Positions 1 to 64,000 of a stretch of 64,000 nt of DNA are shown in pieces (the first letter of the stretch is position 1; every line of letters starts with the position of its first letter). Under the pieces are notes generated by a model. That model did no database searches, was not told where the DNA came from, and was given only the letters and a program-made list of their open reading frames with translations. Source of the stretch: Octopus vulgaris (lineage: Eukaryota); assembly GCA_951406725.2 (NCBI GenBank), contig OX597821.1, positions 114,948,001-115,012,000 of the forward strand, read 5' to 3'. The position numbers and the translations under genes were made by a program.

Positions 1-169
1 TGCACCAGGCTCCAATCTGATTTGGTAAAGGTTCTACAGCTGGATGCCCTTCCTAATGCCAACCACTCCAAGAGTGTAGTGGGTACTTTTACATGCCACC
101 ATATTTTGTTATGAACTTCCTTTTATGCTTCCATCTTGTTTTCTGATAAATATTTTCATTCATTTGCAG

Positions 170-266
170 ATTTTTGCCAATTCCACGTCAAAATGGCCTC
201 GAGGTCTGTTGAATATGTTGGAACATTATAGGCTACCACATATTGGACACCACCATAGTGGAATTG
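170..266 (+). CDS. ERI3: ERI3-like 3'-5' exoribonuclease (DEDDh), penultimate coding exon
   Basis: Acceptor catttgcag|ATT at 169/170 and donor G|gtaagt at 266/267. Encodes IFANSTSKWPRGLLNMLEHYRLPHIGHHHSGI(D), resembling the ERI3 C-terminal region as I recall it (WPKNGLLDM...HIGRPHSGIDDCKNIANI). Upstream exons lie outside the window. Confidence 0.9.
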
Positions 267-454
267 GTAAGTCTCCAGATCCTTCGTATATTCAAGAACT
301 ACCATTATTGTGTCTTATTGAGTTTGGTTATAAATTTTATTTATTTCATTTTTTATGTCCTTTTATACATCCTAACATGGAGCAGATAGGTGGGTTTTTT
401 TTTATCTATTTAGATGTTTGCTTATTTTTAGAGAACATGTAGTATAACTGGATG

Positions 455-708
455 ATCATCATCATCCCCATTTAACGTCCGCTTTCCATGCTAGCATTGG
501 TTGGACGGTTTTGACTGAGGGCTGGCGAACCAGATGGCTGCACCAGGCTCCAATCTTGATCTGGCAGAGTTTCTACAGCTGGATGCCCTTCCTAATGCCA
601 ACCACTCCAAGAGTGTAGTTGGTGCTTTTTACGTGCCACCGGCATGGGGGCCAGTCAGGCGATACTGGCAATGACCTCGCTCAAATCTTTTTACACATGC
701 CACCAGCA
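455..708 (-). mobile_element. Abundant SINE (family A, (GAT)n tail), intronic copy
   Basis: ttaacgtccgctttccatgctagcat...ctggatgcccttcctaatgccaaccactcc with a (CAT)n end. Many similar copies, e.g. 1-100, 2357-2503, 12150-12450, 18810-18985, 27180-27490, 33727-33990, 36420-36705, 49820-50060, 54145-54470, 63400-63715. Confidence 0.8.
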
Positions 709-965
709 CTAAGCTTCACATATTTTAGTAGGTGTGGAGCCTGTCATCCATGAAGAAGACTAAAGCAAGCAGCTGTATCTTTACTTCTGTTTTTCCTTGC
801 TAGCATGGGTTAGATCAGTACATTATTGAAGTATTGTTTTACAGCTGGGTGCCTTTCTTGTTACTAACCCTTGTTCTTCAAGTGAGGGACTTCTTATTTC
901 ACATGGGCTGAAGGTACAGAGTCAGCAGACAGGAGACAGGACAGCATCTCTCTGCTCTTAGAGTG

Positions 966-1042
<77 letters not shown>

Positions 1043-1107
1043 ATATGTGTGTGTATATATATGTGTGTGTATATATGTGTGTGTGTGTGTATATATATGT
1101 GTGTGTA
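966..1107. repeat. Compound (TA)n/(TG)n microsatellite
   Basis: Directly visible; source of the spurious YIYI/HTHT ORFs. Confidence 0.95.
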
Positions 1108-1318
1108 AGGGCCCATAGCTTAGTATTTGGGATGTTACAGTCACGAATTTGAGATTGTGATTTCAATTCCTAGACCAGGCGGTGTGTGTTGTGTTCTTGA
1201 GGAAAACACTTCATCTGATGTTGCTCTGTGATCCACTTCAACACCTGACCCATGGTACACCGTGCACCTGTTCAGACAACATCGATTTGATGGCGAGAGT
1301 GAGCTAATGTACAGCAAG
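1108..1318 (+). mobile_element. Degenerate tRNA-headed SINE
   Basis: A-box-like tagcttagtatttgg, B-box-like gatttcaattcc, then ttgtgttcttgaggaaaacact. A related antisense copy lies near 60140-60240. Confidence 0.5.
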
Positions 1319-1960
1319 ACGAAGAGTGGAGCCCCGTAGGTGGTTTAGTGTTCGACTCGACACTCTTCCAGCAGCTCCTGCAGCCAAGCTGGTGCCAAAC
1401 ATAATGCTCTGCACTCCTCTGGACCACGTCAGCAAGGTCGAGAGAGGAATCCTGACAATTGGGCTACCCAGGATTTTCTTACATCTAGCCCAGGCCTGCG
1501 CAAAACTAGAGAGGACACTTCAGTGACATCTGCATCACCTGCTAGAGGGAGTGTTTGTCCAGGATAGGACTACACAGCCACAGCAGGGTATGTAAAGGAC
1601 ATGGAAGGTAAAATCCAGAGTGGATTATTTTATGCACAACTCCATTGTCTCCCGAGACAAAAGGATGCCAACGACAATATAAGATGGATGGACGAGTGGT
1701 GGGGGGGTGCTTGTGTGTAAATGACTGTCAGTCGTACAAGCAGTGTTGATCGTTTCCCACATTCTGCAAAGACATGCCTGGCCTTGCTGAAATATAATCT
1801 TGCTTGGAAACAGGTATGGGTTGGTGACAGGAAGAGTATCCAGTTGTAGAAAAACCTCCCTCAATGAACTCCATCTGACCCATGCAAGCATGGAAAAAAT
1901 AGATGCCAAAACAATGATGATGATGATTTTGCAAATAAAGAAAGGTGAAAATGGTGACCT

Positions 1961-2174
1961 TTAACCCTTTCGTGTTCAGATTCCTCTGTCAAAATGTAAT
2001 CTTTATTTATCTACATTGTTTTAAATTAATCTTGCATTATCTTGTAGCTCAATGACATGATTGCTTATCTTTAGAATGACTTTGTAGGGTAAGTTTGAGA
2101 GGCTGGATCTGGTTGGAACACAAAATAAGTGGAATATTTGGGCCAGAATGGTCAGTTTTATTGCTAAAGAATTA
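1961..2174. mobile_element. piggyBac-like MITE (TTAA-CCCTT terminus)
   Basis: Starts ttaacccttt and ends in degenerate ctaaagaatta. Same family in opposite orientation at 62507-62736. Confidence 0.6.
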
Positions 2175-2237
2175 TTCCCTTTAATATCGTTTATTAAATA
2201 ACTATTAAAAAAACATTTTTTTTTTCCCATTTCTTAG

Positions 2238-2332
2238 ATGACTGCTTGAATATTGCCAACATCTTCCGCAAGTTAATGAATAATGGTTACCAAATCCAAA
2301 GAACCGATATCTCACATTACCAAAGAACGTGA
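2238..2332 (+). CDS. ERI3: ERI3-like exoribonuclease, last coding exon
   Basis: Polypyrimidine tract + ttag|AT. The phase-1 join with the previous exon completes G|AT=Asp, giving HSGI-D-DCLNIANIFRKLMNNGYQIQRTDISHYQRT* (ExoIII H..GxDD motif). TGA at 2330-2332. Confidence 0.9.
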
Positions 2333-2355
2333 CCATCACAACATTGACTGAAACG

Positions 2356-2387
<32 letters not shown>

Positions 2388-3531
2388 GTTTAGCGTCCGT
2401 TTTCCATGCTAGCATGGGTTGGACGGTTCTACTGGGGTCTGTGAAGCCAGAAGGCTTCATCAGGCCCAGTCAAATCTGGCAGTGTTTCTACGGCTGGATG
2501 CCCATCAGTTGATAAATTCTTTAAAATGTCTTTCATAAGAGGTTTTTCTAAATATTTAATAGAAAAACCATCGGTTGTATAGTTTTTGATAAACTACTTA
2601 TGTTTTTTTTAGAAAATATTGCGAGTGTTCTTCTCAGTTTCATCCATTTATGAAGGTTGATATGATGGAATGGCGGGGTCAATATCTTGCCGTATGTAGT
2701 TATGTCCCTTCAGGCTGTGAGTTCAAATTCTGCTGAAGTTAGCTTTTTACTTGTTCTCTTTGAATGGTTGGTATAATGAATACCAGTAAAAAACTGAGTT
2801 TGATCGAATGTGCATTCCCCCACCCCCACCCCTGCCTTGCACAAATTTCTGGCCATGTGCCAATATTGGAAATCAATTATGGCACTAGTATGGCCGTGTA
2901 GTTAAGAAGTTCAGTGCATACTGCGCAGGACACAGCCCCAATGTGCAGTGCCTATGGCAAGTGTCTTTTTTCTCCTACAGCCCTGGGCCAACCAGTGTGA
3001 ATTTGTGATTTTCATACTTGGAAACTGTGCAGAAGCCCGTTGTGTGTGTGTGCATGTCTTTGTGTTTGACTCCTTCCCCGTGCCACATCACTTGACAACA
3101 TCAACCAGTGTTGGTTGGTTTGTTTACATCCCCGTAATAGTGGTTCAGCAAAGGAGATTAATACAAAACAAGTACTAGACTCTCTACTAATCTCGATTCC
3201 AGGCTGAATGCTTCCCTGAGCCTTCCTCCTCTGGGACTTCGTGATTTTGACTTGTCGTCCATGCTTCTATAGTTTTATATTTTCCTGGGTTTGGGTGTTG
3301 GTCCTAACCAAATCCATTTTTACCTCTTAGAAGAGTTGATCCCTATAAGGTCTGGCCCCTCTCTTTGATGGCTGCCCTGAGGCCCTCTTGCATTCCTGTC
3401 TTAGCTCCCAGGCTATTAAAGGATACAAGCTATCCTGGCATAACTGATATTAAGCTTATTAAACAAGAAATTTGCAAGTTTTCTACATTATTTACATTTG
3501 ACAGATATTTGTCCTCATCTTGTTTGTTGTT

Positions 3532-3577
3532 AATACAACGTTTCGGCTGATATATCCTCCAGCCTTCATCAGGTGTC
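3532..3577 (-). ncRNA. Minimal type I hammerhead ribozyme motif (PLE-type), core intact
   Basis: Minus strand reads gacac-CTGATGA-A-GGCTG-gaggatatat-CAGCC-GAAA-CG-TT-gtatt: conserved core, 5-bp stem II, palindromic AACGTT stem III. Confidence 0.75.
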
Positions 3578-3639
3578 TTGGGGAAATTTCAAACCTGAGT
3601 TCTCATTGCTAAGGTATTTTCAATGTTATTGTTGCCGTT

Positions 3640-6531
3640 GTTGTTTTTTTTTTCTTCTTTCTTCAAATTTTCTTCCATTTCTTGCCGAGTGTTTTCCGTA
3701 CACCTAGGGCAGAGAAGCTCATTGTATGCAATCCCAGATTACACATGCAAATTCACAGGTAAAATATGTATTTAAAAAATTAATAAATAAATAAATTCAT
3801 GAATGGATGTTGTTTTCACAGTGATAATGCTCTTCACAGTACATGAGCCGTTCCAGTTAACACAACTTTTTGCACTTCCTGTAGGGATGGTAAGCCTGGT
3901 ATCATTTTCAAATAGGTTTCAGTACCTTTTTTTTATTATTCCTAGAGCTCCTGCAATCACTGGTACTGTAGTTGCCTTGAGATGCCACATTTTTTTCAAT
4001 TTCTATTAGCAAGTCTTTATATTTACTAATCTTGTCAAATTCTTTCGCTGCTATATTGTGATCGCAAGGAATACTCATGTCAATTAATAAACACATCCTT
4101 TTTGTCTGATCTTTTATGATAATACCCGGTTTATTAGCTTTTATAGTTTTGTTGGTATGTACGGGGAAGTCCCAGAGAATCGACACATTTTCTCCCTCAG
4201 TCACAGCTTCAGGATGGTGTTTATACCATTTGTCAGCGATTTTGATTTTATAATGCCGACATATTGTCCAGTGTAAATACTGGCCAACTCTGTCATGTCT
4301 TGCTTTATATTCTACAGGTGCTAAGACTCTACACCCTGAGATTAGGTGGTCTACAGTTTCAATCTCATTGTTACAGAATTGGCATTTTGGGTCAGCTCCA
4401 TTTTTTATCACATTGGCTTGGTAGTTACGGATTAATAAACTTTGGTCTTGAGCAGCTAATATGAAGAGCTTCGTAACCATTGATGTGTGTGTTTCTGGTC
4501 AGCATCAGCTTGTTTACTACAGGCCACATACTTGCCATGCAGAGGTTTCTGTTCCCATCTGCTAGCTAATTTTTCATGTGCTTTTGTCTTTGCAATTAAT
4601 TTTATTTTCTTTGCAGCAGCAGTTGGCACATTTCCTTCAGCCTGATCAATCTGGTAGGTATCTAAGAGATCGGTAGCAAATTTTTTGCTCTCTTTCAAGA
4701 TAGAGTGAAATTTTTTCAGTCTTTCATGTTTTTCAACAAGTTTTAGCATCCAATCGTTGGTTATTTCAAAGTATTTGGCCAGTCCAATTGTGGTGGTTTT
4801 GTATGTAATTTCAAGCTGGATGAAGCTTTGACTTCCCTGAGCTCTGGGAGGGTAAAGACGATTCACGTCTGCCTTTGGATGGTGCATCTTATTACAAGTC
4901 TGTAGCTTGCGGATTTTTCTGTCAATTTTCATTATTTCACTGGTATTCCAGTTAAGCACATTGAATCTATAAAGAACAACTGGGACTGCTAAGGAATTTA
5001 TGGCTAATACCTTATTATATGCATTCAGCTCAGACTTCAGGACTGCTCGAACTCCTCTATAACATTCCTTCCTAACCTTCTCCTTCATGCTTGCATGCTG
5101 GATACCTGAGCCTTCATTCATTCCTAGGTTTGTTCCTGCTCAAGTTCCTTTATTACTGTTTCAACATCTAATTCGATTGAACTTGACTTTACCAATTTCC
5201 CTTTCTTAAAAGTGGCTTTGGCACACTTTTCAAGGCCAAACTCCATCCCGATATCATCACTGAATCCTTTCACAGTATGTAATAATCCTTCAAGCTCTTC
5301 ATCACCTTTGCCATATAGTTTTAAGTCATCCATATAAAATAGATGGCTTATTTTCCTGTTGCCAATTTTGTAGCCATACCCTGTTCTATTCAGTTCACTT
5401 GAGAGGGGGTATTAGTGCTATGCAGAAAATTAGTGGTGAAAGTGAGTCACCTTGGAAAATGCCACAGTTTATGCTAATATTGTTTGAGCGCAATACTCCA
5501 TTAGAATCATATAATTGCAGCTTCGTGTTCTATAGTGACATATTATACTTTAAAAACTCTGATATCACAGGAGAAATTTTGAAAATGTCCTGTGATTTCA
5601 GAATCCACGAATGTGGTATGCTGTCAAAGGCTTTTTTATAATCAATCCATGAAGAACTGCGATTTCTGCACTTGTTAAGGCAGTTCTCAAGGATCATACA
5701 ATTAAATAGGAGCTGATATTTGCATCCGTATGAGCCTTGTCTGCATATTTTTTGTTCAGTGGGAAAGAGGTTATTCCCTTCCATAAACGTATATGTCTTT
5801 TCCACTAGAATAGATGTCAAAATCTTATAGGTAGTAGACAAACATGTTATAGGCCAGTAGTTTTTTGGGTCTTTGGTTTTGTTATTTTGGGGGAGGAGGA
5901 AGTAATACCATTTGCCATCCAGTGGGAAGATTTTTCCAAGTCTTTCATAATACTGTTAAATAGTATTACTAACATTTTGTGTGTGGATGAGAGTGATGAG
6001 AGCCAGAAATTTGGTATTCTATCAATACCAGGGGATTTCCACTTATGAGCCTTTGTTAGTGCCCTCCTTAGGTCAGCGATTGAGATGTCTTCTCATACCT
6101 GTTCTTGTAGATTTTTGTAGTCATCTTGGGTGTGTTTGACCCAGTCTGCGTTTTCATTGTATGGTTTCTCATCACTCCGGATCCCTTTCCAAAAGTTTTC
6201 AACTTCTTCCATTAGGGGTGGATTTTCAATGGTTATTTTTTCTTTCCCTATTTCCCTGTAAAATGATTTGGCATTGGATTTGAACATCTTATTTTGCTTG
6301 TAGTATTTGATTCTTTTCTCAAATCTGCGTATTCTCTGATCTTTTGCTTGAACTTTTTGTTTAAGTGTTTCTTTCACTGACATTAGTTCTTCTCTTGTTG
6401 AGAGTCCATGTCTCAGTTTCAGTTTGCTTTTCATTTTGAATTTGGTATTGTTGGCTTTTTGGGTGTTAAACAGCATCTTTCGATTACCTTAGAAACAGAG
6501 TAAATAATTTCATTTAACTTAAGATTGGGTT
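3640..6531 (-). mobile_element. Dong/R4-clade non-LTR retrotransposon, 5'-truncated and decayed
   Basis: RT motifs WIDYKKAFDSIPH, CGIFQGDSLSPL and HLFYMDDLK; zinc knuckle CQFCNNEIETVDHLISGC; RHD motif; RLE-type KP.III..D..CLLIDMSIP. Broken by stops/frameshifts. 5' end abuts (TAA)n at 6532-6548. Confidence 0.92.
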
Positions 6532-6551
6532 TTATTATTATTATTATTGAA

Positions 6552-6850
6552 GTCACTGCCTGGAATCGATACTCAGAATCTTGGGGTTAGTAACCTGTAC
6601 TCTTAACCACTACGCCATATGCCCATGGGCATATGGTTAAGAGCACAGGCTACTAACCCCAAAATTGCGAGTTCAATTCCAGGCAGTGACCTGAATAATA
6701 ATAATAGTAACATCGAAAATATCCTAGGAATGAGAACCCAGGTTTGAAATTTCCCCAAGACACCTGATGAAGGCTGGAGGATATATCAGCTGAAATGTTG
6801 TGTTAACAACAAACAAGATGAGGACAAATATGTCGAATGTAAATAATGTA
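6552..6850. mobile_element. Head-to-head PLE terminal-repeat module (tRNA-like cassette, (AAT)n, hammerhead)
   Basis: Inverted tRNA-like cassettes meet at ccatatgcccatgggcatatgg (axis 6625/6626). The right arm tail 6706-6850 is the reverse complement of 3484-3630. Confidence 0.75.
6759..6804 (+). ncRNA. Minimal hammerhead ribozyme motif (PLE-type)
   Basis: gacac-CTGATGA-A-GGCTG-gaggatatat-CAGCT-GAAA-TG-TT-gtgtt. Stem I gacac/gtgtt; two CpG-type changes relative to the 3532 copy. Confidence 0.7.
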
Positions 6851-9229
6851 CATAATTCCTCAACTTTTAAATATGGAATTGTAAGAAGTTTTCTGTTTCA
6901 TGTAGTCTTAATAACAGTTTATACAGTCATGCCTGACCAGGTAAAAACTATTAGCAACATCAATAATCATATTGAAGCCAATTTACTCCAGACTCTTCCT
7001 TGCAGTTGTCTCTCTCTTCTCTCTGCCTATTTTTTTACCACTAACAATTTCTGCTCTTTCTGAGCTGGTGTCATGTTACCTCCACCCAGGCATTCCAGAC
7101 TTCTCACTCCTCTTTTTATTTCATATCATGTCCAGCCACTCCCCTTGCACAAACTACTACACTTGATCCTTCTTCCCCACAACATTATCCCACTGGAATT
7201 TTTTTTCTCTCTGAGCATTGAATTGTATGTACTGTCTGAGAGAAATGGTAATCTCACCAATTCTTGTAGTGCCTACAGAAGTCTTGGTCATAATTCCTTC
7301 ATCAGACCAAATTTCAAAAGAAACTGACTGATTAGGAATATTAAAAACACCAAGTTTGATGCAAATTACTGGATTTTTACATGTCTACCACTGCTTTTTA
7401 AAGAATTGTCTTCATTTCTTTAAAAAATGGCAATGTGCTGCTTTTTATTTATTTTTATTTTTCAAAAAAATTCATATATTTTTATCATGTAATTTATTGA
7501 ATGAAATTAAATTTTTGGAAATTACTGAAAAAGGTTGTGTATTTTTGTGTTAAAATCATTTATATGTGAGGGGAAAAGATGGTGTGCAAACGGACATTAT
7601 TTTCTGTTGGTTTTTAACTGATTGACCTTTTAGTTGTTCTTTTGGCAGAGTTTCATGAATATCCATGATGTAATGACAGCTTATTTCATTGATACTGGAG
7701 AAAGATATGTTTATGGTGGAAGTGATCAGTGCCTGAATAGCAAAGACTCTTCTTCTTTGTCGTGTGAGTTACTTGGTGACACAAAACAAGCACCCAGTCC
7801 ATACTGCAGAGTGGTTGGTGTCAGCTGTAGATACGATGCCAAAACAAACATTCCAGTTCAACGTAATTCTCTGGCTTGTTGGATCCTGTTATATCCGAAT
7901 GGTTTGAACAAATACACTGCGACAGTGTAATAACAATATAATCAAACCAAATGGCAGTAACCACATGGAACGTAACAACAATCTTTTAAGAACCAACAAG
8001 CCAAGAAGCTAATGAGAACTGTAAACTTTGAACTATCAACACACAAACTCTGGAATTAGCACAATGATTTTATTGAAACCACAAGGGTTAAACAAAGAGG
8101 GGACAATACAAAGGACAAATGGGGTCAGGGACTTATTGAATGGTATTACATGAATTAATATATTATAATTTCAGATGAGAAATGAGAAACAAAAAATGCA
8201 TGGATGTGGAATGGGTTTGACCCCACCAACCACATTCCTGCATTGGACTGTTTACTTTGCCCTTTTTTACTCCGCTTAATTTGGCCCTTACATACCCAAC
8301 ATCTGGGATACTTTTTTCCATCTTCTTTTGTACTACGAACTACCTCACTTACTAAGACTGCTACTTTTTATATGTAGTGGTCCAGTCCATTTTTACTATG
8401 GGGCATTGTACTCTCACACAACAGATCCTGTTAAACTTTCCAACCCATGCCATCATGGAAAATGGATGTTAAGTGTTGATGATGATCATATAAGCTATAC
8501 TGGGGAGTTTTTTCTGAAAGTATTCATGTCAGTCTTCTATGTGTTTCAGTGAAGATGGTGAGGTCAAATTATAGAATCTTGACCTGTGGTTCAAATTAAG
8601 TCTTCACATCATCAGAGTTTATCCCAAAAATAAATTTTATAAAACAATTATGTATAAAGGGTACGTGGAGTTCTAAATAGCAGTTATATGTTGTGCTCCC
8701 AAACTCACACTAAACAAATCTGTATGTATATGTATGTTTTCTTTTATTCTTTTACTTGTTTCAGTCAATGAAATCGACCCCAGGACTTATATTTTGTAAG
8801 CCTGGTACTTATCCTAATGGTCTCTGCCAAACCGCTAAGTTACAGGGACGTAAACACACCAACATTGGTTGTCAAGTGATGATGGGGGGACAAACACACA
8901 CATACACAAACACACACACATATATGATGGATGTGTTTCTGTCTACTAAATTCACTCACAAGACTTTGGTTGGCCCGTGGCTATAGTAGAAAACACTTGC
9001 CCAAGGTGCCATGCAGCGGTAACCCCACACTATGTGGTGGGGAAGTAAGAATAATTATTACTTTATTGACCCCAAAAGGATGAAAGGCAAAGTCCACTTT
9101 GGTGGGGTTTGAACTCAGAACATAATGGACCACAAGAAATGCCATTATGTATTTTGTCTGATGCATGAATGAATCTATCAGCTCACTGCCTGAATAGAAA
9201 TAATAATAAAAAAAAAAATATTATAATAA

Positions 9230-9837
9230 AAGGAAAAGATTCAGAAGTATCAATCCTCTTTTAAGTGAGTGCAGTATTCTAGCACAAAAAGAGTATAAGC
9301 ACAAGCATGACTGTGTAGGCAAAAGAGTGCATTGGGATGTTAGTTGAGTGTGTAGTTTGAAAACAGCAGAGAAGTGGTATGAACACAAACCAGAGACCAT
9401 TGTAGAAAATGAGAAATACAGGATCTTGTGGGATTTACCCATATAAACTGACCATGCTATTGTAGCAAGAAGACGAGATGTGATTATTGAGGACAAAATA
9501 AACAAACAGTGTAAGGTCATAGATTTTGCAATTTCCTATGATGGCAGGGATGGCACTAAAGAAATTGAAAAGTTGAGAAATAAATACCAAGATCTAGTCA
9601 GAGAGCTAAAGAAACTGTGGAAGACAAAGAGAACAATTATTCTTGTAGTAATTGGTGCAACATCGAACATGCTAAAAGACTTTTAAAAGACATTGGAATT
9701 GTGACTCACTTTGTCAACCTGCAGAAAAGTACCGTCTTATATTCTGCAAGAATCCTAAGGAGATTTGAGGAGACTTGTTGTCGCCAAACATCAATTAAAT
9801 TATTATGTTTTGACTTAATAATGATAATAATAATAAT
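9230..9837 (+). mobile_element. Dong/R4 LINE 3' fragment (RLE endonuclease region)
   Basis: SECSILAQKEYKHKHD...KWYEHKPETIVENEKYRILWD...RRDVIIEDK..CKVIDFAI..KEIEKL..KYQDL; TAA-rich tracts on both sides. Confidence 0.85.
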
Positions 9838-10136
9838 CTGACCATCCACTGTTTGTATTACTCCATCACCTTTAGTAATATGGATTTGTAACTCGTAGCC
9901 ATTTGGAGGGAAGAGGATAGATTAAATTCGTTAATTAGTGCTCAATTAATGATTTCTAATTATTTCTAACATAGATACAAGGACAAAGATTGAAGAAGGT
10001 GAGAAGGATGAAAAGTAAAGTCAATCTTGATAGGATTTGAACCCAGAATGTAGAGAGCTCTAGCTCAATACCACAGGACATTCATTACTCCAAGGATTAT
10101 ACTAATCTACTGCAATTAGGACTTTATTGATAATAA

Positions 10137-10619
10137 GGTGGTGATTATTTTTTTATATTTCATCTTGGGACAGTCATTACACCAATAACACACACACTGG
10201 TTGTATTTCACGTCTTTCTTATTCTTCAGTTAGTTAACTATTTAGCCAATTAACTAATTGATTGTTTGAATAACCATTCAGTTAATCAATCAATTGTTGA
10301 GAGAACATGTCATTGATGAGGTAGTGAATGGTAACAAAAGACATAATCAACTAACTCCCCCTCACAAAATTGCTGGCCTTGTCCCCAAATTAGAAACAGT
10401 TATTATTTATATTGGTGAATCTAGGCCTTGTACCTATAGTAGAAAGGATTATTTATATTGGTGAATTGAGCTGACCAATTGACTGGTTGAACAATTAATC
10501 AGAAAATTAGTTAAATGGTTAACTAGTTGACTGATACTAATAAAAGAAGTAAAACATAACCAGTGTATGTGTTTATTATTGGCATGATGACCCTCCCAAT
10601 GTACAAAAAATCAACACCA
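10137..10619. repeat. Old fold-back element with degenerate ~160 bp inverted arms
   Basis: 10137-10297 (acactggttgtatttcac...cagttagttaactatttagccaatt) is a decayed reverse complement of 10464-10619 (aattagttaaatggttaactagttgactg...cataaccagtgt). Confidence 0.55.
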
Positions 10620-11417
10620 ACACTCTGTATAACCTACTGGCTGTAATGGAACCTATTTCTTGTAACACATGGTCTTTTCTATCCTCTTTCAAAGCTCTAC
10701 TGGCAACATTTAATCTCTATAGAATCAGTAAAAGTCCAATAAATTTCCACTATTTATTCTTCAGTTTTCCAATATCAATTTCTATAGACATAAATTTTAT
10801 ATGATTCCTATTATCATCTTGCCATCATTGTTGCTATTGTTGTTCATCATTTTTATTATTTGTGTTGCTAATTTTTTTTTTTCTTGTTTAAATGATTTAT
10901 TAATCTTTCCATGTGAAATATATAAAAAAGAAAAACAAAAAGCCTGCCTCTCATCTTCATAATGTTGAGGAAGAGGAAAAGGAAGAGGATGTGTTTAATA
11001 TTTCAGCATTTTTTTCTTTTTTCTTTTAACGTTCTTGGTGTGAGTCGGACACATTATGTATTTGGCTTGCCAACCAACCTAATAGATTTATCATATTTCT
11101 CGCCCATCACATGCACATAAGTATTCTTTTTAGATGCAGCACTCACACACACACATACACACACATACTATATACACATACACACACACATATGCCATAA
11201 CTATTATATACATGCATGTACTTCTCTCCATTTTCTTTCTCCGTTCTTTTCTCTCTCCTTGTCTATTTTTTTCTTCCAGAAGAAGAGTGTAAACTCAAAG
11301 CATAAAAGAGTTTTCCTTCATTTTTCCTATTTCCTGAATGTAAACCTTATACACTCTGTATTTTTTGGCTTTGTCTACATGTTTCATTTGCATTGTATAT
11401 ATGGTATATATATATAT

Positions 11418-11649
11418 ATTTCTTTACTACCCACAAGGGGCTAAACATAGAGGGGACAAACAAGGACAGACAAAGGGATTAAGTCGATTACATCGACCCC
11501 TGTGGGTAACTGGTACTTAATTTATCGACCCCGAAAGGATGAAAGGCAAAGTCGACCTCGGCGGAATTTGAACTCACAACGTATCGACACACGAAATACC
11601 ACTAAGCATTTCGCCCGGCGCGCTAACGTTTCTGCCAGCTCGTCGCCTT
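11418..11649 (-). mobile_element. tRNA-derived SINE (family C) with Meta-domain-like core
   Basis: Sense: aaggcgacgagctggcagaaacgttagc...gagttcaaattccgccgaggtcgactttgcctttcatcctttcggggtcgataaattaagtaccag. The core resembles the MetaSINE conserved domain as I recall it. Confidence 0.8.
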
Positions 11650-11741
11650 GCGTATATATGTATATATATATGTGTGTGTGTATATGTTTGTGTGTTCATG
11701 CAACATACAATATATATAAGCACAAATAGGACAAATAGAAA

Positions 11742-11776
<35 letters not shown>

Positions 11777-12057
11777 CACGAAACACACATAGTACATATA
11801 AGCACAAACATACAGGACAAATAGAAAATATATATAATGTCGCCAATTTGTCTTCAGCTATTGTCCAAAGGATTTAAGCAATTTCATGCCTTTAATGATA
11901 ATATTGCTCCCACTTCTGGTGGCATCAGTGACGAGAAACCACCGGAAAATAGCAAGCAAATGAACAAGGGACCAAACACAACAAAAAGTGGGCTTACAAA
12001 TGAACATACAAACATGAAATGCATTTGCTTTATAGATATATAAAAGATCCCCACCCC

Positions 12058-12092
<35 letters not shown>

Positions 12093-12437
12093 TATTTTCC
12101 ACTCTGTAAGGTGGTTGATGTTAGGAAGGACATCCAGTCATAAAAACCATACTAAAACAGACCTTGCCAGTGCTGGTGCCATGTAAAAAGCACCCAGTCC
12201 ATTCTGTAAAGTGGTTGGCATTAGGAAGGGCATCCAGCAATAGAAACCAAGCCAAGCAGGCCTTGTTAGTGCTGGTGCCATATTAAAAGTACCGAGTCCT
12301 TTCTGTAAAGTTGTTGGTGTTAGAAAGAGCATCCATCTGTAGAAAACATGCCGAGACAGAGCATGGTGGGGTCCTCTGGTTTGCCAGCTCCATGTCAAAC
12401 CATTCCAACCCATGCCAGCATGGAAACCAAACGTTAA

Positions 12438-12601
12438 ATGATGATGATGAGGAAGACAATCATAATGCTGATGATGATGATTATGATCATGACGACAATG
12501 ACAATAGCAACAACAATGATGATAGCGATGATGATGATGAAGATAATAATGATGATGGTGGTGGTGGTGGTGGTGGTGTTAATGATGATGATGATGATGA
12601 T
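12438..12601. repeat. (GAT)n/(GGT)n trinucleotide microsatellite grown from a SINE tail
   Basis: Follows the family A SINE end (cgttaaatgatgat); explains the poly-Asp/poly-Met ORFs. Confidence 0.9.
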
Positions 12602-12981
12602 GTGTGTAGTAACCCTTTGACTGCAAAATGGTTATTCCAGTGATGATGTTAAACATGTACAAAAAAAAACAAAACACAATTGGTATTCTCTACAAGTCAT
12701 GGCGCCTCAACAGACTTGACGTATCTCAACAAAAAACAGTTTCAAACATTACATTCCTCAACAAAAGACAGAATTCGTATATAAAACTGCTTTCTGCCAT
12801 TGAGGAGAATCTAACTTTGAAGGCCTATTTCTGACTTATCGCAGTAAAACAATTAGCATTTGTTTCTTTGTCTTTTTATAATATATATACATAAGGAAAT
12901 AGTTTAACATTAAAGCAAACAATTAATAAATACATTTTATCAGAGTAGATGTTTATGAAACTTTGACAAGGGGAAGGTTGA

Positions 12982-13023
12982 CAGTGACTTCGAAGTTTCA
13001 GCTTGTTTGCCTTTGTCAGACTG
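12982..13023 (-). ncRNA. Type I hammerhead ribozyme relic with GUC cleavage triplet
   Basis: Minus strand: cagt-CTGACAA-A-GGC-aaacaa-GCT-GAAA-CTTCGAAG-TC-actg. All three stems present; core position 8 is A instead of G. Confidence 0.6.
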
Positions 13024-13161
13024 ATTAAACGTATATATGAATATATCAGTTGAGGTGGGGGGTTGGGATGAAGGGTCAGGGAGATTTAGCAACTTTTCTA
13101 TAAATTGTGGAACGATGCGACCTTTTTATAAGAAAGAATAAACTGGCGTAAATGGCTATAC

Positions 13162-13205
<44 letters not shown>

Positions 13206-13209
<4 letters not shown>

Positions 13210-14212
13210 GATCCTTTTTCCAAGAAATCTAATGCTCGTAGCTTAGTTTTTCCTTGGGGCTGGCCGGATCGGAGCGATCTCAAGATTAATCAGCCGAAAT
13301 TGCGAGGATGATCCGGTTCTTGACTGAAGATTAGAGGCTTCAAATGACCCGTCCGTTTTTTGTGTCGTCTCTTTGAGTGTTTTGCGTTCTTGTCCCATTT
13401 TGTATTTTTATATATATATTTTTTATACATATATTATTGCGGCGTAACGTACATCTTGTTCTCTTAAGTATGTAAGCATTCCACTATTGTACGACTTCTA
13501 CACACACTTTCTCTTTACTTCACTAGTCTCTGTCTTTCTCATTTCTTGCCTCTGATTCTTTGGTCTCCTCTTTCCCCACTCTCTCACATTTCTCTGTCTT
13601 TCTCACTTTGCACCTCACTGATTCTGTCGCCAAGCAAATCCTTGGCACGCTCTCTTCTTCTCCCCTCTTTAATTCCTTCTTTCTCTCTTCTCCCCCCCTT
13701 TGGTGCCTTTGTCCCTCTTTTTCTCTCTCTCTTTGATTCCTTTGCCCCCTTTTTTTTCTCTCTCTTCTCCTCTCACGTGACCGCCGGTCAACTAGCCTTT
13801 CGGCTTCTGACCACCGCCACGACAACATCGTTTTCTTCGTCTACCGCAAAGGCATTTTTTTCCAAATACGCCAGCTAAGCTAAGTTGAACTGTCTAAAGT
13901 CGTAAGACACCCGCTGTTTTTGTCCTGTAATTACTATTATTGTTTTTTGTATTTATATTCGTGTGGCATCGTCCGTTTTTCTGTCCTTGTTTCGTATACA
14001 TTCGATCCTTTTTCCAAGAAATCTAATGCTCGTAGCTTAGTTTTTCCTTGGGGGGCTGGCCGGATCGGAGCGATCTCAAGATTAATCAGCTGAAATTGCG
14101 AGGATGATCCAGTTCTTGACTGAAGATTAGAGACTTCGAATGACCCGTCTGTTTTTTGTGTCGTCTCTTTGAGTGTTTTGTGTTCTTGTCCCATTTTATA
14201 TTTTTATATATA
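13206..14212 (+). mobile_element. Partial-tandem non-coding repeat, probably PLE terminal repeats
   Basis: ~210 bp near-identical direct repeats at 13206-13415 and 14000-14212, flanked by (TA)n and CpG-rich. Related segments at 55620-55745 (-) and 45870-46250. Confidence 0.55.
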
Positions 14213-14289
14213 TTTTTTATACACACATATATATATATATGTATATGTATGTATGCATGTGTGTGTATGTATATATATATACATATTTT

Positions 14290-14491
14290 TCTTTTATTCT
14301 TTTACTTGTTTCAGTCATTTGACTGCGGCCATGCTGGAGCACCGCTTTTAGTCAAACAAATCAACCCTCAGGACTTATTCTTTGTAAGCCTAGATCTTAT
14401 TCTATCAGCCCCTTTTGCCGAACTGCTAAGTTACAGGGATGTAAATACACCAATATCGGTTGTAAAGTGATGGTGTTGGGGACAAACACAG

Positions 14492-14525
<34 letters not shown>

Positions 14526-14690
14526 GACTGGCTTCTTTCAGTTTCTGCCTACCAAATCCACTCACAAGGCTTTGGTTGGCCCAAGGCTATAGTAGAAGAC
14601 ACTTGCCCAAGGTGCCACGCAGTGAGACTGAACCCGAAACCATGTGGTTGGTAAGCAAGCTACTTACCACACAGCCACTCCTGTGCCTAT
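14290..14690 (-). mobile_element. tRNA-headed SINE family B
   Basis: Sense head ggctgtgtggtaag...ggttcagtctcactgcgtggcaccttgggcaagtgtcttc; tail ggtgctccagcatggccgcagtcaaatgactgaaacaagtaaaag. Further copies at 46260-46660, 47435-47812, 52110-52490, 61150-61300 and 61650-61915. Confidence 0.8.
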
Positions 14691-15884
14691 TATAAATGTA
14701 TAAATATAGGTGTGGGTGTGGCTGTGTGGTAAGAAGCTTGCTTCTCAACCACATGGTTCTAGGTTCAGTGTCATCATGTGACACTTACTAAAGCCTTGGG
14801 CCCAGCAGGGCCTTGGAAATGGATTTGGTTGACAGAAACTGAATGAAGCATGTCACATATATGGGTGTGTGTGTGTGAGAGAGAGAGTGTGTTTGTGTGT
14901 GTGAGTGTGTGTGTATGTATATGTGTGTGTGTGTATTTCTTTTTGTCTGTCTTTGTCGTCCGCTACTGATTGACAACCAGTAAAAGACAGCAACGGAATA
15001 AGTACCAGACTTAACCGAAGACGTAAGTTCTGGGGTCAGATCGTTTGACAAAGAATTCTTCAAGGTGTTGCCCCAGCTGCAGTCAGATGACTAAAAGAAG
15101 CAAAAAATAAGCAATAAAAGATATACACACATATAAATAAAACAATTTGTTTGGATCATGTCAATCATGATTATTAGCTCGTTAGCTTCTAGCATGTGAC
15201 TGGCTTGTGGTTTATACTGTAGGAATATTAATTTATTAATTAATCAATCAATTAATAATGTTCTCATTTTATCATTCCATTACAAAATTAAGAATGATTA
15301 TTTAATATCGGGTCCTCCACAACTCCAATTTCTGCGATAGCATTAGAAACATATATCATGTAGTAAAGAAATATAATGAAAAGAGATAAATGGACAACAG
15401 CAGTTCAATCCATGCTATATGTGTTTCAATAGCATGGCATTTTATTTATAATTTGTGCATTATGTAATACAGGATGTTAGCCTTTTTTTCAGGCACCCAA
15501 CTGCTAAAATGATTGTGTTTGTGTGTGTGTGTGTATGCATGCATACATACATACATCACAACCCTTGAGCTGAACCTAGTAAAAAAATAAAAGAATATAT
15601 GCTACATAGAGAGAGGGGGAGAAGAGAGAAAGACAGACAGGTGGACAGAGAAACAGATAGATAAATAGATAGATGGGTTAGTGTCTTCTGCTATAGTCCC
15701 AGATCAACCAAAGCTTTGTGTGTGAATTTGGTTGATGGAAACTGAAAGAAGCCTGTCGAGTACATAATGTGTATGAGTGTGTGCCTCCATACCTTGACAT
15801 TGCATGACATCTGTGTCACCATAATGCAAGTGGATTTGACTGTTCCAGTCTTCTGTGGAAACAGTCAGGTCAAGGGGAAATATA

Positions 15885-16117
15885 TTTTTCTTTACTACTC
15901 ACAAGGGGCTAAACACAGAGAGGACAAACAAGGACAGACAATAGGATTAAGTCAATTATATCCACCCCAGTGTGTAACTGGTACTTAATTTATCGACCCC
16001 GAAAGGATGAAAGGCAAAGTCGACCTCAGCAGAATTTGAACTCGGAATGTAACGACAGACGAAATACGGCTACGCATTTCGCCCGGCGTGCTAACGTTTC
16101 TGCCAGCTCGCCACCTT
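15885..16117 (-). mobile_element. Family C SINE with 15-bp target-site duplication
   Basis: TSD TCAAGGGGAAATATA at 15870-15884 and 16118-16132; inserted inside another SINE. Confidence 0.85.
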
Positions 16118-16272
16118 TCAAGGGGAAATATAACCTTGCTTGGAAACAGGCAGAGGTTGGTGACAGGAAGGGCATCCAGCTGTAAAAAATCTAGCTGAAT
16201 GAGCTCCATCGAACCCATACAAGCATGGAAAGGTGGACATTAAAATGATCATCATGATCAAGATGATATATA

Positions 16273-17511
16273 CAGGGGTTGGATAAAATAATGGAAACAC
16301 CTTAAAATTTCAGACAAATTTATTTTAATATGGGGTAGGACTGCCTTTGGCAGTAATTACAGCTTGAATTCTACAAGGTATGGACTCATACAAAGTTTGA
16401 ATTGTTTTCAAAAGAATTTTTGTCCATTCTTCAGCTAAAACAGTCTCCAGTTCTTGTAGTGATGATGGTGGAGGATATCGACTCCTTACTTGCTTTACTA
16501 AAATGCACCATAAATGTCCAATAATATTGAGATCTGGGGACTGTAGTGGCCAGATAAGATGTTCAACTTCACTAGAATGTTCCTCATGCCATTCAGTAAC
16601 AACTTTAGTTATGTGAATTGGTGCATCATGATCCTCAAAGATTGCACTTCCCTCCAGAAACAGTTCCGCAACCAGAGGGTGAATTTGATCAGATAAAATG
16701 CTTAAATAGTCTTGTAGGGAAACCATTGGACCAGTGGATTTCCAAGATATAGCCCCCCCCCCCCCGCCCAATCATCACACATCCTCCTCCATGTTTAACA
16801 GTTGGAAGAAGGCAGTCTGGGTCAAATGCTTCTTTTGGTTGCCTCCACACGTATATTTGGCTGGTGGTCAGAAATAATGTAAAGGATGACTCATCCAATA
16901 AAATGACCTTCTTCCACTGCTCTAGGGTCCAATTCTGTAAGTTTTTACTCCACTCTAAATGCTTTGCAATGTTTGTTTTTGAAAGTAGTGGTTTTCTGAT
17001 TGCAGCCCTCCCGTATAATCCAGCTTTGTGCAGCTCCTGGCAAACATTTTTTGTGGAAACTGAGTTCTCGAGTTGGTCATTAAGCTCTACTGAAATTTTG
17101 GGAGCTGTACTTTTGTGATCCTTTCTAACAATTTGCATAAGAGTTCGACAGTCCCTTTCTGAAAGTTTTGGTTTTCTTCTGGGGTTTTGTTTCGACGAGG
17201 TTTTTCCCTTTTTCTCAAAGGCAGTCACTACTTTCGAGACAGTACTTCTTGATACACCAAACATTTTGGCTGTTTTCGTTATGCTAGTGCCAGCCATACG
17301 AGCACAAACAATTTGACCTCTTTGAAATTCTGATAGATCTGTCATTTTAATGAATTTTAATTACCTTTACCTGATGATATCTGAAAAGAAACAGCAATTT
17401 TAGCAAAGCATATTAAATCAAAAAAACATAAAAATAAACAAGCTTTTGACGGTTTTATAGATATTCCAAAATTATGATGCTAGGTGCTTCCATTATTTTG
17501 TTCAACCCCTG
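16273..17511 (-). mobile_element. Full-length Tc1-family DNA transposon, inactive
   Basis: TIRs caggggttggataaaataatggaaacacct / aggtgcttccattattttgttcaacccctg with TA on both sides. Confidence 0.95.
16325..17345 (-). pseudogene. Tc1 transposase (DD34E type), frameshifted
   Basis: MTDLSEFQRGQIV..HTH, GR.AIRKPLL, LDESSF, TVKHGGG, FEDHDAPIH, SPDLNIIGHLW. Frameshift at the poly-C run near 16753-16768; the catalytic E appears as G. Confidence 0.92.
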
Positions 17512-17513
17512 TA

Positions 17514-17529
<16 letters not shown>

Positions 17530-17545
<16 letters not shown>

Positions 17546-18290
17546 AATTAATAAATAAATAAAACATATGCACATATACACACATACATGCATGTACCCA
17601 CCTCCACATGTATATATACATGCATATATGGGTACAGGACACCAAAAAAACGTCGAACACAATGAGAAACAAAAACATAAACACAAAACCAAGGAAATGG
17701 ACATTTTTTTAAACAACAAAAAAATAGAGTACAGGACATACAAAATAAGGAAAATTCCTCTTCTTTACATGACTTCAATGAAAATTTCCTTCCTGTGAAA
17801 ATCAAATTAAATAAGATTTGAGATTTTTTTGTGGAGGGGTAAAAATGATAACAAAAACAGGACAGTAACGGCAGTACAAAATATAAACAGTAAAAGACAG
17901 GACACGGAGAATAACAGTAACACAGACAAGATGGGCTGTTAAGCCAAACGAGATGAAATTTTTTTACGAACGCTATTTTTTGAGAACGGCAGAGCAACAG
18001 ATTTTACCGTTTCTACTTGAAGGAGGCCAGGAGAGGAAAGACAGAAATAGCCATCTCATCACGTAACCGCGACGGGAGGGACGAGGAGGAGTAAGAGAAA
18101 GGGATAGTAAAAAAGGGAATGGTTGTAAAGAAAAGAATGAAGAATGAGAGAGAGAGAGGGAGAGACAGTAAGGTAGAAGAAAAGGAAAGCCAAAAGAATG
18201 AAGGCTGAGAAAGGGAGGGGAGAGAAAGGTTAAGAGTGTGCATCATTATTAATATTAAGAACAATCTTACTTAGAAATGGATGCGTTCGT
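17530..18290 (-). repeat. Dispersed non-coding repeat (same family as 48060-48480, +), possibly PLE-derived
   Basis: Shared ctcattgtgttcgacgttttttt.g.tgtcctgtacccatatatgcatgtatatatacat and aaatcttatttaattt blocks; (TA)n-associated. Confidence 0.5.
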
Positions 18291-18557
18291 TCCGTCATAT
18301 AATAAATTAATAAATAAATAAAACATTGTCGTTTAATGTCCATCTTCCAAACATGGATGGGTAGGATGGTGGACATGAGCCAACCAAGTAGAAAAACTAC
18401 CCTAGGCTACTGTGTCTGTTTTGGCAGGGTTTTTACAGTTGGATGCCCTTCCTAACACCAACCACTCTGCAGAGTGGACTTAGTGCTTTTTATATGGCAC
18501 TGGCACAGGTGAAGTTAGTTTTGGCATGATTTTTACAACTGGATGCCCTTCTTATCA

Positions 18558-18618
<61 letters not shown>

Positions 18619-19669
18619 GTATGTATATATGACTGATCTATGGCAATATGCTGTGCTTGAGAAGACCCATCAAGCCAAGTGAAATTGTAATCATGGCCGA
18701 TGCTCAGGTCACATATGCATGGCATGCAAAAAGCACCATTCAAGTGCTGGGCCTCACGGAGGCAATGTGACTGATACTAGTATCATGTAACTAGCACCTG
18801 TACCAGTTGCATGTGAAAAGCACCTATTACACTCTTGGAGTGGTTGGCATTAGGAAGAGCATCCAGCCATAGAAACCATGCCAAATCAGACTGGAGTCTG
18901 GTGCAGCCTTCCAGCTTACCAGCCTTGGTCAAACCATCCAACCTATTCCAGCATGGACTACAGACATTAAATGATGATGATGATGACGATGACCATGATA
19001 TATTTTTATAAATATATATATATATAAAACATATGTCATATAAGTATTCAAAATTCTATTGATTAATCTGTTAGTTTATCTTGATTAAGTCTGACTAAAA
19101 TATTCAGAGATACAAATATTTGAATATATAAAACAACAGTTGGCAAGCCAGTTATTGTAGTACTTCTCCCTCTTTAAGATGAACATTTTTATCTGAGAAT
19201 GAAATTCCATCTAAAAGAAAGTTATTATGAAAACAAATAACGTCTGTTGAGATTTTGTACAACTCTGAGCCAACCATTAAAAAAAAGAAAGTGATTTATT
19301 ACGTAAACACAAGACATTAAAATTTGTAAGAGAGGGTAAATGGGAGGTTTTGATCTAGTTAGACATTTTCTAACAAATATTGCTGACATAAAGGAAGAGA
19401 AACAGGGGGTGTGACAAAAAACAAAAAAAAAAACTCCCTCTGATTTACCATTATTGATAAATATTTCAATAATATACACATAATATGTTTCAGTTTACAC
19501 CATAATTTAGGAAAAATGGTAGAACATTAGCTACATGTAGATATCAGCACCACCTGCTTAACTTCACTAGCACCACACCTGTAGCCAGGTAAAATATGGG
19601 AAGTTTTTTCTGCTCTGTTCTGTTGTAAGTGTGAAAACACAGAGGAGTGATAGAAGATAGAAACGGAGG

Positions 19670-20275
19670 TGGTGATATGCACAGTAGGAGAAGAAGCATT
19701 GAGGATGAACTATGTGAGGGGAAGAATTGACAACACAGCTGAGAGTGACAAATGCAGAATGTGTGGTGAGAGGGGTGAAATGGTATGGCATGTTTTAATG
19801 GTAAGGCAGCGAGCTGGCAGAAACATTAGAACGCCAGGTGAAATGAGTATCCATATTTCGTCTGCCATTACGTTCTGAGTTCAAATTCCGCTGAGGTCGA
19901 CTTTGCCTTTCATCCTTTCAGAGTCGATTAAGTAAGTACCAGTTATGCACTGAGGTCGATATAATCGACTTAATCCGTTCGTCTGTCCTTGTTTGTCCCC
20001 TCCATGTTTAGCCCCTTGTGGGTAGTAAAGAAATAGGTATGGCACGTTGTTAGTGAATGTCTGAAATTGGAACGAAAGACAACATGACAATGTGGCAAGA
20101 ATGATCGATTGGGAGGTCTGTGGAAATTATGGATTAGAAAGATTCAAAGACATGATATGACCAAAGCCCAGAAGAAGTTACAGAGAATGAAGATTGTAAA
20201 ATCCTGTGGGAGGCAATGGTTCAGTGTGAGCATCAGATTAGACATTGGAAACCTGACATTGTTGTGGGGAACAGA
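19670..20275 (+). mobile_element. Dong/R4 LINE fragment interrupted by a family C SINE
   Basis: ALRMNYVRGRIDNTAESDKCRMCGERGEMVWHV...HDNVARMIDWEVC...ENEDCKILWE..KPDIVV. SINE 19795-20035 has TSD ggtatggcaYgtt (19782-19794 / 20036-20048). Confidence 0.8.
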
Positions 20276-20280
20276 AAGGA

Positions 20281-20510
20281 GAAGCAAACATGCAAGAGGA
20301 GATAAGTCGGGTATAGCTGATCCTGTATGGAAAAACGGAGACTGCTTCCCCCTGTGCGATGAAGTTAAAATAATAGAGAACACCAATGGAAAACTAAAAG
20401 AAGCAGCACAAATGTTAGGACACAGCAACCTCATAAGCAGAACAAGTGCAGATATGAAGAGCATATGGGAACCGGTATTAAGGAAGGATAGGAGAATATT
20501 AGATTTATAA
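20281..20510 (+). pseudogene. Penelope-like element, C-terminus of the GIY-YIG endonuclease region
   Basis: GDKSGIADPVWKNGDCFPLCDEVKIIE...KLKEAAQMLGHSNLISRTSADMKSIWEPVLRK* fits the PLE EN tail pattern KS.IA.H.W..H...W..VKI..E....K.KEA.......W.P.L. Confidence 0.7.
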
Positions 20511-20765
20511 GCCCTAAAATTCACTCCATAATTGCCCATGGGCATATGGCGTAGTGGTTAAGAGCACAAGCTACTAACCCCAAGATTCCGAGTTCAATAA
20601 TAATAATAATAATAATAATAATACCTTAGGTTCGAAATTTCCCCAAGACACCCAGGTTCAAATTTTCCCTAAGACAACTGATAAAGGCCGGAGGGTATAT
20701 CAGCTGAAATGTTGTGTTAACAACAAAACAACAAACAAGATGAGGACAAATATCTGTCAAATGTA

Positions 20766-20770
<5 letters not shown>
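20511..20770 (+). mobile_element. PLE 3' terminal repeat: tRNA-like cassette + (AAT)n + decayed hammerhead
   Basis: A box TGGCGTAGTGG at 20547-20557, truncated B box gagttcaat, (AAT)n, then CTGATAA-A-GGCCG..CAGCT-GAAA-TGTT-GTGTT at 20673-20718. Same module as 6626-6850; another partial tail at 27650-27725. Confidence 0.72.
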
Positions 20771-20798
<28 letters not shown>

Positions 20799-20799
<1 letters not shown>

Positions 20800-21128
20800 G
20801 ACTCAAAGCAGAGACTGAAGGATTTTTAATTGCAGCACAAGACCAAAGCCTCCCCACCAGAAATTACCAAAAACATATAATGAAAAGAAACATAACAAGT
20901 AACTGCATAATATGTGGAGATGGACAAGAAACAATAAATCATATTATCTCTGGCTGCCCAGTCCTGGCTAAGAAGGAATATATTCACAGACACCACAGAG
21001 TTGGGACCTACATACACTAGAAGCTATGCCAACATTATGGAATAACAACAGAAAAAAGATGGTATAGACACACACCAGAAAAGGTCACAGAAAACGAGAA
21101 AGCAACCATACTCTGGGATATGCCAATA
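20799..21128 (+). mobile_element. Dong/R4 LINE fragment directly after (TAA)n
   Basis: GLKAETEGFLIAAQDQSLPTRNY..CIICGDGQETINHIISGCPVLAKKEYIHRHHRVG..KWY-type RWYRHTPEKVTENEKATILWDMP. Confidence 0.88.
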
Positions 21129-21861
21129 GTGGTATTAAACTGACCCCAGTATTTTATTGGTATTTTATATCATTGACCCCTGAAAAATGAAAGGCCAAGT
21201 TAGTCTTTATGGGATTTGAACTCAGAATAGAAAGAAATGTCCATAACTAAATATTATAAGGTATTTTCATCCAGAATCCCAATGAATAAAGAACCACTCC
21301 CACCCCACCACCAGCCCCATCGCCATTACCATCACCACCACCACTACTATGAATATATTTTCCTCAAGGGCCCATAGAAATAGTATATTAAGATACAGTG
21401 AGAAATAGTAAAAGTTTGTTAAATAAAATAAAAAAGTGACAACAATTTGAGGAGGAAATTAAAATTCACAGAATTCATTTTTAGAATTTATTAGTTTTAA
21501 AGAAAAAAGGAAATTAAAAAATGAGGAAATCTTTTTAATGATGGTGGTGGTGGCGGTGGTGGTGACGATTTCCTTTTTTTTTCAACTGAGGAGAATATAT
21601 TTAAAATTAAGACAGTGAAATACAGAGGTGGTTGCCACTATATGGAGTTAGAGATTGAGAGAAAAAATACAAATTATGAATTGGACAGAAATTGTATAGA
21701 AATGGTAAGGTTTTTAAAAAAAATTGTTTGTACTTTATTCTTTTAATTCTTTTGTCATTGGACTGTGGCCATGCTGGGACACATCCTTGAAGGGTTTGGT
21801 CAAACAAATTGGCTCTAGAACTTACGTTTTCTCTTTATATATATATATATATAAAGTAGAT

Positions 21862-22068
21862 GTAGGCATTTTAAAATCAAGGCTGGACCTCTTCCTTTTG
21901 AGAATCCCAGAGGAACCTACCTCAAGGTAAGAGGTGCAAATGAGAGTAGCTACATCAAACTCCATTTTTCACCAATACCATATGTTAGAGGAGGCTCTCA
22001 GTAATATCAGTGTAGCAAAACGGCAGTGCTGCAGCATGGCCACAGCTCTGAGCTGAAACTACAGAAAA
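21862..22068 (+). mobile_element. LINE 3' end (CR1 group-like)
   Basis: VGILKSRLDLFLLRIPEEPTSR*EVQMRVATSNSI, followed by a 3' UTR ending cagcatggccacagctctgagctgaaactacagaaaa. Confidence 0.6.
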
Positions 22069-22369
22069 AAACCCCAGTAATTCCTGGGGGTAAAGATGTT
22101 CTATTGAAACGCTTTATTACTCTGATTTAAGAAAGCAATTTCGTTATAACTGCCACAAAAGGTGTATTTTCCATCACAAAATAGAACAAAAACTGTCAGC
22201 TAGAGGAGAGAAGTTGTCAGAGGTTGGCAAGAGAGGTCATCAGAAGTTGTCTAGAGAGGTTGTCAGAGGTTTTTGGAGGTTGGCAAGAGAAGTTGTTGTT
22301 CACAGAAAAACTATTGTTTTACCATGAGAAAAGCGCTGTTGAAGTGTTAAGTGAACTTTGGTGATCGAG

Positions 22370-23157
22370 GATTGAATCCACGCTATGCCTGCATGAAGCC
22401 GCTACAAATACGTTGTGGAATAAAAAATTTATCTACTATAATGGAGAAAGTGTAACTATAAAAATGCAGAATAATAAGAGTAATGGGCATTCAAATAAGT
22501 ATGTATGTATAGAAATGTATGAATGAAGAGATTCAAATTAAGGAAGTGCAATAATAATGTTTAGTAGTTCAAAACTGTGAGTAGTGAAATATAGAATTGG
22601 ATCAGCTGATTGTGAGAATCAAATATTGATTGCTTCATTAAAAACTGCAGGTGGTATGGGTTATTTCCCTTGGGTTGTTTAAATGAAATATTGGTAATAT
22701 GTAGCAGATAGGAGGATCCATTGGATGGACCCTATTATCAATTTTTTTCAACAATCTAAGTATGTCACGAGACATGAGTTCTACTCAATTGTCAAATAAA
22801 GTATAAAAATGATATTATCTGCAAAAATTAGAAATTGGACACACAAAAAATCAATATTCAAAGCAATCGAACATAAACAATGAAATGGGTTATTTCTCTT
22901 GAGTGTTTAAAAGAATATTGTGCAGGTGGTATGGGTTATTTCCCATGGGTGTTTAAAAAAATTAGTTATATGAGGTAGATATAAAGGTCCCTTCCAGAGG
23001 CCGTATTATCGATTTTTTCAACAATCTAAGTATGTCACTCGTTTTCCAGACATGAGTTCTACTCACGTGTCAAGTTTCATCAAAATCGATAAAACGATGT
23101 AGGAGGAGTTAGATAACAACGCCACAAACAAACACACCCACAGATTTTCCACATATG

Positions 23158-23165
<8 letters not shown>
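22370..23165 (+). mobile_element. Helentron/DINE-like non-autonomous element with internal duplication
   Basis: 3' part caagtttcatcaaaatcgat...gtaggaggagttag...acaaacaaacac runs into (TA)n. ~140 bp internal duplication at 22647-22788 / 22921-23065. Confidence 0.45.
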
Positions 23166-23200
<35 letters not shown>

Positions 23201-23556
23201 TTCACACACATACATGCACACATGTGCATGCACAAAAACACATACATGCATACACACATACATTCATACATATATACATACACACATATATACACACATT
23301 CATGCATGCATACACACATACATACTTACATACACTACACACACAAATACATTCATACATACATATATGCATACACACACACACACATACATACATACAT
23401 ACATACATACATGCATACACACACATACATACATACACTACACACATACATACATTCATACATACATATATGCATACACATACATGCACACACACAATCA
23501 CATACATACATACATACATACATACATACATACATACATACATACATACATACATG
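23160..23556. repeat. Long compound (TA)n/(CA)n/(TACA)n microsatellite
   Basis: Directly visible. Confidence 0.95.
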
Positions 23557-23673
23557 TATATGGCAATGCATACAATACCAACTTGATATAATCTCAGAAA
23601 TGGTTCCAATATATTCTCCTGAGAATAATGATTCAAGGAATTTTCTGGCCATGTCTTAAATGCCATCAACTGT

Positions 23674-24405
23674 TTAACCCATTTGCTACGAGATTTCAGT
23701 TGAAATCTACAATTTTTGTTCCAGTTAATTTGGAAAATAAGGAAGATATTAAAATAATTTTGTCTTTAGGAACAGGTTCAGTCCCACTGCATGGCACCTT
23801 GGGCAAATGTCTTCTACTATAGCCTCGGGCCAACCAAAGCCTTGTAAGTGGATTTGGTAGATGGAAACTGAAAGAAGCCCATTATGTGTATGCATCATCA
23901 TGATCATCATTTAACGCCCATTGTCCATGCTGGCATGGGTTGGACAGTTTGAATGGGCTGGCACCCTGGAAGGCTGCACCAGACTCCAGCCTGATTTGGC
24001 ATAGTTTTCTATGGCCCAATGCCTATCCTCACACCAACCACTCTGAGAGTGCAATGGATGTTTATACGTGCCACCAGCACGGGCACCATTTGCATGACAC
24101 CAGGATGTGTTTATGTGCCACTGGCATGGGTGCCAATTCGCGTGACATTGGTGTCTTCCACAACTACGATTTTGCTTGGCTTGATGGGTCATCATCTCAA
24201 GCATGATATAATGCCAAAATTACTATTTTTAAATCTCACAACATGAGATATTCAGCAACAGTACTTTTTAAATAGTAATTTTCTAATTTATAGATCAGTG
24301 ACTAGTTGTCACTTTGAACACTATATATTTCGAATGGGAATTTGGCAGCGTGATCCTACGACCGAGAGTCTGCTGCCCTAACCACTGGGCCATTGCACCT
24401 CCACT

Positions 24406-24436
<31 letters not shown>

Positions 24437-25692
24437 TATATATATATATATATATAAAATGTATATGTGTGTGTGTTTGACCCCACCACTGCTTGACAAC
24501 TGGTGTTGGTTTGTTTACATCCCTGTAACTTAGTGGTTTAGTAAAAGAGACTGATAGAATAAATACTACACTTCAAGACAAAAAAAGGTACTCGGATTGA
24601 TTTGTTTCACTAAAATTCTTCATGGTGGTGCACCAGCATGGCCACAGTCCAATGACTGAAACAAGTAAAAGAATTAAGTTGGTATCAAGCTGGCAGAATA
24701 TGTTCGAGAAGGTACTTGGCAGCATTTCTTCTGACTCTTCATGTTGTGGGTTCAAATGCCATTGAAGCTGACTTTGCCTTTTGCCTTCCATCCCATTTGC
24801 CTTCAGCCCCTTTTTGCCTCCCAACCCATTTGCCTTCAACCCCTTTTTGCCTCCCACCCCTTTTGCCTTCCATCCCATTTGCCTTCCAACCTATTTGCTT
24901 TCACCCCATTTGCCTTCCATCCCATTTTTGCCTCCCACCCCTTTTGCCTTCTACCCCTTTTGCCTTCCACCCCATTTGCCTTCCATCCCTTTTGCCTCCC
25001 ACCCCTTTTGCCTTCTACTCCTTTTGCCTTCCACCCCATTTGCCTTCCATTTCTTTTGCCTCCCACTCCTTTTGCCTTCTAACCCTTTTGTCTTCCACCC
25101 CATTTGCCTTCCACCCCTTTTGCCCTCTACCCCTTTTGCCTTCCACCCCATTTGTCTTCCAACCCTTTTGTCTTCCACCCCTTTTGCCTGCTATCCCTTT
25201 TGCCTTCCACCCCATTTGCCTTCCACTCCATTTGCATTCCACCCCATTTGCCTTCCACCCCATTTGCCTTCTACCCCATTTGCCTTCCACCCCATTTGTC
25301 TTCCACCCCCTTTTGCCTCCCACCCCTTTTGCCTTCCACCCCATTTGCCTTCCATCCCTTTTGCCTTCCACTCCTTTTGCCTTACACCCCATTTGCCTTC
25401 CACTCCCTTTTGCCTCCCACCCCTTTTGCCTGCCACCCATTTTACCTTTCACCCCTTTTAGAGTTGATAAAATAAGTACCAGTTGAGTACCAGGGTCGAT
25501 GTAATTGACTTAATCCACACCCCTAAAATCGCTGGCTTTGCACCAAAATTTGAAACCATTATTAAGTTGGTGTTTGGAAAATGGATTAACATGAAATTTT
25601 GATGGAAAGTTTTAATTGAGATCGCTTCAAATGAGGAATTTGTATCATAGAACCAGGAGCAGTTTTGGACAAATTGTTATCAAAAGAGTTAA
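23674..25692. mobile_element. piggyBac-like MITE split by ~1.8 kb of nested SINEs
   Basis: 23674-23764 (ttaacccatttgctac...aataattttgtc) plus 25558-25692 (attattaagttggtgtttg...caaaagagttaa) together match the contiguous copy at 31786-31990 (...aataactttgtcattcataaactggtgtttg...caaaagggttaa). Confidence 0.65.
24773..25459. repeat. ~15-16 bp minisatellite (TTTGCCTTCCACCCCA-like), ~690 bp
   Basis: Tandem array within a family C SINE, between gactttgcctt and gttgataaaataagtaccag. Confidence 0.92.
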
Positions 25693-26189
25693 AATGGTGT
25701 AATTTTCTAAATAAAGTCATAAAATTCTAAAATATCACAATCTGTTTGTTCCTAAAATTTACCATAAAATTGCTAATGAGAAGAAATTCCTTTGTAAAAA
25801 TTGCCATAACATTGTAAATGTAATTATGTTGTTTGAGGAATTGCGATAAATGTCTTTACAATCAATCTATCCTACAAAATGGAAATGGTAGTTTTCTCTC
25901 AATTAGGTCCTTCCTTTCATTAAACAAATTGATTGGCGCTATGATAGAGGATTCTTACAAGATCTCCAATTAGGTATTTTGTTTGAGGGATGGGATGAGC
26001 CTTGCAGAGTTTAAAGAGAGTCAAGAACCACTGGTCAGAAATGTCATGATAAAGTTTAAAGAGTGTCAAGAATACTCATCCACCTTCTCTCAACAGAAAT
26101 GGTTTAGAAGAACAACTAATAAATGGCCTATCAAGAGATTTGTAGAAAAAGAGATAAAGCTTTTGGTAAGTTGATTCCTGTTGTAGCTA

Positions 26190-26640
26190 AGAATGCAGAG
26201 TGGTTGCTTGAAGTGTGAAAGAGTGAGAATGAAGTACGGAAAGATCAAGCGAAAGCTTAGGAAGAATGAACCAACAGAAGATGAAAGAGTTTTGTTTTTT
26301 ACGTGCGCGATTTGTTGGAGGAAATGCTTGAGCGATGCAGGCTTGGTCAGCCATGAGAGAAGTCACAGGAATCGACCCTTTGTGAATTGTGAGAAGGTCA
26401 TTGTTGAGAACAGAACATGTGCAGCCAGTGGCAAGGTGTGGTGTTCAGTTGGAGGATTAAAGGGACACGTCAAAAGCCATGCTTCTTTCCACACAACTGT
26501 GCATTATGCAGTAAAATGTGCAAATCTCTGACGGGGGCTCAAGAGTCATATAAGGGCCTCACATTACATTATCAAGGACTCACTTCAATGATTTTGCCTA
26601 GCAATGGCTTTGCTCGTATACAAGAAAGCAGCCACTATCT
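26190..26640 (+). mobile_element. RTE-clade LINE 3' end with C2H2-type fingers
   Basis: CAICWRKCLSDAGLVSHERSH, CAASGKVWCSVGGLKGHVKSH, and a third frameshifted CALCSKMCKSLTG. CxxCxRxCxSxxGLxSHxRxH is typical of RTE ORF ends; no TGEKP linkers. Confidence 0.6.
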
Positions 26641-28501
26641 GTATATATACAGATACACACACACACACGTACAATATATATACACATACAATATATATAT
26701 ATATATATACACACACACATACACATGTACATATATATAAGTACATAATTATATGTATATGTATATATGTGTGTGTGTGTGTGTCTGTCTGTCTGTGTAT
26801 GTATGTATGGAAGGATGGATGGGTGGTTGGATGGATGGGCAGACATATAGTGTTTTAAGTATCTTAAGAATAGAAAATATTCAAGAACATCGCATCATTT
26901 GAGTTAGAAAGAAGGCAAAAAACTGATTCTGGTTCCAACGCTGGTCTAAGTGAACAGTTGATTTATGTTCCACAACGAAAAGAGATCAGAGAAAATATTC
27001 TGATCAGGTAGAAAATGGTAATGCCTGGAAATATTGAATTATTTTCACTTGGCACGAAGACGATTTTGTAAGAATATGATTTATATTTGATTGAACTGGT
27101 TTCACAGTATTGATTTCTTTCCAATGGACAAATTTATAAAGGGGACAACATGGGCTGCTGTGACATTCATGTTTTCTCATATCATCATCATCATCATCAT
27201 CATCGTGGCCAATGCCAGCGCCGCCTTGACTGGCTTCCGTGCCAGTGGCACGTAAAAAGCACCAACCAATCGTGGCAGTTGTCAGCCTCGCCTGACACCT
27301 GTGCTGGTGGCACGTAAAAAACATCCACTACACTCACGGAGTGGTTGGCGTTAGGAAGGGTATCCAACTGTAGAAACACTGCCAGATCAGACTGGAACCT
27401 GGTGCAGCCTTCTGACTTCCCAGACCCCGGTCAAACCGTCCAACCCATGCTAGCATGGAAAACAGATGTTAAACAATGATGATGATGATGATGTGGCGAG
27501 CTGGCAGAATCGTTAGCATGCTGGATGAAATGCTAAGCAGTATTTCGCTCATCACTATGTTCTGATTTCAAATCCCGCTGAGGTCGACTTTGCCTTTCAT
27601 CCTTTTGGGGTTGATAAATTAAGTGCCAGTTGTGTACATATGGTGTAGTGGAGGGTATATCAGCTGAAATGTTGTGTTAATAGCAAACACGATGAGGACA
27701 AATATCCATCAAATGTAAATAATAATAATTATTATTATTATCATGAAGGCAGCGAGCTGGCTGAATCATTAGCACACTGGGCAAAATGCTTAGATCCAGT
27801 TTGCCTGTCTTTATGTTCTGGGTTCAAATTCTGCTGAGGTCGACTTTGCTTTTCATCCTTTCAGGGTCGATAAATTAAGTACCAGTCAAGTTCTGGGCTT
27901 AATGTGATTGACTATCCCCCTCCCCACAAATTTCAGGCCTTGTGCCTATAGTAGAAAGAATTATTATTATCATCATTATCATCTTCTTTCAATCTGTTTC
28001 CATTTCTTGCCGAGTGTCTTCCTGACACCCAGGGCAGAAAAACTCACTTATATTCATTGGTAGGCCACTAAAATAAAGACACCAGATTGTTCATTTACAA
28101 AGCCATGTGATAGAGAAAATGGGAGGCTGCAAACTTTTCCACTCTGGGCACAAGGCCTGAAATTTTGGGGGAGGTGGGGGCCAGTTGATTAGATCGACCC
28201 CAGTATGCAACTGGTACTTAATTTATCGACCCCGAAAGGTTGAAAGGCAAAGTCGACCTTGGCAAAATTTGAACTCAGAACGAAGGATGCAGCAAACTGG
28301 CAGAGTCATTAGCATGCTGGACGAAATGCTTAGCAGTATTTTGCCTGTTACTACGTTCTGAGTTCAAATTCCACCGAGGTCAACTTTACCTTTCGTCCTT
28401 TTGGGATCAATAAAGTAAGTGCAATGTTACACACTAGGATTGATGTAATCGACTTGTTCCCCTCCCCCCAAATTTCAGGCCTTGTGCCTTTAGTAGAAAG
28501 G

Positions 28502-28537
<36 letters not shown>

Positions 28538-29016
28538 GAGTGAGAGAGCAGTGCATGCCATCAAAATGACACTGGGGTAAAATATACGAAGTCCAGTATG
28601 CCCATCATGACTACCCGTCTGATAAGGGTACATCATGCACATACATCACAACCATATGTGCACAACATAGTGATCTCATATCAAGATAAACAGCACATGA
28701 CCTTGCAGGTGGTGCCCAGTTAGAATTTTCTTCTGGTCGAGTAACCCATCCCGCTGAAAAGGTCCCCGAATGAGGGTTGTTTAAGGATGTTGAACGAAAC
28801 ACCCATGTTTCCAAAGGTGAATTATCCAAACCCCAAAGAATCCCTCTCAACACATGGCTATGATGCTCCCCCACTATTTTTGCACATGATCAGAGATGCA
28901 CATATCGTCAGCTACTAAGGGACATGGTCAACTGGTTAAGGTCAAACAAATGGCAAGCAAATCTGTGGTATTGAGCAGAATATTTGCTGTAGCCCATTTT
29001 TTTTATACTAAGACAA
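28538..29016. mobile_element. ~480 bp non-coding element bounded by (TTA)n on both sides
   Basis: More GC-rich block between (TTA)n at 28502-28537 and 29018-29100; no convincing ORF. Confidence 0.55.
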
Positions 29017-29044
29017 ATTATTATTATTGTTATTATTATTATTA

Positions 29045-29100
<56 letters not shown>

Positions 29101-29820
29101 GGTTTTGTAGTAAAGTATTATTGATATTTTTTTTTTGAAAAGAAAGGCATTAAGCAAAACCAATACCCAGCAGTTAAGATGGCTGTCATGAGAGAAAGAT
29201 GAAAGAAAATGTTAAACAGATTTCAAATGTTTAGTATGCATTTTGGGTTGCAACAATGCATGGAATTGCAGACAGCATATTTATGGCAAGTCAGCCACTA
29301 CAGAAATATTATGTAGAACAAGAAAAGATAAATAAAATAAGACTTTTATTTTCTATTTGTTGATTGGAAGAAAAAAGAAAAAAAATCACTTGACACACTC
29401 TCTAATGTTCAGGAGATAAAAAAGAAAGGAAAATGAAATGCATAACATTTATAAATATTTTTCACCTGAAAAATGTTCTTTTTTCTGATGCTGTTACAGA
29501 AATATTTCATGCTGACCAGTTCCATAACTTGTCGGTTTAATACTAGACAGCCGATTGGTAATATTGTGAGAACTGGATAAATTGCTTTGTGGAATTGTTT
29601 TGGCTGCTCTTCATTCTGAGGTCAAATTCCAACAAAATCAATTTTATATTTTATCCTTCTGGGGATAAAAGTACCAGTTATGGACTAGGGTTGATAAATA
29701 ACATACCAGTCATGGATTGGGGCTGATAAATATGTATGTATGTATGTTTGTGTGTGTGTATACATGTATGTATGTACATATGTATGTATGAATGTATGTA
29801 TGTATGTATGTATGCATGCA

Positions 29821-29867
<47 letters not shown>

Positions 29868-31360
29868 GTATATATGTAAGTTCAAATGGAGACAAGAATA
29901 TGTATTGTCCGTTTGATGGAAGATTTCTAAAAATGGCTGAAGATTGCTCAATATTTTAAACTGATGTAATACTTAGAATGTTTAATAAAATGAAGTAGCA
30001 TGAAACGATTGTACCACATTACCTAAGATATACTTGTTGCTTATTTTTATGTATATATGTATGTATGTATGTGCATGATATAAACCCAATGTTTTCATTT
30101 ACATCCCTTTATGTCAAAAGGTAACTAAGACATTCACTAAATGGGGATCAAAGAAAAAATAGATCAACTCATGGTGGAGAAAGCCCACTTCCGAAACACA
30201 GTAAGTCCATGCAAATGTTCTGAGAAGCCAAGAAGTTCCTGAATTTTGTTTTTTGACTGAATCAACTATAGTAAAAGCCAGTGGCACGAAAGAGGCTGAG
30301 ACGACCAGAAACCAACTGCACTTCACGGTTTTTATCCAAGTTTACCTTCTTCTAAAAGGTAATTCAACAAAGAAGGTCTTTCACACCCAATGGTTCACCT
30401 GATAGTTAACCCCTAACTAGGACCCGAACAGGTGCAAGTACTCCGTGCCAGAGTAGACCAGGGAACAAGGGTGGCTAAGGGATGGTTCCACACACCTCAA
30501 AAACCCTGGAACTCCCATACCATGCCCACCCCCACTGCTGGATGCAGTTTGTAGTCATACCCAGGACTTGAGGTTATCAATGAAAACTGTTTTAGGTGAT
30601 GCTCCAGTATGGCCAGAGTCAAATGCCTGAAACCAGACAAAGGATGGATATTTATTAGTGGACAACACAGCTAAGTCTACCAGTGTGGTCAGTTGTAAAA
30701 TACATTAACAACATGGCTGGCTATTGTATTTATTGTTTATATTCCCAGTCAGGCCAAACTGGGCTGGATGTCAGCTGCTCTTTGTATCATCAATGTCATT
30801 TATTATTAATCTTCTCCACCATTTGGAATATAAATTAGGTCACATTATTTTCAAATATCTAACTGATGATCTCAAGTAAAACATGCTTGGCTGAGATGGT
30901 AGAAAAGAGATTTCAAAATAGAACGAGACAACTACAAATTATGAGACGTGAGCATATTTACTGTTGCTGGTTTATAGGAGACTAGCAAAGTGCTTTGCTT
31001 GGGGAAGTGCTGCCAAATGAAAGCCCTGCATATTGAACCCCAGTTGATTTCAGAAGCCATCAGGAGAGAATGCACACCATTTCAGAGCCTTCCTCTCAAT
31101 GGCTTTATGGTACCTCACCCCACAACATATGATTGATATGAGGCCACACCTGCTTGATCAACTGCCTGGCATTTAACCATTGACATTTCTAGATCTTCTT
31201 GTCTACTTACTCAGTGAAAGTAACTGACCTTCTTATTTGCAGCTGAGCACAAAACCCTTCGTTTCTTCATCATCTCCTCTAATGAAGGCACATTTTCATC
31301 TTTATTCATAGTTTGTTGATGTCTTGTAAGCTAGAACAGGTGGGCTGTGGGCCCAAGTGT

Positions 31361-31709
31361 GGAACTTACACTCGCCTCCTTATGAGAACTCAAAATCTCT
31401 CATGGAAGCGACATCCAACTAAAGTACAAATATATGGGAAACTACCACCTGTATCATCTCTTGTGAAAGGCAGAAGAGTCCAGTTTGCTGGACATTGTTG
31501 TAGAGCTGAAAACAAGGTAATTTCTACTCTTTCCTCTGGAAGCCATCTGCTCACGATACCAGAGGGCGCACACTCTCCTACCCTGATGTAATCTCCAGGG
31601 ATACAGGCATCCAGCAACAGGACCTCCATAATGCTAAGATGGACAGTGAAGTCTGGCGTAGCATAGTAAATTCCATTGTCTTGACCACAATCGAACAATG
31701 ATGATGATG
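31361..31709 (+). mobile_element. RTE/RTEX-like LINE 3' end
   Basis: GTYTRLLMRTQNLSWKRHPTKVQIYGKLPPVSSLVKGRRVQFAGHCCR...WRSIVNSI, ending in (GAT)n. Confidence 0.8.
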
Positions 31710-32220
31710 TTGTCCACTTTGTGGGTCTCAAACATTTTCTGAAGTAGATTAAATGTTGTTTATAGGCCATTGAACAGTTGATAGCTTTCATCCTTTTCTT
31801 ACCAGATTTTTGTTGAAATGTTATGCCTTTATTTCAATTAATTATGAAAATAATAAAGAATTTGATAAAATAACTTTGTCATTCATAAACTGGTGTTTGT
31901 AACATAAGTTAGCTTGCAATTTTGATGGAAGGATAATTTTAAATTAGAGAATTTGTATCATAATCTTAAGGGTGGTATCAAAAGGGTTAAGATAATCTTT
32001 TATAGAATGTTATAAGCTTTACCTGTGATGGAAATGAGGTGGTATGTGGGAATACTTTTATACGTAAGGGTATATATGAGGGTCAGGAATAAATGTAAGA
32101 AAGTAAATCAAAAGTGAGCATTGTCAATCATCTGGAAATATTCTTAATACTTAAAATGTTCTTAGAACACTAATGAGGGCTTTGCTTATATGCAGTGAAG
32201 ACAGTTTGGAAATGTCCAAG

Positions 32221-32490
32221 GCCCTATAGACCAAAATCCAACTCTCTCTAAATTAAAGACCAACCCTCACCTCTAGACTGAAGTCAAACCCTCTCTAGCC
32301 CAAAGTCTAACCCCCTCTGCACCAAAAACCAACCCCCTTTTGACAAATGTCCAACCTTTGCAGGCTAAAAGCCAGCCCATCTGGATTAAAGTCTAACCTT
32401 CCTCTAGACCAAAGAACAATGCCCTGTTGACCAAAGTCTAGCTACCAAAGTCTGCACCAAAAACCAGTCTTCTCTAGACTGAAGCCCCTC
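32221..32490. repeat. Degenerate ~21-24 bp minisatellite
   Basis: About 12 variants of ccctctagaccaaagtccaac in tandem. Confidence 0.7.
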
Positions 32491-32790
32491 CTCTCACTTC
32501 CTGACTATTGACAGAAATTTGCAGATGGAAATGAGGTGGAATAGGTGAAATAGGTCAACTGGTTGCAGAAACTGAGGTGCCAGGGTGTTACAAACACAGT
32601 GCTATGTTTATATTTATTTCACTTTACAAGAATATAACCAATTTTTATGAGAAACATCTGTGAATATATTTCATAACTGAAACAAAATGAGAGAAAAGAT
32701 AATCGCCAGTGTCATCATGAACATAATCACCATCACCACCACCACCACCACCACAAACGCCACCACCACTATCACCATCATCATCATCAT

Positions 32791-33181
32791 CGTAAAGTTA
32801 TTAACCATCTTACAAACAATAACTCTGAGCACCTTTTCAAACTCCACCTGTCTAACACCCGTGGACATATTTACAAAGTCATAAAACAGCACAGCTCCCA
32901 TGACTTTCGGAAACATTTTTTCACGCTAAGAGTTGCTGAAGCATGGAACAGACTGCCGGCATCAGTTGTTAGTTGTCGGAGCACTGCTTCCTTCAAAACT
33001 TTCATGCTTCCTGAGATTCGCCAACACTACACCTGATTTTCTCCCCTCCATACACACACAAGCATGTATCTGACTCATACATTGCTTGCTTTCCAGACAT
33101 TTGTACATTACTGCATATACTTTATACGCACTTTTGACAAGTTGTGGTGTACCTGAGCACTGTATACAATAATTTCATTAT
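32791..33181 (+). mobile_element. CR1-clade LINE 3' end
   Basis: SNTRGHIYKVIKQHSSHDFRKHFFTLRVAEAWNRLPASVVSCRSTASFK...* (TGA 33034-33036) plus 3' UTR. Confidence 0.88.
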
Positions 33182-34205
33182 ATATCTGTCCATTTTCCAT
33201 CCTGGCATGGGTTGGATAGATCATAACACTTTGACTCATTTCTTAATGGAAACCACTCTTAAAGATTGATGCTCATCCATGTTGTTTGGCTCAGTTTCTA
33301 CCACTGAATACTCTTCCTGTCAATAACCCTTTCATATCTCAGTCAATTCTTTACTTTATTGTTCCCAGTTGGTTTTCAATCAAGAAGCCATTTAATGAGT
33401 GCCACCAGTTAAAATTACATTGAAGTCCAAGCACTAATTAATGAAGCAGAAAGAGAGAAATATTTATTGATAGATTCAGTTCAAGTACTTTTACATATTC
33501 ATGGAATTTCTTTATAAATCTCATAATTATTTATCTCACACACCAAGTTCAATAACTAGAATCAATTAACTGATCTTTCATAATCAGAAATATCCATCAA
33601 TGATTGAACAGTCTGTCGTATTGATTTTAAGAATAAGAGAATGGGAATTATGCTGTTCATATCTTTCTCAAAGACATTCATCTCCATTTTCAGTTTTCTA
33701 TTATAATTCCAGCCATGTCTAGGGTACATCATCATCATCATCATCATTTAACGTCCGTTGTTCATGCTTGTATAGGTTGGATGGCTTGACCAGGACTGGT
33801 AAGCTGGAAGGCTACACCAGACTCCAGTCCTGGTTTTCTATGGCTGGATGCCCTTCCTAACACCAACCACTCTGAGAGTGTAATGGGTGCTTTTATGTAC
33901 CACTGGTACAGGTGCCATTTGCATGACACCGGTATCTGCCATGACTGCAATTTTGCTCAGCTTGATGGGTCTTCTTCCCAAGCACAATGTAATGCCAAAG
34001 GTATTGGTCATTGCTTCTGTGAGGCCCAACGCTTGAAAGGAACTCAACCGCTTTGCCTAAAATCCAAAGCAAATTTCTTAATCACACAACTGTACCTGTG
34101 TTAGTTATAGGTCTGTCTTCTCTAATACCAATTCCAACCCAACAACCAAGTGAACTAACTGAAGAATCAAATGATCAAATGTTTTTTTTTTATTTCTATT
34201 TATTA

Positions 34206-34267
<62 letters not shown>

Positions 34268-34981
34268 TTCCCCAATTAGACAGATTTATGTCTTGGATAA
34301 ACCAGAACAATAAAATTGTCAACATAAAATTACAGACCTATGGTTCCTGTGGTGGCTGCCATGGCAGGAGACATTCTTGTCAACTGATGAAATGCTATTT
34401 TATTGATCTGTTTAGCTTTAAAAGACAAACAAATGTTGCAGTGATTGCAATCGTTGCATCCAAGTGATGCTGAGTCTCGTAGTGTTTGTTTACTCTGATT
34501 AAAATCACAGTCAAAAGATAATTTGCTTACAGCCATCATGAGAATAACATAGATTATTATTTAGGTGTGAATAGATGATAGGTTCAGGTACACACACACA
34601 CATACACACATGCACACACACACACACACACATACAAACACACACACACCTTTTATTTTTTAACTGCTTCAGTTATTAGACTGCAGCCATGCTGGGGCAC
34701 CGCCTTGAAGAACTAAAGCTAAAGGAATCAACTCCACAACTTACTCTATCAGTCTCTTTTGCCAAACTGCTAAGTTACAGGGATGTAAACACACCAACAC
34801 TGGTTAAGCAGTGGTAGGGGACAAACAGACACAAAGACATACACACACATATATATATATATATATATACGTATGTATGTATGTATGTGTGTGTATACAT
34901 ATATATGTGTGTGTGTGTGTGTGTGAATATATATATGTATATATGTATGTGTGTATGTATATATATATATATATATATGAA

Positions 34982-35114
34982 TATATAAAAAAAATTTTTT
35001 TTCCATAATGAGATAAAAAACCAAGGCTGTGTAGATTTTAAAACATTTATAAATGTTCTAAAATCTATACACCCTTGGTTTTTTTTATCTCATTACGTAA
35101 AAAAATTTTATATA
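34982..35114. repeat. ~130 bp imperfect palindrome adjacent to (TA)n
   Basis: taatgagataaaaaaccaagg.tgtgtagattttaaaacatttat|aaatgttctaaaatctatacacccttggtttttttatctcatta. Confidence 0.85.
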
Positions 35115-35284
35115 CACATGCTGATATATGACCTACGTTGGACCCCTTATTTACATAATCACCGAACTGGAACTCAACTATGGTCTATCCATAACTCTTA
35201 CTCAGCATTACCTGACACCTTTGGGTCTCACTGACCCCATTACCTCTCTCTCTCTCTCTCTCTAAATATATATATATATATATA

Positions 35285-35609
35285 TTACGGAGATGTACTT
35301 GCATAGTGAGTGACTTGATCTGAGATCGTGTGCTGGAACGAAAACAATTGCAGTGTGGAAAGTGCTTATAAGCCATTTAAGAAACACACAAAAACCGTTA
35401 GATTCACTTCAACATTTAAATTTAATTTGTCAAAATATTTTCGTCGCTTTGAGACCGCGACCTGTTCACTGATGCAGCACGAAGTTTTGTCAGTGAACAG
35501 GTCGCGGTCTCAAGCAACGAAAATATTTTGACAAATTATATTTAAATGTTGAAGTGAATCTAACGGTTTTTGTGTGTTTCTTAAATGGCTTCCACACTGC
35601 AATTGTTTT
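35285..35609. mobile_element. Fold-back PLE-type terminal repeat in (TA)n, with a hammerhead variant on each arm
   Basis: Arms 35341-35472 and 35490-35609 are reverse complements, CpG-rich and little decayed. Confidence 0.75.
35486..35535 (+). ncRNA. Hammerhead variant with G3:C8 swapped core
   Basis: tttgtca-GTGAACA-G-GTCGC-ggtctcaa-GCAAC-GAAA-ATAT-TT-tgacaaa. 7-bp stem I. The mirror copy 35426-35473 (-) has a perfect GTCGC/GCGAC stem II. Confidence 0.65.
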
Positions 35610-35673
<64 letters not shown>

Positions 35674-36985
35674 CTGTGCCAGCATGGAAAATGTACATTA
35701 AATGTTGATGATGATGATGATACACCCCACACACATATTAGATGTTTAAGAACTTATCACCACCACCACCACCACCACCACCACCACTACCTTTATTGTT
35801 TTAATGCCTCCTTTTCTATGTGTGCACAGGTCAGAATAGACTACACTGGGACAGCATTTTTTTTATGCCTGGATGCTCTTCTCGTCAATGACTCTCACTT
35901 ATTTCCAAGCAATGTAACAATCGCCCAGTCTAGTGAAAAATGGACAGTTCGGACATCGTTATAGAAAGAACTGGAAACAAAAACTACACCTTCTGAACGA
36001 GCTTTTTGTTTACAGTCAGTGAATTTACATGAAGATGAAGAGATATACAAACACATTCACACAATCACACACACGAGGTTTGTGGTCTTGCAAGCTGAAT
36101 GATCACCCCACTAGTGCTGGTGCCACATAAAATACACCTGGTACATTCTGCAAAGTGGTTGGCATTAGGAAGGGCCTCCGAGCATAGAAACCATGCTGAA
36201 GTAGACTTGTATGATGCAGCCCTTGGGTTCATTGCATCCTGTCAACCCAAGCTAGAGTTGAAGATGGACTTTCTGTTATGATGGTGATGATGATGGTTAT
36301 GATGAGGGGCTTTTTCAGTTTCTGTGTCTTAATTTCACTCAAAAGGTATCAGTCCATACCTGCTTAAAGAACAGGACACCAGGCATTTGAACCCCTAACC
36401 ATGTGATTCCAAAACTAATTTCCATCCAAACGTGGCCGATACCAGTGCTGCTTTGATTGGCTTCCGTGCCGGTGGCACATAAAAAGCACCAGTCCGACCG
36501 TGGCTGTTGCCAGCCTCGCCTGGCACCTGTGCCGGTGGCACGTAAAAAGCACCCACTACACTCACGGAGTGGTTGGCGTTAGGAAGGGCATCCAGCTTTA
36601 GAAACACTGCCAGATCAGACTGGGCTTGGTGCAGCCTCCTGGCTTCCCAGATCCCGGATGAACTGTCCAACCCATGCTAGCATGGAAAACGGACGTTAAA
36701 CGATGACAAGACTAATACCTGTGTGTATACATATGTAAGAGAGCATGTGTGTGTGTGTGTGTGTGTGATGTGTATAGACATGCATGTATGCTTCTATGCA
36801 GGTTTGGTGGCACAAATGGATGAATAAAACTCAAATGCAGAGCTTATGTTTATAAGCTGTATTAGTGACTCAAGGGCCTTGAGTTTCGTGCAAGACTTTT
36901 ATCAATCTTTCGCACAAATTTTTTAGTTTAATGACTGAAACAAGTAAAAGATAAAAAAAAAAAGGAAAAACAAGAAAGTAAGTAA

Positions 36986-37044
<59 letters not shown>

Positions 37045-37589
37045 GTTTATGTCATTCATTGCGGAAACAAGATAGGAAAGTTTTCTGAGGAATAATCAAC
37101 AAGTTGTGAATTGCTCTGCCAGAAACCTCCTACCCCCACCCCATGTGTATTTTGTTTTATGAACACTGAGAACAAATAAGGAATGTGTTTATATTACTAC
37201 ATAGTTCTTTATCATAGCTAATGGCTGGTATTATAGAATTTTATATTTTTTCAGTATCTTTCTATCTATCTATTCCCTCTCTTTCTTTCTGTTTGTGTAT
37301 CTGTCTGTCGGTCTGTATATCTGTCTGCCCCCTCTCTTTCCCTATATTATATTCATATATGTCTGTGTATGCACGTGTGTGTGAGCCTGTGTACATATAT
37401 ACACACACACACATGAATATAAAATTATATAAACTATAAAAGATAGGGACAATCAGGGGCAACGTGCACAACGATAAGAATTTCAGATTTGGAAAAAGTG
37501 AAAATACAATATCTGAAATTTCATTCATGAATGAGTTCCAATTTAAAGTTCCTTAGACTTAAGTCACGGCACTTGTGAGAATTAGTTCA

Positions 37590-37889
37590 CAGAAGGAAGA
37601 GAGAGAAAGAAAGAAAGAAGGAACAATAAGTGGGTGTACTGTCGACCTGACAGACAGACAGATAGAAAGATATATAGTACATTGTGGTTTTCAACCCAGC
37701 AGGGAGTAGCACTAGTATTCTTCATAAACAACGAATGGTAATATTAAATTCCTTCTTAAGGAGTTAAAGAAGTTGGCGCTTCAAGACGGAGCATTATGGA
37801 CTATCTACGACGAAAGTCAATTCCATTAATTATAACGGAGGGAAGTATCCCAATTAAAGTGAAATAATAAAGGAAAATCAAATATTTAG
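37590..37889 (+). promoter_or_regulatory. Candidate non-coding first exon / promoter region
   Basis: Consensus donor ag|GTAAGT at 37889/37890; locally CpG-retaining and SINE-free; GA-rich upstream; only short ATG-initiated ORFs. The start coordinate is a guess. Confidence 0.4.
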
Positions 37890-40759
37890 GTAAGTACATA
37901 TTCTCTACACTTGAAACTGTGTTAAATAAATTATACATATATAAATATATAGTTTATTTGTTGTTAAGGAAGTTTGCGGTCGGTGTTTATCAGATCTCTG
38001 TCTGACACAACTAATGTATTTATTAATTAATTACGGTTTCTTTAATTGATGTTATTTTGATAAAGAATTTAAAATAAAATTACGAGATGGTAGATGATAA
38101 AGTAAAATACTGAAATTGGGGAGATATTTGGTACTGTTTCTAAATCTTCTGCTCTGATGCTTATTATTTTATTTTTGGTCTTATTCAAAAGAATCTCCAA
38201 GTGTGTCCGAACAGTATGTATGTGCACACACACATACAGATATATATAAAGGATGCATATGTGTACACAAAGAATGTGTCTATGATTATAAACAATGTGT
38301 GTGTGTGTGTGTAATTGATATAGTCGTACAGCTATTTCGAAACCCCGTCATAATTTCCTTACATCAAGGAAGCAAATAAGAATGGTAAGCCTTCAGCTCA
38401 ATGTATCATCAGTTGTTGTTGGTTTTTGTTTCGTCCGTTTTTAAAATGCGTTCATATTTTGGAACTGGAATGTTTTCTTTGCAATTAATGTAAAAAGACA
38501 AGAAGAATTTAAAATTGGAAACAAAAACGGTTGATTACTTTGAAGTTTTGACAACCAAGTTTTGCTATTGCAAATATATAAATATATGTATGTATATAGT
38601 TCCTTTTTGGTTAGACATACATATAAAGCGCATATTTTAAAAGAATTGAAGAGAAATATTGTGATGCTATTCTGAAGAGAACTTGTATCAACTCAATTGG
38701 AACAGCGAACTTCTAGAGAACTTTACGATCTTTCACACATTCATACACACACAAGAAAAGGTAGAGATTGAAAGAAAGTGGTGAATAGAAAGAGAGAGAG
38801 AGAGGTCTTAAAATTCTTTAAAAGTTTCAATTGCGAATTGAAACTGCGAACACATGTTTTAGCTTCACAAGATATAAATGAAATAATTATCAGACCTACA
38901 ACTGACCTAATTAAAGTCAAGAAGAATTTAATATTCAGCTTTGTTTTAATTTAATAATTTCCCACCAAAGGACACCCCGCTCTTCCTTATTATATAACTG
39001 CCTAAAAATATGATAAATAGCAAAAATAAAGCAACACTTTATCTTTTTGATTAATATTTATTCTCTTCCACTGGTATAAAAATAAATTCTCAGCAAATGT
39101 TTGAGAGGCACAAAATTCCTTCTCATTAAACACCCCAAAGCATCAGAAAATTGCCTGCGAAGTCTTAATTACGGCTAGGTTGTTATGAAACATCCTCTGG
39201 AGGCCAAGATAATGTTAATAGAATCAAGAATGTATGTTATATGGTATTTAATATACCTGCAATTGGCACCGCGGCTGACCTCTCTGAGGCTTTTCTTTTT
39301 GCTCATTTTGTTTATACCTAGTAAACTGTCTTTACGTTGTGAGTTCAAATCCTGCTCATGTCAACTTTACCCTTAATCCTTTCGGGGTTGATTAAATAAA
39401 ATAACAGTCAGGAACGGGGTCGGTTTAATATTTCTATAGAAATATATGCTAGCCAGGAATTACCTGTCGATTCTTAAGGTGTGTCGAATTAAAATGAAAG
39501 ACATTAAGAGCATTCCTTTATCAAGTGACAGTGACCCTATCAATATGAGGGCGCTACCTCTCAACTAAACTATTTAGGCAGAAACCGCAGCTGGTTATTC
39601 TTTCAATAAACACAACCGGAGCAAGCTGTTCTCGATTTCTTTCTGAACATGACTCAACCATAATTTAAATGGTGTTCTACTCATCTCAACGCATTAAGTA
39701 TTTTCGTTGCAACAAGATACCAAGTTGTCCATCCTTTTTCCCTGGTCACGGATATTCTCTTAAATTTCACCTCGGCCACACTTTTTTTTCATACCATTAC
39801 ACGAGAAAGCCAAAAAGAGCTTTAAAGTAAGAACATCTGTATAACTCAAACCTTTTATTTTTAATTAACAATGGTTTAATTGAAATTCTCTCTCCTTTTT
39901 TACCTGTGTGAATTGACGTTTCATCTGTAATTACTAACATTTGGCAGTAACCCCGTCTTGCTCACCCACTTTGAACTATCGGTAAAAATCTACTTATGGC
40001 TAACATGCAGTTTAGGGGTTTAAAAAAATGAAAGTAAATTGACTGGAAGTGGCGACATTGACGTTCCATAATTTCTCATAAAGGCGAAGAAATGAGAATT
40101 GATGAAATCCTTTAATTTTATTAAAAGAACTCCTTCTCTATGCCACATTACAGGCACCTACTTCTTTAGTACCTTCTAGTGATATATTTTAGGGATAGAA
40201 GCCGTTTCAGCGCCCTATTTCACTCTTATTTAAAACCTTTACTGCATGTTAACCTTATTTTGCAGAAAACTGAAATTAAATTTATAATTATCTTTTACAT
40301 ATATATTTTCGACTTAGACATAAATATAGATTGTGGCAATCCCTCAACTTCATCTTTTCAGAATTTTTTTAAAAATAAAAACAAAAAATGTTTATCTTTT
40401 AATCGCATTTTTTCAAGAGTGTCGGTTACAATTATTATAGCAATTAAAATTTTTAAGGAATTTCGGCCCACTGCCCTCTTGGCTTGATTTTTTTAAAATA
40501 ATTCTCTTTAAAATCCTTATTTATTTTGACATTTAACAAAAAAATTCGAGAGTAAATTGCATCATGTCAATGTGTCGAACAAATCTCAAAAAAGGGTGAA
40601 ATATGCTAAAGTTATGGAAATTAGCAAAAAGTCAGATAGGTGAGACTCCCCCCACACACACCTACCAATTTTTTTCTCAATTCTTTCTACCTACTCGTAA
40701 TCTACTCCACCATAGACATATCCCTAAAATCTTATTTAAAAACATGCAAACTAATTATG

Positions 40760-41240
40760 TTGTAATGTACCCTTAGAGAAATTCATCTTCTCTCTCTGAC
40801 ATATATAACATAAATACAGACGTAGCAGATAACAGCCAACCTTCGGCCGCTTGGGTGCAGTTGTGTCCACTACTCTGATTGGTTGGTTTTGGTGCAGTTT
40901 GTCTCCTGCTTTATTTCACGCCAATGTGCGACCCAACCAATCGCAGCCTTCTGATAAGGTCCCATGACACAGTCTTCTAAATTCTCTTCTGGAGCCTCCT
41001 AATTTGCTATAAAACACAGCTATTCATCGAATCTCGTCTTATCAGAAGGCTGCGATTGGTTGGGTCGCACATTGGTATGAAATAAAGCTAAAGACAAACT
41101 GCACCAAAACCAACCAATCAGAGTAGTGGACACAACTGCACCCAAGCGGCCGAAGGTTGGCTGTTATCTGCTACGTTCATATTTATGTTATATATGTCAG
41201 AGAGAGAGAGAGGATGAATTTCATTAAGGGTACACTACAA
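40760..41240. mobile_element. Fold-back MITE with ~200 bp inverted arms
   Basis: Arms 40760-40958 and 41038-41240 are near-perfect reverse complements around a ~80 bp spacer. Confidence 0.9.
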
Positions 41241-42269
41241 TGTCAACTCACATGTGTGTGCTAAAACACTTATACAGTCACTTTCTGCAGACTTAGTTGT
41301 ACGAAAAGCTCGCAAATCATGCAGATTCACATGCATCTTGCACACATTATGTAGACCTCATTTGTACCTTGTACAAACATGTTTTCTGTTGGCCCCTTTA
41401 TTAGATCCCTGTCTGTAGCATTCACTCTTTAGATTGTTTTTGCTGTCTGTTTTGCAGTGTATCGATTGCTTTTTTTCCAGCATTTTGGAATATTTGCTAA
41501 TATAGCAACTCTGATTCAGCTAAGAGAACTTTTGACCGTTCACCATTTCTCACCAGTTAAATTGGGGGAGAAGAGCATGAACATCTTCAACTTCCATTCA
41601 TTCTCCATAATTTTGTGTCTGTGTTTCATATATAAGCAGGTTTTTCTCATTTGACTTCAGTTAAGGCGTTTAGATCTGGTGTTTATTTCACAACCCAACA
41701 CGTTCACTCCTTATTAGAAATTGTACCTAAATCTTCTTCAAATCTCACTCTACAATCTTAGAAAAATGGGGGATGATAGACAGAGCAGCAGCTGATCTAT
41801 ACAAAATGATGAGATAGTCATGACTGGAACGTCTTCAATCATTAATCAGCTTGATCAGGACTAAATATTTAAGACCCTATACTTATGTAAGTCATTGATT
41901 TTTAACAGCAATAAAACAAAGAACTAAGCACACACACCATACATACACACACAGGGAAATGTCTATACGTGGTTGCTTGATATGTTAGAAATAACAGCCA
42001 ATTATCCCTCAAATCACTCCCTACCACTTCAGAAAAGGAAGGCATTTGAAGCTGTAGTTGTAGGCAGAGTATGCGGGTAACATGCAGCTTATTGTTGTAA
42101 AAAGTCCAACAAAAAAAAAAATGCATTATAAGCTGGGAGTAACGAAGGACATCCAATAATTTCATGCAAACAATGTCTGTGATATAAACAACACATATAA
42201 CATGTGTATATTTTATATAAGATGAAAACAATCGCATTTATGGGAAAACATTGATGCAGGAATAATTTT

Positions 42270-42680
42270 GGATCTTTTCGGTTTGAACGGCAGTTTTTTC
42301 TAGTGGTGTCATATGAAATTGTCACCCATAATTATAACCCTAGTATCGATCTATTGCATTTCAATCTGTTTTAGGGTTAGGGGTGGGGGAAAGGGTATCT
42401 TTTTTTCTTCAGAAATGTAAATAAACCCAATCTCTTTCTTAAACAAGGAACATATTCATACGGCACAGAATGTTTTCACCTCAATAGACGTCATTGATTG
42501 GTTGAAATTGCAGAAATTGAAGAAAAAACACAACAAATATCTTACAAACTATAGAATTTTCTCAATAAAGCCAAAAGAAAAAGATGTTTTATAAACACAT
42601 TCTACCAGTATACGAAGTTTAAAAGTGTTTAGTTACGTGGAAGTTATTTTTAAAAACTGCCATTCAAACTGAAAAGATCC
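42270..42680. mobile_element. Merlin-like non-autonomous DNA transposon
   Basis: TIRs GGATCTTTTCGGTTTGAACGGCAGTTTTT / AAAAACTGCCATTCAAACTGAAAAGATCC. Perfect 8-bp TSD ATAATTTT (42262-42269, 42681-42688). GG termini with an 8-bp TSD fit Merlin. Confidence 0.8.
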
Positions 42681-43877
42681 ATAATTTTTCATTATTTCTA
42701 AATTTGTTTCACAACACATGCTCATAAAGATATGATGTAAATAAACCATCACTTGTCCCATATTGTCACCTAAGTATCTTCTTGGCGAGCATCCATCACC
42801 CTTCTATAATCTAAATACGATTGCTGTTATCATTTGGATCAATAAAATTGAGTAAATAGTTGACAACTTGATCAGTATAGAAGTTGCCAAGATCCACATA
42901 CGAATCCCACCCATCGGGTATCAAACGGATTTTATGAAATTGTGGTATGTCACTATTGTTACTTCCGATTTCTGTCTCAGTTTACTTTCATTTTTTAGGA
43001 CTATTTACTTTCACTGTTTTATGACGGTAAAAAATTTCTTAAAATGCCATTCCTCAAAAGATAGGATAACTACAGCTGGACCGCCTTTGATCAGAGATCT
43101 AATCATGTTTGACTAGTGTACTAAACAACGACCACCACCACAACAACTATACTCTGTAGATTGTCTCTTCAAAATGTGAGAGAAGTCTTATATAACTCCT
43201 GTCAAAATGAAAAAGAAGTATTTCTTTTGTCTTGTCATTAATTTATTAAATAACATCAACTTTATTTCATGTCAACCAACGTTCAATGATTGTCTTCCTG
43301 ATAAAAGTATAAATCGTCTAGATTTGATCGACTGATTGATTGATTTTAGCTAGTTTCCCTCATTGTCTCAACTGATTTAGTCTTGAAAAAGAAAAAAGAG
43401 GAAGATAAAAAGCGAGCACCTCCCAAAACACTTTACATTATTTTATTTTTATTATTTTTTCATTTAAAGCCAAAATATTATTGTATTAAATGGTGTTTGT
43501 TGAGTTTGTCATTTCCATAAAGTTGATGTTGATTTAGTGTCTGAAGAACAAAAAGATTTGACGGCTTGTTTTGGTAGTTTCTTTGATGGAACCATTTACC
43601 ATTTACTATTTTAATGGATTTGATGTGGTGGAGGGGCTTTTTATGTAATGTTGACTTTATGATAATATTTTATTATGAAGTCTGGTGAGGAGAAAAACAA
43701 ATGAAGTCATTTCAGAAATTCGGTGATAGGAATAAAAACAATCACAGACACACAGACAGACAAACAAACAACAAAGTTTTTCATTAGACAGTTATGTTTT
43801 TGAGTCGTAGAGTGGATGGGACATTACCTTCGTATTGCTTATTTAGGCATTCCTGTACAAAAGTTGAAAATTATCTA

Positions 43878-44630
43878 TGAGGGTGGCTTGAAAAGTTCAT
43901 AGGCTGACTGAAGGACTGATGCTAGAGCTGTGAAATCTTGCATACATTAATTTCAGCCCTTCGTGAGAATCTGACATTGTTTGAGGCAGATCCAGCTGGT
44001 TTCCTTGAACGTTTCCTAACCCAGAATGAGTGTTGGCCTCATCACTTTGAGCAAGAGGGATGATCCATGCAGTTAAAACACCCCCTCCTCACCTGCTCCG
44101 AAAAAGGCCAATGTTGTGGTGAAGGTGATGGCCTCAGTCTTTTGAGATGCAAAAGGTATTGTGTTTATTTGCTATCTTCAGTAGGGCCACACCATCAATG
44201 GAGAGTTCTTTGCCACGTTGCTGAGACAGTTATGAAAGGCTGTCAAAAACAAATACCAAGGAAAACTGATGAATGGGGTCTTGTTTCATCAGGACAATGC
44301 ACCAGTACGCAAGTTCTTGGTTTCAGTGGCTGCTGTGCGTAACTGTGGTTTTGAACTGGTTGATCACCCCACCCCTATTCTCCTGGCTTGGCTACATCCA
44401 ACTACCATCTGTTGCTTCAGCATAAAAGAACACTTGGCTGGGAACCAGTATCACAGTGATGATGTCATATCTGCTGGTAAAAGCTTTTCCATCAGTGAGA
44501 TCCAAGCACTGCAACACTGGCAGAAGAAGTGTGTGGTCTGCAAGAGGAACTATTTTGAAAAATAAATTTCATTTGGTCACATGCCACGAAAGTATCTTGG
44601 TCAGTGAATGAACTTTTCACCTGACCCATG
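43878..44630 (+). mobile_element. Internally deleted mariner transposon
   Basis: Degenerate TIRs tgagggtggcttgaaaagttcataggctgac / gtcagtgaatgaacttttcacctgacccatg; remnants KVMASVF*DAK, GVLFHQDNAPV and FELVDHP. Confidence 0.85.
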
Positions 44631-46665
44631 TGTTAAGAACTGCCATCTGAATGTTTATGTTTTAAGCCCTGAAGATTATGTTTTTAAACAAAACAAGCAT
44701 TCTAAATAAACACAAAATTAAAAACAATGGAAAATGGGGTATTTTTACCTCACACCACCCCTTGTATGTAATTTTTCAGTTTTGACCCTTTTCCAAAAAA
44801 TCTTTCGAAAATGAAATAACTCTCTTTGCAATATAATTAATTTTATAAAAAGCTTATCTCTAATTAATTTACATCATCATATATTATCATTTTACCTCCA
44901 TTTTTCATGCTGGCTTGGATTGGATAGTTTGACAGGATCCACCAATGTAACAGAGAATCACACCTTACTTTTGGCATGGTTTCTATAGCTGGATGCCCTT
45001 CCTAACACCAACCAATTTACAGAGTGGACTAGATGCATTTTTCATGGTACCAGCTCTATAGAGATTACTTTATGTTGTAAGACTAAAGAGCTCTGTCAAA
45101 TCCTTCTTTCTCACTGCTTCAATCAATTGGCCAACAGTTTATGTGGCACCAGCACTGGTAGAGTCACCTTATAGCTCACAGGGCAAAAAAGAGCTTCTGA
45201 GATCAATGGAATAGATTTATTGAACACTCCAATAAGAGAATTAATTTTTGAAGAAAGATGATCATAATAGTTTGCTTAAAGCATTGTGATACAGAACTAA
45301 AATAACAAATAATGGAGATTGAGGGCTTCAAGTGAAAAGGAAAATTTGAGTGACCTTTATATACTTCAGGCATAAAGGTCCATCATCAGAAGTGAATGAC
45401 TTAAAGATATGTAAATTTATGTAGATCCTGTCATTTAGTTTGCGAAGGCAAAATCTCCATCAGCTTGCATTTCTAAACCATTTACACCTGTCTGAATATG
45501 AAGGTTACCCAACTTCTCCTTTTTGTATCAGTAGAAGATCTTCATTATTTGTTAGTTTACTTTTGTTTCAGGCAAACTGTAAAGCTCTTCTTTCTTTAAT
45601 AATTAACAAATTAACAATTAAGCTAGCCATGTCCTTTCCTCATCTGGTAGGAAACTTAACCTACCCGCATTATGTATAATGGGCAAATATGATCAAATTG
45701 TTTGATATGTCTTAACTGGGAATGATTTTGTATAAAGGATGAAATTCCTGTTAATTCCATCTCTTTTGTGTAATTATTTGTAGCCATTAAATGCATTGAA
45801 AATGTCATCTCAATGTTTTACTTCATTATATATATAGGCTTTAGGCTTTCACTCCATACACGCCAGCCCAATTTGAATCATTCTCAGTCGAAAGGCGCCT
45901 GTTGTTATTTCTTGTTTGTATTCGTAATTCTGTACCATGTTCTCAATTTTTTTTGTTTGTGTTTTTTTTGTCTTTGTTGCTGTACACATTCACTAGCTTT
46001 CTTACAAAGGGGTCTAATGGTCTAATGCTCTTAGGTTAGACTTTTTGGGGGACAACCAGATCGCACCATCTCAAGTGTAACTGTCCGAAATGATCGTGAT
46101 TTCAGGTACTTCACTAAAGAAAGAAAGCCAAGAATGATCCGGTTTTTTTTTGCCTGTCCTTCTAATTGTTGTTTCTCTTGTCCACCTTTGTGTCGTCTGT
46201 CTGTCTGTCCAAACATTTTAATGTGCACTGTATTGCATTTTTGTTCCATTTACTCTTACTATTTTACTTGCTTCTGTCATTTTGACTGCGGCCATACTGG
46301 AGCACCGCCTTTAGTCGTGCAAATCGATCCCAGGACTTATACTTTGTAAGCCTAGTACTTATTCTATCAGTCTCTTTTGCCAAACTGCTAAGTTACAGGG
46401 ACCTAAACAAACCACCATCGGTTGCCAAGTGATGTTGGGGGGATGAGCACAGACACAAACATACACACACATATATATACATACACACATATATACACAT
46501 ATACGATGGGCTTCTTTCAGTTTCCATCTACCAAATTCACTCACAAGGCTTTGGTCAGCCCGAGGCTATAGTAGAAGACACCTGCCCAAGGTGCCATACA
46601 GTGGGATTGAACCCAGAACCATGTGGTTGGTAAGCAAGCTACTTATCACACAGCCACTCCTTTTA

Positions 46666-46703
<38 letters not shown>

Positions 46704-47346
46704 CTGTGTGTTTGTAGCTTTGATTGTATGCGAATGTATGCATACAGAATAAACGAGATACTGAAAAAAAGAACTGTTTCTATAAACCAATATTTTCTAC
46801 TCTAAACCAATTCCTAAGATCCAGTATTATTAATATTGCTGGGATATTTAACTGTTCCAAATTTCCATTGAAGTTTAGAAATATCATCTTCAATATCGCT
46901 AAGTAAATCTTGAAACTTTTCCTCTTTCGAAATGGAAATTAATTTGATTATCTTTCCACTTGAAGTGTGTTTCTTACCAAATGACCTTAAAACTTGCTGG
47001 GCATTATCAATATTAGATCAATGTTCAATATTTCTCAGTTATAAACTTTGGTTCTCTGTTAAGTTTTCCAATTTGAACACTTCCTCTTGGACTTTCTTTT
47101 TCTGAAACTGAACAGCTACGATGTTAGCTCTAAAGATAGGTGATGTCCATTTTAAGGAATTTCTTCTGAGATTTCTGACATTTTGCTTCAATTAATGGTC
47201 AGTAATTCCTGCTTTTAGATGTTGGATTTATAATGACTATCAAACAGCATCCATAAATAGTCATGATGAAAATTACCATTTCCTACTTTATCTCTCCAAG
47301 AACTATTTTGATATTTCTTTATTTTATTCAGCAACTGACTAATTTT

Positions 47347-47385
<39 letters not shown>

Positions 47386-47584
47386 TAATATAGGATAAAT
47401 TTTTTTTCAAAAAATTTCATCATTAGACACAAGAATGGCTGTGTGGTAAGTAGCTTGCTTACTAAACACATGATTCTGGGTTCAGTCCCACTGTGTGGCA
47501 CCTTAGGCAAGTGTCTTCTATAGACTCAGGCTGACCAAAGCCTTGTGAGTGGATTTGGTAGATGGAAACTGAAAGAAGCCTGTC

Positions 47585-47622
<38 letters not shown>

Positions 47623-47655
47623 ATGTATGTATGTATGTATGTATGTATGTATGTA

Positions 47656-47704
<49 letters not shown>

Positions 47705-47850
47705 TTGTGTGTGTGTATATGTTTGTGTGTCTGTCTTTGTCCCCCAACATTGCTCGACAAAGGGCGGTGTTCCAGTACGGCCACAATCAAATGACTGAAA
47801 TAAATAAAAGAGTAAGCATATTAGAATACCTTTTAAGGTGAAAATTATAA

Positions 47851-48053
47851 ACAATTATAAATAAGGGCAAAAGAAAAAATTTCTATGCCAAATATGCTGA
47901 GAAATAGAGTTTAGATCATCAATGACCACATATTTTCCATTCACGCTGTGTATTCATTGTGAAAAATATTGTATGTGGTGATTGGTGATTTAAAGTCTAT
48001 TTCTCAGCATATTGGCATAGAAATGTTTTTCTTTTGTCCCTATTTATAATTGT
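47851..48053. repeat. Fold-back with ~80 bp inverted arms
   Basis: acaattataaataagggcaaaag...tatgctgagaaatagagtttagatcatcaatgaccacat versus atgtggtgattggtgatttaaagtctatttctcagcata...ttttgtccctatttataattgt. Confidence 0.8.
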
Positions 48054-48499
48054 ATGTATATATATATATATATATATTCTTGGCTTAACAGCTCTCATTG
48101 TTTGTTTTTACTGTTTTGTTCTCACTGTCCTGTTCTTGTTTCCACTTTCACCCTCTGCAAAAAATCCCAAATTTTATTTAATTTACTTTGTGGGAAGGAC
48201 TGTTTCAATGAAGTCGTGTCTTGTCCTTGCCTTTGAATTGTGGAGTAGATGAAACAGAGACAACTGAAGAAGGGGAATATTCTTTATGTTGTATATCTCA
48301 TTTCTCTGTTTTTTTTCGTTGTCTGAAAAAATGTTCGTTTCTATGTTTTTGTTTTTAAGTTTCCGTTTCTCATTGTATTCAACGTTTTTTTGATGTCCTG
48401 TACCCATATATGCATGTATATATACATATATATGTAGGTATGTACATATATGTATGTATATATGCATATATTTATATATTATTTATATTATATATATAT

Positions 48500-49059
48500 C
48501 ATAAGGGACGTTAGCCATCCGAATGTGGCTAGGGACAGGGCAGGGCGGTGGGGGTGTTACTGATGCATTTAGCCCCAGGCGATCATCAACGTCACCAGAA
48601 GGGCTGACGCCATCACGGCGTCCTCTAGCCTGCAAAGGGAGATCATTCCCCGAAGAAGCGGATGCCACATACGGACCCAGGTTTCAAGGTGTTTGCCTAT
48701 TGTCAACGTATGGCAGGCATGCCCCTCGACGAACGACTCTCTGTGCAGGCTATCTATATAAAGATTTTCACAGTAAATACATTTACTGATGTAGAAAATC
48801 TGTTCGACAGCAATAATAATTCTCTAAACGAGGTATAGACAGTAACTGCTCCATAACATAAGGGACGTTAGCCATCCGAATGTGGCTAGGGGACAGGGCA
48901 GGGCGGTGGGGGTTCTGGTGACGTTGATGATCGCCTGGGGCTAAATGCATCAGTAACACCCCCACCGCCCTGCCCTGTCCCTAGCCACATTCGGATGGCT
49001 AACGTCCCTTATGTTATGGAGCAGTTACTGTCTATACCTCGTTTAGAGAATTATTATTG

Positions 49060-49061
<2 letters not shown>
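48500..49061. mobile_element. Young GC-rich element with direct + inverted terminal duplication, in (TA)n
   Basis: 357-bp unit (48500-48856), restart of the unit (48857-48913), then a reverse-complement copy spanning the unit junction (48913-49061). Confidence 0.8.
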
Positions 49062-49096
<35 letters not shown>

Positions 49097-50400
49097 AAGA
49101 TAGGGGTTATGGGTGTAACCCACTATGGGATAATATATAAGTATTATATTTTTTAAATGCCTACAACCTTAGTGTGTTGACATCTATATGCAATGAAAAT
49201 TAGATTTACTTTTGACCATAGACTGAAACAGCTGTAAGAAGTAATTTTTAGGATTTCATTAATTTATACTATGACTTTTAAAATCTGTAGTTGTCTTATT
49301 ACCTTATCTATTGATTTATATAATATTTTTGTATGTCTTTGATGTTCTCATTTGTAAAATGAATAAATAATCCAACATTATAATATCCGTAAGTTGATGA
49401 ACAAATCAAATTTGTTTCTCCATTTTCTTATTTGTATTATATATATAGAAGGGACCAGGAGATGTGGTAATTTGCTGCATTTGATAAAACATATCAAGCT
49501 AAATAAAATTGGTGTCTTCCCCAGGAAGATAGGATTGTCCTTTCAGGTGCTGGTGTCACTCAAAAAGCATCTGTGCCAGTGCTGCATTGACGCATCTGTG
49601 CAGGTGCTGTGTTAATGCATCCATGACAGTGGCACATAAAAAACACCCAGTGCACTCTGTTAAGTGGTTGGCATTAGGAAGGGCATCCAATCATAGAAAG
49701 CATTCCACAACAGACAATTGGAGACCGGACAGTTCCTTGCTAGCCAGCTCTATGTCAAACCGTCCAATCCATGCTTGCATGGAGACCAGATGGTAAATGA
49801 GGATGATGAAGATTTATATCATATCATCCGTTTTCCATGCTGGCATGGGCTGGACGGTTTGACTGAGGTCTGGAAAGCCAGCAGCTGCACCAGACTCCAA
49901 TCTGATCTGGCAATGTTCCTACAGCTGGATGCCTTTCCTAACACCAACCATTCTGAGAGTGTAGTGGATGCTTTTTACATGCCACTGGCACAGGAGTCAA
50001 TCAAGTGGACCTGGCATTGACCACATTCTGCTGGTGCTTTTTATGTGCCACCTGCACAGGAGCCAGTCAGGGGGCACTGGCTACAGCTACGATTTTGGTT
50101 TTACTTGACTCCACAGGTCTTCTCAAGCATATCATATTGCCCGACACATCAAGGGTACTTTAAATGGGCTGGATATGCATCACTGACATCAGCCATGGCT
50201 GTGATCTCACTTTAGTTGCCAGGTCTTCTCAATCACAGCATATCTCCAAAGGTCATTGCCTCTGTGAGGCCCAATGTTTGAAGGTCATTCTTCATCACCT
50301 CATCCCATGTCTTCCTGGGTCTACCTCTTCCACAGGGTTAGGTTTAGCTTTGCCCCATGTATGTCACATCCCAGTTTGTTTCAGTTAAAATCAAGTATAA

Positions 50401-50771
50401 AACAAGAGCACTCATAGAATGCAAACCTCCATCAAGGTAACACCAACATCCTCTCAATGATTAGCAGGAGATGATTTTTGAAATGAGAATATCTGAAATA
50501 AACTCAATTGCTCTCACAAATGAGAAGACTAAAATTGGACTCAACTGCTCTCAAAAATTAAGTAAAAAAACAAGAAAAAATAATCCAGAATCCTTGTCTA
50601 GTACCAGATCGATACCAAAATCTAATCGTGCTAGTCATGAGGCCAAACATCCCTGAAAGTTTCATCCAAATCCATCCAGTGGTTCTTCAGATATCTAGTT
50701 CACAGACAAACAAACAAACAAATAAATCCAACTGAAAACAATACCCCTGCCTTCACTAAGGTGGAAGTAAT
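50401..50771 (+). mobile_element. Helentron-associated non-autonomous element (HINE/DINE-1-like)
   Basis: 5' aacaagagcactca..gcaaacctcc, internal aagtttcatccaaatccatcc...acagacaaacaaacaaac, 3' hairpin tacccctgccttcactaaggtggaagta. Confidence 0.7.
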
Positions 50772-52557
50772 AATGTGATTTATACATGAGTAAATATGGT
50801 ATTTGTCATTGTGGTGCCATGGCTCACTTTTGCTGCTCTTTGGCAGAGTTGTTAACAATCTCTGGAACTATTACTTTTGACAGAACAAAATCTTATTCAT
50901 CTTCACACCATAAAACTGAAGTTAAAACTCTGGAACCCAAGACCTGACTATATTCTTTACTGCATTTCTCTGGTGTGTTGCATTGTAAATTGTTTCCTTT
51001 ACAAGTTCTGTAGAGGAGTTCCTTGTCACAAAGAGAACGCTCAAGTAAAAAAAAAAAAAAAACAGAAAAAAGAGCAAGTTTATGTAAAATGTATCTTAAA
51101 ATATAAACTGTGTGAAAAATCTACATTGGAACAAATTATAAAAGGAAAAAAATTATTTGTAGGGATTTGGTAACTTTATCCATTCCTTTACACATAAAAA
51201 AAAACCCCAACAAAATAGAAAAGAACAAAAAGCCCAAAATAGCTATGGTAAAGAATATTGAAATTTTATAAGTTTTGAACTGAAATAATGTTTAACAAGG
51301 AAAAGAAACCAAAAATGAATTGAAACGAGAATGAAAGTAATCCGTAGTTGTCGTCTTGTTCTAGATTTCTTTTCCTGCTGAAGTTAATTGTACTCCACCC
51401 AAAATTCTTCAATCTACTTGACCCAGAGAGAGTCTGTGGAACACTTTAAAGTATTGAAGATGTCTCATAAATATTGTTTTACCTTCCCTTAAAACAATAC
51501 TTCTGGGAAACTGTTGCTGGTTATATTTAGCTAAAATTCCCCCCCCTCCAGCCAAACATCTTTATAGATATTTACTGTTTTATTTTCTTCCTTTCTATTG
51601 TATTATATGACTTAGTTCTTGTAATCCTTCCTTTGGGTTGTCAGGTAAATTTGTTTCTCTTTATCCGACTTGACACTCCGTTGTCATGTGTCTGAAAAGA
51701 GGTAAAATTCATTTCAGTGGAAAAACAAGACAAACAACAGTTGTAGAAAATAAAATAGAGCTACAAAAACAAACAAAAAAACTCACAAAACACTGATAAC
51801 AATAATTTTTGTTTTAATTCAAATAATAATGGAAAGGATCAAAATAAATAGAAAACCAATTTATCTGACAATTCACTGGTTTAAATGTCATTTGGAAAGT
51901 ATTTTATAAATGAACAAATTGTACCATGGTGGTCATGGTCAGGTGCAAAGTCGGTTGTGTGGTTAGGAAGTTTGCTTTCTAACCATGTGGTTTTGTGTTC
52001 AATCCCTCTGCATGGCACGGAGAGCAAGTACCTTCTATAGATCCTGGTTGACTAAAGCCTTATGACTAGTAGACAGAAACTGAAATAAGCTCATTGAATA
52101 CAGATATATATTCTTTTATTCTTTTATTTGTTTCAGTCATTTGACTGCAGCCATGCTGGAGTACTGCCTTTAGTCAAATAAATCGACCCCAGGATTTATT
52201 CTTTCTAAGCCTAGTACTTATTCTATCAATCTCTTTTGCTGAACTGCTAGATAATAGGGATGTAAACACACCAGCATAGGTTGTCAAATGATGGTGGGAG
52301 GACAAACACAGACACACACACACTTATATACGATGGGCTTCTTTCAGTTTCCATCCACCAAATCCACTCAGAAGGCTTTGGTCGGCTCGAGGCTATAGTA
52401 GAAGACACTTGCCCAAACTACCACGCAGTGGGACTGAACCTGAAACCATGTGGTTGGTAAGTAAGCTACTTACCACACAGCCACTCCTATATAGGATTGT
52501 TTGTAGAAATACATAAATCTGGATGAGAAGCACACTCTAAGAGGTCCAGCAGTTAAT

Positions 52558-52859
52558 ATTATTGTGAGGTAGACGGGTTTATAGGGTTACCCTGGGTTTC
52601 TCACTTATAAGGAGCCTTATGGCGTATCTTCAGACCCCAAACATTGCTGGGCTGAGACCTCTTTAAAATATGGAGAGGGGAAAGCCTTGTTTTAAGGGTA
52701 AAACCCTAGGTGATTATCTCCCTTTTCCATTCCCCACTCCATATTTTAAAGAGGGCTCAGGCCAGCAGTGTTTGGGGTCTGAAGATATGCCTTAAGGCTA
52801 AACCCCTTATGAGCGAGAAACCTAGGGTAGCCCCATAAACCGGCCTGCCCCACTATAAT
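52558..52859. mobile_element. Fold-back MITE with ~125 bp inverted arms
   Basis: gggtttatagggttaccctgggtttctc...atcttcagaccccaaaca..ctctttaaaatatggag versus ctccatattttaaagag...tgtttggggtctgaagat...gagaaacctagggtagccccataaacc. Confidence 0.85.
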
Positions 52860-54685
52860 GTGTGTCCTCCACAGCTGAAGGGTTATGACTGTTCTCCCTG
52901 TTAAAGTGGATTGGCTTGCAAAGGCCTTGTACTGGTGCTACATTAAAAGCACCCAGCACATACTGTAAAGTGGTTGGTGTGAGGAAGGGCATCTGGCTGT
53001 AGAAACCATGCCAAATTAGACTGGAACCTGATGTAGCTCCCCAATTTACCATTTCCAGTCAAACCATCCAACCCATGTCGGCATGGAAAATACCTGTTAA
53101 AGGATGATGATGATGATGTGTATGTGTGTGGTTGACTTTAGGAAGGGCAACCAGCTATAGTTCCAAATCAGATTGGAACCTGGTGCATCTCCCTGGTTTA
53201 CCAATTTTCAGTCAAACTGTCCAACCCATGCCAGCATGGAAAACGGTTGTTAGATGATGATGATATATATATGTTTTGGGTGGTAGTGATGCAGGAAAAC
53301 AATTAAACTTGAGATTCAGAAAAACAAGCACACATGTGCATATGCATATATGTACAAATATATTTACATGGAGCATAAAAAATACAGAATACAAAGAAGA
53401 GGCTACATAATTCCTTAGCTCTGTTTACATAGATATATAGATATACGTTTACCCTATCTTGACTTCTCGTGATGGTTGTAAATGAGCATCACTGTCAAAC
53501 AAGCAGGGCCGTTTGTAGTCTAACATGTAAAAATGCATGACCGTGGAAAAAAAAAATTTGCTTGGAAACCTGTGAGTGCATATGACTATAGAAAAGTCTA
53601 CCTCCACAAAAACTGTCTGACCCATGCAAGCACAGAAAAGTGGACACCAAAACAGTGAAGACCTCACCAAGTGATAAAGATAGTATGTAGAGTGCAATTT
53701 GCAAAATATCTTAAAAAATAATAAATTTGCATTAGTTTTCTTATATAAACATTACATCATTTATTTAAATACTCCAACCAACAATGCTGTCAGAACAACA
53801 CCATGTGGTCTCTAGCATTAAAGAGATGCCATTATTTTATAATTTTATGTAAATCTGGAAGCTGTTTACTTAAAACACTAGGGTTTTGTTTAATTTAGAT
53901 TCAGGTTTCAAACCTGTAAAACTGCTCTAAATTTCTTGCATCATTTTGCAAGCATTTTTATTCAGTTTTTTTTTATTCAGCTTTTTTTTGTTACATTCTT
54001 TTTCTTGTTTCCCCTTTTGAGACCAACCTGCCTGAGGTCGTTCTGGTTTTATGATGCAAACTTCCGATTTTAACAAGATCTAAATTTAAACTTTCCATCA
54101 AAATTTCATAATGATTCTTCAGCTTGTTTCTGGAACATAAATTATCATCATCATCATCATATAATGTCCGCTTTCCATGCTGACATGGGTTGGACGGTTT
54201 GACTGAGGACTGGCGAACCAGGAGGCTGCACCAGGCTCCAATCTTGATCTGGCAGGGTTTCTACAGCTGGATGTCGTTCCTAACACTAACCACTCCGAGA
54301 GTGTAGTGGGTGCCTTTTACATACCACTGGCACAGGAGTCAGCCAGGTGGCACTGGCATTGACCACGCCCAAATGGTGCTTTTTACGTGCCACCAGCACA
54401 GGTGCCAGTCAGGCAGCACTGGCATTGGTTATGCTCAAATGGTGTTTTTTTTTTATGTACCACCAGCATAGGTACCAGTCAGTGGTTTCAAATTTTGGCA
54501 CAAGGCCAGCATTTTTGAGGAGAGTTTGTAAGTTCATTACATTGACTCCAGTGATCAACTGGTACTGATTTTAGCAACCCCGAGAGGTGAAAGGCTAAGT
54601 CAACCCTCAAAATTTGAACTCAGAACATAAAAACAGATCAAATACTGATAAGCATTTTGTCTGACATGCTAATGTTTCTGCCAGT

Positions 54686-54874
54686 TGTGGGAATAGTGAT
54701 GGAGATGGGAAAAGTTGGGATACAAACGGCTCTGTCCATCTTTCCTTTGTGTCTCCTCTATTGATTGTTTAATTGTGGAAGCTGCAAGACATAGCTGTGA
54801 TGGAATCAGAGACTGATGGAGGGGTTGTTGTTGATGGCGGTGGTGGTGGTGGTTGGAGATAATGATATAAAAGA
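54686..54874 (+). repeat. Local duplicate of 56331-56532
   Basis: Near-identical ~190 bp non-SINE sequence, differing mainly in (GTT)/(GGT) run lengths. Confidence 0.9.
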
Positions 54875-55741
54875 TAAGATTTCTACAGCTGGATGCCCTT
54901 CCCAGCACCAACAACCCCACAATGTACTGGGTGCTTATTTTGTGGCACCAACACCAGTGATGTCATTAAGTAACTTGCAAGACAAGACCCCCCCTCCCCT
55001 CGACAGAGTGGAGCTATAGGACTGAGGGAGGTTGGTTCTTTAAACATCATTTTAACGTCCACTTTTCCATTCTTCCTTGGGTCAAATGGAATTTGTTGGG
55101 GCAGATTTTCTGCCACCAGATGTCCTTCTTGTCACCGACTCTTAGCTGTTTCAATGCTAGGCAAGTATTTTGCTTTGGCCAGACACATTTTTCCACAGAT
55201 AACTGGAAATGAAGAACATTGTCTCTATGATAGTGATGCTTGTTTACATCCATCATGTGATGTCATAATATGAGTACACACACACACACACAGATTTCTA
55301 CTCCTATCTTTCCATCTAAAACTTTCACTGAGCTTCAATCTACTATATTTACTGTGTATGTCCAATTGACTTTTGTTACTTTTTCCTGTTCTTTTGTTCT
55401 TGGATTTACCTTTATCTTTAATATATATAATGCACATAATTTATAGATTCTTTATATATTTTATAAGATGAAATATTTATAAAGTCTACCGGTTTCATGT
55501 TTTGCTAATCATGACTGAGATATTGGTAAAAATATTGCAATTTTGTAATATCTTTAGTCCATGTTGTTTGCATGAGAGTTTGTTCATATATATATATATA
55601 TATATATATTAAGGTATGTAGAAAAATACAACATGGACAAGAACGTATAACTCTTAGAAGACGACACAATAAACACGGACAGGACATTCGAAACCCTCAG
55701 TCTTCAGTCAAGAACCGGATCATCGTAGTAATTTCGGCTGA

Positions 55742-55789
<48 letters not shown>

Positions 55790-56794
55790 CACACACACAC
55801 ACACATACATACATACATACATACATACATACATACATGTGCCATGCTGTGGGACTGAACCCAAGATCACAACCAAACCTGCACCTATTTCTTTAGTTTT
55901 TATTGAACCAAACTAAGAATTTGGCTTATATTCTTGTGAAGCCTTACATTATATATATATATATATATATATATGGTCTGTGTGTGTCTATTACTGTCTC
56001 CTTGCCTTGACCTTACATGATTGTTGTGTCACCATCATATAGACACACTGTCCTTCCTTTCCAGTCTTCCATGAAAACATGTCTGGCCATGAGGATATAT
56101 TACCTCACTTGGAATCAGGTGAGGGCTGGTGACAGGAAAGGCACTCAATCACAGGAAATCTGCTTCACCAAATTCTATTTGGCTCATGCAAGCATGGAAA
56201 AGTGGAGATGAAAATGATGATGATGATGATGATGTGGTTGATGTATGCAAATAGATATAACTATTGCTGTCTACCTGTGTACATTAAACTCTTCATAATT
56301 GATTGATCTGATTTGGCAACATCGTAAACCTGTGGGAATACTGATGGAGATGGGAAGAGTTGGGATACAAACGGCTCTGTCCATCTTTCCTTTGTGTCTC
56401 CTCTATTGATTGTTTAATTGTGGAAGCTGCAAGACATAGCTGTGATGGAATCAGAGAATGATGGAGGGGGTTGTTGTTGTTGTTGATGGTGGTGGTGGTG
56501 GTGGTGGTTGTTGGAGATAATGATATAAAAGAAATATGAAGAATATTAATTAAATACCTAGTAAATGATGACAGCTGACAAGTAGCTATTTATTTAATTA
56601 TTAATGTCCATCTCTTTGTTCCATCTGGTCGATGCCAAAAACACTGGGAGAGATTTATGTCTTGCCAATCAAGTTTCTGTGAAATATTTTCTCTTGATGT
56701 TCCAGTATTAAAACAAACAGGTGACTTCAAACAAGAGAAAGAGGTTTACCTTCCTGGTTTGTATCTCTCTTAGTAAGAAGTGATGTGTGTGCAT

Positions 56795-59700
56795 TAGGGT
56801 TAGGACTTTTACACAACTTAATAATCCTATGCTGTAGTTTGATGAATAACTTCATAAAAGTTAGGAAATTAACATTTGTTTTGCTTTATTTGAAAAAAAA
56901 AACATCACCCCCAACTTAAGAAATCTATCACCACTTTTTACCCAAATTGCACAAAATTCTATTGGGGTTCACAACGCCTGCTCAAGTTTTTACCAATTTT
57001 AGTGTGCTGACTCGTTGCAATGCAGAAATAGTATATCTGAAATTTCAGCTTTCTAGTTGAAGTAGTTTCAGAGTTATGGGCTTTTAAAACTACAATCACT
57101 AGATTCACATTTCAGTATTTCTGCTGCCTTATATCCTTGTAAACGAAAGAGAGGTGTGGAATAAAAGTGTATTTATACATTTTTAAGATTTCTGAATAGA
57201 AATTGTTCTATGCAAAGCTTCAAAACTAGGTTATTTTAGGACAGAGGCCACTACAAGCATTCGATAATATACAGAATTAAAAACAATACATACTTTTAAC
57301 TTTATAGGTTTAATTCCAATTTTAAATAACTGTATAAGAAAGAGGATGCTGAATGTTAGCAAACTTTTAAACATAACAAAGAATTATGTTTTGTTAGATG
57401 AAATAAATTGAAGCTGAAGTTTCCTCTTCTTTTTACAAACATCATAAAGATCTTGAAGGCACTTGATTGCCTGTTCTGCACTCTGATTTGTTCTGGGAAT
57501 TTCCAGTTTTTATGTTTCTTGACTCCAAAAGTTTTTTATGGAGTTCAATGCTTTTTTTGAATCTGCAGGCTACCACATAACTTCTGATAATCACTGCATT
57601 GAACATTTGGTCAGTAAACCAAAAATCTGCCCAGCTGTAAGAGATGAATTGACAAACATTTAGAAGCAAAACTCTTTTCTCTGGTAGAAGAATAAATGCC
57701 AAAAGAGCTAGTATTGCTCAAGAATTCCATCTTGCATTTCTTAAGTTCGGTATTTTTTAAAACTTTACAGGAGGAAATTTGTTGGTTTCTTCAAAGAAAT
57801 AAAAATCTCTGGTCAAATTGAATAGAAATTTCATGTCTTCTTGCCATCCTGCTGATTCAGTAATCTTTTCTTCACCATTGTTGAAATTAGCCTGGAGTTT
57901 CTCCTAATTATATAGAAGCTCTGGGACGAATGTATATTCAATATTTATTTCTTTATTGCCCACAAAGGGTTAAACATAGAGGGGAAAAACAAGGACAGAC
58001 AAAGGGATTAAGTCAATTACATCAACCCCAGTGTGTAACTGGTACTTATTTAATCGACCCTGAAAGAATGAAAGGCAAAGCTGACCTTGGTGGAATTTGA
58101 ACTGAGAATGTAATGGCAGACAAAATGCCACTAAGCATTTTACCTGGCATGCAAACGATTCTGCCAGGTCGCTCCCAGCATATATTCAATATTGGGAGAT
58201 CACTTTTTTTCTCAAAGTTCGTTATCCATTACAACACAAAGAACTCTATCAAAGATATGATACTTAGAACCAATAAATTGCAGTTCTTTCAAACACTTTT
58301 GAACAAACAGTCTTTCCAACTGAATCACAATGACATTTCTTTTCCCAGTGTTCACACTCTTATCAGTGAATCATCTTTACACAGTTCCATAAATTACATT
58401 CATCTAAAACAGCTGTTATTCCATTCACAACAGTATCGGCTTTTCTGTTTGGTAATTGGAGTGTTTATAACCTAACTTCTCACTGTTCATTCTTTAAAGC
58501 TAGCACTTGGTTTTCTTGGTCATCAATACATTTACCATGAAAATGCAATGACCAGTTTTCTAAATGTGGTGTTTTCTTCATTTTCTGTTTTAGTTTAACA
58601 GCTTCTTTGATCGTTAGTCTGTAAATACCAGATTGGGAAGGAGTCTCAACATTGATTCCATCTTGAGATAATTGTCGACAAACTGTTGCTGCTTTTTGGG
58701 TTGATAGCTTGGAAGATATTACTAACTTGGTTGGAGTTCCAGTTTTGCTATACTTCCTCCTTGTTTGTGTGGATTCCTCATCTGACTTTTCGGACTCTTG
58801 ATATTCACTTTCAGTTTCTGCTTCAGACATTGACGATGGCACTGGAGTTGCTCTGGTTGAAGTTGGCATTAAGAACACTTTTCTTGTTTTGGATGGATGG
58901 ATAGTTTTGGAACTGGCTGCCTTTCCAGTTGAATACCCAACCTGTCCCTTGCTTTCAATTTGAAGATGATATAATCTTCTATCCTCACTGTACAACTATT
59001 CACCGTTTTCCTTTGTGATGTCAAAAATTCCTTTCAATGAATCATATTTTCCTTGTTTTACACATTTATCATAGGTATTCAGCCCTTTTTCTACATTTTG
59101 AATTGATAAATATGGGAAATTTAATTTCTTTTGCCATAAAAAGGTTACTTCTTACGAAATTTCCTTTGTTCTTTTTTTCCTTCCTTTGATGGTACCTCCA
59201 AATAACAGGTAGTGACTGACAATTTGAAGTTTCATTGGTATCTGCAGTTTTCCAAAGAATGCTCTTCTAGAGGAACAGGTCTTCATTTCCTATGTGAGAT
59301 TCTTTGTCCAGATCTTTTTGTTTCTTTGAGTGACACAAGCACTTCTCTTTTGAGACATTATTTTAGATACTCTAGTTGGATAAGCCTACTATTCTGAAAA
59401 ACAGTTAATATAGTCAGAGCTTTTAGGGTCTCAGAAATAAAAAGGAGAGGAAGAGGATATTTCCTAAAGCAGGGCCTAAGTGGTAAGAAATTAAAAGCTC
59501 TATAACTCCTAAACTACTTAAAGTTGAAAGCTGAAATTTCACATAAACTGCTTCTGCATTGCATTAAGTCAGCACACCAAGTATGGTAAAAACTTGAGTA
59601 GGCATTACGACCCCCACCCCCTGCACTCCTAGAATTTTGCATGATTTGGGTCAAAAGTGGTGTTAGATTTCTTCAGTTGAGGGTGAGGTTTTTTTAAAAA

Positions 59701-59797
59701 GACTTAAAATAAAGGTGATTTTCCCAACTTATATGGAATTGTTCATCAACTTTTGATACAGGAAATTGTTTACTTCCAAAAAAATGTCATAACCCTA
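56795..59797 (-). mobile_element. hAT superfamily (hATm-like) DNA transposon, decayed, ~300 bp TIRs
   Basis: TAGGGTTA...TAACCCTA termini; 56795-57088 inverse to 59490-59797; partial flank match gtgtgcat/gtgtgtca. Transposase remnants TPSQSGIY, WSLHFHGK (HFDGK), LDECNLW, FIGSKYHIFDRVL (C.HH). Family C SINE inside (57946-58180, TSD TATATTCAATATT). Confidence 0.75.
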
Positions 59798-62506
59798 GTG
59801 TGTCACATGACATTATAAAGTATACATAAAGGTGAATGTGTGTACACAGATGTGTGTGTGTGTATATATATATATTTGTGTGTATACATGTGGACAGGTA
59901 TGTATATTTGTGTACACCAACATTTCTCAACTATTGAAACGAGAACAATGCCAGGTATGCCTGACTGGCTCCTGTGCCAGTGGCATGTAAAAAGCACCCA
60001 CTATGCATCTGGTTGTATGCGAGGCTAGCATGCTTAATGCAGAGGTTTGGCTTAGGTTTGTGATGAACCTTAGAACTTAAATGGCCAAAGCTTAGTCAGT
60101 TGCCATGGTATGTAAGGGACTGAGATTACACATTTCTCACTGAATGGGTTTTGCTGGACTTGACCAATGTGAAATGAAGCATTTTTCCCCCCAAAACACA
60201 ACATGCTGCCTGGTCCAGGAATTGAAACTATAATCTTACAATAATCAAGGGGCTTTTACCACATCAAGGCCTTCAGTCCAACACTTAACTGTTATTTAGT
60301 ACTCATCACTCTTCTATAGTTTAAAACTTCTTGATATTGGCAAAAGCCACACATTCTCCCCAGATTTTTACTGGTACTCACTTTGTATCCAACCAAGGTT
60401 GATAAAATTGGTGACCTTTCAAGGATTCAGATTCGGTCCCTAAGGGGCTGCAGTTAAATGCTGTAAAACATTTTGTTTGGTAATCTACCAATTCTGCTAA
60501 TCTTTCGCCTTTTCAAAGTTAGATATTGGTTTCATACTTTGGTACAAGGCTGGCAATTTGTGTGCAATGAGTGCAACACCTAAACCACCAGGCCACATAC
60601 CTTAATGTCAAGTGAAACAAAATTTCAATCAATTAAGTTGCACCCTTAATGAAAAAGGAAAATGAACAGCAAACAAACAAAATCTCCTTTCATTAATGTT
60701 AATGATAATTCTTGGCAAAGAAATAAGGGAGATAACTCAATCTAAATTGATTTTAAAAGTTTCTCAAAATTATATTAGAATAATATTGCTGAATGGCTGT
60801 GCTATTGGGTTACCAACTTAATAATCCTGCGTTCAAATCCATAGCAAGCATTTTGTCATATTTTTTGAGAAGTAGTTTTAGTTCAGTTAATTGTTGGTAA
60901 TATAGATCAAATTTCCATGTGACAAATCAGCATTTTATCTTTCACCTGCTTAACCTTATGAAGCCAGGGTTAAGTATTGACCCTTAAACTCTTAGGGTTT
61001 AAGAATCATCTATATTTCCATAGAATTGAAAGAGCAATTGAATCTAAAAGGATGTAAAGCAGAATTTGAACTCATAACTGAAGGCCTTCAAACTTTTTGT
61101 TACTGGATTTATTATTAAGGACATATTCTTTGATTGTAATGAACAGTGCAGGAGTGACCATGTGGTTAAGAAATTTGCTTCCCAACCACAAGGTTTCAGG
61201 TTCAATACCACTGTGTGACACCTTGCTCAAATGTCTTCTATAGCCACAGGCTGACCAAAGCCTTGTGAGTGGATTTGGTTGACGGAAACTGGAAGAAGTG
61301 TTTGTGTGTGTATGTTTGTGTCTCCTTGTCTTGGCATTGTGATAATTGTAGGCGAATGTTCTTGTCATATAAGCAGTGTCATTCATTTCCAGTCTGGTCA
61401 TTGAGAAATATTACCTAGCTTGGAAATAGTTGAGGGTTGGTGACAGGAAAGGCATCCAGCTGTAGAAAATCTCCAACAAATTCTGTCTGATCCATGTAAG
61501 CATGGAAAAACAGGCATTAAAACAATGATGAGGTTGGTCGGAAAATATTCTTCCTGTTGGCATTACTTGTGGTGGCATTCACCAAGATGTGATCTGAGCA
61601 GCTCATCTCGTTATCAATTGTCGACCATTTAGTCAAATGAATTGATGTGCCAGTACTTTTTTTTTAAGCCTCGTACTTATTCTAGCAGTCTCTTATGCAG
61701 AACCGCTAAGTTACAGGGATGTAAACACACAAACACTGGTTGCCAAACGGTGATAGGGGACAAACACAAATCCACACAAACAAGGTTGTCTCAATTTCCG
61801 TCTACCAAATCCACTCACACTGCTTTGGTCAGCCTGAGGTTAGAGCAGAACACACTTGGCTGAGAGGTTACACTGTGGGACTGAACCTGGAACCATGTGG
61901 TTGGGAAGTAAACTTATCTATATTTTTGGTTCTGTCTTCAAGTTCCTCCTTTTCTTGATATTATTATTGCAGACATCTACTTTTGTTTTGAAAGGAGTTT
62001 AGAAATCACTTTTTTTGTTCTTTTCTCTTTTTTTTTTCTATATTTTCTTATGTTTTCAATATCAGAATAACACTTCAAACGTATCTGATATTAAAACATG
62101 TCGCTGACTTCGGATTACAAAGGAATACAGTTTATTTACAGAGTTAGAAGAATGGCCCTTTGGTCATATTAGAAACTAATATTCAACACTTGCTTCTTGA
62201 AGTGTTTCTGATAATAGTTTCACCCAGTAACATATTGGGAAATATATTTCTCTCTTCAGATATGACCAGCAGTTTGGTTATGCAATGTTTTCAGATCTAA
62301 ATAAATCAATAGAAGATGGTACAGAAGTGACCCCATCATCCTAGTTCAGGTGTTTGTGTTAAATTCACTTTGATGATTCACTGACAAAATGTCAAAGCTG
62401 CCAAACATTAAAAAAAAAAATTCACTAAAAGTAGAAAATAAATTTCTCTAGTTCCAATGTCTCAGATAAACTCATCTGGTCTTTTTTTTTTTTTGTACCA
62501 TTTTGC

Positions 62507-62736
62507 TTAACCATTTTGCATTTGAATTGGCCATATCCAACTCAAATATTCCTCCTGTTTTATGATCAAAACCAGCCAGATCAGGCCTCTCTCACCTACC
62601 CTACAATGTCATTCTAAAAATATACAATCACACAATCACACAATCACACATTATCTCATAGCTTTGAGATTTCAATTAATTCAAAACAATGTGAATAAAT
62701 GAATATTACATTTGACAGAATAATCTAAAGGGTTAA
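62507..62736. mobile_element. piggyBac-like MITE
   Basis: ttaaccatttt...ctaaagggttaa; reverse orientation of 1961-2174. Confidence 0.65.
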
Positions 62737-63754
62737 GAGACAATGGAATAACATGGGTTGCTGGGGCAGGAGACAAAGCAAGTATTATTCCTTCGAATAC
62801 TTGGACCATTTTATTGATTAATTCTTTACTTTTTGATTTTCTTTCAAAAATTTTGAGCCCTTAAGCATTTTGCATCCAGGGTAACTGCTCCAATGGCTCA
62901 CACAATGGTGTTGCTGAAGAGTCAAGCATACTCTGGCTTTCAAAAAAAATTCCATGTTTGAAAAATTAACCTATCAAGAGCTGGAGTATGCTAAGACACA
63001 ATCTGTTCTGTTCCACTGTACTTTAAGGAAAGAAATCTACTCACGGTTGTTATTGTCACCATCTTAGTCTGTTGAGTTCTTCAATTGGGCCTGCATTAAC
63101 CTACACATTAACCTAATCTTAGTTAAATTTAAGCAATGCCAACAGGTAGCAATGGTTCTCAGAAATTCCAGGTTGATGTCTGGTATGCTGGTAAACCTCT
63201 GGGAATGAGGCACCCCTTGGCTTTTGTTAAAGCAATGTCTCTAGAACCTACTTTAAATCTAGGCTAAGTCTGCTCTGATAATCAGCGGTGACTTAGTGAA
63301 TCCTCTGTAATGGTTGACAATTGGCAACAAGATGACCACAGTCTAATGATTGAAGCAAGTAAAAGATAAAAGATATATATATATATATATATGTATATGA
63401 CTGGTTCCTCTGCCAGTGGCATGTAAAATGCACCGTCTGAAGGTGGCCAATGCCAGTGCCCCCTGACTGGCTCCCATGCCGATGGCACGTAAAAAGCACT
63501 ATCAAAATGTGAACAATGCAAGGCCTGCCTGACTGGCTCCTGTGCCGGTGGCATGTAAAAAGCACCCACTACACTCTCAGAGTGGTTGGCATTAGGAAGG
63601 GCATCCAGCTGTAGAAACATTGCCAGATCAGAATGGAGTCTGGTGCAGCTGCTGGTTTTCCAGACCTCAGTCAAACTGAACAACCCATTCCAGCTTAGAA
63701 AACGATGTTAAACAATGCATATATATATATATATATTAGATGATGTACAGGTAT

Positions 63755-63956
63755 TATATATTAGAAGAAATGAGGTATTCATAAATCTGGATGGTTTTAT
63801 ATTTATAGATATTTATAAGTATGTTACATGTTTTTATAAATCATATATTAGCGCTGATATATGACATATGATTTATAAAAGCATGTAACATACTAATAAA
63901 TATCTGTAAATATAAAACCATCTAGATTTCTGAGTATCTCATTTCTTCTAATATAT
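63755..63956. repeat. ~200 bp fold-back in (TA)n
   Basis: ttagaagaaatgaggtattcataaatctggatggttttatattta...gtatgttacatg versus catgtaacatac...taaatataaaaccatctagatttctgagtatctcatttcttctaa. Confidence 0.85.
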
Positions 63957-64000
63957 ATATATATATATGTGCAAATATATATGTGTGTATATATATGTAT

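Follow-up and report, generated by a model that had tools for sequence, protein, structure and literature searches.

The window analysed here, a 64-kb stretch of Octopus vulgaris DNA, contains a palindrome that is hidden by a retrotransposon lodged in its left half. An initial annotation had placed the axis at 6625/6626. Self-comparison of the window supports this, with 87% identity across 78 nt between 6532–6609 and 6634–6710, and 92% identity across 145 nt between the outer arms at 3484–3628 and 6708–6850. The arms lie where they had been proposed, but the palindrome runs on to 6883 instead of ending at 6850. Because a 33-nt tail is present on the right arm only, the palindrome is asymmetric and ~510 bp long rather than ~450 bp. 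A single 9-bp TSD, AAGTTTTCT, encloses the entire structure at 3476–3484 and 6886–6894; the last base of its left copy is shared with the arm end, and 2 extra bases precede its right copy. Hence, the palindrome entered in one insertion. The common TSD speaks against separate insertion signatures for the two parts of the left arm (3484–3630 and 6552–6625), and separate insertion of the two arms is rejected.

The locus is a back-to-back pair of pseudo-LTRs (pLTRs), a decayed relic without sign of function. The outer part of the left pLTR (3484–3640, reverse strand) contains the start of the ORF N-terminus, a minimal hammerhead at ~3535–3590 and a short, tail-less outer end ('S'). Its inner part (6532–6624, reverse strand) begins with a head that resembles tRNA-Arg, in which both the A box and the B box are intact, and continues with an AAT tract. 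The two pLTRs meet head-to-head at the pLTR 5' hairpin (6620–6631). On the forward strand, the right head (6627–6710) comprises a 10-nt start, an 8-nt gap through the A box, a B box with one change and an AAT tract. It is followed by the outer part (6711–6850), with the ORF start codon and a minimal hammerhead that has two C-to-T changes at the flanks of its GAAA core, and by the 33-nt PLE 'tail' (6851–6883), the long end ('L'), as described in PMC3846280 and PMC11167929. Thus, the A box is intact on the left and deleted on the right, as annotated, the 8-nt gap lying between two TGG repeats. The idea of two divergent working units, each leading from a Pol III promoter to a ribozyme, does not hold: this is an old copy with a broken right A box, and both hammerheads carry substitutions.

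All 40 scored candidates in a junction query span the head-to-head junction, so the junction palindrome is not a chance feature. The family's usual axis bears a central CG (by hand count, 72 of the 100 ORF-joined matches listed first), and the perfect palindrome at 6625/6626 is probably the product of CpG decay of this CG-centred axis.

The insert that splits the palindrome (~3640–6531, reverse strand, ends uncertain by a few bases) is a LINE that encodes RT (PF00078, E 9e-9 and 5e-6), then a cysteine knuckle and a restriction-like endonuclease, in the layout of a ~1200-aa Dong/R4 protein, broken by stops and frameshifts. It aligns to aa 294–1192 of a 1192-aa relative, and is therefore 5'-truncated. 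We take it to belong to the Dong/R4 clade from these motifs and its TAA target; its sequence relatives bear no clade names. Its position within the TAA/AAT repeat of the left pLTR agrees with the targeting of TAA repeats by Dong elements (available text of PMC3812793) and with the annotated later split of the palindrome by a LINE.

The parent element and its relatives

The palindromic 'module' is the pLTR of an old, abundant, autonomous Penelope/Poseidon-type element, in line with the PLE origin first proposed. In all 30 fetched loci, the coding end continues into the same tRNA-like head. The full-length copy L307 has the pLTR at both its 5' and 3' ends, and in L307, L308 and L309 the ORF starts inside the pLTR. 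The family ORF encodes a PLE-type RT (PF00078) and a C-terminal endonuclease. Related proteins at 60–70% identity exist in other cephalopods. The protein relatives carry PF00078 and PF26215, with PF01541 in 2 of 92; a 69-aa endonuclease fragment from the window gave no GIY-YIG match in Pfam, and the endonuclease was identified from motifs. The clade name Penelope/Poseidon is our assumption from domain order and motifs. At the locus itself, an inverted 5'-truncated copy, a one-sided tail within the 30–40-nt range and a TSD are the marks of an EN+ PLE.

The window holds a separate insertion of the same family (20300–20771, forward strand), in which the endonuclease C-terminus (stop at 20510) is joined to a 3' pLTR, and a third, short fragment of the 3' part of a pLTR (27649–27732, forward strand). 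The former had been read, around 20534, as an unfolded copy of a free module; it does belong to the family, but as the 3' terminus of a coding element that has been truncated. Most insertions of the family are pLTR-only, ORF-joined heads being 11 of 72. Extrapolation from 5 insertions in 180 kb gives ~78,000 insertions (range 25,000–180,000). Two apparent long copies, L091 and L092, are in fact one segmental duplication. A metagenome scan yielded only 3 distant PLE fragments, none with a usable 5' end.

The copies occur as dispersed inverted pairs or single arms, which sets them apart from non-LTR retrozymes, described as tandem direct repeats with a type I hammerhead in each (available text of 10.64898/2026.07.22.740005). 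The minimal hammerhead that had been annotated was read by eye against the minimal PLE hammerheads of PMC4209133. Over 54 arms its core columns are mostly 83–97% conserved, with lower values in CpG columns. The two share the CUGAUGA core with an extra base before helix II, the palindromic 15.2–16.2 segment, the absence of loop 3 and a predicted action as dimers. At the sequence level, we see no notable difference between them. An Rfam scan of the window and one copy gave neither a hammerhead nor a tRNA above cut-off, and monomer folds failed to form the hammerhead, scoring weakly for both the hairpin and the hammerhead region (z −1.0 to −2.5).

The hidden palindrome is what a known class of elements ordinarily makes. 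Its layout is already published for Penelope-type elements, where head-to-head pLTRs, a junction palindrome, a one-sided tail and a proposed self-priming have been described (PMC3846280). The insertion units of endonuclease-bearing PLEs such as Pen2a_Av, Pen2_Av and Pen3a_Av of Adineta vaga likewise have head-to-head pLTRs with a palindrome at the pLTR 5' end and junction; they also share the optional one-sided tail (~31 bp), a TSD of 8–10 bp, the first ORF codons within the pLTR and AT-rich repeat targets (PMC3846280). In contrast to A. vaga, the pairs of the octopus family number in the tens of thousands and are mostly pLTR-only, and at the start of the pLTR a tRNA-like A/B-box head takes the place of a TATA/Inr-like motif. 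The Poseidon element PAc of Anolis carolinensis (PMC11167929) similarly has an ORF with RT and C-terminal GIY-YIG, a hammerhead overlapping the ORF start, and a tail set by two adjacent RT start sites. A tRNA-like head is not described, nor are inverted junctions analysed, in the available text of that paper. The unusual part of this otherwise known layout is a pLTR that starts with a tRNA-like stretch.

The tRNA-like head and possible Pol III transcription

Compared with 27 distinct tRNA genes of the octopus itself, covering part of the tRNA types, the head is closest to tRNA-Arg(TCG), with a score of 57.6 versus 25 ± 5 for shuffled sequences. The Rfam tRNA model gives 13 bits (E 6.8), and ARAGORN called no tRNA. 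An independent, non-coding tRNA-derived SINE does not fit, since the head belongs to the pLTR of a coding element (all 30 loci, and the 5' end of the full-length copy).

Given this tRNA-like beginning of the pLTR, the polymerase that makes tRNAs may transcribe the element from end to end. The family ORF contains no shared TTTT terminator, which fits Pol III reading but is suggestive only. Extrapolating from such sequence features, the element might owe its 5' end to a captured tRNA-Arg promoter, which would give a full-length Pol III transcript of ~2.9 kb; it might have lost all TTTT terminators from its ORF and make its own SINEs in the form of solo pLTRs. We regard this scenario as possible but doubtful.

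We have not found described a PLE whose RNA would start at a tRNA-Arg-like A/B-box head, with a full-length copy beginning there and an ORF that lacks shared TTTT terminators. The TRIMp3 elements Cassandra, Helenus and Ajax also have a Pol III-type promoter derived from a small RNA in their terminal repeats, possibly from SINE insertion (PMC10886601). However, they are non-coding LTR elements whose autonomous partners are expected to use Pol II (PMC10886601), whereas the octopus head lies in a coding element's own repeat. The SINE-like SM-alpha repeats of schistosomes likewise combine a Pol III-type promoter with a following type I hammerhead, but, as far as the available text of PMC6765202 and PMC8490949 goes, they are short, often tandem and non-coding, without an attached RT/endonuclease ORF or inverted-pair insertion. 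Should the head serve as the promoter, the element would be an unusual case of a coding retroelement transcribed by Pol III, and the translation of its uncapped RNA would be in question.

Alternatively, the head might be a passenger, an old SINE caught in the pLTR of an element transcribed by Pol II, with the pile-up of starts reflecting RT stalling at the RNA hairpin. This is quite possible, if not quite probable, and would be compatible with the joining of two primed cDNAs discussed below. Known PLE promoters are of the Pol II type, with introns, in the available text of PMC8557442. Among 72 heads, 34 start without fold-back, and in 23 of these the start falls in the initial 6 bases of the head; a second group, of 11 starts, is clustered at +12 to +17, which would suit stalling. 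Yet, the blunt starts are mostly found at the apex of the hairpin, where the head begins, rather than at the 3' base of the hairpin, and the full-length copy L307 also begins at the head. In the family ORF, only two of the 256 four-mers are more depleted than TTTT, which is not so in three control sets, although this deficit is one evolutionary sample (P about 0.005–0.1). One RNA-seq run (13,199 reads placed, ~6% of the run), from a library that cannot show a Pol III start, gave no pile-up of molecule starts or ends; both strands were equal and depth tracked the copy-number profile. RNase P cutting as the source of the fixed start was set aside by reasoning only, as there is no acceptor stem.

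Formation of inverted pairs

How PLEs make their inverted ends is called still undefined in the available text of PMC8557442. The very high copy number of the octopus family allows statistics on this process. Of 90 position-ordered loci, 60 are pairs and 30 show a single arm. TSDs of at least 8 bp flank 31 of the 60 pairs, compared with 16 of 300 shuffled flank pairs. The outer ends are LS in 46 pairs, SS in 6, LL in 2 and other in 6; thus, one long end is combined with one short end in 46 of 54 classifiable pairs (p 1.4e-7 against 50%). Both, one or none of the inner ends reach the axis in 5, 32 and 23 pairs, versus about 7, 27 and 25 if the arms were independent.

In our favoured explanation, which we consider reasonably probable, both cut target strands primed RT, and the two resulting cDNAs were then linked where the RNA has its fixed start. 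What is directly seen at the locus and its relatives is that the repeat matches a coding element's pLTR, that one TSD encloses the whole, that one outer end is long and the other short, and that arm starts pile up at the head. The protein of the element would cut both target strands about 9–14 bp apart; priming would take place at the distal RT start (the tail end, L) from one 3' end and at the proximal start (S) from the other. Each cDNA would extend towards the RNA 5' end and would often run out of template at the tRNA-like head, whose first base we take as the transcription start, probably of Pol III type. The cDNA ends would then be joined via microhomology, and in many cases the hairpin would have given rise to a short fold-back beforehand. 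A full palindrome, as at 6625/6626, would form when both cDNAs reach the head, and the Dong-type LINE would have arrived later, targeting the AAT repeat. In vitro work on an anole Poseidon protein shows cleavage and extension of both strands, with RT starting at two adjacent internal sites, which define the tail (PMC11167929). Long/short pairing and independence of the inner ends are predictions that can be tested in this existing system.

Both arms lie in the ORF at 26 loci, and at 5 of these the end of one arm is ≤20 nt away from the start of the other; at L253, the long arm omits exactly the portion present in the short arm, with a 9-bp TSD round both. One arm ending where the other begins is the classic pattern of twin priming on one RNA. 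In L1 twin priming, both target strands prime, and a head-to-head inversion with junction microhomology results within one TSD. L1 arms are not known to overlap, whereas the octopus pairs mostly do, with arms from two fixed start sites. Since the arms overlap in many pairs, plain one-RNA twin priming is insufficient, and strand displacement or two RNAs are needed. Arm divergence is 12.1% within and 12.2% between loci and therefore does not bear on an origin from the same template. The arms share 22 variants versus 16 ± 5 after permutation (p 0.10; p 0.05 with CpG sites included), in a comparison without power in which several arms were poorly projected.

Several observations speak against two primers. 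Fold-back is common (45 of 46 junctions with readable polarity are not full palindromes), the long arm lies ~3 times more often on the side predicted by snap-back (27 vs 9), the stubs could be full palindromes with later partial loss of one arm, 30 of the 90 loci are one-armed, and the RNA-seq run shows no discrete RNA start. The initial annotation had proposed that snap-back priming at the internal palindrome gave the inversion. Self-priming at the 5' hairpin, on cDNA or an antisense template as argued for rotifer Penelopes (PMC3846280), would then make the whole second arm, with asymmetry due to later deletions. The breakpoint check suggested in that annotation indeed gave a sharp junction peak at the axis. 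Fold-back is about as common at the hairpin as ORF-joined sequence (32 vs 26 loci on C1, by hand count), and the ORF-joined sequence folds as a hairpin at the junction (z only −1.1). Fold-back is real, with inverted stubs of 6–22 nt on 20 of 72 heads, but most fold-backs are stubs of 6–25 nt, and a long second arm made in this way is unsupported. Where a single arm of a pair reaches the axis, it is often the partner arm whose outer end is longer (15 of 32 pairs); snap-back alone cannot explain this, because a copy of the first cDNA cannot exceed the outer end of the first arm. Moreover, symmetric junctions are not in excess (5 vs ~7 of 60), the strict long/short pairing is left unexplained, and at least 9 of the 46 junctions with readable polarity have the long arm on the opposite side. 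At the locus itself, the right arm has 33 extra nt and the left arm 8; a later deletion would have been needed had one arm simply been copied from the other. We therefore think it unlikely that snap-back made the long second arm.

Amplification of the palindrome itself as a master unit, or of a separate SINE that borrows PLE enzymes, would suit the prevalence of pLTR-only insertions and the numerous full palindromes in the junction query, but is quite improbable, as few copies are full palindromes (2 to 5 of 90 loci, 1 of 46 junctions), the tail is found on either arm, and the same head occurs in the 3' and 5' pLTRs of coding copies. Arm-specific diagnostic changes were absent from 27 full palindromes, a comparison of little power. 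Both loop polarities occur as long arms, and inverted arms may therefore have been templates; solo pLTRs, too, may act as SINE-like sources.

Pseudo-LTR identity of the palindrome at 3484-6883

Our results show that the inverted arms described by the initial annotation are present. Around the axis at 6625/6626, positions 6532-6609 match 6634-6710 in reverse at 87% over 78 nt, and the outer arms (3484-3628 and 6708-6850) match in reverse at 92% over 145 nt. The right boundary is not 6850, however, since the right arm continues for another 33 nt and ends at 6883. A 9-mer at 3476-3484 recurs at 6886-6894 and flanks the entire unit, which speaks against separate insertion signatures for the left pieces. 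Because both arms and the 33-nt extension lie inside this single 9-mer pair, the unit is one insertion of ~510 bp that was split later. A degraded LINE coding for reverse transcriptase (RT) and endonuclease lies between the two left-arm pieces. It spans aa 294-1192 of a 1192-aa relative, and is located in the AAT tract in the orientation of the left arm itself.

The palindromic module is the pseudo-LTR (pLTR) of an autonomous Penelope-like element (PLE). The copy at 20534, previously taken for an unfolded version, has the same hairpin and tRNA-like head, but it is not free-standing: an open frame ending at 20510 is joined to it upstream. At 30 of 30 fetched loci with that coding end, the sequence runs on into the same hairpin and head. 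Longer copies code for a PLE-type RT and endonuclease, and most of 92 protein relatives contain PF00078 and PF26215, with GIY-YIG (PF01541) also in two. At loci L307, L308 and L309 the repeat contains the start of the ORF, which then crosses the hammerhead and tail; the full-length copy L307 starts two nucleotides ahead of the tRNA-like head. The pLTR identity follows from these joined coding ends, encoded domains and ORF starts, and the junctions at all 30 loci together with the ORF starts dismiss a separate SINE.

Head-to-head pLTRs, junction palindromes, one-sided tails and target site duplications (TSDs) of PLEs have been published, along with a proposal of self-priming (PMC3846280), and the palindrome shares these structural features with those elements. 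It is a minority outcome of this known insertion pattern. The initial observation is confirmed, and its interpretation is partly supported. Among the titles listed by literature searches, none concerned a tRNA-headed pLTR or PLE twin priming; this family may be held in Repbase, in Dfam or in the supplementary repeat libraries of PMC13282606.

At non-CpG sites, copies diverge by ~6.6% from the most frequent base, which marks the family as old. We estimate ~78,000 insertions (25,000–180,000), based on 5 insertions found in a sample of 18 segments, each 10 kb long, at round positions on contigs C1-C6; the genome searched comprised 2.8 Gb in 227 contigs. Separately, four 97–99% identical copies of one PLE-bearing region on contig C17 (68-79 Mb; L091, L092, L142, L144) represent a segmental duplication.

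Breakpoints and origin of the inverted pair

The anticipated sharp breakpoint peak at the axis is real. The exact fold-back junction had 569 matches, with perfect palindromes counted twice; the 45 on C1 represent 32 loci by hand count. The exact ORF-joined junction had 402 matches (26 on C1), and reversed-pattern controls had 0 in both searches.

Head-to-head pairs made up 60 of 90 loci in a census that covered, out of 1,059 matches to a 33-nt tail pattern, the first 93 in position order, a sample biased to less diverged copies in which pairs have two chances of selection. Their outer ends formed two classes, long with the tail and short without, combined as long–short in 46 pairs, short–short in 6 and long–long in 2 (6 unclassifiable). 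TSDs of at least 8 bp flanked 31 of the 60 pairs, versus 16 of 300 shuffled controls. Both inner ends lay at the axis in 5 pairs, one in 32 and neither in 23. If the ends were independent, about 7, 27 and 25 pairs would be expected, given that 42 of the 120 arms reach the axis. Some axis ends may be concealed where an arm is interrupted at the AAT tract.

These loci contained 72 heads, of which 34 lacked a fold-back at their start (23 of these within the first six bases), 20 carried an inverted stub of 6–22 nt, 11 were ORF-joined, 3 were truncated and 4 arms, at 2 loci, were fully folded back. Microhomology was visible by eye at stub joints. The right head of the palindrome, which lacks 8 nt through its A box, consists of 10 nt, the gap and the remainder, and resembles a stub attached to an almost complete partner. 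Yet the gap may reflect a later deletion, since ORF-joined copy L072 shares it.

We favour an origin from two primers, one at each RT start site, with the cDNAs then joined. Synthesis of these cDNAs would frequently end by run-off at the head, and microhomology would join their ends, in some cases after a short fold-back. The end classes support this explanation in combination with several other observations. Among 26 loci whose two arms both lie in the ORF, 5 (L081, L247, L252, L253, L369) have one arm ending within 20 nt of the other's start; in L253, surrounded by a 9-bp TSD, the short arm holds exactly the stretch that the long arm skips. Short fold-back stubs also occur at ORF-internal breaks in 3 of the 26 (L064, L069, L367), and hence fold-back is not confined to the hairpin. 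Furthermore, the anole Poseidon protein cleaves and extends both strands, and it initiates RT at two neighbouring internal sites, which delimit the tail (PMC11167929). Several points count against the two-primer model: most arms overlap, so that strand displacement or two RNAs are needed, later deletions could imitate stubs, and the polarity bias described below fits some snap-back.

An alternative explanation is that snap-back priming at the hairpin, as initially proposed, makes some contribution. The stubs are consistent with fold-back there, and so is the 3:1 polarity bias of the long side. Among 46 listed junctions with readable loop polarity, 27 had a long direct side, 9 a long opposite side, 1 had two long sides and 9 were scored short on both; by eye, the last group comprised five direct-long and two opposite-long junctions with indels, and two truly short ones. 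As the whole source of the long second arm, snap-back is not supported: a snap-back copy cannot extend beyond its template's outer end, but of the 32 one-at-axis pairs, 15 combine a short axis-reaching arm with a tailed partner (the reverse in 11). Arm divergence was 12.1% within and 12.2% between loci (27 loci), which does not discriminate a same-template origin.

The tRNA-like head and TTTT depletion

The head contains canonical A and B boxes. In a comparison with an incomplete set of 27 distinct tRNA genes of this genome, tRNA-Arg(TCG) is its closest match, and the head falls below the ARAGORN and Rfam cut-offs for a tRNA. A simple pattern found no A/B-box pair at five loci of other PLE families.

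Pol III terminates at TTTT. None of 2,307 ORF columns has a TTTT common to half of the copies, and no pLTR column reaches 17% of copies. Scattered TTTT occurs at 0.25–0.37 per kb in the family's ORF, compared to 1.7 per kb in Dong-type LINEs, which have an equal T content, and 2.2–3.2 per kb in other PLEs. Synonymous resampling predicted 1.22 per kb versus 0.37 observed, whereas the controls matched (1.88 versus 1.74, 2.53 versus 3.18 and 2.30 versus 2.18). By depletion, TTTT ranks 3rd among 256 four-mers in this ORF, versus 94th, 155th and 61st in controls. The contrast is limited in that it concerns one ancestral sequence with only 13 shared TTT sites, so the chance of zero shared TTTT is ~0.005–0.1, depending on the null, and the pattern was noticed before testing. 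The more interesting point is this candidate tRNA-type start of a coding PLE, together with its putatively terminator-free ORF. In one RNA-seq run, neither a discrete start nor a strand bias was apparent, and the 410 loose ends at the fold-back point reproduce the junction present in the genome.

Other repeats

The family at L376-L382 (e.g., G000:C15:43315500-43324500), which served as a control, is a different, young PLE family in partial tandems, with open frames of 760–1181 aa and copies that are 92–98% alike. Beside another PLE, L386:1-2990 is a tandem array with a period of ~490 nt and 99% identical units. L127:237-1564 is a near-symmetric head-to-head pair with a 13-bp TSD; its junction lies ~400 nt into the ORF and thus well away from the pLTR hairpin.

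In the window, a piece of a second Dong/R4-type coding sequence (20771-21130; open frame 20721-21020) lies directly 3' of the AAT run ending the 20534 copy, and 27982-28056 is a short 80% match to the 3' end of the Dong-type LINE that splits the left arm. An inverted repeat at 40789-41207 (arms 170 nt, 95% complementary, spacer 79 nt) is unrelated to the PLE family by BLAST. Another at 48496-49017 has arms of 105 nt, 99% complementary and separated by 312 nt, and 24778-25522 is a tandem array with a 16-nt period.
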